Shown here: positions 1 to 64,000 of the stretch, piece by piece
How the letters are laid out: each line of letters begins with the position of its first letter
How positions within the stretch are numbered: the first letter of the stretch is position 1
Assembly (NCBI RefSeq): GCF_963921235.1
Contig: NC_086097.1
Coordinates: forward strand, 135,224,001-135,288,000
DNA length: 64,000 bases
Reading direction: 5' to 3'
From: Mobula hypostoma
Lineage: Eukaryota
Program-made: the position numbers and the translations under genes
Notes under the pieces: generated by a model
Seen by the model: only the letters and a program-made list of their open reading frames with translations
What the model was told of the DNA's origin: nothing
Database searches by the model: none

Positions 1-388
1 CTAAAAGGCTTCCCCTTTATCCTCAAACTGTGACCCCTCGTTCTGGACTTCCCCAACATCGGGAACAATCTTCCTGCATCTAGCCTGTCCAATCCCTTTA
101 GGATTTTATACGTTTCAATCAGATACCCCCTCAATCTTCTAAATTCCAACGAGTACAAGCCCAGTTCATCCAGTCTTTCTTCATATGAAAGTCCTGCCAT
201 CCCAGGAATCAATCTGGTGAACCTTCTTTGTACTCCCTCTATGGCAAGGATGTCTGTCCTCAGATTAGGGGACCAAAACTGCACACAATACTCCAGGTGT
301 GGTCTCACCAAGGCCTTGTACAACTGCAGTAGTACCTCCCTGCTCCTGTACTCGAATCCTCTCGCTATAAATGCCAGCATACCATTCG
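1..388 (-). mobile_element. Young-family CR1 LINE, 5'-truncated 3' part of ORF2 (runs off the window start), inserted into an older CR1
   Basis: Near-identical to the reverse complement of the ORF2 3' part of the copies at 17040-20886 and 57028-58321; switches abruptly to diverged CR1 sequence at about 388. Confidence 0.9.
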
Positions 389-2520
389 TTCCTGGAATCT
401 TCCTCTGGACTCTCTCCAATGACAACACATCCTTTCTGAGAAATGGGGCCCAAAACTGTTGACAATACTCCCAAGTGTGATCTGACTAATGTCTTATAAA
501 GGATCAGCATTATCTTTTTGCTTTTATATTCTATTCCCCTTGAAATAAATGCTAACATTCCTCTTGCTTTCTTTACCACAGACTCAACCTGTAAATTAAC
601 CTTCTGGGAGTCTTGCATGAGGATTCCCAAGTCTCTGCACCTTTGATGTTTGACCATTTAGATAATAGTCTGCACTATCGTACCGTTTACCAAAATGCAT
701 TATCATACATTTCCCACACTGTATTCCATCTGCCATCTTTTTTGCTCATTCTTCCAATTTGTCCCAAGTCCTGCATTGCTTCCTCAGCACTACTTACCCC
801 TTCACTTATCTTCATATCATCTGCAAACTTTGCCATAAAGCCATCAATTCCATTATCAAAATCATTGACAAACAATGTGAAAAGCAGTGGTCCCAGTATT
901 GACCCCTGAAGAACACCACCAGTCACTGGCAGCCAACCCTTAATTCCTACTGGCTGCCTCCTGCCTGTCAGCCTATCCATGCCAGTTCCTTTCCTGTAAT
1001 GCTATAGGATTTTATCTTGTTTAGCAGCTTCGTGTGTGACACCTTATCAAATGCCTTCTGGAAATCCAAGTAAATGATATCCACTGCCTCTCTTTTAGCC
1101 ACCCTGCTTGTTACTTCCTCGAAGAACTCTGTCAGATTTGTCAGGCAAGATTTCCCTTCACAGAAACCATGCTGAAGTTGACTTATTTTATCTTTTAGTC
1201 TCCAAGCACCCTGAAACCTCATCCTTAATAATAGACTCCAACATTTTTCCAACCACTGAGTTTAGGCTAACTGGCCTATAATTTCCTTTCTTTTGCCTTC
1301 CTCCCTTCTTAAAGAGTGGAGTGACATTTACAACTTTCCAGTCCCATGAGACCATGCCAGAATCAAGTGATTCTTGAAAGATCATGACCAATGCATTTGT
1401 TATCTCTTCGGCAACCTTTCTCAATACTCTGGGATGTAGTCCATCTGGGCCAGGTGACTTACCACCTTAAGACCTTTGAGTTTGCCCAGCAATTTTTCCT
1501 TTGGCACTCACTCCTGTTCCGACACTCACAGACCTCTGGCATACGTCTGGCCCTTGTGGCTACGGGGGTCAGGGGGTATGGAGGGAAGGCTGGGGCGGGG
1601 TTCTGAGTTGGATGATCAGCCATGATCATAATAAATGGCGGTGCAGGCTCGAAGGGCCGAATGGCCTACTCCTGCACCTATTTTCTATGTTTCTATACTG
1701 CTAGTGTCTTCCACAGTGAAGACTGGTGCAAAGTACTTATTAAGTTCATCTGCCATTTCTTTGTCCCCCATTACTACCTCACCAGCATCATTTTCCAGTG
1801 GTCCAATATCAACTTTCACCTCCCTTTTACTCTTTATATAACTGAAAAAACTTTTAGTATCCTGCTTTATATTATTGGTTGTTTGCCCTTGTATTTCATC
1901 TTTTCCCTTGTAGCTTTTTAGTTGCCTTTTGTTGGATTTAAAAGCTTCCCAATCATCCAAATTCCCATTCATTTTTACCACCTTATATGCCCTTTCCTTG
2001 GATTTTATGCTGTCCCTAACTTCCCTCATCAGCCACAGTTGCCTACCCCTGCCATTTGAGGACAAGTTCTTCTGTGGGACACATCTATCCAATGCCTTGT
2101 GAGCTATTTTCTGTAACTTCAGCTGTCTCTGCTCTGCCATCATCCCTGCCAGTATTCCCACCAATCCACCTGGGCAAGCTCCTCTCTCATGCCTCTGTAA
2201 TTCTCTTTATTCCATTGCAATACTGATACATGCAACTTGTGCTTCTCCCTCTTAAGTTGCAGTAGGAATTCAATCATATTAAGATCACTGCCTCCTAATG
2301 CTTCCTTTACATTAAGTTCCCTAATATGATCTGGGTTGTTACACAACAGCCAATCAAAGATGGCCTTTCCCCAAGTAGGCACAAGCTGCTCTAAAAAAAC
2401 TACCTCGCAGACATTCAACAAACTCCCTCTCCGACACCAACCTGATGTTCCCATCCCTTCGCATATTGAAGTCCCCATTATAATTATCCTTATCACATGC
2501 CTTTTCCAGCCCTCTCTCAT
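389..2520 (-). mobile_element. Old, degenerate CR1 LINE ORF2 (endonuclease remnant, linker, RT)
   Basis: Broken ORFs with CR1 RT motifs NYRPVSL, QHGF..GKSCLTNL, YLDFQKAFDKV, GSILGPLLF, KFADD; multiple frameshifts. Confidence 0.9.
1545..1696 (+). mobile_element. About 150-bp 3'-end fragment of the young CR1 family with (TTTCTATG)n tail
   Basis: Matches the 3' UTR of the long copies; flanked by ATAC at 1541-1544 and 1695-1698; interrupts the old CR1. Confidence 0.88.
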
Positions 2521-2989
2521 TTATGATTGAACTGCATTACCAGCTAGCCAGGCTGGTTACTCTATGTGGAAGAGTGCCTTCCCTTAAAAGTGTTAATAAA
2601 CTACATCTTTTTGTTCACCAGCAGCATTCTGATTGTTTATTTACTTCAGTTTAAGTCCTGCAAATTTTCTAGAGTGAAATTAGCTCAGACCTCCGAATAC
2701 GGGTACAATAAGCTGATCACAACTTTTAGATGTTGGGACAATTGGTTTATCATTGTCATATACCGAGAAACAGTGAAAAATTTTGTCTTGCATACCATTC
2801 ATACAGATCATTGCAAATATAAGTACAAAGAAAAAATACAAAGTAAATAGTATAAAAAAGAGACAATAATACAATGCAGTAACAGAGAAAGTTTATTGTG
2901 GGAGTTGATGTCTTCTGCTTGAAAAACAAAGACAGTGACCCATGGCCAACATAGCTTTTCGTCCACAATTACAAAAAAGTGAAATTTGG

Positions 2990-3330
2990 TTTGTGGTCCA
3001 ATTTGATTAGGCTGTAAGGGCGGCGAGTGAATAAGGACGGGCTCGGAACGTTTGTGCTGCTCCACTGTGTGCCGGAGGAACTGTTTATCCAGTAGTAAGC
3101 AACGAGCAAGATGGTTGATGTGGGCTGCGAGTTCGAGGATTCAGTCTTCGAAGAGTTTCGGGTGAAGAAGGCGGTGCAGAAATCGGAGTCGGGCAGTTAC
3201 AAAGCGAGATTCTGCGAGCCGGAGGTAAGGGGGCGGGCGAATGCGGCTGGTTGACCAAGCTGACATTGTAACTGTTAGCGGGGTTGCGGTCCGACAGCAA
3301 ATGGGATCCGGGGTGCACCCTTGGAGGTGA
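2990..3330 (+). promoter_or_regulatory. CpG-rich promoter / first-exon region of the C8orf76-like gene
   Basis: Local CpG enrichment in an otherwise CpG-depleted window; CCAAT near 2998 and GGGCGG near 3018, just upstream of the ATG at 3111. Confidence 0.6.
3111..3224 (+). CDS. C8orf76: C8orf76-like coding exon 1 (MVDVGCEFEDSVFEEFRVKKAVQKSESGSYKARFCEPE)
   Basis: caagATGg start context; donor GAG|GTAAGG, phase 0; EFEDSVFEE motif. Confidence 0.92.
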
Positions 3331-3710
3331 ATGAACAAGCGGGTAAATACTCGCTGTGGAAGGAAGGGCAGCTTCGGGACACTTTTTCCACTTTGTCCTG
3401 TCTCTGAAACTTTAATTTTTATCCTCAGCAGCCGTGTACTGATATTGACGTCTTTCAGAGGAGGGGAAGTTTATCTTTTGCGGCTAATGGAGTTACTTGG
3501 GCTAAATGGGGGCGGGGTGATGGGGGAAGAAGAAATAGGCTGAAATTTACAGCTGTATAAGGTATTGGTATCTTCAACTATAAAATATTCGCGATATTGT
3601 GTTCAGTTTTGGTCACTTTGCTATATGGAAGATACCATTAAGCTAGAAAGAATCCAGAGGATGTTACGAGGTCTCAAGGGACTGAGTTTTAAGGAGGGGT
3701 TAAGCAGGTT

Positions 3711-3971
3711 GGCGCGTGGCAAGTGGTTAAGGTGTTCGTCTAGTGATTTGAAGGTTGCTAGTTCCAGGAAGGCACTTAACCACTCATTGCTCTGCAATGA
3801 CACCGGTGCCAAGCTATAAGGGTCCTAATGCCCTACCCTTGGACAACATCGGTGGTGTGGAGACGGGAGACTTGCAGCATGGGCAACTGCTGGTCTTCCA
3901 TACAACCTTGCCCAGGCCTGTGGCCTTCCACGGCGCAAATCCATGGTCTAACGGATGCCTATATATATATA
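3711..3971 (+). mobile_element. tRNA-derived SINE with (TA)n tail and about 12-bp TSD
   Basis: A-box-like TGGCAAGTGGTTAAGG at the 5' end; TAAGCAGGTTGG at 3701-3712 and 3972-3983. Confidence 0.75.
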
Positions 3972-4189
3972 TAAGCAGGTTGGGACTTTTCTCATTAGAG
4001 CATGGAAGGAAGAGGGGTGATATTATGGAAGTGTATAAAATCATGAGGGCATACATAGGGTGAATATAAACTGCATTTTTCCCAGGATTGTGCAATCAAG
4101 ATGAGAAGGGAGAGAATTAACAGAAACTTGGGTGGTCCGTAGTGAGTGAGTAATGAGTGGCAGATGATGTGATTGGGGCAAGTACACTT

Positions 4190-4460
4190 GGCAGTGCACC
4201 ATGGTAGCATAGCGGTTAGCGTGATGCCTTTACAGCAGAGGCGTTCTGGAGTTTGGAGTTCAGTACTGGTGCCTTCTGTAAGGAGTGTGCACGTTCTCCC
4301 CGTGAATGCACGGGATTCCTCCGAGTGCTCCGGTTCCTCCCACAGCACAAAGACAAGTTGGTCACGGTAAATAGTCCTGTCATTAGGCTAGAGTTACATA
4401 GGTGGGTTGCTGGGCTGGAAGGCTTGCTCCGTGCTGTGTCTATAAATAAAATAAATATAA
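4190..4460 (+). mobile_element. tRNA-derived SINE; related copies at about 9810-9960 (+), 29410-29680 (-), 31690-31965 (-), 47205-47490 (+)
   Basis: GGTAGCATAGCGGTTAGC A-box-like head and A/T-rich tail; recurs several times in the window. Confidence 0.7.
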
Positions 4461-5319
4461 ATTCCATTTAAAAGGCACTTGGGCAAGTACATAGATTGGA
4501 AAGGGTTAAAGGGGTATGGGCCAAATCTGGGCAAAGGGGTCTAACATAGGTGTGAATCATGGTCAGCATGGACTACTTGGGCTGAAAGTCCTGTTTTCAT
4601 GCTGTATTACTCTATGAGGTGGTCTTTTTGTTTTAGCAATTGAAAACAGATTGATTAACCATTATCACTCTTCTTTATGGGAGCTTACTGTGGGAAACTT
4701 GGTTGCTGCACTTCCTACTTTACAAAAATTTAAAAGTATTTCATTGATTGTCACATAATTTTTATCCACCTTCCCCTCACCCCACTGCTGATTCTCCCAA
4801 CATAATCAAAACCAGCACAATTCTAAGCTATTTTGTTAAGTGTAGGAAGTTAAAGCAGTTTGCCTTAGAGCTAAAGCAAATGATTCTAACTTACCCAGTC
4901 TGTCCATGTAGCTGAGGTCCCTGTTACCTTGTGGAGACACGATCTCATCTTCACTGTGTGTCATATTGTGTACCATTCATTCATGCTAAATGGGATAGGT
5001 TCAGAGCAGATCTGGCTGCTTGAAACTGAGCATCCTCGAAGGGCTCTAGACCAGCAGCAGAAATAGTCTGTGTCACAATCTGTAACCTCACAATTCAGCG
5101 CATCTATCTTTGTAACAAGTCCGGGGCTTAACCCACATTTGATGAGGAATGCAGAAAGGCATACTGGAAGCAGCACGAACCATGAGTCAAGATTCCTGTA
5201 ACTACAACACAGAACTGGGTGCATGCCAAACGGCAAAATTAACTTGTACAAGTCAGAGCTAAGTAACCACACATCCAATAGATCAAATCAAGTTTAGAAG
5301 ACCTGTCACATCCAGCAAA

Positions 5320-5927
5320 TGAAACCCTCAGGCTCGGCCAGCACGCGTTCGTCTAGGGGGAGGCAGTCCCTGGCCTGCCAAACTGATAAATCTCATTTGT
5401 GTGGATACTATGTGGTGTGTTGCCCGGTTACAAATCTTCACCGCAAAATATCAGACAGTACACCATATGCAATTAAATGATTGTCTGAATATAGGGTTAG
5501 TAAAGAAAATTTTTTAAAAAGGGCCCATTTTAAGGAAAAAAGTCAAAAGTGCATGTTGGAGCTCACTAACACGGCTATTCATCAACCATCAACCTCCTCC
5601 AAGCGTCGCTGACCTTCGGACCCTCGCTCCTGGTCCACTCCATCCGGTCGTCTCCCAGCTCCCTCCACACAAGCATCTTCCTCCTTCCTCACTCGCCGAC
5701 AAAAGACCGCAAAATCTCTCTTCCAAACTCACAAGAAAGAACAACATCCCTCTTATTGGATAACATACATTCCAAAGTCTTAGTTATCTCTCGTCATAAC
5801 CCAAACATTGCTGCTAGAGAGAAACCATTACATTAGCAGTGAAACATTACAGAGAGGCCATTACATTAGCAGTGTAATGTTACAGAGAGGCCATTACATT
5901 AGCAGTGAAACCTTACAGTGTGTTACA
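5320..5927. mobile_element. Probable solo LTR (about 608 bp) with an internal 33-bp tandem repeat
   Basis: Termini TGAAAC...GTTACA (TG...CA); flanks CAAA / CAAG; three 33-bp units starting at 5825, 5858 and 5891. Confidence 0.55.
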
Positions 5928-6137
5928 CAAGAAAATCCCGATGCTTAATGGTAACTGGCATGTGAATGCTAAAGACAAGGTGAAAACATTCACAATTGTT
6001 TCAACAGACTGTATGAATGAACTACCTCAAATTCCCCCTGAAGTCTTCCCACTGGAGTCCATCTGACAATGTGGAAAAGTGCCCAATTCACAAATGGTGG
6101 GAGAAATCAGTACAACTATTTCTACCCAATAACTTCG

Positions 6138-9100
6138 CTAGGGGGTCAGATAGGCGATTCTGTGGACGCAGTCCAGAGACCTGGATGGTAGTTTGCCTCC
6201 CTGGTGCCAGGGTCCGGGATATTTCTCATCGTGTCCAAGATATCCTGAAGTGGGAAGGTGAGCAGCCAGAGGTCGTGGTACATATAGGTACCAATGACAT
6301 AGGTAGGAAAAAGGAAGAGGTCCTGAAAGGAGAATATAGGGAGTTAGGAAGGGAGTTGATAAAAAGGACCGCAAAGGTAGTAATCTCGTGATTACTGCCT
6401 GTGCCACGTGACAGTGAGAGTAGAAGTGCAATGAGGTGGAGGATAAATGCGTGGCTGAGGGATTGGAGCAGGGGGCAGGGATTCAAGTTTTTGGATCATT
6501 GGGACCTCTTTTGGCGCAGGCGTGACCTGTACAAAAAGGACGGGTTACACTTGAATCCTAGGGGGACCAATATCCTGGCGGGGAGATTTGCGAGGGCTAC
6601 TGAGGTGACTTTAAACTAGAATGATTGGGGGGTGGGAATCAAATTAAAGAGACTAGGAGAGAGGAGGTTAGTTCACAACAGGGGGGTGGGAACAAGTACA
6701 GAGAGACAGAGGGGTGTAAAATGAGGGTAGAAGCAAAAAGTGGTAAGGTGAAAAGTAAAAGTGGCAGGCCAACAAATCCAGGGCAAAAATCAAAAAGGGC
6801 CACTTTTCAGCATAATTGTATGAGGGCTAAGAGTGTTGTAAAAGCAAGCCTGAAGGCTTTGTGTGTCAATGCAAGGAGCATTCGTAACAAGGTGGATGAA
6901 TTAAAAGTGCAGATTGTTATTAATGAATATGATATAGTTGGGATCACAGAGACATAGCTCCAGGGTGACCAAGGATGGGAGCTCAACATTCAGGGATATT
7001 CAATATTCAGGAGGGATAGATATGAAAGAAAAGGAGGTGGGGTAGCATTGCTGGTTAGAGAGGAGATTAACGCAATAGAAAGGAAGGACATTAGCCGGGA
7101 GGATGTGGAATCGATGTGGGTAGAGCTGCATAACACTACGGGGCAGAAAACGCTGGTGGGAGTTGTGTACAGGCCACCTAACAGTAGTAGTGAGGTCGGA
7201 GATGGTATTAAACAGGAAATTAGAAATGTGTGCAATAAAGGAACAGCAGTTATAATGGGTGACTTCAATCTACATATAGATTGGATGAACCAAATTGATA
7301 AGGGTGCTGAGGAAGAGGATTTCTTGGAATGTATGCGGGATGGTTTTTTGAACCAACATGTCGAGGAACCAACTAGAGTGCAGGCTATTCTAGACTGGGT
7401 ATTTAGCAATGAGGAAGGGTTAATTAGCAATCTTGTCGTGAGAGGCCCCTTGGGTAAGAGTGACCATAATATGGTGGAATTCTTCATTAAGATGGAGAGT
7501 GACGTAGTTAATTCAGAAATAAAGGTTTTGAACTTAAAGAAGGGTAACTTTGAAGGTATGAGACGTGAATTAGCTAAGATAGACTGGCAAATGACACTTA
7601 AAGGGTTGACGGTGGATATGCAATGGCAGGCATTTAAAGATCGCATGGATGAACTACAATTGTTCATCCCAGTTTGGCAAAAGAATAAATCAAGGAAGGT
7701 AGTGCACCCGTGGCTGACAAGGGAAATTTGGGATAGTATCAATTCCAAAGAAGAAGCATACAAATTAGCCAGAAAAAGTGGCTCACCTGAGGATTGGGAG
7801 AAATTCAGAGTCCAACAGAGGAGGACAAAGGGCTTAATTAGGAAGGGGAAAAAAGATTGTGAGAGAAAACTGGCAGGGAACATAAAAACTGACTGTAAAA
7901 TCTTTTATAGATATGTGAAAAGAAAAAGATTGGTTAAGACAAATGTAGGTCCCCCTACAGACAGAAACAGGTGAATTGATTATGGGGAGCAAGGACATGG
8001 CAGACCAATTGAATAACTATTTAGTTCTGTCTTCACTAAGGAGGACATAAATAATCTTCTGGAAATAGTAGGGGACAGAGGGTCCAGTGAGATGGAGGAA
8101 CTGAGGGAAATGCATGTTAGTAGGGAAGTGGTGTTAGGTAAATTGAAGGGATTAAAGGCAGATAAAGCCCCAGGGCCAGATGGTCTGTATCCCAGAGTGC
8201 TTAAGGAAGTAGCCCAAGAAATAGTGGATGCATCAGTGATAATTTTTCAAAACTCTTTAGATTCTGGACTAGTTCTTGAGGATTAGAGGGTGGCTAATGT
8301 AACCCCACTTTTTAAAAAAGGAGGGAGAGAAACCGGGGAATTATAGACCGGTTAGCCTAACATCGGTGGTGGGGAAAATGCTAGAGTCAGTTATCAAAGA
8401 TGTGATAACAGCACATTTGGAAAGTGGTGAAATCATCGGACAAAGTCAGCATGGATTTGTGAAAGGAAAATCATGTCTGACGAATCTCATAGAATTTTTT
8501 TGAGGATGTAACTAGTAGAGTGGATAGGGGAGAACCAGTGGATGTGGTATATTTGGATTTTCAAAAGGCTTTTGACAAGGTCCCACACAGAAGATTAGTG
8601 TGCAAACTTAAAGCACACGGTATTGGGGGATGTGGATAGAGAATTGGTTGGCAGACAGGAAGCAAAGAGTGGGAATAAACGGGACCTTTTCAGAATGGCA
8701 GGCAGTGACTAGTGAGGTTCCACAAGGCTCAATGCTGGGACCCCAGATGTTTACAATATATATTAATGACTTAGATGAGGGAATTAAATGCAGCATCTCC
8801 AAGTTTGCAGATGACACGAAGCTGGGGGGCAGTGTTAGCTGTGAGGAGGATGCTAAGAGGATGTAGGGTGACTTGGATAGGTTAGGTGAGTGGGCAAATT
8901 CATGGCAGATGCAACTTAATGTGGATAAATGTGAGGTTATCCACTTTGGTGGCAAAAACAGGAAAACAGATTATTATCCGAATGGTGGCCGATTAGGAAA
9001 AGGGGAGGTGCAACGAGACCTGGGTGTCATTATACACCAGTCATTGAAAGTGGGCATGCAGGTACAGCAGGCGGTGGAAAAGTCGAATGGTATGCTGGCA

Positions 9101-9730
9101 AGAGGATTCGAGTACAGGAGCAGGGAGGTTCTACTGCAGTTGTACAAGGCCTTGGTGAGACCACACCTGGAGTATTGTGTGCAGTTTTGGTCCCCTAATC
9201 TGAGGAAAGACATCCTTGCCATAGAGGGAGTGCAAAGAAGGTTCACCAGATTGATTCTTGGGATGGCAGGACTTTCATATGATGAAAGACTGGATCAACT
9301 AGGCTTATACTCGTTGGAATTTAGAAGATTGAGCGGGGGATCTTATTGAAACATATAAAATCCTAAAGGGATTGGACAGGCTAGATGCAGGAAGATCGTT
9401 CCCGATGTTGGGGAGTCCAGAACCAGAGGTCACAGTTTGAGGATAAAGGGGAGCCTTTTAGGACCGAGATTAGGAAAAATTTCTTCACACAGAGAGTGGT
9501 GAATCTGTGGAATTCTGTGCCACAGGAAACAGTTGAGGCCAGTTCATTGGCTATATTTAAGAGGGAGTTAGATATGGCCCTTGTGGCTAAAGGGATCGGG
9601 GGTATGGAGGGAAGGCTGGTACAGGGTTCTGAGTTGGATGATCAGCCATGATCATACTGAATGGCGGTGCAGGCTCAAAGGGCCGAATGGCCTACTCCTG
9701 CACCTATTTTCTATGTTTCTATGTTTCTAT
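6138..9730 (+). mobile_element. Young-family CR1 LINE, 5'-truncated within ORF1; esterase ORF1 remnant plus full but disrupted APE-RT ORF2
   Basis: ORF1 SGNH motifs CLPGA, VVHIGTNDI, DGLH; endonuclease motifs NARS, GITET, YRPP, GDFN, SDH; RT motifs PQGS.LGP, KFADD; (TTTCTATG)n tail; several stops and frameshifts. Confidence 0.95.
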
Positions 9731-10074
9731 CAGTCCTCAGTATTTACTTACCAATAACCCATTTGGATTTCACCAGGACCATCAGTGCAGCATTTGTCTG
9801 AATATGGAGTATGAGGTGGCACAGTAGTGTAATTCTATTACAACGCCAGAGACTAGGGTTCAATCCATGCTGTTTATACTGCAAAAATTCCCTACCACGT
9901 TCCAAAGGTGTACAGGTTAGTAGGTTATTTGAGTGGAGTGGGCTTGTTGCTAGAAGGGCCTGGGGGTAACTGCATTTGACATCAAAACAGCACTTAATTG
10001 ATTGTGGAATCAAGAGGAGCTCTGGTAAAACTGAGGTGAACGGCTGGCATGGTGAAGGCAGGGCTCACGAGACT

Positions 10075-10780
10075 GCGGAAGGTGGAATCCGGAGCAACAA
10101 ATAAACTGGTCGAGGAACTCAGCAGGTCAAGCAGCGTGTGCAAGAAAGTAGATGGTGGACATTTCGGGTCGAGATAGTTTATCTGGACTCAATAATAGTG
10201 GGGGGGGGTGGTGTAAGTGGTGGGTAGAGGTGATAGGCAGATGGAGCCTAGAAGAGTGGAAATGATAACAGTTAGGTGTTGATAAGTGGAAGCAACAAGG
10301 GCTGCAGACGATAAATCCTGATAGGAAAAGAAAGTGGACCATGGAATCAAATAGGGAGTCGAGAGGGCAGCTGGGAATTAGTCTGTGGGAGTGTGTGGAT
10401 GATGGGCATATGGGATGGGTGGAGGAAGGGAAAGAAACAGGGTGATGGGGGAGCTGGGGTGGATGTAGAGGAACTGGGTGGATCAGGAGGAGAAAGAAAG
10501 GGACAAGAAGGAGAGCAGTGTGCCTGAACTTGGAGAATTTAATGTGCCATTAGATTGTAAAGTACCCTGGCAGAATATGAGTCATGTTCTTCTTGTTATT
10601 AGTCTCACACTAGCAGTAGAGGAGGCTGAGGACAGATGGGTCAATATTGGAATGAAGAAGAGAATTAAAATGTCTGGCAACAGGAGCTCCAGAAGGCCAG
10701 GACAGACAAAACACAGGGCTCATTAAACTGGTTGCCTAGTTTGTGCTTTGTCTCACTGATGTAGAGGGGGCCACACTGTT
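10075..10780 (-). mobile_element. Degenerate Penelope-like element 3' part
   Basis: Same terminal motif (GAGGAACTCAGCAGGTCAAGCAGC) and purine-rich tract as the better preserved copies at 36565-37045 and 44445-45030. Confidence 0.55.
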
Positions 10781-11966
10781 TGGTGAAAGCACTTCACTGC
10801 ATTTCATAAAAGAGAAGATAATTGTGGTTGACAGTGGTCAATCATCCCATCCTTTCCCAAGAATGTCAATGCGGGAGTTCTTCAGAGAAATGTCATTGGC
10901 CCAACTTCAGCTTCGTGAATGACCATTAAAAGGTGGAAGTGGAGATATTTGCTTATGAATGTGCAACTCCTTAACAAACAAAGCAGTCCATGTCTGTGTC
11001 CAGGAAGACTGGGAGACTCTGCCATTGAACAGAAACTCAAGTGGAATAACTACCTAGAAATGGGGCTACAAAAGCTGACATCTCACTAAATTTCCTTTCC
11101 TCCATCACCACCACACTGTGGCTGGAGGGTCCACTATTTACAAAACAAGCTGTATTTATCTACCTAGCCTGTTCCAATAGTACCCTCTGGACCTGCCACC
11201 TTTACTGCAAAGAAGAAAGGCAGTAGGCAGGCAAGAACACCACTCCCTGCGGGTCTCAGTCCATCCTGACTTGGAAGTTTATCACCAGTCCTTCATCGTT
11301 GCTGGGTCGAAATCTTGGAACTCTATTGCAACAGCACTGTGGGAGCACCTTAGCCAGAAAGAGTGATTCAAGAGGTAGCTCACCACCACCTTCTGAAGAG
11401 AAATTAAGAATGGGTCATGATTACTGGGCTTGCTTGCAATACTTAGATCTTGAAAAAATAAATAAACAAAATACTTCCGTTAAGTCTCTGTCCCTATAGT
11501 ATCTTAAAGTGTGATGCCCAAAATACTCCAGCCACATTCTGCTCATTATTTATAAATGTTTAGCATAAATTGCTGGCTGCCTTTCACTGGAAAAAGGTAA
11601 ATTTGTTTATATTTTGTATATTCGGTTTCAGCTTTAATATCATTGGCATTTGTTGAGAAATTTATTGTTTTGTGACAGCAATATATTGCAATACATAATA
11701 AAAAACTATAAATTAAAATAAGAAATATATATATATAAATTAAATTAGGTAAATAGTGCAAAAAAAGGTGGGGGAGAGTGGTGAGGTCGCGTACGTGACT
11801 TCATTGTCCATTCAGAAATCTGATAGCAGAGAGAGTGTTTGCCGTTTAACTTAACCAATGTAAAAATTCCCAATTGTTTTCTAATCATAAAGTGACCAAG
11901 TTATCCATCTCTTCAATCTTAAAACAAATAATGTCTTCAATATTTACTGCCTCTGATCAATTCCAG

Positions 11967-12062
11967 TGGTTTTGGGATGACGTTTCCACCATGGACGAGG
12001 TGAAGAAACTGACTGCACTGAAGTTTCGAGGCGACCTGGCATTTAAGCGTCAGGATTATCAG
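11967..12062 (+). CDS. C8orf76: C8orf76-like coding exon 2 (WFWDDVSTMDEVKKLTALKFRGDLAFKRQDYQ)
   Basis: ttccag| acceptor and CAG|GTAACT donor, phase 0-0. Confidence 0.93.
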
Positions 12063-12174
12063 GTAACTAGAGCTGCAGCCACCTCTGATCCGCGAATATC
12101 AAGACCTACACTTTCGGAAGAACTCTGCATTTTCTTTTGTCTGTTCAGTCAAGTGGACATGGTATCCTTAGTTT

Positions 12175-13530
12175 CATGACCAGGTAGAACTGCAGAATGA
12201 ATATCTGAGGTACTGGCACAAAGGTAGGGTTTCAGGTTCTTGGATTATTGGAATCTCATCTGGGCCAGGGTGACCTGTACAAGACCAACAGGTTGAACCT
12301 TAACTGGAAGGGAGCCAGTATCCTGACTGGGAGCTCGTGCTACTTGGGAGGGTTTAAACTAGTTTGGCGGAAGGATAGGAACTAGACCACCAAGTCAGAA
12401 AGCGGAGGGATTGAGAGGAAGCTGGATGCCGTGACCAGGAAAAACAGGCAGGAGTAAGGTAATGCACACAGTGGGAAGGATGGGTTGAAGTGTGTGTGTT
12501 TTAATGCTAGGAATATTATAGGTAAGGGTGATGAACTTAGAACATGGATCAGTGCATGGAACTATGATGTTGTAGCCATAACAGAGACTTGGTTGAAATG
12601 ATGCTTAGAGTTGTTTGGGTATTTTATAAAAGATAAACAGGGAGGCAAGAATGATGGGGTGGGGGTGTATGACGCTACTGATGATAGCAGGTGAACCCTC
12701 CATTACGGCCTGTCCAAGCACAGCTGGGTCTGTACGGGTAGAATTCAAAAATAAGAAAGGTGCAGTTATCCTGATGGAATTGTACTACAGACCACTCAGC
12801 TAGCCACTGGGGCATTGAGGGACAGATATGCAGGCAGATTAGGGAAAAGTTTAAAAACAACATGGTTGTTGCAGTGGGGGGCATGTTAGTGGTAGGGAAA
12901 TACGGTTTTTGCAGGAGAGTATTAAATTGGAGCAGGATAAATTGCAAGAGTATTTGGTAGGAATAGTTAATTGGGAACAGGTATTTTTGGGCAAGTCCAC
13001 ATCTGACATGTGGAGGGTGTTTAAAGTCCACCTGCACAGAGTACAGGACAGGTATGTTCCAGTCAGAAGGAAGGACAAGGACAGCAAGGTAAGGGAACTG
13101 TGAATGTCAAGAGAGAGCGTGAATTTAACCAAGAAAAAAAAGGAAATGCATGTATGATTTAGGAGGCTAAAATCGAACAGAGCCCTTGCGAATTATAAAG
13201 AAGCCAAAACAAACTCAAGAATGAAGTTGGAAGGGCCATGAGGAGCTGTAAAAACTTCTTGGGGAAGTAGAATTAAAGTGAATTTCAAGGCATCCCATAC
13301 ATACGTCAAGAGCAAGAGGATAAGTAAGGAGCTGGTAGGACCGTTCAAAGATAAAGGAGATACCAGGTGCTTGAAGGCGGAGGATGTGGCTAAGGTCCTA
13401 AATGAATACTTTGTATCAGTATTTACCAAGGAGAAGGATGTGAAGTGTAGAAAAATTAGTGTGAAGCATGCTAATTTACTCAGGTATTTCAGGATGAAGA
13501 ATACAGTAGTACTAGGGCTCTTAAAGAATG
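12175..13530 (+). mobile_element. Old CR1 fragment (ORF1 end, ORF1/ORF2 junction, endonuclease and linker remnants)
   Basis: Degenerate esterase C-terminus, GGTTTAAACTAG junction, AITETW and LNEYFVSVFTKE remnants. Confidence 0.75.
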
Positions 13531-13730
13531 TTAAGTTCAAAGCTGAAAGTAACTTTATTATCAAAGTGCATGTACATCACCACATACAACCCCGAGATTC
13601 ATTTTCTTGTGAGCATTCACAGTAAATATATGGAGGCACAATAACATCAATGAAAAACCGCACACAAGATGGACAAACAGCCAATATTTAAAAGACAAAA
13701 AACTAAGTATGAAAAAAAATAATAATAATA

Positions 13731-14404
13731 CAGTGACTTGTAAGAGTATTCGGCCCCCAACCCTTTGTTCACATAAATGAGTATTACGACCAGGGATCTT
13801 GATCAACTTAACAGAACATTTTTGTTTCTGAATCACAAGCACCTTTTTTCTGTTGAGCCCCAAAAAACCCAGGGAAAATGACTAAGCGTGAAAAACTAAA
13901 CATTCAAAACCTGAAATGTCAGCAGTTCAAAAGTATTCATCCCCCTTTGCTCAGTGCTTAGTCGAACCACCGCTCACAGCTATTACAGCCAGAAGTCCTT
14001 TTGGATAAATCTCTTGGGTTTGCAGGATGTGGGGGAACGTGATTTGCCCATTCCTCCTCGCAAAATTGCTTCAAGGTTAGTTGGGAAGCGGCAATGTATA
14101 GCAATCTTGAGACTTTGCCAGAGATGTTTGATCAAATTAAGGTCAGGACTCTGACTGGGCCACTGAAGGTCACCAATTTTCTTAATTTGAATTCTCTCCA
14201 TGGTTGCTCTGTCAGTGTTCTTTCGGTTGTTGTCCTGCCAAAAGATGAAATTCCTCCCCAGTTTAAGCTTTCTGGCAGAGGCTAGCAGGTTTTTATCCAG
14301 GATCTCTCTGTATTTAGTGGCATTCATCCTCCCATCAATCCTGACCAGATTTCCAGTCCCCGCTGTTGAAAAGCATCCCCGTAGCATGGTACGGCCTTCA
14401 CCAT
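13731..14404 (-). mobile_element. Tc1/mariner DNA transposon fragment: one IR/DR-type terminus plus transposase C-terminus
   Basis: TA|CAGTG terminus; internal direct repeat AGTATTC..CCCC near 13745 and 13932; ORF 13983-14387 with QDN and WPSQSPDLNLIKHLW motifs. Confidence 0.88.
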
Positions 14405-16027
14405 AGGGCCTGTTCCTGTGCTATGGAGTTCTATGTTCTAGAAACCACAAAACCATAATATATAGGAGAAGAATTAGGTCATCTGGCCCATTGAGCCTGC
14501 TCCCCTATTTCATCATGGCTGATCTATTTATCCCCTCGGCCCCAATCTCCTCCTTTTCCCCATATCCCTTCATACCCTGACCAGTCAAGAATCTATCAAT
14601 CTCTGCCTTAAAGACACATAAAGACTTGGCCTCCACAGCTGCCTGTGGCAATGAATTCCACAGATTTACTACTCTCTGACTGAAGAAATTCCTCCTCATC
14701 TCCATTCTAAAAGGGCACCCCTCTATTCTGAGGCTGTGTCCTCTGATCTTAGACGCTCCCACCATAGGAAACATCCTCTCCACATTCACTCTATCAAGGC
14801 CTTTCACCATTCAATAGGTTTCAATGAGGTCACCCTCATTCTTCTGAATTCCAGTGAATACAAGCCCAGAGCCATCAAATATTCTTCTGCAGGTCGGTGG
14901 GACTAGGTGAGAGTAAGAGTTTGGCACAGACTAGAAGGGCTGAGATGGCCTGTTTCCGTGCTGTAATTGTTATATGGTTATATAGTTATATATGACAAGC
15001 TGTTTCATTCTGGAATGATCTTCATGAACCTCCCCTGAACCCTCTCCAGTTTCAGCACATCCTTTCCAAGATAAGGGGCCCAAAACTGCTCACAATACTC
15101 CAAGTGAGGCTTCATCAGTGCTTTATAAAGTCTCAGCATTACATCCTTGCTTTTATAATGTACTCCTCTTGAAATGAATGCCAACATTACATTTGTGTTC
15201 CTCACCACAGACTCAACCTGCAAATTAATCTTTAGAGAATCCTGCACAAGAGCTCCCAAGTCCCTTTGTGCCTCAGTTTTTTATATTTTCTCTCCATTTA
15301 GCTTTCATTTCTTCTACCAAAGTGCCTGACAATACACTTCCTGACACTGTATCCCATCTGCCGCTTCTTTGCCCATTCACCTAATCTGTCTAGATCCTTT
15401 TGTAGCCTCTCTATTTCCTCACATCTACTGCCCCTCCACCTATCTTTGTATCGTCTGCAAACTTTGCAACAAAGCCATCAATTCCATCATCCAAATCATT
15501 GACATATAATGTAAGAAGAATCAGTTGCAACACAGACTCACAGACACACACCACTAGCACTGGCAGCCAACCAGAAAAGGCTCCCTTTATTTCCATTCTT
15601 TGCCTCCTACCAATCAGCCACTGCTTTATCCATGCTAGAATCTTTCCTTTCATTCCTTGGGCTCATAGTTTGTTAAGCAGCCTCGTGTGGTATCTTGTCA
15701 AAGGTATTCTGAAAATCCAAGTATACTACATCAACAGATTCTCCTTTGTCTGTCCTACTTGTTATTTCTGCAAAGTTTTCCAACAAATTTGTCTGACAAG
15801 GAAACCGTGCTGACTACAGCCTATTTTATTATGTGCTTCCAAGTACCCTGAAACCATATCCTTAATCAACTCCCAACATCTTCCCAACCACTCAGGTCAG
15901 GCTAACTGACCTATAGTTTTCGTTCTTCTGTCTCTCTCCCTTCTTGAAAAGTGGAGTGACATTTGCAAAGTGCCAGACTTCAGGAACCATTCCAGAATCT
16001 AGTAATTCTTGAAAGATCATTACTAAT

Positions 16028-16342
16028 TAGATTAGATTAGATTCAACTTTATTGTCATTGTGCTGAGTACAGATACAAACCCAATGAAATGCATTTAGCA
16101 TCTGACCAGAAATGCTAAGAAGAGTGTTATTTACAAAATAACTGCGAATAAAAAAAGTGCTACAGCACACAAATATAAAAGTACTGAGACAGTATAATAC
16201 AGATGTGATACTGCTTAGCGCTGTGTTGAGAGGTTCAGCAGTGTCACAGCCTCAGGGAAGAAACTCTTCCTGTGCCTGCTGGTGTGGGAGCGGAGGCTCC
16301 TGTAGCGCCTACCGGATGGGAGGGGAGTAAAAAGTCCATGGT
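16028..16342 (-). mobile_element. Rex1/Babar-like LINE 3' fragment with (TCTAA)n tail, nested in the old CR1
   Basis: Minus strand encodes LLPSGRRYRSLRS, the C-terminal motif shared with the other Rex1-like fragments; TAGAT repeats at the 3' end. Confidence 0.65.
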
Positions 16343-17341
16343 TCCACAGTCTCTTCAGCCAAGTCTTTCAGAACTCTGGGGTGTACACCATCTGGTCCAG
16401 GTGACTTATCTACCTTAAGACCTTTCAGTTTCCCAAGAACCTCTTAACTTGTAATGGTAACTTCAAACATTTTAAGACCCCTAATACCTGGAACTTCCAC
16501 CATACTGCTAATGCCTTTTACAGTGAAGACCGATGCAGAATACTTGTTCAGTTCATCTGCCATTTCCTTGCCCCCCATTACTACCTCTCCAGCATTGTTT
16601 TCCAGTGGTCCAATATCCACTCTTGCCTCTCTTTTACACTGTACGTGTCTGAAGAAACTTTTGGTGTCCTCTTTAATGTTATTGGCCAGCTTACTTTCAC
16701 ATTCCATCTTTACCTTAATGACTTTTTCATTTGCCTTCTGTTGGTATTTAAAGCTTCCCAACCTTCTAACTTTCCACTACTATTATACTACTAACTATTA
16801 TATGCACTCTCTTTGGCTTTTATGTTGGCTTTGACTTCTCTTGTTAGCCAACATTGTGTCATCTTGTGTTCTTCATCTTGAGTACTTCTTCCTCTTTAGG
16901 ATGTATATATCCTCTGCCTTCCGAATTGCTTCCAGAAATTTCAGTCATTGCTGCTCTCCTGTCATCCCTGCCAGTTTTCTTTTCCATTCAATCCTAGCCA
17001 ACTCCTCTCTCTTCATTCCTCTGTAATTTCCTTTACTTCGGGTTTGATTCGAAGAAGGAGTCTGAGAGTCTGAGTGGGAGTGCCGAGAAAGAGATTTTTG
17101 AAATTTTCGTTATTTTTTTTTCTCCAACGGCGTTCTGAGAGGCAGGACTGCACAGGCGTGTGACGTCGGGCAGTGCAGTGCGGCAGATTTAAAAGGAACA
17201 AAGCCTCATAGAGCGGGCAGCGTAGTTTGCGGGCGGCAGAGTGAGCTGGGAGCAGAGTGAAGACTTAAGGGCTTCGGCTCAACGGGCTTAGGCGGAAACG
17301 GGCGAGGCGAGGAAGGTTTAGCATTCATTTTCTGTTGTTAT

Positions 17342-18276
17342 TTGAGGAGAGGGGCAGTTTGCTGTTCTCGGTGTCGGATGTGGGAGGCCCTGGAGTCTCC
17401 AAGCCTCCCGGACGTCTACATCTGCGCCAAGTGCATCGAGATGCAGCTCCTAAGGGACCGTGTTACGGAACTAGAGCTGCAGCTCGATGACCTTCGTCTG
17501 GTCAGGGAGAGTGAGGAGTTGATAGAGAGGAGTTGCAGGCAGGTGGTCACGCCGGGGCCACGGGAGGCAGACAAGTGGGTCACGGTTAGGAGGGGGAAGG
17601 GGAAGAGTCAGGTAATAGGGAGTACCCCGGTGGCTGTGCCCCTTAACAACAGGTACTCCTGTTTGAGTACTGTTGGGGGGGACAGCTTACCCGGGGGAAG
17701 CGACAGTGGCCGTGCCTCCAGCACAGAGTCTGGCCCTGTAGCTCAGAAGGGTAGGGCAAGGAAGAGGAGGGCAGTTGTGATAGGGGACTCAATACTAAGG
17801 GGGTCAGATAGGCAATTCTGTGGACGCAGTCCAGAGACCCGGATGGTAGTTTGCCTCCCTGGTGCCAGGGTCCGGGATATTTCTGATCGTGTCCAAGATA
17901 TCCTGAAGTGGGAGGGTGAGGAGCCAGAGGTCGTGGTACATATAGGTACCAATGACATAGGTAGGAAAAGGGATGAGGTCCTGAAAGGAGAATATAGGGA
18001 GCTAGGAAGGGAGTTGAGAAAAAGGACTGCAAAGGTAGTAATCTCGGGATTACTGCCTGTGCCACGCAACAGTGAGAGTAGGAATGCGATGAGATGGAGG
18101 ATAAATGCGTGGCTGAGGGATTGGAGCAGGGAGCAGGGATTCAAGTTTTTGGATCATTGGGACCTCTTTTGGCGCAGGCGTAACCTGTACAAAAAGGATG
18201 GGTTACACTTTTGTGTAGGGGGACCAATATCCTGGCAGGGTGATTAGCGGGGGCCACTGAGGTGACTTTAAACTAG
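17342..18276 (+). pseudogene. CR1 ORF1p: CxxC-CxxC zinc finger, coiled coil, SGNH esterase
   Basis: CSRC...CAKC, a heptad Leu run, GDS, PGA, GTND and DGLH blocks. No ATG start; a 1-nt frameshift near 18210 precedes the natural stop at 18274-18276. Confidence 0.85.
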
Positions 18277-18281
18277 AATGG

Positions 18282-20807
18282 TTGGGGGGTGGGAATCAAA
18301 TTAAAGAGGCTAGGCATGAGGACGTTAGTTCACAACAGGGGGATGGGAACCAGTGCAGAGAGACAGAGGGGTGTAAAGTGAGGGTAGAAGCAAAAAGTAC
18401 TAAGGAGAAAAGTAAAAGTGGCAGGCCGACAAATCCAGGGCAAGCATTAAAAAGGGCCACTTTTCAACATAATTGTATAAGGGCTAAGAGAGTTGTAAAA
18501 GAGCGCCTGAAGGCTTTGTGTGTCAATGCAAGGAGCATTCGTAATAAAGTGGATGAATTGAAAGTGTAGATTGTTATTAATGATTATGATATAGTTGGGA
18601 TTACAGAGACATGGCTCCAGGGTGACCAGGGATGGGAGCTCAATGTTCAGAGATATTCAATATTCAGGAGGGATAGACATGAAGGAAGGGGAGGTGGGGT
18701 GGCGTTGCTGGTTAAAGAAGAGATTAACGCAATAGAAAGGAAGGACATAAGCCGGGAAGATGTGGAATCGATATGGGTAGAGCTGCATAACACTAAGGGG
18801 CAGAAGACGCTGGTGGGAGTTGTGTACAGGCCACCTAACAGTAGTAGTGAGGTCGGAGATGGTATTAAACAGGAAATTAGAAATGTGTGCAATAAAGGAA
18901 CAGCAGTTATAATGGGTGACTTCAATCTACATGTAGATTGGGTGAACCAAATTGGTAAAGGTGCTGAGGAAGAGAATTTCTTGAAAAAAGATTATGAGAG
19001 AAAACTGGCAGGGAACATAAAAACGGACTGTAAAAGCTTTTATAGATATGTAAAAAGGAAAAGACTGGTAAAGACAAATGTAGGTCCCCTGCAGACAGAA
19101 ACAGGTGAATTGATTATGGGGAGCAAGGACATGGCAGACCAATTGAATAATTACTTTGGTTCTGTCTTCACTAAGGAGGATATAAATAATCTTCCAGAAA
19201 TAGTAGGGGACAGAGGGTCCAGTGAGATGGAGGAACTGAGCGAAATACATGTTAGTAGGGAAGTGGTGTTAGGTAAATTGAAGGGATTGAAGGCAGATAA
19301 ATCCCCAGGGCCAGATGGTCTGCATCCTAGAGTGCTTAAGGAAGTAGCCCAAGAAATAGTGGATGCATTAGTGATAATTTTTCAAAACTCGTTAGATTCT
19401 GGACTAGTTCCTGAGGATTGGAGGGTGGCTAATGTAACTCCACTTTTTAAAAAAGGAGGGAGAGAGAAACCGGGGAATTATAGACCGGTTAGCCTAACGT
19501 CGGTGGTGGGGAAACTGCTGGAGTCAGTTATCAAGGATGTGATAACAGCACATTTGGAAAGCGGTGAAATGATTGGACAAAGTCAGCATGGATTTGTGAA
19601 AGGAAAATCATGTCTGACGAATCTCATAGAATTTTTTGAGGATGTAACTAGTAGAGTGGATAGGGGAGAACCAGTGGATGTGGTATATTTGGATTTTCAA
19701 AAGGCTTTTGACAAGGTCCCATACAGGAGATTAGTGTGCAAACTTAAAGCACACGGTATTGGGGGTAAGGTATTGGTGTGGGTGGAGAATTGGTTAGCAG
19801 ACAGGAAGCAAAGAGTGGAAATAAACGGGACCTTTTCAGAATGGCAGGCAGTGACTAGTGGGGTACCGCAAGGCTCAGTGCTGGGACCCCAGTTGTTTAC
19901 AATATATATTAATGACTTGGATGAGGGAATTAAATGCAGCATCTCCAAGTTTGCGGATGACACGAAGCTGGGTGGCAGTGTTAGTTGTGAGGAGGATGCT
20001 AAGAGGACCCAGGTTGACTTGGATAGGTTGGGTGAGTGGGCAAATTCATGGCAGATGCAATTTAATGTGGATAAATGTGAAGTTATCCACTTTGGTGGCA
20101 AAAATAGGAAAACAGATTATTATCTGAATGGTGGCCGATTAGGAAAAGGGGAGGTGCAACGAGACCTGGGTGTCATTATACACCAGTCATTGAAAGTGGG
20201 CATGCAGGTACAGCAGGCGGTGAAAAAGGCGAATGGTATGCTGGCATTTATAGCGAGAGGATTTGAGTACAGGAGCAGGGAGGTACTACTGCAGTTGTAC
20301 AAGGCCTTGGTGAGACCACACCTGGAGTATTGTGTGCAGTTTTGGTCCCCTAATCTGAGGAAAGACATCCTTGCCATAAAGGGAGTACAAAGAAGGTTCA
20401 CCAGATTGATTCCTGGGATGGCAGGACTTTCATACGAAGAAAGACTGGATGAACTGGGCTTGTACTCGTTGGAATTTAGAAGATTGAGGGGGGATCTGAT
20501 TGAAACGTATAAGATCCTAAAGGGATTGGACAGGCTAGATGCAGGAAGATTGTTCCCCATGTTGGGGAAGTCTAGAACGAGGGGTCACAGTTTGAGGATA
20601 AAGGGGAAGCCTTTTAGGACCGAGATTAGGAAAAACTTCTTCACACAGAGAGTGGTGAATCTGTGGAATTCTCTGCCACAGGAAACAGTTGAGGCCAGTT
20701 CATTGGCTATATTTAAGAGGGAGTTAGATATGGCCCTTGTGGCTACAGGGGTCGGGGGTATGGAAGGAAGGCTGGGGCGGGGTTCTGAGTTGGATGATCA
20801 GCCATGA
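18282..20807 (+). pseudogene. CR1 ORF2p: partial APE endonuclease plus intact RT domain
   Basis: One frame from 18282; premature TAG at 18567-18569 (CAG in the sister copy); then a 702-codon ORF with the RT motifs. Confidence 0.88.
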
Positions 20808-23141
20808 TCATAATAAATGGCGGTGCAGGCTCGAAGGGCTGAATGGCCTACTCCTGCATCTATTTTCTATGTTTCTATGTTTCTATTACTGGTACATCTG
20901 ACTTTAGCTTCTCCTTCTCAAATTTCAGGGTAAATTCAATCAAATTATGATTACTTTTCCCTTTGGGTTATTTTACCCTGAGCTCTCTAATCAATTCTGT
21001 TTCATTGCACAACACCCAGTCCAGAATAGCTGATCCCCTAGTGGGCTCAACCATGAGCTGTTCTAAAAAGCCATCTGGTAGACATTGTAAAAATTTCCTG
21101 TTTTGGAATCCCGCACGACCTGATTTTCACGATCTACCTGCATATTGGAATTCCCCATGTCTGTTGTAAAATTGCCCTTTTGGCATGCATTTTCCATCTC
21201 TGATTGTAACTTGTAGACCACATCCTTACCACTGTTTGGGGGTCTGTATACAACTCCCATCAGGGTCTTTTAACCCTTGCAGTTCCTTAGTTCTATCCAC
21301 AATGCTTCAACACCTGCTGACCCCATGTCATCTCTTTCTAATGGTTTGATTTCATTTCTTACCAACAGAGCAACGCCACCTCCTCCGCCTTCCTGGTTGC
21401 CTGTCCTTTCAATGCAATGTGTATCCTTGGACATCAAGCTCCCAACTATATTCTTCTTTCAGCCATGATTCAGTGATACCTACAACATCATACCTGCCAA
21501 TCTATAACTGCTACAAGTACATCGACCTCGTTCCACATACTGCGCGCATTCAAATATACCACCTTTAGTCCTGTATTCACCATTTTCGATGTTGTCCACT
21601 TTTTACATTGAAACTCATTCTGTTGACTATTATTTTACCCTTTCATCAGCCCCTCCTTGTTAGGAGTCTTACTGCACATTGCCTCTGTTTGTAAACCAAC
21701 TACCTCATCTTCAGCCCTATCACTCCGGTTCCCGTCCCCCTGCCAAATTAGATTAAATGTGTCTGAACAACTCTAGCCAATCTGCCCTCAAGGATATTGG
21801 GTCCCCGCTGGTTCAGGTGTAAACAGTCCCTTTTGTATAAGTCAAACCTTCCCTAGAAAATAATCCCAATGATCCATTGATCTAACCCCCTGCTTCCTGA
21901 ACCAGTTCCTTAGCCACACATTCACCTGCCAAATCTCCTATTCGTACCCTTACTGGCACGTAGCACAGGCAGCAATCTTGAGATTGCTACCTTGGAGGTC
22001 CTGTTTCTCAGCTTTTTACCTAGCTCATTAAAATCTCTCTTCAGAACCTCCTCACCTTGCCTACCTATGTCATTGCTGTGAATATGTACCAAAAATTCTG
22101 GCTGCTCACTCTCTCCCTTTGAGTATATCACAGACCCAATCCAAGACATCCTTGACCCTGACACCTAGAGGCCACTTACCATCTGGGTGTCCCTATTGGA
22201 CCCGCAGAACCTCATCTCTGTTCTTCTGACTGTAGAATCTCTAATCAATACTGCAGTCCTCTCCACCTCTCTGCTCTTCTGGGCCACAGCACCACACTCA
22301 GTGCCAGAGACCTGGTCACTGTGGCTCCCCCCTCACCACCGGCAGGTCACCCCCCCCCCCCCCGCCTCAGTAGTATCCAAAGTTGTGTACTTGTTATTGA
22401 GGGGAACAGAACAGCCACAGGTATATTCTGCACTGGCTGTGCACTTCCCCTCCTCCTCCTGACAGTCACCTAGTTACCCGTCTCCTGAAACCTAAGGGTG
22501 ACTATCTCAGAATCTCCTATCTATTACCTCCTCATTCTCCCGTATAAGTCAAAGGTCATCGAGCTGCAGCTCCAGTTCCTTAGTATGTTGTCGCAGGACC
22601 TGTAGTTCAGTATACTTGGAGCAGTTGTGTTTATCTGGGAGACTGGAGGTCTCCCCACGTCCCTCAAGCTGTACAAAATACTGCCCCTGGAACCATTCTT
22701 ACTATACTCCGCTCTAATAGATGAGGAATGATCAAATAAGAACACAGAGAGAACAACGTACAAGACAATCTACCTCACCTTAGCCTGCTGAGCCAAAGCC
22801 ACTTTGGCACTCTCCAAAATTAATGGCCACTCTGCTTGAACTTGAGTTATTCTTATTGGCCCTTCCTAATGAATCCCTGTTATTGATTGGTTGCACCTCC
22901 AATTAGAAAAACTGCTGCAAAACTCTGCTTTTGAAATCTCAGTTGCCGCCCTGATTAAAAAGTAGCTCTTTTCATGCACCCCTGCTCCAACTCCACATGC
23001 ATTGACAAATTAGAAATAAAACCAGCTGTTGTTTTCTTTTGCTTTATGTTTTGTTATTAGCCGAAATGATAAAAAGAACTTCATTTGATGTCTGCTGACG
23101 ATATCATGATTATTAAGCTATACCTTTTTTCCTTTCCACAG

Positions 23142-23285
23142 AAAGCACTATGTGAATATGCCAGTAGCCTGGCTCTTGTTCCAGACTCAAATATAGCTCT
23201 TAGAAGAGACCTACAGGAGGCTCGAGCTCGATGTCTAAGCTATCTTGGCAGAGACGAAGATGCCTTGGATATAGCACAAGAATTG
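23142..23285 (+). CDS. C8orf76: C8orf76-like coding exon 3 (KALCEYASSLALVPDSNIALRRDLQEARARCLSYLGRDEDALDIAQEL)
   Basis: Polypyrimidine tract and cacag| acceptor; TTG|GTTAGT donor; phase 0-0. Confidence 0.93.
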
Positions 23286-23667
23286 GTTAGTCATAACAAT
23301 GTCAATGCAAAATTAAACTAACATTTTAGCGGCTACAAATTCTATGGTAAGTGTCACAAAGTGACAGAGTAACTCCATCAGCGCTGAGTTGGAAGGTCAT
23401 GGGCTCAAATGCACAAGGCTTGATGATTATGGTAATTTCGGCAATAGTGAAAGTCACAACTTTTGCTTGAGAAACTTCTTGAGGTCAATATGAGTTCCAA
23501 CAGCACTGTTTCCAAAAAAAAAGTAGGGGGAGTGCTGACCAGCATTTCTCTCTACAGCCAATAAGCTGTATGTATTGTGGAAGTTTGCTCTATGTATATT
23601 GACTGTGGTGTTTACTACATCACATTACATTCAGCATTTTGTCTTTCCTTTAGTACTTCTCAATGTA

Positions 23668-24234
23668 CAGTACTATGCACGTATATATAGTTAGTGTGCC
23701 CAAGACTTTTGCATCCTTTGTTCCCGCCAGATTTACAAACTCGCTCTCTGCTCCACGTTGACAAATACACCATATAAGAGTCTTTTATTGCACTGTACAG
23801 CTGCCGCCGAAAAGCAACATGACATATATGAGTGATGATAAACTTGATTATGATACGGATTTGTATTGTGGACTGAAAGTGGGAAAGGGGCGTGGAGAAC
23901 AGAAGCTTGTTTGGGAAAAGGGGAGGGAGAGAGGTGAGGGAGCACGAAGCACAAGAGAGGGATTCTGTGATGATCAATAAACTAATTGTTTGGAATCAAA
24001 TGATCTTGCCTGGTATCTCAGTGCTGGGTGTGTCTGCTCCTGCACCACCCCCCACCTCTGGCACTCCTAGCCACTTGTCCACACCACCCCCCACCGCAGC
24101 GCCCCACCCTCACCATTCCCGACATCCTGCCAGATTTACAAACTCGCTCTCTGCTCCACATTGACAAATACACAGTATAAAAGTCCTAGGCACCCAAGCT
24201 ATATATATGTGCCTGAGACTTTTGCACAGGACTG
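23668..24234. mobile_element. Non-autonomous Tc1/mariner-like element (MITE) with internal duplications
   Basis: TA|CAGTACTATGCA ... TGCACAGGACTG|TA; an about 55-bp block occurs twice (near 23726 and 24129). Confidence 0.65.
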
Positions 24235-24624
24235 TACTTCTGGATGTAATGGCATGCAAACAAAATATTTTCACTGTATCTCACCAAAAGTGACAATAAT
24301 AAAAGAATCAGCAGTTAATGGGCTGTTTCACTGCTTTGGAGAACCAATCTTCCCTTTTTACCTGAAAGAATTAAACAGGAGAAATTAGAATATGTTAACG
24401 ATTAGTATTATCAGAAATATGCAACGCATCTTTGTGTTGATGCTAGAAAGTAAAATATTATTCTAAGCAGATTTTAAACCTAGATAACAGTCTGGCAATC
24501 ATATGACCATAGACAACGCCTTATAAAACACCAACTAAGTTAAGTTTCTGTGGAGATGTGAAATATTTGCAGTCCAGTGTAGGCTTGCTGCACGTTGCAG
24601 TGTTGGAACAGTGGACCTCTTTAT

Positions 24625-25130
24625 TAATAGGTTTATTATTGTCACCTGTACCGAGGTACAATGAAAAGCTGTGTTTTACATGCTATCCGTACAGATCATT
24701 GCAAAAGGTAAGCACTTTGATGTAGTACAGGGGAAATGCAATAACAGACTGTAAAATATAGTGTTTGTGCTACAGTTACAGATAAAGAGAAAGTGGACTG
24801 CAGGTAGGCAAAAAGGTACAAGGGCCAAGATCAAGAGTTCATTTTTATCACAACAGGTCTGTAATGACAATGGGATAGAATTGAGCCTGGTGGTGTGCAT
24901 TTTCATGCTTTTGTATCTTCTCTCTGATGGAAGGTGAAGAAGAGAGAACAACAGAGGTGGAGGGGTCTTTCATTCTGTTGGCTGCTTTCCTGAGGCAGTA
25001 GGAAGTTGGTGGAAGGGAGACTAGTCTTTGTGATGGACCAAGTTGAGTCCACAACTCTCTGCCGTTTCTTGCGGTCTTGGGCAGTGCAGTTGCTGTACTG
25101 AGTTGTGATGGATCCGGACAGCATGTTTTC
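24625..25130 (-). mobile_element. Rex1/Babar-like LINE 3' fragment
   Basis: LQRVVD-like and LPSERRYKSMKMHTTRL remnants. Confidence 0.65.
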
Positions 25131-26024
25131 ATTGGTGCGTACCAGCATGTTCCAACTCTGGGAAAGACTTAGAAGTGGCCCAAGCAGCAGCTTTTTCGCA
25201 CAGAGCTTGGTGCACGTATCGAATGAGCTGGCAGAAAAAGTGTTGGAGGCAGGGACGATACCAATTTTTAAAAGGTACTTGGACAGGGACATGGATAAGA
25301 AAGCTTTAGAGAGATAGGAGGCAAACACAGGTAGATGGACTAGCTTAGATGGGCAGATTGACATGATTCCTGAAGGAGGCTCTCGGCCCGAAACATCAAC
25401 CGTTTATTCATTTCCATAGATGCTGCCTGACCCACTGAGTTCCTCCAGCACCTTGTGTGTGTTATCGTGGCATGGAACAGTCGTGCCAGAGGACCTACTT
25501 ATGTGCTGTATGACTCTGTGATTCGAGCTAAGACTGTTCCTAAAGGGGTCACAGATTGGAAGGATGATGATTGTGTTATTAAAGGAGGTCGGTGAAAATC
25601 AGCAAAGCTGCAGGTGTTGGAACAAAAACAAAAACGGAAAATGCTGTAAGTACCCTGCAGGTCGGGTTGCATCTGTGGGAAGAGAACCAGAGTTTTAAGT
25701 TTCAGGTCAGAGACCCTTCGTCAGAACTGAAAAGGAGACAAAAGAAGCTTGCAAAGGTTGGGGAAGGAGGGTGGCTCTGATAGACTGAAACAGATGTGAC
25801 CATGGGATAAACTGTAAACAGGCTGTCTGGATAATGAGTGAATGAGCATAGTCAGAGTGAGAACATAAATAAAAGAACCCAGACAAAAAGATGTGGGAGT
25901 TGTGAAATGCAGAGCAGGAAGATATGCCTGGCAATCAGCCTGAGTACAAAAAAAACTAGGTTTATTGGAAGTCCATTCTCCGATGGAAAACAGGAGTAAA
26001 TATAAGTAAGCAAATTGTTAACTA

Positions 26025-26440
26025 TAAACATGAGAAAGTGCAGATTCTGGAAATCCAGAGCAACACACACAAAATGCTGGAGGAACTCAGCAGGTCAGGC
26101 AGCATCTATGGAAATGAATAGATAATCGACGTTTTGGCTGAGACCCTTCTTCAGGACTGAGAAAGAAGGGGGAAGATACCAGAATAAAAAGGTTGTGGAG
26201 AGGAAAGAGGCTAGCTGGAAGGTGATAGAAGGAATCTGGTAGGAGAGGAGAGTGGATCACAGGAGGAGGGGGCCTAGGAGGAAGTAATAGGAAAGTGAGA
26301 AGAGGTAAAAGGTCAGAGTAGGGAATGCGGGGGTGGGGAGGGTTGGAATGTGTTTACTGGAGGAGAAATCAATATTCATGCCATCAGGTTGGAGGCTACC
26401 CAGATGGAATATAAGGTGTTGCTCCTCCACACTGAGGGTT
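26025..26440 (-). mobile_element. Penelope-like element 3' end with hammerhead-like motif (26123-26159)
   Basis: Minus strand encodes TLSVEEQHLIFHLGSLQPDGMNIDF (GIY-YIG C-terminus-like), then CAGTC-CTGAAGA-AGGGTCTCAGCC-AAAACGTC-GATT. Confidence 0.7.
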
Positions 26441-26884
26441 GACGAGCTTATTCAGAAGTATAGCTAGCTGACTGAAATGATAATGAGTCATAGAATTGTG
26501 CAGCATTGAAACAGGCCTTTCAGCCCGTCAGATCTATTCTGGCCATCGTGCCCACCTGTGTGAATAATATTTCCTTGCATTAATTTCATGTCCCTCTATG
26601 TCTGCTCATTCAAGTACGTCTAGATGCCTCTTAATAGTTTAGAAGGGGAAATTTGTGGGACTGTTTAAAGGGGAATTTTATCAGTTGGAAAAATCACCAC
26701 CTGCGATTGACCTATAGCCAGTGTTGTTGTCTCATTCAGTAACTTTGCGTTCTAGGTGCAATAAACACTAATTGCAGTGCAAAGTTAAGTACGCATCACT
26801 TCTAGCTCAATTTCTTGCTTGCGTTGATGTATCTTAAATACTTAGACCTCTTTAATTCTGTTTGTTGTGTTTTTTTTCCCAAAG

Positions 26885-27423
26885 AGATCTGAAGTAACAA
26901 ACACAGACCACCTCACCACGGTTCTTAATCTCAACATTAAAATTTATCACAATGCCGGAAATCTGATGCAAGAGCTTTGCTGTTTACAACAGTTAATTTC
27001 CTTGCATCCGCTCAACCCGTGGTATTGGAAGAAGATAGCTGAAGCCTACCTTGGTCTTGCTCAAGGTTTATCATCGCCAACAGCACCACCTGTCCCAGAC
27101 TGCAAGGGCGGGCACTGCCTTAGAACATCACAGCAGTCAGCAAGAGAGGCAGAATCCTCTAAAACTGGACCTGACTGTGCACGGCTGCAAGGTGAAAGCA
27201 AAAGATCTCCCATGTCGGAGACTTGTGAAAGGCAGTTGGTGTGCTCTGCAAGTGTGTCCACAGAAGAGCATTCAGTTCTGATGCTGACAAGAAGTAGAAA
27301 GCCACTGGAGCCAGTGAATGGTTCATCATCCTGTTCAATCATTGCCGCTAACATGGAGTCCAAAATTGGAGGAGAGCTGCAACATCTGTGGCTATTTGCA
27401 TATTCGTCCTTTGTGAGAGCAAG
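26885..27423 (+). CDS. C8orf76: C8orf76-like coding exon 4 (RSEVTNTDHLTTVL...WLFAYSSFVRAR)
   Basis: T-rich tract and cccaaag| acceptor; AG|GTATGT donor (phase 2); lies within ORF 26867-27442. Confidence 0.93.
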
Positions 27424-28944
27424 GTATGTTCTCAGCATGTAAACTACATTTGTAGATGTGTTGTTTGTCAGAACTGGTTTGGAAATACTCAGCAGGTCAG
27501 GCAGCATCTGTGGATAAACAAATGCAGTTACAGTTAATATTTCCCATCCAAAAGAAGAACAAATTACTGGAGGAATTCAGCAGATCAGACAGCATCTGTG
27601 GAGGGAATGGACTCTATTCCTCCAGCTGTTTGTATTTTGCTGCAGATTCCAACGTCTGCAGTGTCTTGTGTCAGCATTTCTTGTGAATGATCTTACTGTT
27701 TCTCTTCACAGACATTGACTCAGCTGCTGAGGATTTCCAGCATCTTTTTCATCTCTTTTCATTTCAGACTTTTAATATCTGCAGTATTTTCCTTTTGCAA
27801 TAATTTATCTCATTGTTGCTGGCAGCATACAACACATCCTTTAGTCAAACATTGTCTTACATTCTTCACTTCAAAATATTGTGACTTGCTGAAAGTGGAA
27901 ATCATTGTTACATGGAGGGCAACAGGAGATCTGGGATCTCAGTAAACAGAGGAGTGAGGGACTGATTTACATTCATTTTGGGTATAGACAGACAAATACA
28001 ATAAGGGAAAGAGGAACTGGATAAAGGTTTGGAAGTATATGCCACAATTTTAAAAAATTCTTAAAAACATAAATTCTGCCATGTTCTGAGTCAGAAAGGT
28101 TTTTGTATTATTGATCACAATATACTTAAAAAGGTTCAAATTAAGCCAGTTATTAGGTTCCAGCCATTCTTTATTATGAACAGTTAATTGGTCTGTTTTT
28201 GCTTGCTTTAGGAACTGCTGGCCTTTTCTGGCTTGCAGTTTTACTGTTGTCTGGATCCTCTATAAGTGTATTACAAAATGCATCTTAACATTCCTCTGAG
28301 ATGAGCACTGATGTACTGGGCTGAAACATAGATGCTCTGTTCTGGGGTTACTTGAATGGGAGTACCAACCTCAATTAACTTCCTTTATTTTTCGTTATTA
28401 GTTTTTAGTTTTTTTAATCATTTCTAGTAGATTAAGCTATTTTCATTGTTTGATTAATTTTTCAAATCTATACAAATAAGTTAAAGTATTCAAGTTTAAT
28501 TATTTCAGAGGCATTTAGAAATAGTCCATAAAGATTTTCCAGCTGCCTGAAGGCCAAGATGGCAGTCCGTGGGCAGGGTATCAGATCCAGTGCTTGTGAC
28601 CCCCTTGGTTTGGAAGATGGCCGATGCAGCAACCTCTCCAGCTCGATTAGTTCTGCAGTGACAGAACACAAATTGAGTTGTCGTGAGACACAGAGGGTGA
28701 GTTCCATGGACAAGTCAAGGATGTTATTTAAAGGAGACATTATTTAGCTGGGTGCTATCAAACATGGGGGCAGTATAAGTTGATCAACACATTCCTAAGT
28801 TAGTTTCTTGGAGCAGGCGTGCAGAAAGATGGCTAAGAGTAAGAGTCATGTGCTGCACGGAGACACCAGAGAATGCAAATGCTGGAATCTGGAGCAAAAC
28901 AATCTGCAAGAGGAAACCAGAGGTCCATGAGCCAGTGCTCTTTA

Positions 28945-29400
28945 GGGGTTAGGAAGTGGAGAGGGTCGGTAACTTTAAATTCCTTGGTGTTACCATTTCA
29001 GAGGATCTGTTCTGGGACCAGCGGTGCCTCAACTTTCTAAGAAGTTTACGTTGATTCGGCATATCATCTAAAACTTTGACAAACGTCTATAGATCCTCAG
29101 TGATGAGCACCCTGACTAGCTGTATCGCAGTCTGGTATGGAAACACTAATGGCCTCCCCACCTTTGAGCTCATCTACAAGGAGAGCTGCCACAAGAAAGC
29201 AGCTTTCATCATCAAGGACCCCCACCATCCAGGCCTTGCTGTCTTCTCATTGCTGCCATCGGGAAAGAGGTACAGGAGCCTTAGGTCCCACGCCACCAGA
29301 TTCAGGAACAGTTATTACCTTTCAACCATCAGGCTCCTGAACCAGAATGGATAACTTCACTCACCTCAACTTTGAACTGATTCCACAACCTGCAGACTCA
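28945..29400 (+). mobile_element. Rex1/Babar-like LINE 3' fragment
   Basis: ORF 29076-29354: IKDPHHPGLAVFSLLPSGKRYRSLRSHATRFRNSYY. Confidence 0.75.
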
Positions 29401-29872
29401 TTTTTAATTTGTTGAGTTATGTCATGGAATAGGCCCTTCTGGCCCTTCAAGCTGCACCGCTCAGCAACTCCCGATTTTCATCTGAGCATAATCACGGGAG
29501 AATTTACAATGACCAATACAGGCATCTTTTGGGCTGTGGGAAGAAACTGAAGCACCCGGAGGAAATCCTCACAGTCACGGGGAGAACGTCAACACTCCAT
29601 GCAGGCAGCGGCAGAAATTGAATCCTGGTCAGTGGTACTGTGAAGTGTTGTGCTAACCACTACATTACCATGCTGCCCCACGACTCTGTAATTCATGTTC
29701 TCAATATTGTTCATTAATTAATTTATTATTAGTTGTGGGTTTTTTTTGCAGTTTGGCGTCTTTTGCACATTGTCGGTCTTTATGTGTAGTTTTTCATCAA
29801 TTCTATTATATTTCTTTGTTCTACTTTGAAGGCCCACAAGAAATAAATCTTAGAGTAATATTTAGCGACGTA

Positions 29873-30612
29873 CACTCAGTGTCCACTTTATTAGACACAG
29901 GAGGAGAACCCAGTGTTGATCTTCTGCTACTCTAGCCCATCCACTTCGAGGTTCGTATTGTACGTTCAGAGATGCTTTTCTCCACCCTACTTGTAACGTG
30001 TGGTTATTTGAGTTACTGTCATTTTCCTGTTAGCTCGAAACAGTCTGGCCATTCTCCTCTTGACTTCTCTCATTAACATGGCATTTTTGCCCACAGAACT
30101 GCCACTCACTGGATGTTTTTTTGTTTCCCGCACTGTTCTGCCTCTAGAGATGCTGCTTGTTTTGTACACGCATCACTTCCTGTTGGTAAGCTGGCTTTTG
30201 CAAATGCCATGATAGCATTCATTTCGAGGTCTAGAATACAAGAGCAAGGCTGTGATGCTGAGGCTTTATAAGGCATTGGTGAGACCTCACCTTGAGTATT
30301 GTGAACAGTTTTGAGCCCCTGTCTAGCTTTGTTTACAACACGCTGTGAGGGCAGTAGATGCACCGTTCTCTGTAAACTCTAGAACATCCCAGGAGGTCAG
30401 CAGTTTCTGAGATACTCAGACCACCCCATCTGGCACCAGAAATCATTCCACAGTCACTTAGATTACATTTCTTTGTCATTCTGATGTTGGGTTTAAACTA
30501 TAACTGAACCTCTTGATCTTGCATACATTTTGCATTGAGTTGTTGCCACATTATGAGCGGATTATATATTTGCACTAATGAGCAGGTGTACCTAGAAAGT
30601 AGCCACTGAGTG
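29873..30612 (-). mobile_element. Deleted Tc1-like transposon with both TIRs and TA TSD; contains a CR1 fragment (about 30205-30325)
   Basis: TA|CACTCAGTGTCCACTTTATTAG ... CTAGAAAGTAGCCACTGAGTG|TA; RRMARLFRANRKMTVTQITTRY transposase remnant. Confidence 0.8.
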
Positions 30613-31517
30613 TATTGTATAACGTACTTCGATAATAAATCTACCTTGACCTTTGCTGGAGGAATTCAGCAAGTCAGGAGGAAAAGAGTTATCAATATTT
30701 TGGATCAAAACCCTGCGTCAGGACTAACATTAAGCACAGAAACAATGTTATTGATCCATTGTCCTCTGGGTTAAGGGCCTGGTCCATCACTGTTGCTCAA
30801 AGCTTTGCTCTATTATCCTCTAAACTTTGCACATTAATGACTCTGTTCATCTCTAATATATCTTCAGTCTTCTGGAGATATCATACATAGTTTGCAATCG
30901 ATGGATGCCTTTGTTTTTCCTGTTGTTGCTCATTGCTTTATTTATTATTACTGTTCGCTGTGCCAGCTTCACACAAGCAAGGAATTTCATTGTTTCCTGT
31001 TTTTATATGACAATGAATTCAGCTGAATTGAATATCCAGCTATGATGCTGAAAAAGACACACTGCAGAAACTCTCATCACATTCACGCTTGCATTCAAAG
31101 GGGAGATAGCTATGAGACAACTACTCTCTGACTCTCCCAGATATGGTCCCTACAATGTAGCAGATGTGATTACTGTCCAAAATCCAGAAATGTTGTGATC
31201 CATAAGTGTTCCGATTGAAGATCTTGTGTATTAAAGCAAGAAATAATGCTCGAGGAACTCAGCAGGTCAGGCAGCATCTGTACTCTTGTGTTTCCATCTT
31301 GTGTCCTAAAACAAAAACCTCAAAGGTAGCCCTTTGAGATATTTTTGTTACTAAATGCAGTTGTTGAGTTTGACTAGATTCATTAAAGTGAGTTTCAACT
31401 CATCAGTGCAAGATGAGCCGAGACTGACTGGGCTTTGCCTTTGACATATTGCTTAACGATCTGTTATAGCTCTCTCTGCAGTGTGAACAGCTAGCTTATG
31501 AAATTGTCTGTGCTCAG

Positions 31518-31650
31518 ACTTCTGTTGCAGATGATGAAGCCTCAGCAGACATCATTTGTCCTGGAGAGGAGCCAGGCTGTGCAGGAAGAGATCAGTCAGC
31601 AGCTCAGCAGGCTGTATCAGAGTGAAGAGTTGCTGAATGTCCTAACCAAG
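31518..31650 (+). CDS. C8orf76: C8orf76-like coding exon 5 (LLLQMMKPQQTSFVLERSQAVQEEISQQLSRLYQSEELLNVLTK)
   Basis: tgctcag|A completes the phase-2 Arg codon; AAG|GTACAG donor; PQQTSF.LER motif. Confidence 0.92.
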
Positions 31651-32184
31651 GTACAGTGAGCTTTGGTTGTTTGAGTGTGTATTTGTATTTATTTTATTGA
31701 GACACATTGTGGAATTGGCCCTTCGAGCTGCACTGCCCAGCACTTCCTCAATTTAACCTTAGCCTTATCACAGGACAATTTACAATGACCGATTAACCTA
31801 CCAGCCAGCTTGTCTTTGGACTGTGGGAGGAAACAGGAGCACCCGAAGAAAACCCACACGGTCACGTGGAGAACGTACGAACTCCTTACGTGCAGTGCCG
31901 GGAGTTGAACCTGGGTTGCCTGTACGGTAAAGTGTTGTGTTAACCACTACACTACCGTGTCACCCTTTTATATACCAGAAACTGAGTGAGTTTCTCAATA
32001 CCAAGAGCTCCTACAGGTAAGATAACTGGCATCGTTTTCTTTTAAACTGCAGTGAATAGAAATTTGTCTTCAGTCACAGGTCCTAAAGTACAATGTCTTT
32101 GAGTCTGTATATTTTATTCTGCTTCCAAAATTTGGTACACTTTAATCTTGGGCCTATATACTGTATATCTGCAGTCTCACACAG

Positions 32185-32750
32185 AGAATAGGACAGTATA
32201 CAGCACAGGAACAGGCTAATTGGCCCACCATGTCTGCCTAGAACATGATACCAAATTTAACTAAATCTCTTCTACCTGTACTTGGCCCATATCCCTTCAT
32301 TCTCTGCAGATTCATGTGACGTTTAACAAATACCACTCTCATACCTGCTTCCACCACTGCCCCTGACAGCCCATTCCAAACACCTAACACTCTCTGTATG
32401 TTTAAAAAAAAATCTCTTCATGTCTCATTTAAACTCCTCCCCCCACCACAAGTACCTGGCCTCTAGTACTTAGCATTGCTACCCTAGGAAAAGGAATCTA
32501 CTATCTTCCCTATCTATTCCTTGTGCAATTTTATAAATATCTTTCAGGTCTCTCCTCAGCCTCCCACACGCCAGAGAAAACAAGGCAAGTTTCTACAGCC
32601 TCTCCTTTTTCTTTGCTCATACCCTCTAATCCAGGCAGCATCCTGGTAAATCTCTTTTGCACCCTTTCCAAAGCCTCCACATATTTCCTGTAACGGGATG
32701 ACTAGAAATAGACACAATCTCCAAGTGTGGCCTAGCCAAAGTTTTATATA
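32185..32750 (-). mobile_element. Old CR1 3' fragment
   Basis: Reverse complement of a CR1 ORF2 C-terminus and 3' UTR, heavily diverged. Confidence 0.65.
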
Positions 32751-35700
32751 GTTTTACATGATGGCTGCCTCACAAGTGACAAATAAGTGAAATTTGGTGC
32801 AGATCCTTGTAGCTATGTATGGGGACTGTATTGGTCATGGACATTTCTTTATACACAGCCAAATAGATTTTAGTGACCTGTGAAATTTCCATCTTTTGGA
32901 ATGATTGCTAAATTCATAGATTTAAGCGCAGCTCTGAGTCTTCATCTTGACCCAGGTCATTATGCACGTAGCACTGAGTGATGGATTTGAATTGAAGGTA
33001 AAGCAGAAAGAATTCAACTTCAAGTTTATTACCATCGTCATGCATACATACCCAGGGTGTAATTGCCATGAAAGTTGGCCTTTTTGCAGCAACAGCACAG
33101 TATCTTACAAACACACGTTAATATAGACATAAATTATACATAATAAGAGCAGGGGTTGAGGGTGTTTTGTCTCAGTTCAAGAATCTGATGGCAGTGGGGA
33201 AGACACTGCTGTTGAACCTTGAAGTGTGGGTCTTCAGACTTCTGTACCTCGTGCCTGATGGCAGCATTGAGAAGAGGAGAGTGCTGCATTGTCAGTAATC
33301 CTTCTTTGGATGTGATGTTAAAAGTAAGATCTGTTCAGATGTATATTAAGGATCTCATTCATGTTATTTCAATGCTCAGAGAGTTCACCTGGCCGGCATT
33401 TTTGCTTTAACCAACATCATCAGATTTGCTTCATGTGCATCCTTGCAGTGCGCTGCCATATTAACATGCCTAACAAGTCTTTGCAACAGTAAGCACTTTG
33501 AAAGGTCTCTGAGGCGGTCTAACGGTGCAAATCTGCTTCTGATTTTGCGGAAAATATCACAATTGATATTTCTGGATGCTTTTTTAAAATGATGGTTATA
33601 TTTTATTTGATTTCCTTTGGGATCCATTTTAACGACTCTATATGATTAAAGTTTAGAAGTATGTCATTCCACTTGGCAAGGGTTTCTTTGCGGTTATATA
33701 GTTTAAAGACTCGCCTGGCAGAACATATTGTACAGTTTATTTTAGACTATGTCAAAGTTGTTGGGCCTGCAACATATGCATGTAATTTGGCGTGTTGTGA
33801 GCAAGAGCATCTGGATGTGATCCTAGTGTGTTAACAAACAGTAAAGTTCATTTCACTGAGACAGCATGCAACAGGAAATTGTCCTCTAAATAAAACAATT
33901 TACTGTATCCTGTAGACTGGTGGTTTGATCCCCTTCATTATCCACGGAGCTACCCTGGGAGGATTGCATTTAACTTACTCAAAGAATATTTTTGTTAATG
34001 TTTGTCTTTAATGCAAAACATCTTTAGGAAGACCTTCTGTTCCAGACATGAGTTACATCCCTATAGTATGGACTAGAAACTTCACTGCCCTATGCACTTC
34101 TTAGGAAAGCACTGAGCGGTTTTGCAATAATAGTTGATTAAGCTTGTTGACTGCTTTCTCATTTTCTCTCCTGGGGATATCCTCAATGCAAAAAAAAATC
34201 TCTTTACAAGTAGTTATAATACAAAACGAACTGTAAGCTTGCATTAAATGTCAGCAGCTTAATTTTTGAAAGAATCTTTGGGATGATTTTATGTTTGTCA
34301 CTCCTTGGCAGTTTGTAGCAACTTATTTCCAGGTGTACTTTAAAATGTTATATGGAATTCCTCTCTGATATATGAAGACTTCAGAGCATTAATGGACCGT
34401 TGAGAAGAGGCTACACTTAAGAAGAGAATGATAGAAGCAATGTTGGAGATTTTTTGCATTTTAAGGGTATTGTTAGCTGCAGCCCAATATGAACCATGCC
34501 AAGAGGTGACTGAATGATTAGAAAGAGTTTGGCCTTTATTGCAAGGAGGTTGGAACAGCAAACTGATAACTTTAGTGTAACCATGCTTGGAAACCTATTG
34601 TCTCCTTCCCTTAGTAAGCTGTATTTGTCCTGAGAAGCTGTAATGAAGGTTTACTCAATTGATTCCTTTTTCAGAGAAGGAGGTATTGATCAGAACGTAT
34701 CCAAATTGTCTGGACTATCAAGTTACCTATTAGGTAATCTTTCTGGAATGTATGAACTTGAATTATCTTCGGCCCTGAAGACCTGAGATCACTCTGGTTT
34801 ATCTACTGCAGCTCCTTTAAAATGATCTTCTGCAACAACTTTCCTCACTTTTGCCCTGAATCCAGGGCACACTCTCTTCTAATTACTGTCATCAGGGAGG
34901 AGGCACAGGGGCCTGAAACCTATGCTCAGCATTTTAGGAACAGCTTCTTCCCTTCTGCCATCAGATTTCTGAATGGTCCACGAACACCGCCTCATTTTTC
35001 CTTTATTTTGAACTATTTATTTTTATAATTTATAGCAATTTTATGTCTTTGCACTGCCACAAAACAACAAATTTCACATAACTTAAGTCAGCAATTTTAA
35101 ATCTCATTCTCATCCTGAATTTCCAAGTAACTTTAATTTCTCCTGTATGGACAATAGTTTTCAGTGTGGCAAATCACACTAACCTCACTCATAATTAGAA
35201 AATGTTTCAGAGGACAAGGGGTATAGGAACATCAGTGGCAACAGAGTACTTCACATTTATTAGTGCTTTCCCTCTTCCAACCACTATTCACTTCAGTTCC
35301 TTGACCAGATAGAAGGAGTAATATTTTAATTTAAATTTGATATTAACTCTGACACTATAAATTTAATTTCATATGAAAAAGGCTGAAAAAAAACTTCTGT
35401 TGACTGAGCACCGTTATTAGCATGTAATAGCTGAACAGAATTTTAACTGGAGCCTACTTGTTCTCAGAGGTTAATATTGAATTGTTTTAATGTGGGTAAT
35501 ACTTCTTTAACATTGCCATTGGATTTGTATAATTTTGCCATAAATAGTGTTTTTACAGTAATAACTTATTAATATCTAATAAGCAAAACTACATGCTGAA
35601 ATTAAAAATAATTAAATAGGAAGCTACATTGTATTTATATGTTGTAGGATTGTATCTAGTGAGAGATGGGAGAGCGCTGGATCAAATCTGGAAATTGAAA

Positions 35701-35869
35701 AAGATTCAGGAGATAAATGAAACTTTTTCTTAAATCAGCAGGATGTAGGGATGGAGATTCCACTGTCTGGGAGGGTGGGGGAAAGTAGATCTGGTACTAG
35801 CTTCCTTAAGGAATTGTAAGTATTTTGTTTGTTTCAATATGTATTAAATGTATTTACCATTTCTTTTAG

Positions 35870-36037
35870 ACAATGGGGAAGGACCTATTGTCAGAGAAGA
35901 TCAAGAATGGTGCTGATGCTGAAGGATGTGCTGCTTTTCCCAATTCATCTGCTTTATCCAACGTTAACATTGAGACAGGCTCGGACTTTGAGGAAAGGTG
36001 GTTTAAGAAGACTCACTATATTTTCCTGCCATGGTAG
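35870..36037 (+). CDS. C8orf76: C8orf76-like terminal coding exon 6 (TMGKDLLSEKIKNG...DFEERWFKKTHYIFLPW*)
   Basis: ttcttttag| acceptor, phase 0; MG.D...EKIK and FE..WF.K motifs; TAG at 36035-36037. Confidence 0.9.
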   Translation, partial: TMGKDLLSEKIKNGADAEGCAAFPNSSALSNVNIETGSDFEERWFKKTHYIFLPW

Positions 36038-36564
36038 GGTGGGGAGAGAAAAGAAGAGCTTTGAGTATTGCAAATGTGGCTTGATCATTGCCAAGGAGAC
36101 TGTGTTTATTGTGGACAGTTAAAGAAATGTGCTGCTTTGGTGAGTTGAGCAAAATGCAGAGCCCTCTAGGCCAGAGTGGTGAAGTACAAAACAAGATCAC
36201 AGTCTTATGGTGGATTGATTATGCTTTGCACAGCCTTACTGAAGCAGTTGGATTTCAGAAGTGGCGTACGAAACAAGCTGATTTGTACTTTACCTCTGCA
36301 GAATTCATTGATAAAACACTGTTCACTTGAGTCCTGTCAGTGATATCGCTAGCAATGTGTTCAGAAAACAGGCGCTTGTTACTGTAAGACCTCTAGTATA
36401 ATCCAGTCACCAGCTGTGTGAAGAGTAATCTTCTTGTACAGTGATTTCAGCATCTGTATTTAAAATATTCTAACAGCATGATTTTCTCCCCACAGTTTTA
36501 TTACTATTTAATGTGATCCTAAATTTTCTGTAAATGGAGAACATGAGCAGAGGGAATAATTAAA

Positions 36565-37045
36565 GACAAGAGAAAATCTGCAGATGATGAAAATCTAAGC
36601 AACACAGCCAAAATGTTGGAGGAACTCAGCAGGCCAGGCAGGATCTATGGAAAAGAGTATAGTCAAAGTTTTGAGCTGAGACCCTTCAGCAGGACTGGAG
36701 GGAAAAAAGATGAGCCAGATGGAGGGAGGGAGGAAGAAACACGAGGTGATAGGTGAAATCGGGGGTGGGGGTAAAGAGCTGGGAAATTGGTAAAGGGCTG
36801 GAGCAGGGGGAATCTGACAGGACAGAAGGCTATGGAAGAAAGAGAAGTGGGAGGAGCACCAGAGGGGGTGATTGGCAGGTAAGGTGGGAGAGGGAATGGT
36901 AAGGGGAGGGAACATTACCGGAAGTGCGAGAAATCAATATTCATGCAATCAAGTTGGAGGATATCCAGACGGAATATAAGGTGTTGCTCCTCCAACCTGA
37001 GTGTGGCCTCATCACAACAGTAGAAGAGACCATGGACTGACATGT
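36565..37045 (-). mobile_element. Penelope-like element 3' end
   Basis: SVHGLFYCCDEATLRLEEQHLIFRLDILQLDCMNIDF (GIY-YIG C-terminus-like); decayed hammerhead-like motif at about 36660-36697. Confidence 0.75.
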
Positions 37046-38517
37046 CCATGTAATAATTTAAATTTTGTTTCCCCACATTTTCTACTACACATTGTTGAGT
37101 TGTTATGTCACCTTGCTGTACATATAAACTTGGGTCATCAGGTTTGTGTTGTGAATACATACCGAACATGTAACTTAAACTGACATTCCCAGTGAAGTAC
37201 AACAGGGATGCCACACTTTCAGAGGTGCTGCGCTTCAGTAGAGTGTTAAGTTAAGAATCTTTTAGCAGATTAAAGTGGTTGCAAAGTATCTTGTTACGCT
37301 GAATAAAGTGCTTGGCATTCTGCATGACCTGGCCCTCTTGATCCCTCATCTAGCATAAAATGGATTACTCTTTGTGAGAGCTTGCTGTGCACAATTTGGC
37401 CATTGCATTTCTGATATTACAATAATGAACATGCTTCATTGGTTGTAAAGTGCTTTGGGACATTCGAAGCTTGTGAAAGCCGTGTTCAAAATGCCTTAGA
37501 GATTAAAGTTCTTGCTGCTTATTAACAAGCAAGTTGTAGATGTAAAGGAGGGGGACGCAAATGAAGACTTCAAAAGTTAAGAGGATGTGATTATTATTAT
37601 ACTGGCTTGTTCTCTGAACATATGAGGTGAAAAGCCAGGGTTGTACAGAACTGTGGTGTTCTTGGGTTTGATAGTCTGTGTCCATTGGTTTCAGTCTACG
37701 TGTACGCAGGTCAGAGCCACCAGGATGTCCACACCTGATCACTGTTGAACGTTCCTTGCTTGAAATTCATGTCTGAGGTACTGATTGGGAATTGGTTTGA
37801 ATGAATTTAACCTGGAGCAGTCCTAGAGTTAGGACCACAGAGCTCATGTGATTAGGATCTTGACCGATATTTAGATGGATCTGCCCACATTGATGCTGCG
37901 ACTCACATACACTATGGAAGTTCCAGTTTCCTAAACTAACACAGCAACCTCTGTCCTCTACTTGAGCTGTGAGTACCCCTTCGGAGCCTAACGAAGCAGC
38001 TCTCAAACTTAGAAAATGGCTTCTGAGCCTGTGCCGGGTCAACCCTGTTGCAAGAACATTCGGTGCATTGGGATAGCAGGTTTTTAATTAGTATTTAGCT
38101 TCCGTGTTTTTAATTGAGTTTCAATTTGTTTATTGGTGTTTAAATATAAGACTTCTTATCAGTTTTTTTTTAAACTTTGTCTTCCTCTTTGAAACAGCTG
38201 CTGCTGATGGTCTGTGTCAGAGATCAGTAGGAGTGACACCAGTGTTAGATACCTGAGGACAGCTCAGCAGTTGTTGGAGTCATTGTGTGAGTGTAGCTGG
38301 CTTTCCTCACTGCTAGGGTCCCTGTCCTGTGCTGGTCCGCACTTGGGTGCCGTGCTGGAGCAGACAGCTAGTGAGGGGAAGAGGCAGCAGCCTCAGGATT
38401 GTGGATAGATGGATGTTGTGCAAAGTCCTGGGCCCACAAACCATGCAGGGGAAGAACACGTGCATGGTCTCAGCAGGTCAGTCAGCAACTGTGGAAAGTG
38501 AAACAGTTTCTCTCTCC

Positions 38518-40335
38518 ACATAGAAACATAGAAACATAGAAACATAGAAACATAGAAACATAGAAAATAGGTGCAGGAGTAGGCCATTCGGCCCTTCGAG
38601 CCTGCACCGCCATTTATTATGATCATGGCTGATCATCCAACTCAGAACCCAGCCTTCCCTCCATACCCCCTGACCCCTGTAGCCACAAGGGCCATATCTA
38701 ACTTCCTTTTAAACATAGCTAATGAACTGGCCTCAACAGTTTGCTGTGGCAGAGAATTCCACAGATTCACCACTCTCTGTGTGAAGAAGTTTTTCCTAAC
38801 CTCGGTCCTAAAAGGCTTCCCCTCTATCCTCAAACTGTGACCCCTCGTTCTAGACCTCCCCAACATCGGGAACAATCTTCCTGCATCTAGCCTGTCCAAT
38901 CCCTTTAGGATCTTATACGTTTCAATCAGATCCCCCCTCAATCTTCTAAATTCCAACGAGTACAAGCCCAGTTCATCCAGTCTTTCTTCATATGAAAGAC
39001 CTGCCATCCCAGGAATCAATCTGGTGAACCTTCTTTGTACTCCCTCTATGGCAAAGATGTCTTTCCTCAGATTAGGGGACCAAAACTGCACACAATACTC
39101 CAGGTGTGGTCTCACCAAGGCCTTGTACAACTGCAGTAGTACCTCCCTGCTCCTGTACTCGAATCCTCTCGCTATAAATGCCAGCATACCGTTCGCCTTT
39201 TTCACCGCCTGCTGTACCTGCATGCCCACTTTCAATGACTGGTGTATAATGACACCCAGGTCTCGTTGCACCTCCCCTTTTCCTAATCGGCCACCATTCA
39301 GATAATAATCTGTTTTCCTATTTTTGCCACCAAAGTGGATAACTTCACATTTATCCACATTAAATTGCATCTGCCATGAGTTTGCCCACTCACCCAACCT
39401 ATCCAAGTCACCCTGCATCCTCTTAGCATCCTCCTCACTGCTAACACTGCCACCCAGCTTCGTGTCATCCGCAAACTTGGAGATGCTGCATTTAATTCCC
39501 TCATCCAAGTCATTAATATATATTGTAAACAACTGGGGTCCCAGCACTGAGCCTTGCGGTACCCCACTAGTCACCGCCTGCCATTCTGAAAAGGTCCCGT
39601 TTATTCCCACTCTTTGCTTCCTGTCTGCTAACCAATTCTCCACCCACACCAATACCTTACCCCCAATACCGTGTGCTTTAAGTTTGCACACTAATCTCCT
39701 ATGTGGGACCTTGTCAAAAGCCTTTTGAAAATCCAAATATACCACATCCACTGGTTCTCCCCTATCCACTCTACTAGTTACATCCTCAAAAAATTCTATG
39801 AGATTCGTCAGACATGATTTTCCTTTCACAAATCCATGCTGACTTTGTCCGATCATTTCACCGCTTTCCAAATGTGCTGTTATCACATCCTTGATAACTG
39901 ACTCCAGCAGTTTCCCCACCACCGACGTTAGGCTAACCGGCCTATAATTCCCCGGTTTCTCTCTCCCTCCTTTTTTAAAAAGTGGGGTTACATTAGCCAC
40001 CCTCCAATCCTCAGGAACTAGTCCAGAATCTAACGAGTTTTGAAAAATTATCACTAATGCATCCACTATTTCTTGGGCCACTTCCTTAAGCACTCTGGGA
40101 TGCAGACCATCTGGCCCTGGGGATTTATCTGCCTTCAATCCCTTCAATTTACCTAACACCACTTCCCTACTAACATGTATTTCGCTCAGTTCCTCCATCT
40201 CACTGGACCCTCTGTCCCTTACTATTTCTGGAAGATTATTTATGTCCTCCTTAGTGAAGACAGAACCAAAGTAATTATTCAATTGGTCTGCCATGTCCTT
40301 GCTCCCCATAATCAATTCACCTGTTCTGTTTGCAG
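38518..40335 (-). mobile_element. Very young 5'-truncated CR1 with uninterrupted RT ORF and long (CTATGTTT)n tail
   Basis: ORF 38642-40387 has no stops in the element-derived part; about six tail units at 38518-38567. Confidence 0.95.
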
Positions 40336-40815
40336 AACCAGTAACCAGTTTCCAGCATTTTCTGGTTTTCTTTCCGATTACCAGCATCTGCAGTTTTGTT
40401 TTTATTTCTCACATACATTAACTTGTTTTCCACTGTTCAGAAAGGAACATTTGAATAGGGGAATATTAAACCCCTTCCACTGAGTTTGATCTTTGCTGTT
40501 CTGTAGCTTGATCTATCGTTCTACACACTGTCACAACCCTGTCTAACAGTGAAACTCTGTGCCTTTTGAGAAAGTTTCAACTGAACCCTACCTCAGAAGC
40601 CCTTTGCGTGAAGAGGAGTCTCTTGACATCACCTTTCAGTTCAGTTTTAGTAAGGACCTCAGAAAGTCAAAATAGTTGAGGCCAAGTGATATGCAGTTGC
40701 AAGAAAAAGTTTGTAAACCCTTTGCAGTTACTTGGTTTTCTGTCTTAATTACTCATAAAATGTGGTCTGATGGTCATCTAAGTCACAATAATAGAGAAAC
40801 GCAATCTGCCTAAAT

Positions 40816-43341
40816 CAGGGGTGGCCAACCTGTGGCGCACTGGATGATTAGAAGTGGTGCATTGCACCCCAGTGATAATAATAAAAAAGTAAGCCTACTC
40901 ATGCAAAAAGTATTAACCCAAAACCAATTTGTAGAAAAAAAATCTATAACAGGAATTCCAGTAGCTTAGAGCTAGAAATGGGTTTTACTGAGAATAAATC
41001 TAAAACTTAGCAATTATTTTTTGCGATTTTATTATTTCATGCATATCTTTTGGTGAATGTTATCATCTTTCACATTAATCTGTTTTTAATTTTAAAAAAA
41101 TGTTCAATGAGTCAAACTAGGAAAGGACTTTTGTTCTGCAGTCGTTCCATAACTGTTGTTTGATCCTGAGGCGCCAGGCGTCTGCACCAGCGGTGCGTCG
41201 CAGGTTTTTGCCCGTCAGTTTACAATTGACACTCATGCTCTATGGAGTTGTGCTTTGTTCATCCTTTGTGAACATTTGCAGTTTTGTTCTTTTTCAAAAA
41301 TTAAGCCTTGTTTTTACATTCATTTACCCTTCACAGTGCAAAAGAAAATGAGCAAAAGAAAAGCAGAAAGTGATAGTAAGCATGAATTCAGTGAACAGTG
41401 GGAAAATGAGTTCTTATTTATAGCGGGTCCGTCAGGAAAACGTTGTGCATTGTTTGTGAAAACACTTTCTCACATAATAGAAGACATGATCTTAATAGAC
41501 ACTATAAAACACAACATCAGACTGAAATAGACGGAAAACTGAAGCTAGTGTTTGGGTCTGAGTTATGGAAAGAATATGTGATTAAGAAAAAGGAAGAAAT
41601 CAAAAGAAGACAAAATATATTTGTTTGGCGATGACAGAAGCATCCTACGAAATTGCTTTAGCGTTGGCCAAAAAGCGGAAGTCTTTCTCTGATGGAGAAG
41701 AAATTGTTAAGCCTCGTCTCCAAATATTTGCAAGATGTCTTGGTGATAAAAATATTGACAGGAAAGTAGACGAAATTGCTCTGTCAAAGCAAACAGTTAC
41801 GAGACGCACCGAAGAACTCTGTCATTATGTATCTGAGCAACTGAAAGACCTCGTCCGTGCTTGTACTTTATTTTCTTTAGTTTTGGACGAATCTGCTGAC
41901 TTATGTGATGTAGCCCAGTTAAGCATTTTTATAAGAGGAATTGATCATTTTAGCGTCTTTGAAGAACTTATCAGTCTTGAGTTGCTTCATGGAAAAACAA
42001 GAGGATCAGACATATTTCACAAAGTAAAATGCCTAGAAAATCTACAACTAGATTCTAGTAAACTCATCGGTGTTTGTACTGACGGAGGGCCGTCAATGAT
42101 AGGTAAAGCCGCTGGGACTACAACTTGCTTGAATACTTTTTAGGTCGTCCTCTACTAAAATATCACTGCATTATACACCAAGAGTCACTGTGTGGAAAAA
42201 CTTTTAAATTTGCAGCATGTTATTTACTGGTTGTGAAATGCGTGAATAAAATTAGAGCAAGAGGATCAAACAGACGAGAATTCAGAGAATATTGTGAAAT
42301 GTTAGATTTGGAATATGGCGATCTCATCCTTCATTGTGAGGTGTGCTGGCTTTCGAGAGGACAGGTTCTGAGTAGATTTTGGAAACTGAAAAATACTTCA
42401 TAATTTTCTAGAAGAGAAAAATGAGCTGCTTGAGGAAAGAGCCCTTTTAAGTGATAACAATTGGCGATTTGATTTAGCATTTTTAGTTGATGTTACCAGT
42501 CATCTCAGTGATGTAAATTTGAAACTCCAGGGCAAGAACAAATTGTTTCCTAGCTTAGTAAATGATATCAATGCATTCAAGATGAAGTTAAAACTGTTCA
42601 CCTCTCAGTTAGAAAATAAGGATTTGAGCCAGTTTCTACACTTAAAAGAGCAGAGTGAATGTGCTGAAGATAATGGCAATTTTACAAAATATATTGAAAA
42701 AATCAGGTTATTGCAAGTCATTTGAAAGTCGTTTTTGTGATTTTGCTAAAGAAGAAGACTGCATACTTGCATTTATAAACCCATTTTCACTTAGTGAACA
42801 AAAACATCATGAAGATGCCTAGTAACATACAAATGGAACTTATTGACTTGAAAACAAGTTAATTATTGAACATGAAATTTGATGAGCTTCCCTCAGTCCC
42901 AAATGCTTCTGACATGATTAATTTCTGGCCATCATTACCCTGTGAACATTTTCCAGAACAAAGAAAATTTTCCCAGAGTTATATCTGTCGTTTTGGAACG
43001 ATGTACAGATGTGAACAAGCATTTTCAACCATGAAATTGATTAAAAACAAAACGAGGTCATGATTGACATTCAAATTTGAAGAATTCTCTGCTACTCTCA
43101 GTAACTAATTTAACTCCAAACATTAAAAGCTTGGCGAAATCAAAACAGACTCAAAAGTCTCATTAAGGTAAGTAATGCTTATCTTGTTTTTATATTAAAT
43201 CAATATATCATGTAAAAATGCTAAATATGTCTACATTAACATTTTTACAAGAAGTGAATGAGGGTACCAGAGTTGTATGGTGCATCTGAACTTGTGCGTG
43301 AAAAAATTGACGCATGGAATGTAAAAGGTTGGCCACCCCTG
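40816..43341 (+). mobile_element. Full-length decayed hAT transposon (Buster/Charlie/SPIN, GTF2IRD2-like transposase)
   Basis: Perfect 16-bp TIR CAGGGGTGGCCAACCT; 8-bp TSD GCCTAAAT/GCCTAAAC with central TA; frameshifted transposase from ATG 41348 with LDES.D, CTDG.PSM.G, HCIIHQESLC, WLSRG, FGT.Y.CEQ.FS.MK. Confidence 0.95.
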
Positions 43342-44444
43342 GCCTAAACTAATAACACACAAACAATTGTACTTTTCATGCCTTATTGAACACATTGTTC
43401 AATCATTCACAGTCTAGGCTGGAAAAAGTATGTGAATCCTTGTATTTAATAACTGGTAGAACCTCCTTTAGCAGCAGTTACCTCCACCAAACATTTCCTG
43501 TAGCTGCTGATCAGACTTGCATAACGGTGGGGAGGAATTTTAGATCGTTCCTCTACACAAAACTGTTCCAGTCCATCAATATTTCTGGTATACCTTGCAT
43601 GATCAGCCCTCTTCAGGTTCTGCCAGAGCATCTCAATTGGATTAAGGTCTTGATTCTGACTTGGCCATTCCAAAACACAATTTTCTTCTTTTTAGACCAT
43701 TCTGTTGTTGATTTATTCTTGTGTTTCGGATCATTGGCTTGTTGTATTATCCAACTTCTGTTCAGTTTCAAGTGACGGACTACTACGCTGACATTCTCCT
43801 GTGAAAAGTCTCGATACAATTTTGAATTCTTTGTTCCTTCAATAATTGCAAGCTGTCTAGGCCCTGAGGCAGCAAAGCAGCCCCAAACCATGATGCTCCT
43901 TCCAGCATGTTTCACACCTGGGATGAGGTTTTGGTGTTGGTGTGCAGTGCCCTTTATCCTCTAAACATAGCAGTGTGCATTTCTGCCAAAAAGGTCAACT
44001 TTTGTCTCATCTGTCCACAGAACATTGTCCCAGAAGCATTGTGGAACATCCAGTTGGTCATTTGCAAACTTCAGATGTGCAGCAATGTGTTTTTTGGAGA
44101 GCAGTGGTTTCCTCTGTGGTGTCCTACCATAAACACTGGTATTTTTCTTATAGTGGACATGTGAACAGAGACTTTAGCAAGTTCTAGGGATTTCTGCAGG
44201 TCTCTTGCTGTTACCCTTCGGTTCTTTTTCATCTCCTTCAGCATTGCATGCTGTGCTCTTGGTGTGATCTCTGCAGGACACCCTCTCCTTGGGAGAGTAG
44301 CAACAGTACAGAATTTCCTCCATTTGTAGACCATTTCTCTTACTGTGGACTGATGAACACTAAGGTCTTTGGAAATGCTTTTGTAGCCTTTTCCAGCTTC
44401 ATGCATCTCCAACCCACACCTCCAATCTCATCTCATTGATTGGA

Positions 44445-45030
44445 ATAACACACAAAATGCTGGAGGAACTCAGCAGGCCAGGCAGTGTATATGGAAAAGA
44501 GCAAACAGTTGACATTTTGGGCTGAGACCCTTCAGCAGGACTGGAAAAAAAAGATGAGAGGTCAGAGTAAGAAAGTTGGGGGAGAGGAGGAAGAAATACA
44601 GGGTAGTTAGTGATAGGTGAAACCAGTAGAGGGGGAAGGGTGAAGTAGAGTGCTGGGAAGTCGTTTGGTGAAAGAGAAAGAGAGGGGAGAATCTGATAGG
44701 AGAGGACAGAAGGCCATGGAAAAAAGGGAAGGGGGAGGAGCACCAGAGGGTGGTGATGGGCTGGTAAGGAGATAAAGTGAGAGAGGGGACCGGGGAATGG
44801 TGAATGAGATGGGGAGGAGGTTGGCAATTACTGGAAGTTCAAGAAATCGATGTTCTGCCATCAAGTTGGAGGCTACCCAGACGGAATACAAGGTGTTGCT
44901 CCTCCAACCTGAGTGTGGCCTCATCGCGGCAGTAGAGGAGGACGTGGACTGACCTGTCAGAAAGGGATTGGGAAGTAGAATTATAATGGATGGCCAACAG
45001 GAGATCCCTCTCCAAATGGCATTTGTAGAA
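44445..45030 (-). mobile_element. Penelope-like element 3' end nested in the Tc1
   Basis: HYNSTSQS...YCRDEATLRLEEQHLVFRLGSLQLDG; hammerhead-like CAGTC-CTGCTGA-AGGGTCTCAGCCC-AAAATGTC-AACTG at about 44505-44543 (minus). Confidence 0.78.
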
Positions 45031-45409
45031 GGCATTACCCCAGAGGTTCACATATTTTTTTGAATCTAGACTGTAATTTAAATGTTGTACTCAGTATTGA
45101 CAAGAAGTACAATTGTTTGCATGTTATTAGTTTAGGCAGGTTGTTTTTGTCTATTATTGTGACCTAGATGAAGATCAGATCACATTTTATGAGTAATGAA
45201 TGCAGAAAACCAGGTAACTACAAAGCATTTTCTTGCCACTTTAAACAGGGTTCATGGAGCAAATCAGAGTGGATGTGGGGAACCTGTTTCCTCTCAGTGG
45301 GGAGTGTGGGACAGAGGTACATTGTCACAGTGTAAAGGGTCATCTGTCATTAGGGTTAATATAAGGAGATCTTTCTTCACTTGGAGGGCTGTGAGTTATG
45401 ATTTGACGA

Positions 45410-45945
45410 TCAGATGAGAAAGGGTGTTAAGCCATTTCTTAATTACATTACAAACTGAGGAAATGGCTACCTGACAATGCTTTGCTATCTTCTAATAGCC
45501 TTCTCCTGCTTTGTAGGCATCATTTATTTTAATTTTCAGAGTGCTGGGCAGCTGCTTAGAGGAGCCCATGGGCTGCTGATTGTTGGGACAAGGTTTGAGG
45601 TATTTATAAAGCTTTGAAATTTGCATCACCTGGCCTTTCTTAACGATGACTGTGAACAAGCCATAGCCCTAACAAGCTAATTAACATCTGAGACCTTGGT
45701 AAAAGTAATCTGAGAGTTCAAATCTCTTGGGGTGCCCAAACTTTTGCATGGTGCTCCTTTCCTTTTTTTCCCACTCTAAAATTGTACAAAACAAAAATAA
45801 TACACTAATCTTGCTTAAAATGTTGAAAAGAATGTTTCATCTTTAACTTTATGACTTTTGGAGATTAGTTCAACTTCTACTCAGTTAACTATTCGTAGTA
45901 ACAGAAATTTTTGACCAGGGGTGCCTAAACACTTGCATGCCACTG
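45410..45945. mobile_element. Terminal fragment of another Tc1-like element (IR/DR end)
   Basis: GGGGTGCC.AAAC..TTGCATG repeated near 45729 and 45918; ends CACTG|TA. Left boundary uncertain. Confidence 0.6.
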
Positions 45946-47499
45946 TACCTGTTGAGATGGTCTACAACTTCACTTAAAATAGGCTTTTGTGATCTCTTCC
46001 TATCTCTGCAACACTGCATAACTCTGGAACATGCGAATTGTCTTGTGAGGGATGGTCAGAGAGACTGGATTTGTAGCCACTGGAGTCTAAAATGGTGAGA
46101 AGTGTCTTGAAATAAACATCCTGATGAGGTATTCACAGGGTGGATGTGGAGAAGATGGATCATCTTGTGGGAGAATCTCCAAACTGGAGTCACCATTTAA
46201 AAACAATGTGTTCCTCATTTGAGGTGAACATGGGGCACAATTTTCTCTGAGGGATGTACACCTTCAAATATGTTTTAAGGGGAGAGACAGATTGATTCTT
46301 GATAAGGTGAGAGGTTATTATCAGATCTTATCAGCATAGAATTGCTTTTTATTCCTTCTAATTTGCATGTTTGAAGGTTCCATAACCTCTGCCTTCTCCA
46401 TTTCTGGCTGTTTCACTCTGATTTTAACTGGTGTACTGTTGGCAACTGTGCTTTCAGCTGCCTGGGCCCCAAGACTTGAATTCCCTCCCTAAACGCCACT
46501 GCCTTCCCTGGGTATGTATGTGTAGGAGGTTTATTTGATGTGTTGGGAAGGCTGGGAATATTGATGCCAAGATCTGGCAACCTTATGTTTATCCCTCACA
46601 AAGAAGTTAACAACTTTGTCAATGGGACAAACTAAAACTACGTTTCTGCTGAATGTTGACTGCAACCCAGATGTTGAGGGGATTCATTTTGTTCATCAAA
46701 TCCTTTCAAGTGGAGTGCAGTCATGACCAACTTAAATAAGAAACAAATCCTCTGATTCCAAGTGTCCCACTTCATAAAAACAAAGCTTTTGAGCTTTTAT
46801 TGGAGTATGGACCTGAAAATTCATAAAAGGATATATGAACATGATACTGTTTAAAAACAAAAATTCTCTGGCTGTTGGTGTTGCTGGCAAAGTCAGCAGT
46901 TATTCTTCAGCCTTGGTTACCTCATGAAGACTTAAATGAATGCAGTAGTTGGCAGCTCCACTAACATTCAATTTCTCTTGCATTATCGGTCTTTGGCATT
47001 CAGTGAAACATGTGCTGAGGTGTTCTGTACAGAAAACGATTTCCAAGAAGGAGGTAGTAATTACTTAATATACTGAAATATTTGTACAGCTAAATTATAT
47101 TGAGTATTCTGTGTGGTTAAAGTGGTTGGGACCAGATTTCCAGGATTTGGGACCTGAGCCTGTTAAACAAGATTGGAACCCATGGCATTAAAGGAAAGCT
47201 ACTAGCATGGGCCACAGTAGCATAGTGGTTAGCACGATACAGCTTAGGGTGCTGACATTCAGAATTCAATTCCAATGTCATCTGTAAGGAGTCTGTACAT
47301 CTTCCCCATGGAATGCGTGGGTTTTTCTTTGGGAATTCCGCTTTCCTTCCACATTCCACAGGCATACTGACAGGTTAATTGGTTGTTGTAAATTGGCCCG
47401 TAATTAGGCAAGGGTTGAGTTAGGGGTTGCTGGGCGGTGCGGCTCAAAGGGCTGAGGAGCCTATTCCATGCTGTATCTCGATAGATAAATAAGACTGGA

Positions 47500-47865
47500 T
47501 GACTGGCAGGAGTCATAGAGTGGGAATAAAGGGGTCTTTTCTGCTTGGTTGCTGGTGACTAGGGGTATTCTGCAAGGGTTGGTGTTGGGACCGCTTCTTT
47601 TCACAGATGTGAATTGATGGAACTGATGGCCTTCTGGTCAGGTTTGCCCACTATACCAGGATAAGTGGAGGGGCAGGTTGTGTTGAGGGATCAGGAAATC
47701 TGCAGAAGGGCTTAGATTAAGGGAATGGGCAAAGAAGTGGAGGTGGAATATCTAGTGAAGTATATGCTCATGCACTTTGGAAGAAGGAATAAAGGTATAG
47801 ACTACTTTCTAAACGGGGAGAAAATTCAAAACTAAGTGACTCAAAGGGACTTGGGAGTCTTTGCG
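47500..47865 (+). mobile_element. Old CR1 RT fragment
   Basis: Degenerate QG.VLGPLLF region of ORF2. Confidence 0.6.
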
Positions 47866-49009
47866 CCTTTCCCTCTGTGGGTTTGCTCTGGCCTTAACCA
47901 GTGTTTGGTTGAGACAACAGTTGGAATGAACTGTATGGCTTCCCCCTCTCTGACAATATTAATGTTATTTAGAAACACAAAAAACCTACAACACAATACA
48001 AGCCCTTCAGACCACAATGCTGTGCCGAACATGTCCTTACTTTAGAAATTACTTGGGGTTACCCATAGCCCTCTGTTTTTCTAAGCTCTATGTACCTATC
48101 CAGGAGTCTCTTAAAAGACCCTATCATATCCGCCTCCTCCACTGTTGCCGGCAGCCCATTCCACACACTCACCACTCTCTGCGTAAAAAATGTACCCCTG
48201 ACATCTCCTCTGTACCTTCTTCCAAGCACCTTAAAACTGTGCCCTCTCGTGTTAGCCATTTCAGCCCTGCGAAAAAGCCTCTGGCTATCCACACAATCAA
48301 TGCCTCTCATCATCTTATACACCCCTATCAGGTCACCTCTCATCCTCCGTCACTCCAAGGAGAAAAAGCCGAATTCACTCAGCTTATTCTCATAAGGCAT
48401 GCTCCACAATCCAGGCAACACCCTTATAAGTCTCCTCTGCACCCTTTCTATGGTTTCCACATCCTTCCTGTAATGAGGCAACCAGAACTGAGCACAGTAC
48501 TCCAAGTGGGGTCTGACCAGGGTCCTATATAGCTGCAACTTTACCTCTCGGCTCCTAAACTCAATCCCATGGTTGGTGAAGGCCAAGGCACCATATGACT
48601 TCTTAACCACAGAGTCAACCTGTGTAGCAGCTTTGAATGTCCTATGGACTCGGATCCAAAGATCCCTCTGATCCTCCACACTACCAAGAGTCTTACCATT
48701 AATACTATATTCTGCCATCATATTTGACCTACCAAAATGAACCACCTCACACTTATCTGGGTTGAACTCCATCTGCCACTTCTCAGCCCAGTTTTGTATC
48801 CTATCAATGTCCCGCTGTAACCTCTGACAACCCTCCACACTATCCACAACACCCCCAACCTTTGTGACATCAGCAAATTTACTAATCCATCCCTCCACTT
48901 CCTCAACCAGGTCATTTATAAAAATCACGAAGAGTAAGGGTCCCAGAACAGATCTCTAAGGCACACCGCTAGTCACCAACCTCCATGCAGAATATGACTA
49001 TCTACAACC

Positions 49010-49242
49010 AACACACATAAAAGTTGCTGGTGAACGCAGCAGGCCAGGCAGCATCTCTAGGAAGAGGTGCAGTCGACGTTTCAGGCCGAGACCCTTCTGA
49101 CGAAAACGGACTGACGAAAGGTCTCGGCCTGAAACTTCGACTGCACCTCTTCCTAGAGATGCTGCCTGGCCTGCTGCGCTCACCAGCAACTTTTATGTGT
49201 GTTGCTTGAATTTCCAGCATCTGCAGAATTCCTGTTGTTTGC
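49010..49242 (+). mobile_element. Fold-back (palindromic) Penelope-derived mini-element with 12-bp TSD
   Basis: 89-bp inverted arms at 49009-49097 and 49116-49204 with 3 mismatches; TSD CTATCTACAACC at 48998-49009 and 49243-49254. Confidence 0.85.
49111..49143 (+). ncRNA. Minimal hammerhead-ribozyme-like core (Penelope-type), probably defective in this copy
   Basis: CTGACGA-a-AGGTC tcg GCCT-GAAAC-TTC-GACTG; the opposite arm retains GAAACGTC-GACTG; the 5' strand of stem I is lost here. Confidence 0.55.
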
Positions 49243-52129
49243 CTATCTACAACCGCTCTTTGCCTTCTGTGGGCAAGCCAGTTCTGGATCCACAAAGCAA
49301 TTTCCTCTTGGATCCCATGCCTCCTTACTTTCTCAATAAGTCTGGCATGGGGTATCTTGTCAAATGCCTTGTTGAAATCCATATACATTACATCCACTGC
49401 TCTACCTTCATCAATATGTTTAGCCACATCCTCAAAGAATTCAATCAGGCTCATAAGGCATGCTGACTATTCCTAATCATATTATGCCTCTCCAAATGTT
49501 CATAAATCCTGCCTCTCCAGATCTTTTCCATTAACTTACCAACCAGTGAAGTAAGACTCACTGGTCTATAATTTTCTGGGCTATCTCTACTCCCTTTCTT
49601 GAATAAGGGAACAACATCTGCAACCCTCCAATCCTCCAGAACCTCTCCCATCTCCATTGATAATAAAAGATCATCACCAGAGGCTCAGCAATCTCCTCCC
49701 TCGCCTCCCACATTAGCCTGGGGTACGTCTCATCTGGTCCCGGTGACTTATCCAACTTGATGCTTTCCAAAAGCTCCAGCACAAATTCTTTCTTAATGTC
49801 TATATGCTTAAGCTTTTCAGTCTGCTGTAAGTCATCTCTACAATTGCTATGGTCCTTTTCCATAGTGAAAACTGAAGCAAAGTATTCATTAAGTACCTCT
49901 GCTATCTCCTCCGGTTCCATACACACTTTTCCACTGTCACACTTGATTGGTCCTATTCTCCCACGTCTTATCATCTTGCTCTTCACATACTTGTAGAATC
50001 CCTTGGGGTTTACCAAGACCTCCTCATGGCCTCTTCTGGCTCTCCTAATTTCATTCTTAAGCTCCTTCCTGCTAGCCTTATAATCTTCTAGATCTCTATC
50101 TTTACCTAGTTTTTTGAACCTTTTGTATGCTTTTCTTTTCTTCTTGACTAGATTTACAACAGCCTTTGTACATCACAGTTCCTGTACCCTACATTCCTTT
50201 CCCTGTATGATTGGAACATACCCATGCAGAACCCCACACAAATATCTCCTGAACATTTGCCACATTTCTGCCGTACATTTCCCTGAGAACATCTGTTCCC
50301 AATTTATGCTTCTAAGTTACTGCCTGATAGTCTCATATTTCCCTTACTCCAATTAAACGCTTTCCTAACTTGTCTGTTCCTATCCCTCTCTAATTCTATG
50401 GTAAAGGAGATAGAATTGTAGTCACTATCTCTAAAATGCTTTCCCACTGAGAGATCTGACTTCTGACCAGGTTCATTTCCCAATACCAGATCAAGTACAG
50501 CCTCTCCTCTTCTAGGCTTATCTACATATTCTGTCAAGAAACCTTCCTGAACACACCTAACAAACTCCACCCCATCTAAACCTCTTTTTCTAAGGAGATG
50601 CCAATCAATATTTGGGAAATTAAGATCTCCCACTGTGACAAACCTGTTATTATTACACCTTTCCAGAATCTGTCTCCCTATCTGGCCTCGATGTCCTTGT
50701 TACTATTGGGTGGTCTATAAAAAAACAACCAGTAGAATTATTGACCCCTTCCTGTTCCTGACTTCCATCCACAGTGACTCAGTAGACATTCCCTCCAAGA
50801 CTTCTTCCTTTTCTGCAGCCGTGACTATCTCTGATCAACAGTGACACGCCCCTGCCTCTTTTGCCTCCCTCTCTGTCCTTCCTGAAACACCTAAAGCCTG
50901 GCACTCTTAAGTAACCATTCCTGCCCCTGAGCCATCTAAGTCTCTGTAATGGCCACAACATCACTGCTCCAAGTACTGATCCACGCTCAAAGCTCATCCG
51001 CTTTGTTCAGAATACTCCTTGTATTAAAATAGACACATCTCAAATCATCAGTCTGAGCACATCCCTTTTCTATCACCTGCCTATCCTCCCTCTCGCACTG
51101 TCTACAAGCCTTCTCTACTTGTGAGCCAACCGCCCCTTCCTCCGTCTCTTCATTTTGGTTCCCACCCCCCTGCAATTCTAGTTTAAGCTCTCCCCAATAG
51201 CCTTTGCAAACCTCCCAGCCAGGATATTGGTCCCCCTTGGATTCAAATGCAACCTATCCTTTTTGTCCAGGTCATGCCTGCCCCAAAAGAGGTCCCAATG
51301 ATCCAGAAATCTGAATCCCTGCCCCCTACTCCAATCCCTCAGCCACGTATTTGTCCTCCACCTCATTCTATTCCTATTCTCCCTGTCGTGTGGCAGAGGC
51401 AGTAATCCGAGATTACTACCTTTGTGATCCTGATTCTCAACTTCCTTCCTAACTCCCTGTAGTCTGTTTTCAGGACCTCCTCCCTTTTCCTATCTATGTC
51501 GTTGGTATCAGTATGTACCATGACCTCTGGCTGTTCACCTTCCCACTTCAAGATATTGTGGACGCGATCAGAAACATCCTGACAAAGTAGGCAGCTGGAG
51601 CAGGTCCCTGTCTGTTGCCAGGTGGAAGGGTCCTTCCTGTGCTGGACAATGAGGGGTGGGGGCTGTCTACCAATGCTGAGGGACAGCCACGCTGTGTCAC
51701 TGCTGGTTCCTCACTAAGGGGCGGGGAATGGGGAAAGTTGGGTGGGTTGCTAAGGTTGGTCAGGCTGCTGAAGGGGTCAGAGTCAGTGTTGGTGTTGCAA
51801 TTCCCGGGCCACAAGGCTGCTAGAGTGGTGTAGGGTCGTTGCTGGCTTTTCCCTAGGGAGCACCCCCTCCCCTGAGCTAAACTCCTTCATCACTGGGGCT
51901 GAGACTAGAGCTGGCAGAACTCCTCAACAAAACACTCCACAATGTGGCTGGAATAGAGGGTGATGAATTTCTCACAGACCTGTGCTGACAGCCAACTATA
52001 ACTGTAGGCAGAGAAGTACCAGGTCAAACTTCAACCAGGACGGAACAAAACGATGTCTATTCTGTGCCACACCAATCGATGATAAAAGAAGCCTTTTACT
52101 TACATGGACTGTTTTTACCAGTGACTAGT

Positions 52130-52445
52130 GGGATCTAGCTTCCCTCTAATAAGAAGGTTGTGGGTTCAGGTACCACTGCACAGAACACAGGCTGACAGTC
52201 CCAGTGCATCATCAAGGGAGTACAACACTGTTGAAGGTGCTGGATTCAGATGGAGTATCATACCAACGTCCTGTCTGTTCTCTCAGGGAGAGTAAAGTAC
52301 ACTTTTTTGAAGAGTAGGGAAGTGCTCCTGAGGCTGACATTTATTGTTCACTATAGCAGATTATCTGAACATTACACTGCTGCCTGAAGGAGCTTGCTTT
52401 ACACAAACTGGTTTAGAGCAGTACCCATTTTACAACAGTTTTCAG
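52130..52445 (+). mobile_element. Ancient SINE resembling Deu-domain SINEs (AmnSINE1/SacSINE1-like); related remnants at about 23370-23640, 33280-33540, 37185-37500
   Basis: Shared degenerate blocks (AAGGTTGTGGGTTCA..., GAGGTGC...TTCAG.TG.G..GTT, GAGCTTGCT.TGCACAA.TTGG). Family name from recall only. Confidence 0.45.
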
Positions 52446-52489
52446 AAGTACTCTCCCCTTCAGAATTCAGGAAGGGGAGGTTGGGAGAA

Positions 52490-52975
52490 AACAGACCAGT
52501 CCTCACTGAGGGGTCAGCAGTGGAAAAGGAGAGCAGCTGCAAGTTGCTGGACATCAACGTCTCAGATAATTCATCCAGGGCCCAACACATTGATGCAATC
52601 ATGGAGAAGGCATGCCAGCAGCTATAATTCATTGGGAGTTTGAGGAGGTTTGGTATGTAATCAAAAATTCTAGCAAATTTCTACAGATGTACTGTGGAGA
52701 GCATTCTGTCACCATCTGGTATGGAGCCTCCATTGCACAGGAGCAGGAGAGGCTGCAGAGGGTTGTAAACTCAAACCAGCTCCATTACACGCACAGCCCT
52801 CTCCACTATTGAGGTAGAGTCTCAAGAAGGCAGTTAAGTCTCTCAACATTTCAGAAACAGATTCTTCCTCTCTGCAAGCAGACTTCTGAATAGTCCATGA
52901 ACTCTACCTGACTATTCCTCTTTCGCATTACTTATTGGTAATTTATATAAAACACATCTCAGTAATAAAGCTAAT
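52490..52975 (+). mobile_element. Rex1/Babar-like LINE fragment
   Basis: WYGASIAQEQERLQRVVNS remnant. Confidence 0.6.
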
Positions 52976-53837
52976 TCTGAAGGAGGTTGGTTTCTCTGGA
53001 GCGGCCTAGGCTGTTGGGAGATCTGATAGAGGGTTATAAGTTTACGAGTCATAGATAGAGTAGACAGCGGATATCTTTTCCCCAGGATTGAAATGGCTTA
53101 ATTCCAGAGGGCATGCTTTTAAGCTGAGAGGGCTATTTTCAAAGGAGATGTGCAGGGCAAGTTGTTTTACACAGAGTGCCAGGAATGCACTGCCAGGCTG
53201 GTGGTGGAGGCAAATCAATTGTGTTATTCAGAAAATGGAAGGATATGGACTTTGCATAGGCAGAAGGCATTGGTTTAGATGGACATTTGACTCCTTTGCC
53301 AGTCAGCCCGCACCCCCACCTGAATCCTTGCCTGCTTTTGCCCCATCTCTTCTCGTCAACTCTTACAGTAGATGGCTACCTGCCGTCTACTCTTACAGTC
53401 CAAATGAATATCCTGACCCAAAAAGTTGACTGTTCATTTCCCTCCACAGATGCTGCCTGACCTACTAAGTTCCTCCAGTAGTTATTTGCTCCAGATTTTG
53501 GCATCTACATTTCAGAAGTACTGCATTCATTGGCTGTAAAGGGCCCTTGGATATCCCGAAGTGAATGGCATTTGTTTTTAAAGTTTTTCCTTTCTCCCTA
53601 CTCACATTTCTTAATAACCACATTGCAGTTTGAAGGCCTGGAGTTCCACTCACCTGCAAGTTCCTGCTAATACATACAGGCAGTCTATGATGACAAAGTT
53701 TTCCTGAACTTGGCCTGAGAATTCCTTTGCTCACCTTTGCACAGTAGAGATCACCAGAAACCTGTCAGATCTGTCCTATATTCTGCACCACAAAAGAGAG
53801 GGGAAGAGTCTTTTAAAAAAGTCTCAACAATGTGAAG

Positions 53838-53971
53838 CAACAAACAGTGTGCTGGAGGAACTCAGTGGGTTGAGCAGCATCTGGGGGTGGGGTGGGGAGA
53901 GGAATTGTTGAGCTCCTCCAGTAGCTGTTTGGTGCTCCAGATTCCAACACTTGCAGTGTGTTGTGTCTCGC
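53838..53971. mobile_element. Decayed fold-back Penelope-derived mini-element with 10-bp TSD
   Basis: GCTGGAGGAACTCAG ... GAGCTCCTCCAG inverted arms; CAATGTGAAG at 53828-53837 and 53972-53981. Confidence 0.55.
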
Positions 53972-55804
53972 CAATGTGAAGTTGCCCACCGCCTTACCTG
54001 TTTCCAAATCAATTATTTATTGTTTTCCGATGTGTGTATTCTGGTTTGTTATCACAGACATCTGTACTCCAAAACTGGTATCTTACACATCCCTCATTTG
54101 CATCACATCACCTTTGGCAGCCTTGGAACCTTGGCATTCCCTCATCACATGATGGTTAGTAACATAGCCAGTTGGAAATTCAGAGATTGGGGTGAACGTC
54201 ATACTCTCATAGTCTCAACAATGTGAAGCAGCAAACATTGTTGCTCCATAGGGAGCAGTCATGGTGACTGGATTTAAAAGGAAGTTAGACAAATGCATGA
54301 GAGGGACTGGAGTGGAAAGATGTGATGGCAGGGATGAGGAGGGAGGAATGAAAGTAGAAGAATAATCAGAATAAAGTTCACAGGCTATAGTTCTGTTCTC
54401 TACTGAAATATATCTCACTTTACCCCTCTCCCTTCTTTCAGGATACTTTAGAAGTCATTGATCATTATTCCAGTAACATAGAACCATATAATCTTTACAG
54501 CAAGGAAGGCCCATTGGCCCATTGAATTTGTTCTGGAAAAGCAATCCAGTCAGTTCCACTCTCCTGTCCGTGCCCCACAGCCCCCTTTGAACGTAACAAT
54601 TGAATCTGCTGACATGCTCCACATTTCAATCACTTGTTACATTTTGTCGTTTCTCCATTCACCTTTATTCCACTATGACACTGTTAGTACCGCAGAGCTT
54701 CAGTGACTCGGTTCAGTCCTGACTTCTGGCACTGTCTGTGTGGAGTTTGCATGTTCTCCTGTGGGCTTTCCCTGGCTGTACTGGTTTCCTCCTCCTCCAT
54801 CGCAAAATGTGCATGTAAGTTGTCCCCTGAGTGCAGGGGGCCAGCTGTTGAGAATGTGGTGATAATATTTCAGGGACTGTCCTGTCGTTCAGCCACCTCA
54901 TATGATTGAGGGTGGTAAGAGCAGGTGAAATGATGTTTACACTACAAGGCTTTCATTATTTCATATAATTTTACCTGCAAAGTGAGGACTGTTATCACTT
55001 GAGATTTTCTCGGGATTCCAAACCTAAGAATAAATTCTCATAATAAAAATTATCAACAGTTATGCCATCATTTCTTTGAGCTGGATAACTTTTACCCATG
55101 GAGAAAACAAACAAAATAACAGGTGCACAATCACAGCCCATACATTTGGGTAACTGCACAAAGCCCATTTGGAGATGCACAAATGAATTCGGAGGGGAAT
55201 TGAGGATTATGTCTCTGCCAAATCATACAGTGGCTGCTGCTTTTCTTGCTATAGTCGAGAATTACCATTTTCGATTACTGTATACCCATCACCCTTTTGT
55301 CTTGCTGTAATTGTACTAGTTCATCAAAGAATTTAGAAATATAGGCAGCCTAATCACACTGGAGCGCTATGTGGCCATACTGATCTGTCATTGCAAAGGA
55401 GCCGGTTTGTTTGTTCCCTCTGAAGTTATTTCATCCTTCGTGTTAGTGTGAGTCGCATGGTTTGTAACAACAATTCTAGGAAGAAATTGAAAAGCAGGAA
55501 AAGGTTCATAGTTAGTTCACCTTGTTTTATCAGAGTTTCGAAGGGGTGAAAAACTCAAGCTGTTTTCATAATTGCCCACTGTCATGTGGCGAGACGAGAT
55601 TTAGTGTAATTATTTACAGGAACACTAACTGCAAGGCTGCAGGCTCTTGTTAAGGTAAAAGGGTTCAGCTGCTTGAGCAGAACAGGAGGGAAGGCAGCTG
55701 GGCCACTCAGCTGCCACATGAGGTGCACACACCACATTTTCGCTGAAACTTTTCCCAGTATCAGATCAAGAGGAAAAGCCGTCAAAGAAAATCTACACGT
55801 GCGC

Positions 55805-56042
55805 TTACATCAGGTGGCATTTTACAACGAGCAGAATTAAACCTGTACAGTTCAGGAACGGGTTAAAGTAAACAGCATAGTCTGTGGTGCTGGAGGTAGT
55901 AGAGGGAGTTGCCTTGGCCTCAGGACACCTTCGAACCGAGTAGCCAGGCTGTCCGCGGACAAAAATATACCCCTTGCGGACAATCCCATGTCCACTCCTA
56001 CCGTGTCCACCGTCACATTTCCACATTTGTTGGATTAAAGAA
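55805..56042 (-). CDS. Candidate terminal exon of an unidentified gene; S/T-rich spacer and hydrophobic C-terminus (GPI-signal-like)
   Basis: Acceptor ggatttttacag|T, phase 2; SLIQQMWKCDGGHGRSGHGIVRKGYIFVRGQPGYSVRRCPEAKATPSTTSSTTDYAVYFNPFLNCTGLILLVVKCHLM*; non-repetitive, with higher GC and CpG than its flanks. Confidence 0.55.
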
Positions 56043-56499
56043 CTGTAAAAATCCACGCATTTAGAATAGCATCTAAACAGCTACACTGTTCAGAACAAAA
56101 TTTACCAGTCACAAATGGGTAACATGAGCCATGTGTATAAAACAGGTAATGTTAAAACCAAAGTTTACAGTGAAATTTTAAGCAGAAGTTAATCTGGTAA
56201 TGATTAGTCAAAGTTAGGTCACTGTCAATTTGATTAAATATAAAACAAAGCTATAATTTAAAATAGCATTAAAATTGTATTGGATAGCTATCGCAATACT
56301 TTTAAAACAATGTAAACTATTGCCCACAGGATATAGTGGAACAGCTGGGAAGTCTTATGCAGGTATTGTTCCTATTCTCCTTAACAGCTGTAATCCTTTG
56401 AGGCCATAATTGCTTTTGGCAATATTGTAAAACAGTCGCAATTTTACTTAACTCTTCTCATCTCACACAAGTAACAGTACAGTATAAGTTTTTCTTTAA

Positions 56500-56700
56500 G
56501 CAGCACACACAAAATGTTGGAGGAACTCAGCAGGCCAGGCAACATCTATAAAAAAGAGTAAACAGTCGATGTTTCGGGCCGCGACCTCGAAACATTGGCT
56601 AAACTCTTTCTCACAGATGCTGCCTGGCCTGCCGAGTTCCTCCAGCATTTTGTGTGTAGAGTTTGGATTTCCAGCATCTGCAGATCTTCTCTTGTTTGTA
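56500..56700. mobile_element. Fold-back Penelope-derived mini-element with 14-bp TSD
   Basis: Inverted arms around about 56580; AAGTTTTTCTTTAA at 56486-56499 and 56701-56714. Confidence 0.8.
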
Positions 56701-56717
56701 AAGTTTTTCTTTAACCT

Positions 56718-58424
56718 AGGTTGCCGATTGCGTCGCCTATGATCTGGGCCAACAATTACATGCTGGGCGGTACCAAATTAATTAGCTTGTTTATTTCGGC
56801 TTTTTTCTTAAAGATGTGCTGGGTGCGTTGACTACCGCTGTACCGCTGCATTCTTCGCGGCCCAGTATCGGTCCATGGCCCGAAGGTTTGGGACCACTGT
56901 TAGAATTGACTTATCACTACATTCATGTGAGGAAAATATGCGCTGTGTGTTTAATATTAAATTCGTTAGATAAACCCCTTTAGAATGAAATTGAGTGTAT
57001 TAGCCACTTATAGTTGACTTATCACCTATGGATTTGTGAAAGGAAAATCATGTCTGACGAATCTCATAGAATTTTTTGAGGATGTAACTAGTAGAGTGGA
57101 TAGGGGAGAACCAGTGGATGTGGTATATTTGGATTTTCAAAAGGCTTTTGACAAGGTCCCACATAGGAGATTAGTGTGCAAACTTAAAGCACACGGTATT
57201 GGGGGTAAGGTATTGGTGTGGGTGGAGAATTGGTTAGCAGACAGGAAGCAAAGAGTGGGAATAAACGGGACCTTTTCAGAATGGCAGGCGGTGACTAGTG
57301 GGGTACCGCAAGGCTCAGTGCTGGGACCCCAGTTGTTTACAATATATATTAATGACTTGGATGAGGGAATTAAATGCAGCATCTCCAAGTTTGCGGATGA
57401 CACGAAGCTGGGTGGCAGTGTTAGCAGTGAGGAGGATGCTAAGAGGATGCAGGGTGACTTGGATAGGTTGGGTGAGTGGGCAAACTCATGGCAGATGCAA
57501 TTTAATGTGGATAAATGTGAAGTTATCCACTTTGGTGGCAAAAATAGGAAAACAGATTATTATCTGAATGGTGGCCGATTAGGAAAAGGGGAGGTGCAAC
57601 GAGACCTGGGTGTCATTATACACCAGTCATTGAAAGTGGGCATGCAGGTACAGCAGGCGGTGAAAAAGGCGAACGGTATGCTGGCATTTATAGCGAGAGG
57701 ATTCGAGTACAGGAGCAGGGAGGTACTACTGCAGTTGTACAAGGCCTTGGTGAGACCACACCTGGAGTATTGTGTGCAGTTTTGGTCCCCTAATCTGAGG
57801 AAAGACATCTTTGCCATAGAGGGAGTACAAAGAAGGTTCACCAGATTGATTCCTGGGATGGCAGGTCTTTCATATGAAGAAAGACTGGATGAACTGGGCT
57901 TGTACTCGTTGGAATTTAGAAGATTGAGGGGGGATCTGATTGAAACGTATAAGATCCTAAAGGGATTGGACGGGCTAGATGCAGGAAGATTGTTCCCGAT
58001 GTTGGGGAGGTCTAGAACGAGGGGTCACAGTTTGAGGATAGAGGGGAAGCCTTTTAGGACCGAGGTTAGGAAAAACTTCTTCACACAGAGAGTGGTGAAT
58101 CTGTGGAATTCTCTGCCACAGCAAACTGTTGAGGCCAGTTCATTAGCTATGTTTAAAAGGAAGTTAGATATGGCCCTTGTGGCTACAGGGGTCAGGGGGT
58201 ATGGAGGGAAGGCTGGGTTCTGAGTTGGATGATCAGCCATGATCATAATAAATGGCGGTGCAGGCTCGAAGGGCCGAATGGCCTACTCCTGCACCTATTT
58301 TCTATGTTTCTATGTTTCTATATTCCAGCTGTGATTAACCCCCCCCCCCACCGTGGTTGGTCGGTCCGCAAGAATATTGTTAATATTAAACCAGTCCGCG
58401 GTGCAAAAAAGGTTGGGGACCCCT
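56718..58424. mobile_element. hAT/Charlie-like non-autonomous element remnants interrupted by a young CR1
   Basis: Charlie-like right ends AAGGTTTGGGACCACTG (about 56899) and AAAAAGGTTGGGGACCCCTG (58424); no matching left end seen. Confidence 0.5.
57028..58321 (+). mobile_element. Very young 5'-truncated CR1 with uninterrupted 395-codon RT ORF
   Basis: Almost identical to the 38518-40335 copy; (TTTCTATG)n tail. Confidence 0.95.
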
Positions 58425-59028
58425 GCTTTACAGCTTTGGGACAGGGGACTTTCACGCCACCATTCACGCACAATCGTTACGCACAAACATGCACGGAGAC
58501 GCACACATTTTGGAATTCCTTTTTTAGCAACGCATTGACCGAATTTTCCTGTGCTTTGTGTGGGACCCGATCCAGACCACATGCGGGAAAGCTGTAGTGT
58601 TCTTTTAAACACTGCAGCTGTCCCGTGCCGTCAACTAGGGTGTTGACATACCTTGACTACTCCAAACAGGGAAATTGGGGTTCCAGCAGCAGACTCGGTC
58701 CGTTGATCAAATATAAGCAGCCTAGGATTTAGGACTGATTAGCTACCGAGGCTGAATTTCTTTCTCCTGTAGATCGAATTGAGGGTTAGCCATCTTGATG
58801 AAACCTCCTAGTAACTGTTATGGCCGATAGTAAAATAATCTAACTAAAACAACTGGGTCCGGAACACACACAATTTATGACTCAAACATTTTTATGTTAC
58901 TTCTGCACAAGGGGAATAGCACGGCCCTGTCACCCACACTCTGCTGAAGCCAGGACAGAAAACTGCTATTTGGCTTATCAGTTCTAGATATTAACCATTT
59001 GGTAAATGTATATGTTTGAATTCCTTAC

Positions 59029-59337
59029 TTGCAAGATCAATCACCATTCACAAACTTCAACGTCACAACCGGTGATATTTTGGAGTTAGTAAAGCAGGTT
59101 GCTAGGAACATCTCTCTGTTTTCCCTATCTCGTCCGTCTCCAGCATTCCCTGCTGTGTAAAGGGAGGCTATGTTCTTCCAGGTTGACACATTGCCGCAGT
59201 CATTCTCACCAATCTCATCCACAATGAGCAAGATTGGCTTCACCGGTTTCACTTCAAAGGTCTCTGTCTGGGCTTGACCACACACTGCCGTGGTCATCCT
59301 CACCTGAGTGTTGTCTTTAACCCTTGGCTTACCGCAA
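59029..59337 (-). pseudogene. Candidate internal exon of the same unidentified gene, with an in-frame TGA at 59039-59037
   Basis: About 100 open codons (CGKPRVKDNTQVRMTTAVCGQ...PVVTLKFVNGD), then TGA TCT TGC AA|GTAAGG. The phase-2 donor matches the acceptor at 56042. The upstream acceptor (ttgttcaag|) is uncertain. Confidence 0.5.
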
Positions 59338-59724
59338 CTTGAACAAGTAGTGAAATCCGGAAGCAGTTGATGAGAATGTGGGAAGGATAAAATGGCTTGG
59401 TGTAGGATTAGTGTAACTTGGTGGCTGATGACTGACATAGACATGCTAGGCTAAAGGGCCCGTTTCCATGCTACATCTATCTAGGACTAAAATTCTATAA
59501 ATTAGTGCATGACCCTTCAGCATCGGGGATAATTTCTCTCTCCATCCATATCTTCCATGTATTTAAATATCTCCATCAAATCTCCTAGCAACATCCTGTT
59601 CCAGGGAGAACAATCCTAGCTTCCCCTTTCTAGAATTGATTTTTTTTTTAACCCACGTAGAATCTAAATTACATCTTCCCTTGCTGAGATTTTAGCAGAA
59701 TCTTCCTTGGTGACTTACATTAAT

Positions 59725-60545
59725 ATCAGAATCAGGTTTGATGTCACCAGTATATGACATGTTAACCTAGCTGCAACAGTACAATACAATACATAATGAA
59801 TATAGGAAAAATACATCAATTACAGTAAGTATATATGTAAATTAAATAGTTAAATTAAAAATAGTGCAAGAACAGAAATAATATAAAGAAAGTGAGGTAG
59901 TGTTCATGGCAACAATGTCCATTTAGGAATTGGATGGGAAAGGGGAAGAAACAATTCCTGAATCACTGAGTGTGTGCCTTCACACTTCTGTACCTCCTTT
60001 CTGATGAGAAGAGGACATGCCTTGGCTGGTGGGGATCCTCAATAATGGACGCTGCTTTTCTAAGGCACCGTCCCTTGACGATGGCTTGGATACTCCGGAG
60101 GCTCGTATCCATGATGGAGCTGACTAATTTAACGACTTACTGTGGCCTCTTTCGGTCCCCCGATACTAGACAGTGTTACAGCCTGTCAGAATGCTCTCCA
60201 CAGTTTTGAGTGTTTTAGGTGACAAACCAAATATCTTCAAACTCCTAATGAAATATAGCCATTGCCATGCCTTCTTTATAACTGCATCGATATTTTGGGA
60301 CCAGGTTAGATGCTCAGAGATCTTGACACCCAGGAACCTGAAACTGCTCACTCTCTCCACTTCTGATCCCTCTATGAGGATTGGTATGTGTTCCTTCGTC
60401 TTACCCTTCCTGAAGTCTACAATCAGCTCTTTGGTCTTAATGACATTGAGTGCCAGGTTGTTGCTGTGACACAACTCAACTAGCTAGTATATCTCACTCC
60501 TGTACGCCCTCTCATCTGCATTTGAGATTCTACCAACAATATCGT
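59725..60545 (-). mobile_element. Rex1/Babar-like LINE 3' portion
   Basis: ORF 60166-60474: NNLALNVIKTKELIVDFRKG...VERVSSFRFLGVKISEHLTWS. Confidence 0.8.
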
Positions 60546-61234
60546 ACCTGAACTTAGTAAAACAGACCAAGGTACTTCACCAAGCAAGCGACATAGGGAA
60601 ATAGTAGGACAGGTGACCAAAATTTTGCACAAGGTGGAAGGTTTTAAATGACAACATCACTTCCTTAAGGGGTGAAACTTAAGAACTTGGGGTCCAAATG
60701 ACTAAAGGCACGGTAGCCACATTTGAGATCAAGCAAACTATATTAAGACAGGTTGGGATGATGGTGTGGAGCGACTGTAGTACCAGGAATCACCATTAGA
60801 ATCTTCAGCTACACACACATTTAGGTTTAATTTTTTGACATCTGTAATGTAGAGAGAATGCAAACGCTGAGATTAGTTTCCTTGAAGCAGAGCTGAATTA
60901 GCTAAGTTAATCTAAATTGTAAAAGATAAAAAAGGCAACATTGCAAAAGCAAATTCACTCTGGATAGTTCCTTTAGAATATTAACAGTATTATAGATGCA
61001 TCCTTCCACACCTTGCCCTTTCAGGTGCTTGTCTGGTCTTTAGTAATCTAGAGCCTAGAGTTTAAATCTCACCCAAGGCAGCCAGTGAGATTTAAAATTA
61101 ATTGAATAATTGGGAACTGAAGAAATATGCTTTCACAAAACTACTGGGATTATAAAACCCTTCAGGGGAGGAAATCTGCCACCCTTGCCCAGTCTGGCTC
61201 CAGACCAACCAATGTGGTGACTTTGAAACACTCA

Positions 61235-61960
61235 GAGTCATTGAACCAAACAGCACTGACACAGGCCCTTCAGCCCAGCTCATTCATGCCATCAGTTTAT
61301 CTACTGGGGTCATCCTACTTGCCTGCCTTTGGTCCACATCTCTCTAAGCCTTTCCATGTATCTGTCCAAATTCCTTTTAAATGTTGCAATTGTACCCCGC
61401 TCTACCACACCCTTGACAGGTTCCATATACCCACCACTCTGTGTGAAAACATTTCCCCTCAGGCCATTTTAATATCTTTTCCTTCTCACCATAAACCTAG
61501 GCTCTCCAGCTTTGGAACTATCTACCCTGGGACCACTCGCCTTTTATATGTCCCTCATGATTTTATAAATCTCTCTAAGATCACCCCTCAGTATCCCATA
61601 CTTCAGCAGAAAAAGGCCTAGCATCCAGTCTCTCCCTCTGTAACACAACCCTTTCATTCACAGTAAAATCTTTGTGAATCTTTTTCTGTAACCTTTCCAG
61701 CTTAATCACAACCTTCCCACAGTTAGGCAGATAGAACTGCACACAATGCTGTCAAGTATAGTCTCACCAATGACTTGTCAGTTGAAATGTGATATCCCAA
61801 CTCCTGTATTCAATGCCCCCTTTGAAGAAAGCAAGTGTTCCACCACCTTGTCTACTTGTGTCTCCACTTGCAGGTAACCAAATAGCTATATCCCTCAGTC
61901 TCTGTTCTATCACACTCTCCAGGGCCCTATCATTTATTGTGCAACTCCTGCCATGGTTTA
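61235..61960 (-). mobile_element. Old CR1 3' fragment
   Basis: LAF..GGIEYRSW remnant and CR1-like 3' UTR on the minus strand. Confidence 0.6.
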
Positions 61961-61964
61961 ACTG

Positions 61965-62805
61965 CTCTGACTCTGTTTTACATCTCTGACTAAGTACAGC
62001 TCTAACAACATATTCAAAGTTTGCTGATGACACCACTGTTGTGGGTCAAATCAAAGGAGGTGATGAATCAGCATACAGGAGGGAGATTGAAAATTTGACT
62101 GAGTGATGTCATAACAACAACCTCTCACTCAATGTCAGCAAGACCAAGGAACTGACTGTAGACTTCAGGAGAGGGAAACCAGAGGTCCATGAGTGAGTCC
62201 TCATCAGAAGATCAGAGGTGGAGAGGGTTAGCAACTTTAAATTCCTGGGTGTTACTATTTCAAAGGACCTGTCTTGGACCCAGCATGCAAGTTCAATTGC
62301 GAAGAAAGCACATAAGTGCCTCTATTTCCTTAGGAATTTGTAGAGATTTGGCATGACATCTAAAACTTTGACAGACTTCTATAGATGTGTGGTGGAGAGT
62401 GTATTGACTGGCTGAATCACAGCCTGGTATGGAAACACCAATGCCTTTGAATGGAAAATCCTACAAAATGTAGTGGATTGGCTCAGAACATCATAGGTAA
62501 AGCCTTTCCAACCAGAGCAAATCTACATGAAATGGTGTCTTAGGAAAGCAGCATCATGCATCATCAGAGATCCTCATCACCCAGGTCATGTTTCTTTCTC
62601 ACTGCTGCCTTTGGGTAGAAGGTACAAGGACCTCAGGGCTCACACCACCAGGTTCAGAAACAGTTACAAACTCGCAACCACCAGGCTCTTGTGCAAAGGG
62701 GGATAACTACACTCACTCGCCCAACCATTGAGATGTCTCACAACCAATGATCTCACTTTAAAGGCACTTTGTCTTGTTATCTCATGTTCTCATTATTTAT
62801 TGCTA
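61965..62805 (+). mobile_element. Rex1/Babar-like LINE RT C-terminal portion
   Basis: IFKVCADDTTVVG-like RT motif (FADD), KTKELTVDFRRG, HHPGHV.FSLLP.GRRY; stops present. Confidence 0.8.
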
Positions 62806-62809
62806 TCTA

Positions 62810-64000
62810 CAAACCCTATTTCCAGAAAAGTTGGGATATTTTCCAAAATGCAATAAAAACAAAAATCTGTGATATGTTAATTCACGTGAACCTTTATTTA
62901 ACTGACAGAGGTATAAAGAAAAGATTTTCAATAGTTTTACTGACCAACTTAATTGTATTTTGTAAATATACACAAATTTAGAATTTGATGGCTGCAACAC
63001 ACTTAACAAAAGTTGGGCAGAGTTAAAATAAGATTGAAAAGTACACAGAATATTCAAGTAACACTGGTTTGGAAGACTCTACATTAAGCAGGCTAATTGG
63101 TAGCAGGTGAGGTATCATGACTGGGTATAAAAGTAGCGTCCATCAAAGGCTCAGTCTTTGCAAGCAAGGATGGGTTGTGGCTCACCCCTTTGCGCCAAAA
63201 TTCGTGAGAGAATTGTTAGTCAGTTCAAAAGGAATATTTCTCAATGCAAGATTGCAGAGAATTTAGCTCTTTCAACATCTACAGTACATAATATTGTGAA
63301 AAGGTTCAGAGAATTCAGAGACATCTCAGTGCGTAAAGGGCAAGGTCGGAAACCACTGTTGAATGCGCGTGATCTTTGAGCCCTCAGGCGGCACTGCCTA
63401 AGAAACCGTCATGCTACTGTGACAATTATAGCCACCTGGACTTGGGAGTACTTTGGAAAACCATTGTCACTCAACACAGCCCGTCGCTGCATCCAGAAAT
63501 GCAACTTGAAACTGGATTATGCAAGGAGGAAGCTATATATCAACTCTATGCAGAAACGCTGGCGAGTTCTCTGAGCCCGAGCTCAACTCAGATGGACCAA
63601 AAGACTGTGGAACTGTGTGCTGTGGTCAGATGAGTCCACATTTCAGCTAATTTTCAGAAAAAACGAGCGTCGAGTTCTCCGTGCCAAAGATGAAAACGAC
63701 CATCCAGATTGTTATCAGCGAAAGGTGCAAAAGCCAGCACCTGTGATGGTATGGGGGTGCATCAGTGCCCACGGCATGGGTGAGTTGCATGTATGTGAAG
63801 GTACCATTGACTCTGAGGCGTATATTAGGATTTTAGAGAGACATATGTTGCCATCAAGGCGACGTCTCTTCCCAGGACGTCCATGCTTATTTCAGCAGGA
63901 CAATGCCAGACCACATTCTGCACGGGCTACAACAGCGTGGCTCTGTAGACACAGAGTGCGTGTGCTTGACTGGCCTGCTGCCAGTCCAGATCTATCTCCT
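62810..64000 (+). mobile_element. Tc1-like transposon: left IR/DR end plus transposase pseudogene; runs off the window end
   Basis: TA|CAAACCCTATTTCCAGAAAAGTTGGG; inner repeat AAAAGTTGGG near 63008; ATG at 63170; HTH region; WSDES, VMVWGCIS, FQQDNARPH, LDWPAASPDLSP; premature TGA at 63377. Confidence 0.92.

Follow-up and report, generated by a model that had tools for sequence, protein, structure and literature searches.

In CR1 retrotransposons of the ray Mobula hypostoma, the first reading frame (ORF1) passes through the heptamer T TTA AAC straight into its stop codon, and the second (ORF2) continues in the -1 frame. The heptamer meets the X XXY YYZ rule in the phase needed for a slip of -1. 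Comparison among families and species indicates that this junction is a real, deeply conserved signal of the recoding type. ORF2 is probably produced by programmed -1 ribosomal frameshifting, as part of a candidate ORF1-ORF2 fusion that would unite esterase, endonuclease, and reverse transcriptase (RT).

The window analysed here comprises 64,000 nucleotides (contig NC_086097.1, positions 135,224,001 to 135,288,000 of the forward strand) and contains the reference element on its plus strand. The ORF1 remnant of this element (17378-18276), recognized from the ORF list and Pfam, encodes N-terminal Cys pairs and a GDSL/SGNH esterase domain (approximately 17780-18211; PF13472, E 9e-15), and its closest named homologue is a devil-ray protein with 95% identity. 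The slippery heptamer occupies 18267-18273, immediately followed by the ORF1 stop TAG (18274-18276). As described in the sequence-only reading, the frame of ORF2 is shut by a TGA (18258-18260) two codons ahead of the heptamer. From the heptamer onwards, the -1 frame is open across a variable linker (18277-18524) up to the NxRS motif of the endonuclease, which is codon 86 of this frame, and is followed by the ORF2 remnant (18525-20807) with an APE endonuclease (PF03372) and an RT (PF00078). The absence of an AUG for about 200 codons, claimed for this copy, was also seen: the first in-frame ATG is codon 215 (18912), located within the endonuclease at GDFN. Separated from the heptamer by a 10-nt spacer lies a G-tract of the form GGGGG-NN-GGG (18284-18293), the candidate linear stimulator. 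The copy itself is dead, its ORF1 reading going out of frame near 18214, where it is one base short compared with related contigs, and its ORF2 harboring a premature stop at 18567. The 3' tail (20864-20886) is built of 8-nt repeats (TTTCTATG units). A short-repeat 3' tail instead of poly(A) is a feature of CR1. By this tail, the esterase ORF1, the APE-RT ORF2, and its likeness to CR1-labelled library rows, the element appears to be a canonical CR1 LINE of the esterase type.

All five junctions claimed for the window (6610, 12353, 18267, and, on the minus strand, 21757 and 51187) were found in place. On the plus strand, TTTAAAC-TAG is present at 6610-6619 in a copy of family A, to which the 18267 copy also belongs, and at 12353-12362 in an old copy of family B with a decayed G-tract. 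The minus strand carries TTTAATC-TAA at 21748-21757 (family D) and CTTAAAC-TAG at 51178-51187 (family E); both deviations are single-copy mutations, as families D and E read TTTAAAC. The earlier statement that several lineages share the junction thus holds for all five copies, but these amount to four lineages, since the 6610 and 18267 copies are one family. In-frame Met codons occur at linker codon 26 of the 21757 copy and at codon 37 of the 6610 copy.

The junction was surveyed in this genome in the 20-30 top copies of each of eight CR1 families (A, B, D, E, F, G, I, and J; 210 loci), anchored on ORF1 by a profile without the junction. The junction was part of the queries for A, B, D, and E, which favours copies that have it, whereas the F, G, I, and J queries and a random-locus scan were free of this bias. 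The exact 10-mer TTTAAACTAR was found in 30/30 copies of family A, 18/30 of B, 21/30 of D, and 24/30 of E, as well as in 14/20 copies of F, 9/20 of G, 6/30 of I, and 12/20 of J. Copies without it were mostly one or two bases off across the eight families, and the majority junction reads T TTA AAC plus TAG or TAA in every family, the stop being TAA in four of them. The scan of arbitrary loci covered 120 arbitrarily placed 10-kb loci (1.2 Mb). The 10-mer turned up there 30 times among 2.4 million positions, which amounts to a chance rate of about 0.0008 per 60-nt window. Among the 22 ORF1 ends located there by the junction-free profile, 13 show the exact 10-mer and 19 lie within two mismatches; at three the junction has apparently been lost, and no family with a different junction was found among these 22 ends.

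ORF2 is placed in the same way throughout. The NxRS motif lies in the -1 frame in all eight family majorities (codons 50-86), so that the constant ORF1/ORF2 offset claimed before is seen in every family. Each majority linker is free of stops from the heptamer to the endonuclease, and the linkers come in six lengths, every one in frame; with shuffled linkers, a stop-free frame has a P of 0.005-0.085 per family, and the other frames hold 0-9 stops. Upstream of the heptamer, the -1 frame is closed by a stop within 2-5 codons in seven of the eight majorities (the upstream frame of family I is unreadable due to G-run expansions, and this family was omitted from the ORF1-end codon table). ORF2 must therefore be entered at or just past the junction. 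No in-frame AUG is common to the eight majorities, which agrees with the proposed lack of a conserved start codon: a Met before NxRS is absent in A, E, G, and I and sits at the unrelated codons 19, 26, 29, and 38 in the other four. The description of the 51187 copy, with ORF2 in the -1 frame and no Met before NxRS, is valid for the family E majority. An AUG at or adjoining the ORF1 stop occurs in none of the eight ray majorities; near-cognate codons are present no more than three codons from the stop in seven ray families, family B having none.

Conservation at the nucleotide level was assessed in 11 lineages, the eight ray families plus three bird-like copies, with endonucleases that are 35-84% identical. 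Heptamer positions 1-7 and the T and A of the stop are invariant in all 11, as is G at positions 15, 18-22, and 25-27, third codon positions included in both cases. Synonymous variation at the heptamer, which the sequence-only reading had named as evidence against frameshifting, is not seen across these lineages. In the endonuclease control from the same 11 lineages, 1/31 amino-acid-invariant codons is invariant and the third base is kept in 2/152 variable columns; the longest invariant run there measures 5 nt, compared with nine invariant bases at the junction. None of 13 amino-acid-invariant codons is invariant in the esterase control with 14 lineages, where TTA accounts for 19/194 Leu codons and AAC for 22/72 Asn codons. 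The first T of the heptamer is retained beneath five amino acids (Thr, Gly, Ser, Cys, and Ala). The rays alone are a weak test, as 11/23 background codons close to the end of ORF1 do not vary either. In addition, the ORF1 tree groups family A with E (98/96), and the endonuclease tree groups A with D, F, G, and J (98/97) and E with B and I (92/95). Judging from this conflict, ORF1-plus-junction cassettes have apparently been exchanged among ray families. These families are then not independent, and independent weight comes from the comparison of rays with bird-like copies, the divergence among the latter, and the library rows. With 27-36% identity between them, ray and bird-like ORF1s disagree at the majority of four-fold sites, yet every base of the heptamer and of the G-tract is the same in both. 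This comparison suggests that nucleotide conservation at the junction exceeds the need of the protein.

The bird-like copies come from metagenome contigs with 29 loci, comprising six in-frame ORF1 ends and two junctions behind a frameshift; the rest are cut short or represent unrelated esterases. TTTAAAC-TAG is present at all six in-frame ends. One of these copies (L161) shows 56% identity to a hummingbird protein, and three of the six intact copies (L161, L164, and L166), together with L162, have an in-frame ATG 2 nt past the stop. At the protein level, 42 of 55 ORF1 homologues, including skate, shark, frog, and hummingbird proteins, terminate in Leu-Asn. The preceding residue is encodable by a T-ending codon in 41 of these 42, and the residue one further back is not in 25; since positions -6, -7, and -9 are also low (1-3/42), this test is modest on its own. 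A published library (Supplementary Table 2 of PMC13343379, first 400 bases per row) yielded 23 matches to TTTAAAC plus stop, of which 18 were judged by eye to lie at CR1-like ORF1/ORF2 junctions, from 12 species, and five elsewhere. This search selected on the motif and hence shows breadth, not frequency. The species, with row codes expanded, include elephant shark, catshark, dogfish, sawfish, stingray, bowfin, coelacanth, and bullfrog, as well as bearded dragon (with TGA as stop), alligator, and crocodile; rays and teleosts split about 462 Ma ago (PMC13343379). Inspected by eye within the same 400 bases, CR1-labelled stingray and sawfish rows have junctions like those of families E, G, and B, and three consensus rows, one from catshark and two from dogfish, have a TAATG that overlaps the ORF1 stop. 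Two dogfish CR1 rows also contain the 10-mer in their 5' UTR. ORF1 relatives were not detected in the viral and prokaryote contigs scanned with the ORF1 alignment, and the junction motif had no match in viral contigs.

The G-run starts at the 11th base past the heptamer in all 11 lineages. The G-rich tract described after the junction has decayed in the 12353 copy, and its spacing varies in some library rows. Within the first 400 bases of the rows, the spacing is 10 nt in seven (the heptamer of one being cut by the row start) and shorter in four; in other rows, the tract is absent or unreadable, and consensus rows visibly drop bases. Rows with shorter or unclear spacing come from bullfrog, coelacanth, lizard, and dogfish. 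Local folding of 13 sequences (z-scores of -1.4 to +1.8) revealed no structure shared at 5-9 nt past the heptamer, as expected of frameshift sites of the coronavirus or retrovirus type, and a local hairpin or pseudoknot stem was dismissed as stimulator for lack of a significant or common fold. A long-range partner, a C-rich stretch some 640 nt upstream, was rejected as well: in a duplex test of nine rows (ignoring the mis-anchored L137), energies equalled or nearly equalled those of shuffles, and the Pro codon of this partner varies in bird-like copies. ViennaRNA favours a two-tier G-quadruplex in 8/13 sequences, with small gains; according to PMC5009743, a natural G-quadruplex frameshift stimulator was not known. 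Linear, protein-bound stimulators of the arterivirus or cardiovirus type are located 11-15 nt downstream, and a plant-virus shift site is described that requires a nearby stop (PMC5009743). Given a G-run at stimulator distance and this plant-virus precedent, the best guess is that the adjacent stop and the unstructured G-tract would supply the pause, which is the weakest step of the model.

According to this model, most ribosomes would terminate at the ORF1 stop and release ORF1p, and a minority would slip back by one base, tRNA-Leu and tRNA-Asn pairing anew with UUU and AAA, before reading through the linker. U_UUA_AAC is among the shiftiest heptamers (PMC5009743) and is the site used by nidoviruses (PMC3835772, Table 1). 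The product would be an uncleaved ORF1-ORF2 fusion, and the outcome a high ratio of ORF1p to RT; the fusion could tether the RT to an ORF1p particle, as Gag-Pol does. The pause would likely be caused not by a pseudoknot but by the neighbouring stop acting with the G-tract, which would lie at the mRNA entry channel and might be bound by a protein or form a weak G-quadruplex.

Ribosomes might instead finish ORF1 at its stop and start anew in the -1 frame within a few bases, on an AUG where there is one and otherwise on a near-cognate or arbitrary codon, so that ORF2p would be a protein of its own and the conserved block a restart signal. This course is unlikely, and what probability it keeps stems from the in-frame AUG at the stop of some bird-like, catshark, and dogfish elements (three of six intact bird-like copies and, as TAATG, three shark library rows). 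SART1 relies on UAAUG coupling aided by an element further downstream, and in caliciviruses restarting survives changes of the start codon (PMC5972666); L1 ORF2 withstands the loss of its AUG (PMC1965478). Restarting also accounts equally well for the open -1 linker. However, restarting gives no reason for an exact X XXY YYZ heptamer held in slip phase, and the heptamer is retained even beside an AUG. The AUG varies in position (codon 4 or 5) and is missing in all eight ray majorities, with family B devoid of even a near-cognate codon at the stop. The TURBS motif UGGGA has a match 97-117 nt upstream in seven of the eight ray families, at or near Trp-Asp codons; it is absent in five of the six bird-like copies and appears not to be conserved at a usable distance. 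Frameshifting and reinitiation may operate side by side.

Other explanations manage without recoding at the heptamer. The bases could reflect protein constraint, with a C-terminal Leu-Asn of ORF1p and an N-terminal Gly-x-Gly of ORF2p, and owe their identity to inheritance or to the spread of cassettes. The swapping of ORF1 cassettes among ray families and the invariance of about half of the background codons within rays are compatible with this idea; it leaves ORF2 without a start, does not fit the sharing of all heptamer and G-tract bases by ORF1s as diverged as those of rays and bird-like copies, and is largely refuted by the synonymous-site controls, its probability being minimal. A different RNA or DNA signal (a splice acceptor, packaging signal, or internal promoter), with ORF2 translated from a processed or separate transcript, is very improbable. 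The TAG junctions end in YAG, G-runs can act as splicing enhancers, and the 10-mer of the two dogfish 5' UTRs would suit such a signal, but TAA and TGA junctions lack the AG, a polypyrimidine tract is missing, and the continuity of the frame from the heptamer onwards is left unexplained. Splicing at the junction was rejected, with no GT..AG joint listed there in the contigs examined, a weak test as their RNA status is guessed.

The frameshift reading places CR1 among several known systems. Vertebrate canonical CR1 elements (type IVB, CR1 subgroup 7) share the esterase ORF1, the APE-RT ORF2, and the short-repeat tail, and the searched parts of the respective papers mention neither frameshifting nor the mode of ORF2 translation (PMC4120745; PMC13343379). 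The -1 sites of coronaviruses, arteriviruses, and toroviruses are identical in heptamer and phase, with the polymerase in the -1 frame (PMC3835772, Table 1). These viral sites have a pseudoknot 3-7 nt downstream, whereas none is conserved at the CR1 junction, where a stop follows the heptamer immediately. The nsp2 frameshift of PRRSV has a linear CCCANCUCC motif 11 nt downstream that is bound by nsp1beta and PCBP (PMC5009743). Both systems exhibit a short, unstructured, low-complexity motif at equal distance from the shift site; the PRRSV motif is C-rich and the CR1 tract G-rich, and the shift sites differ. The sequence-only reading had implied that frameshifting is foreign to non-LTR elements, which is too strong, as TRE5-A and TRE3-A of Dictyostelium, both APE-type, are stated to depend on a -1 shift for the expression of ORF2 (PMC5911963); they differ from CR1 in clade and host, and the likeness derives from this review statement. 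SART1 (UAAUG coupling) and mammalian L1 (reinitiation) have bicistronic LINE RNAs like CR1, some rows of which also show TAATG. In these two, in contrast, ORF2 is a separate protein, the L1 spacer measures 63 nt, and the accounts drawn on describe no slippery site.

In the literature searched, the -1 frameshift signal of CR1 is unreported, and the TRE elements are a LINE precedent; the earliest CR1 papers, which lie outside that search, may note overlapping frames or a frameshift. The main text of a 2026 CR1 survey does not contain the terms 'frameshift', 'start codon', or 'overlap', and its searched supplement does not contain 'frameshift' (PMC13343379). Likewise, the searched parts of papers on chicken CR1, on ORF1 classification, and on chicken, coelacanth, and snake hold nothing on a CR1 frameshift. 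For Paramecium elements, a +1 shift or reinitiation was suggested (PMC5405496), PMC5006619 deals with DIRS-1 only, and the searched parts of a 2016 recoding review name only HeT-A, TART, and L1.

The translation of ORF2 from bicistronic LINE RNAs has been worked out for few elements, mainly with reinitiation as the mode (SART1 and L1), and most vertebrates have CR1 as their dominant retrotransposon (PMC13343379). If the frameshift is true, the CR1 RT is a fusion with the esterase ORF1p, CR1 ORF2 annotations that start from the first Met are wrong, and engineered CR1 assays require the native junction. The junction is a cassette of about 30 nt that is ready for use in reporters and a candidate for a natural frameshift stimulator without a pseudoknot. 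A wider view is possible, though doubtful: the dominant LINE of non-mammalian vertebrates may have produced its RT as a Gag-Pol-like ORF1-ORF2 fusion for more than 450 million years, by a pseudoknot-free frameshift switched by the stop and by a linear G-tract, the reader of which would be a protein, either a host factor that binds G-runs or ORF1p. Frameshifting in a mobile element of cells would then be regulated and activated in trans, and ORF1 plus signal would serve as a portable cassette between ORF2 lineages.

The CR1 families A (L001-L030, with the window junction at 18267, plus strand) and E (L131-L160, with the window junction at 51187, minus strand) were compared in ORF1 and in the endonuclease. 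Their ORF1 esterases are 89% identical and differ at 4 of 45 four-fold sites; the endonucleases share 47% identity, with differences at 25 of 34 four-fold sites, and the ORF1 and endonuclease trees conflict over the placement of A and E. From these sequence comparisons, different ORF2 lineages appear to have exchanged cassettes of ORF1 plus the junction, and the breakpoint would lie within the linker.

Two additional CR1 families, beyond those sampled in depth, are represented by the loci L314 and L321 and by L299 and L358. Both retain the heptamer, and in one of the two the first G-run is shorter, with unchanged spacing. In many copies of family I (L190-L219), G-runs directly upstream of the heptamer are expanded or rearranged, which breaks the ORF1 frame; these runs are apparently a hot spot of post-insertion slippage. 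At the junction of the family A copy L011, the T-run is longer by one T, so that ORF1 and ORF2 share one frame, probably through a neutral homopolymer mutation.

Interspersed with the CR1 copies of the window are decayed ORF fragments (41586-42725, plus strand; about 43600-44430, minus strand; 63575-64000, plus strand) that resemble DNA-transposon proteins, presumably of the SPIN/hAT-like and Tc1-like types.

Within the first 400 bases of each row of a published library, the dogfish consensuses SquAca_CR1-3 and SquAca_CR1-18 carry TTTAAACTAR also in an AT-rich stretch of the 5' UTR (PMC13343379 supplement). In row AldAff_Crack-2, ORF1 ends, as read by eye, in an esterase-like way and carries the heptamer of CR1, and the Crack label is possibly wrong (PMC13343379 supplement).

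Among the ORF1 homologues, P0020 bears the name of a Pseudomonas hydrolase but likely reflects contamination: it shares 62% identity with the ORF1 query from the ray and terminates in Leu-Asn. The catfish esterase-RT models P0048, P0049 and P0051 lack this C-terminus; judged from these protein ends, the junction signal may therefore be restricted to canonical CR1.
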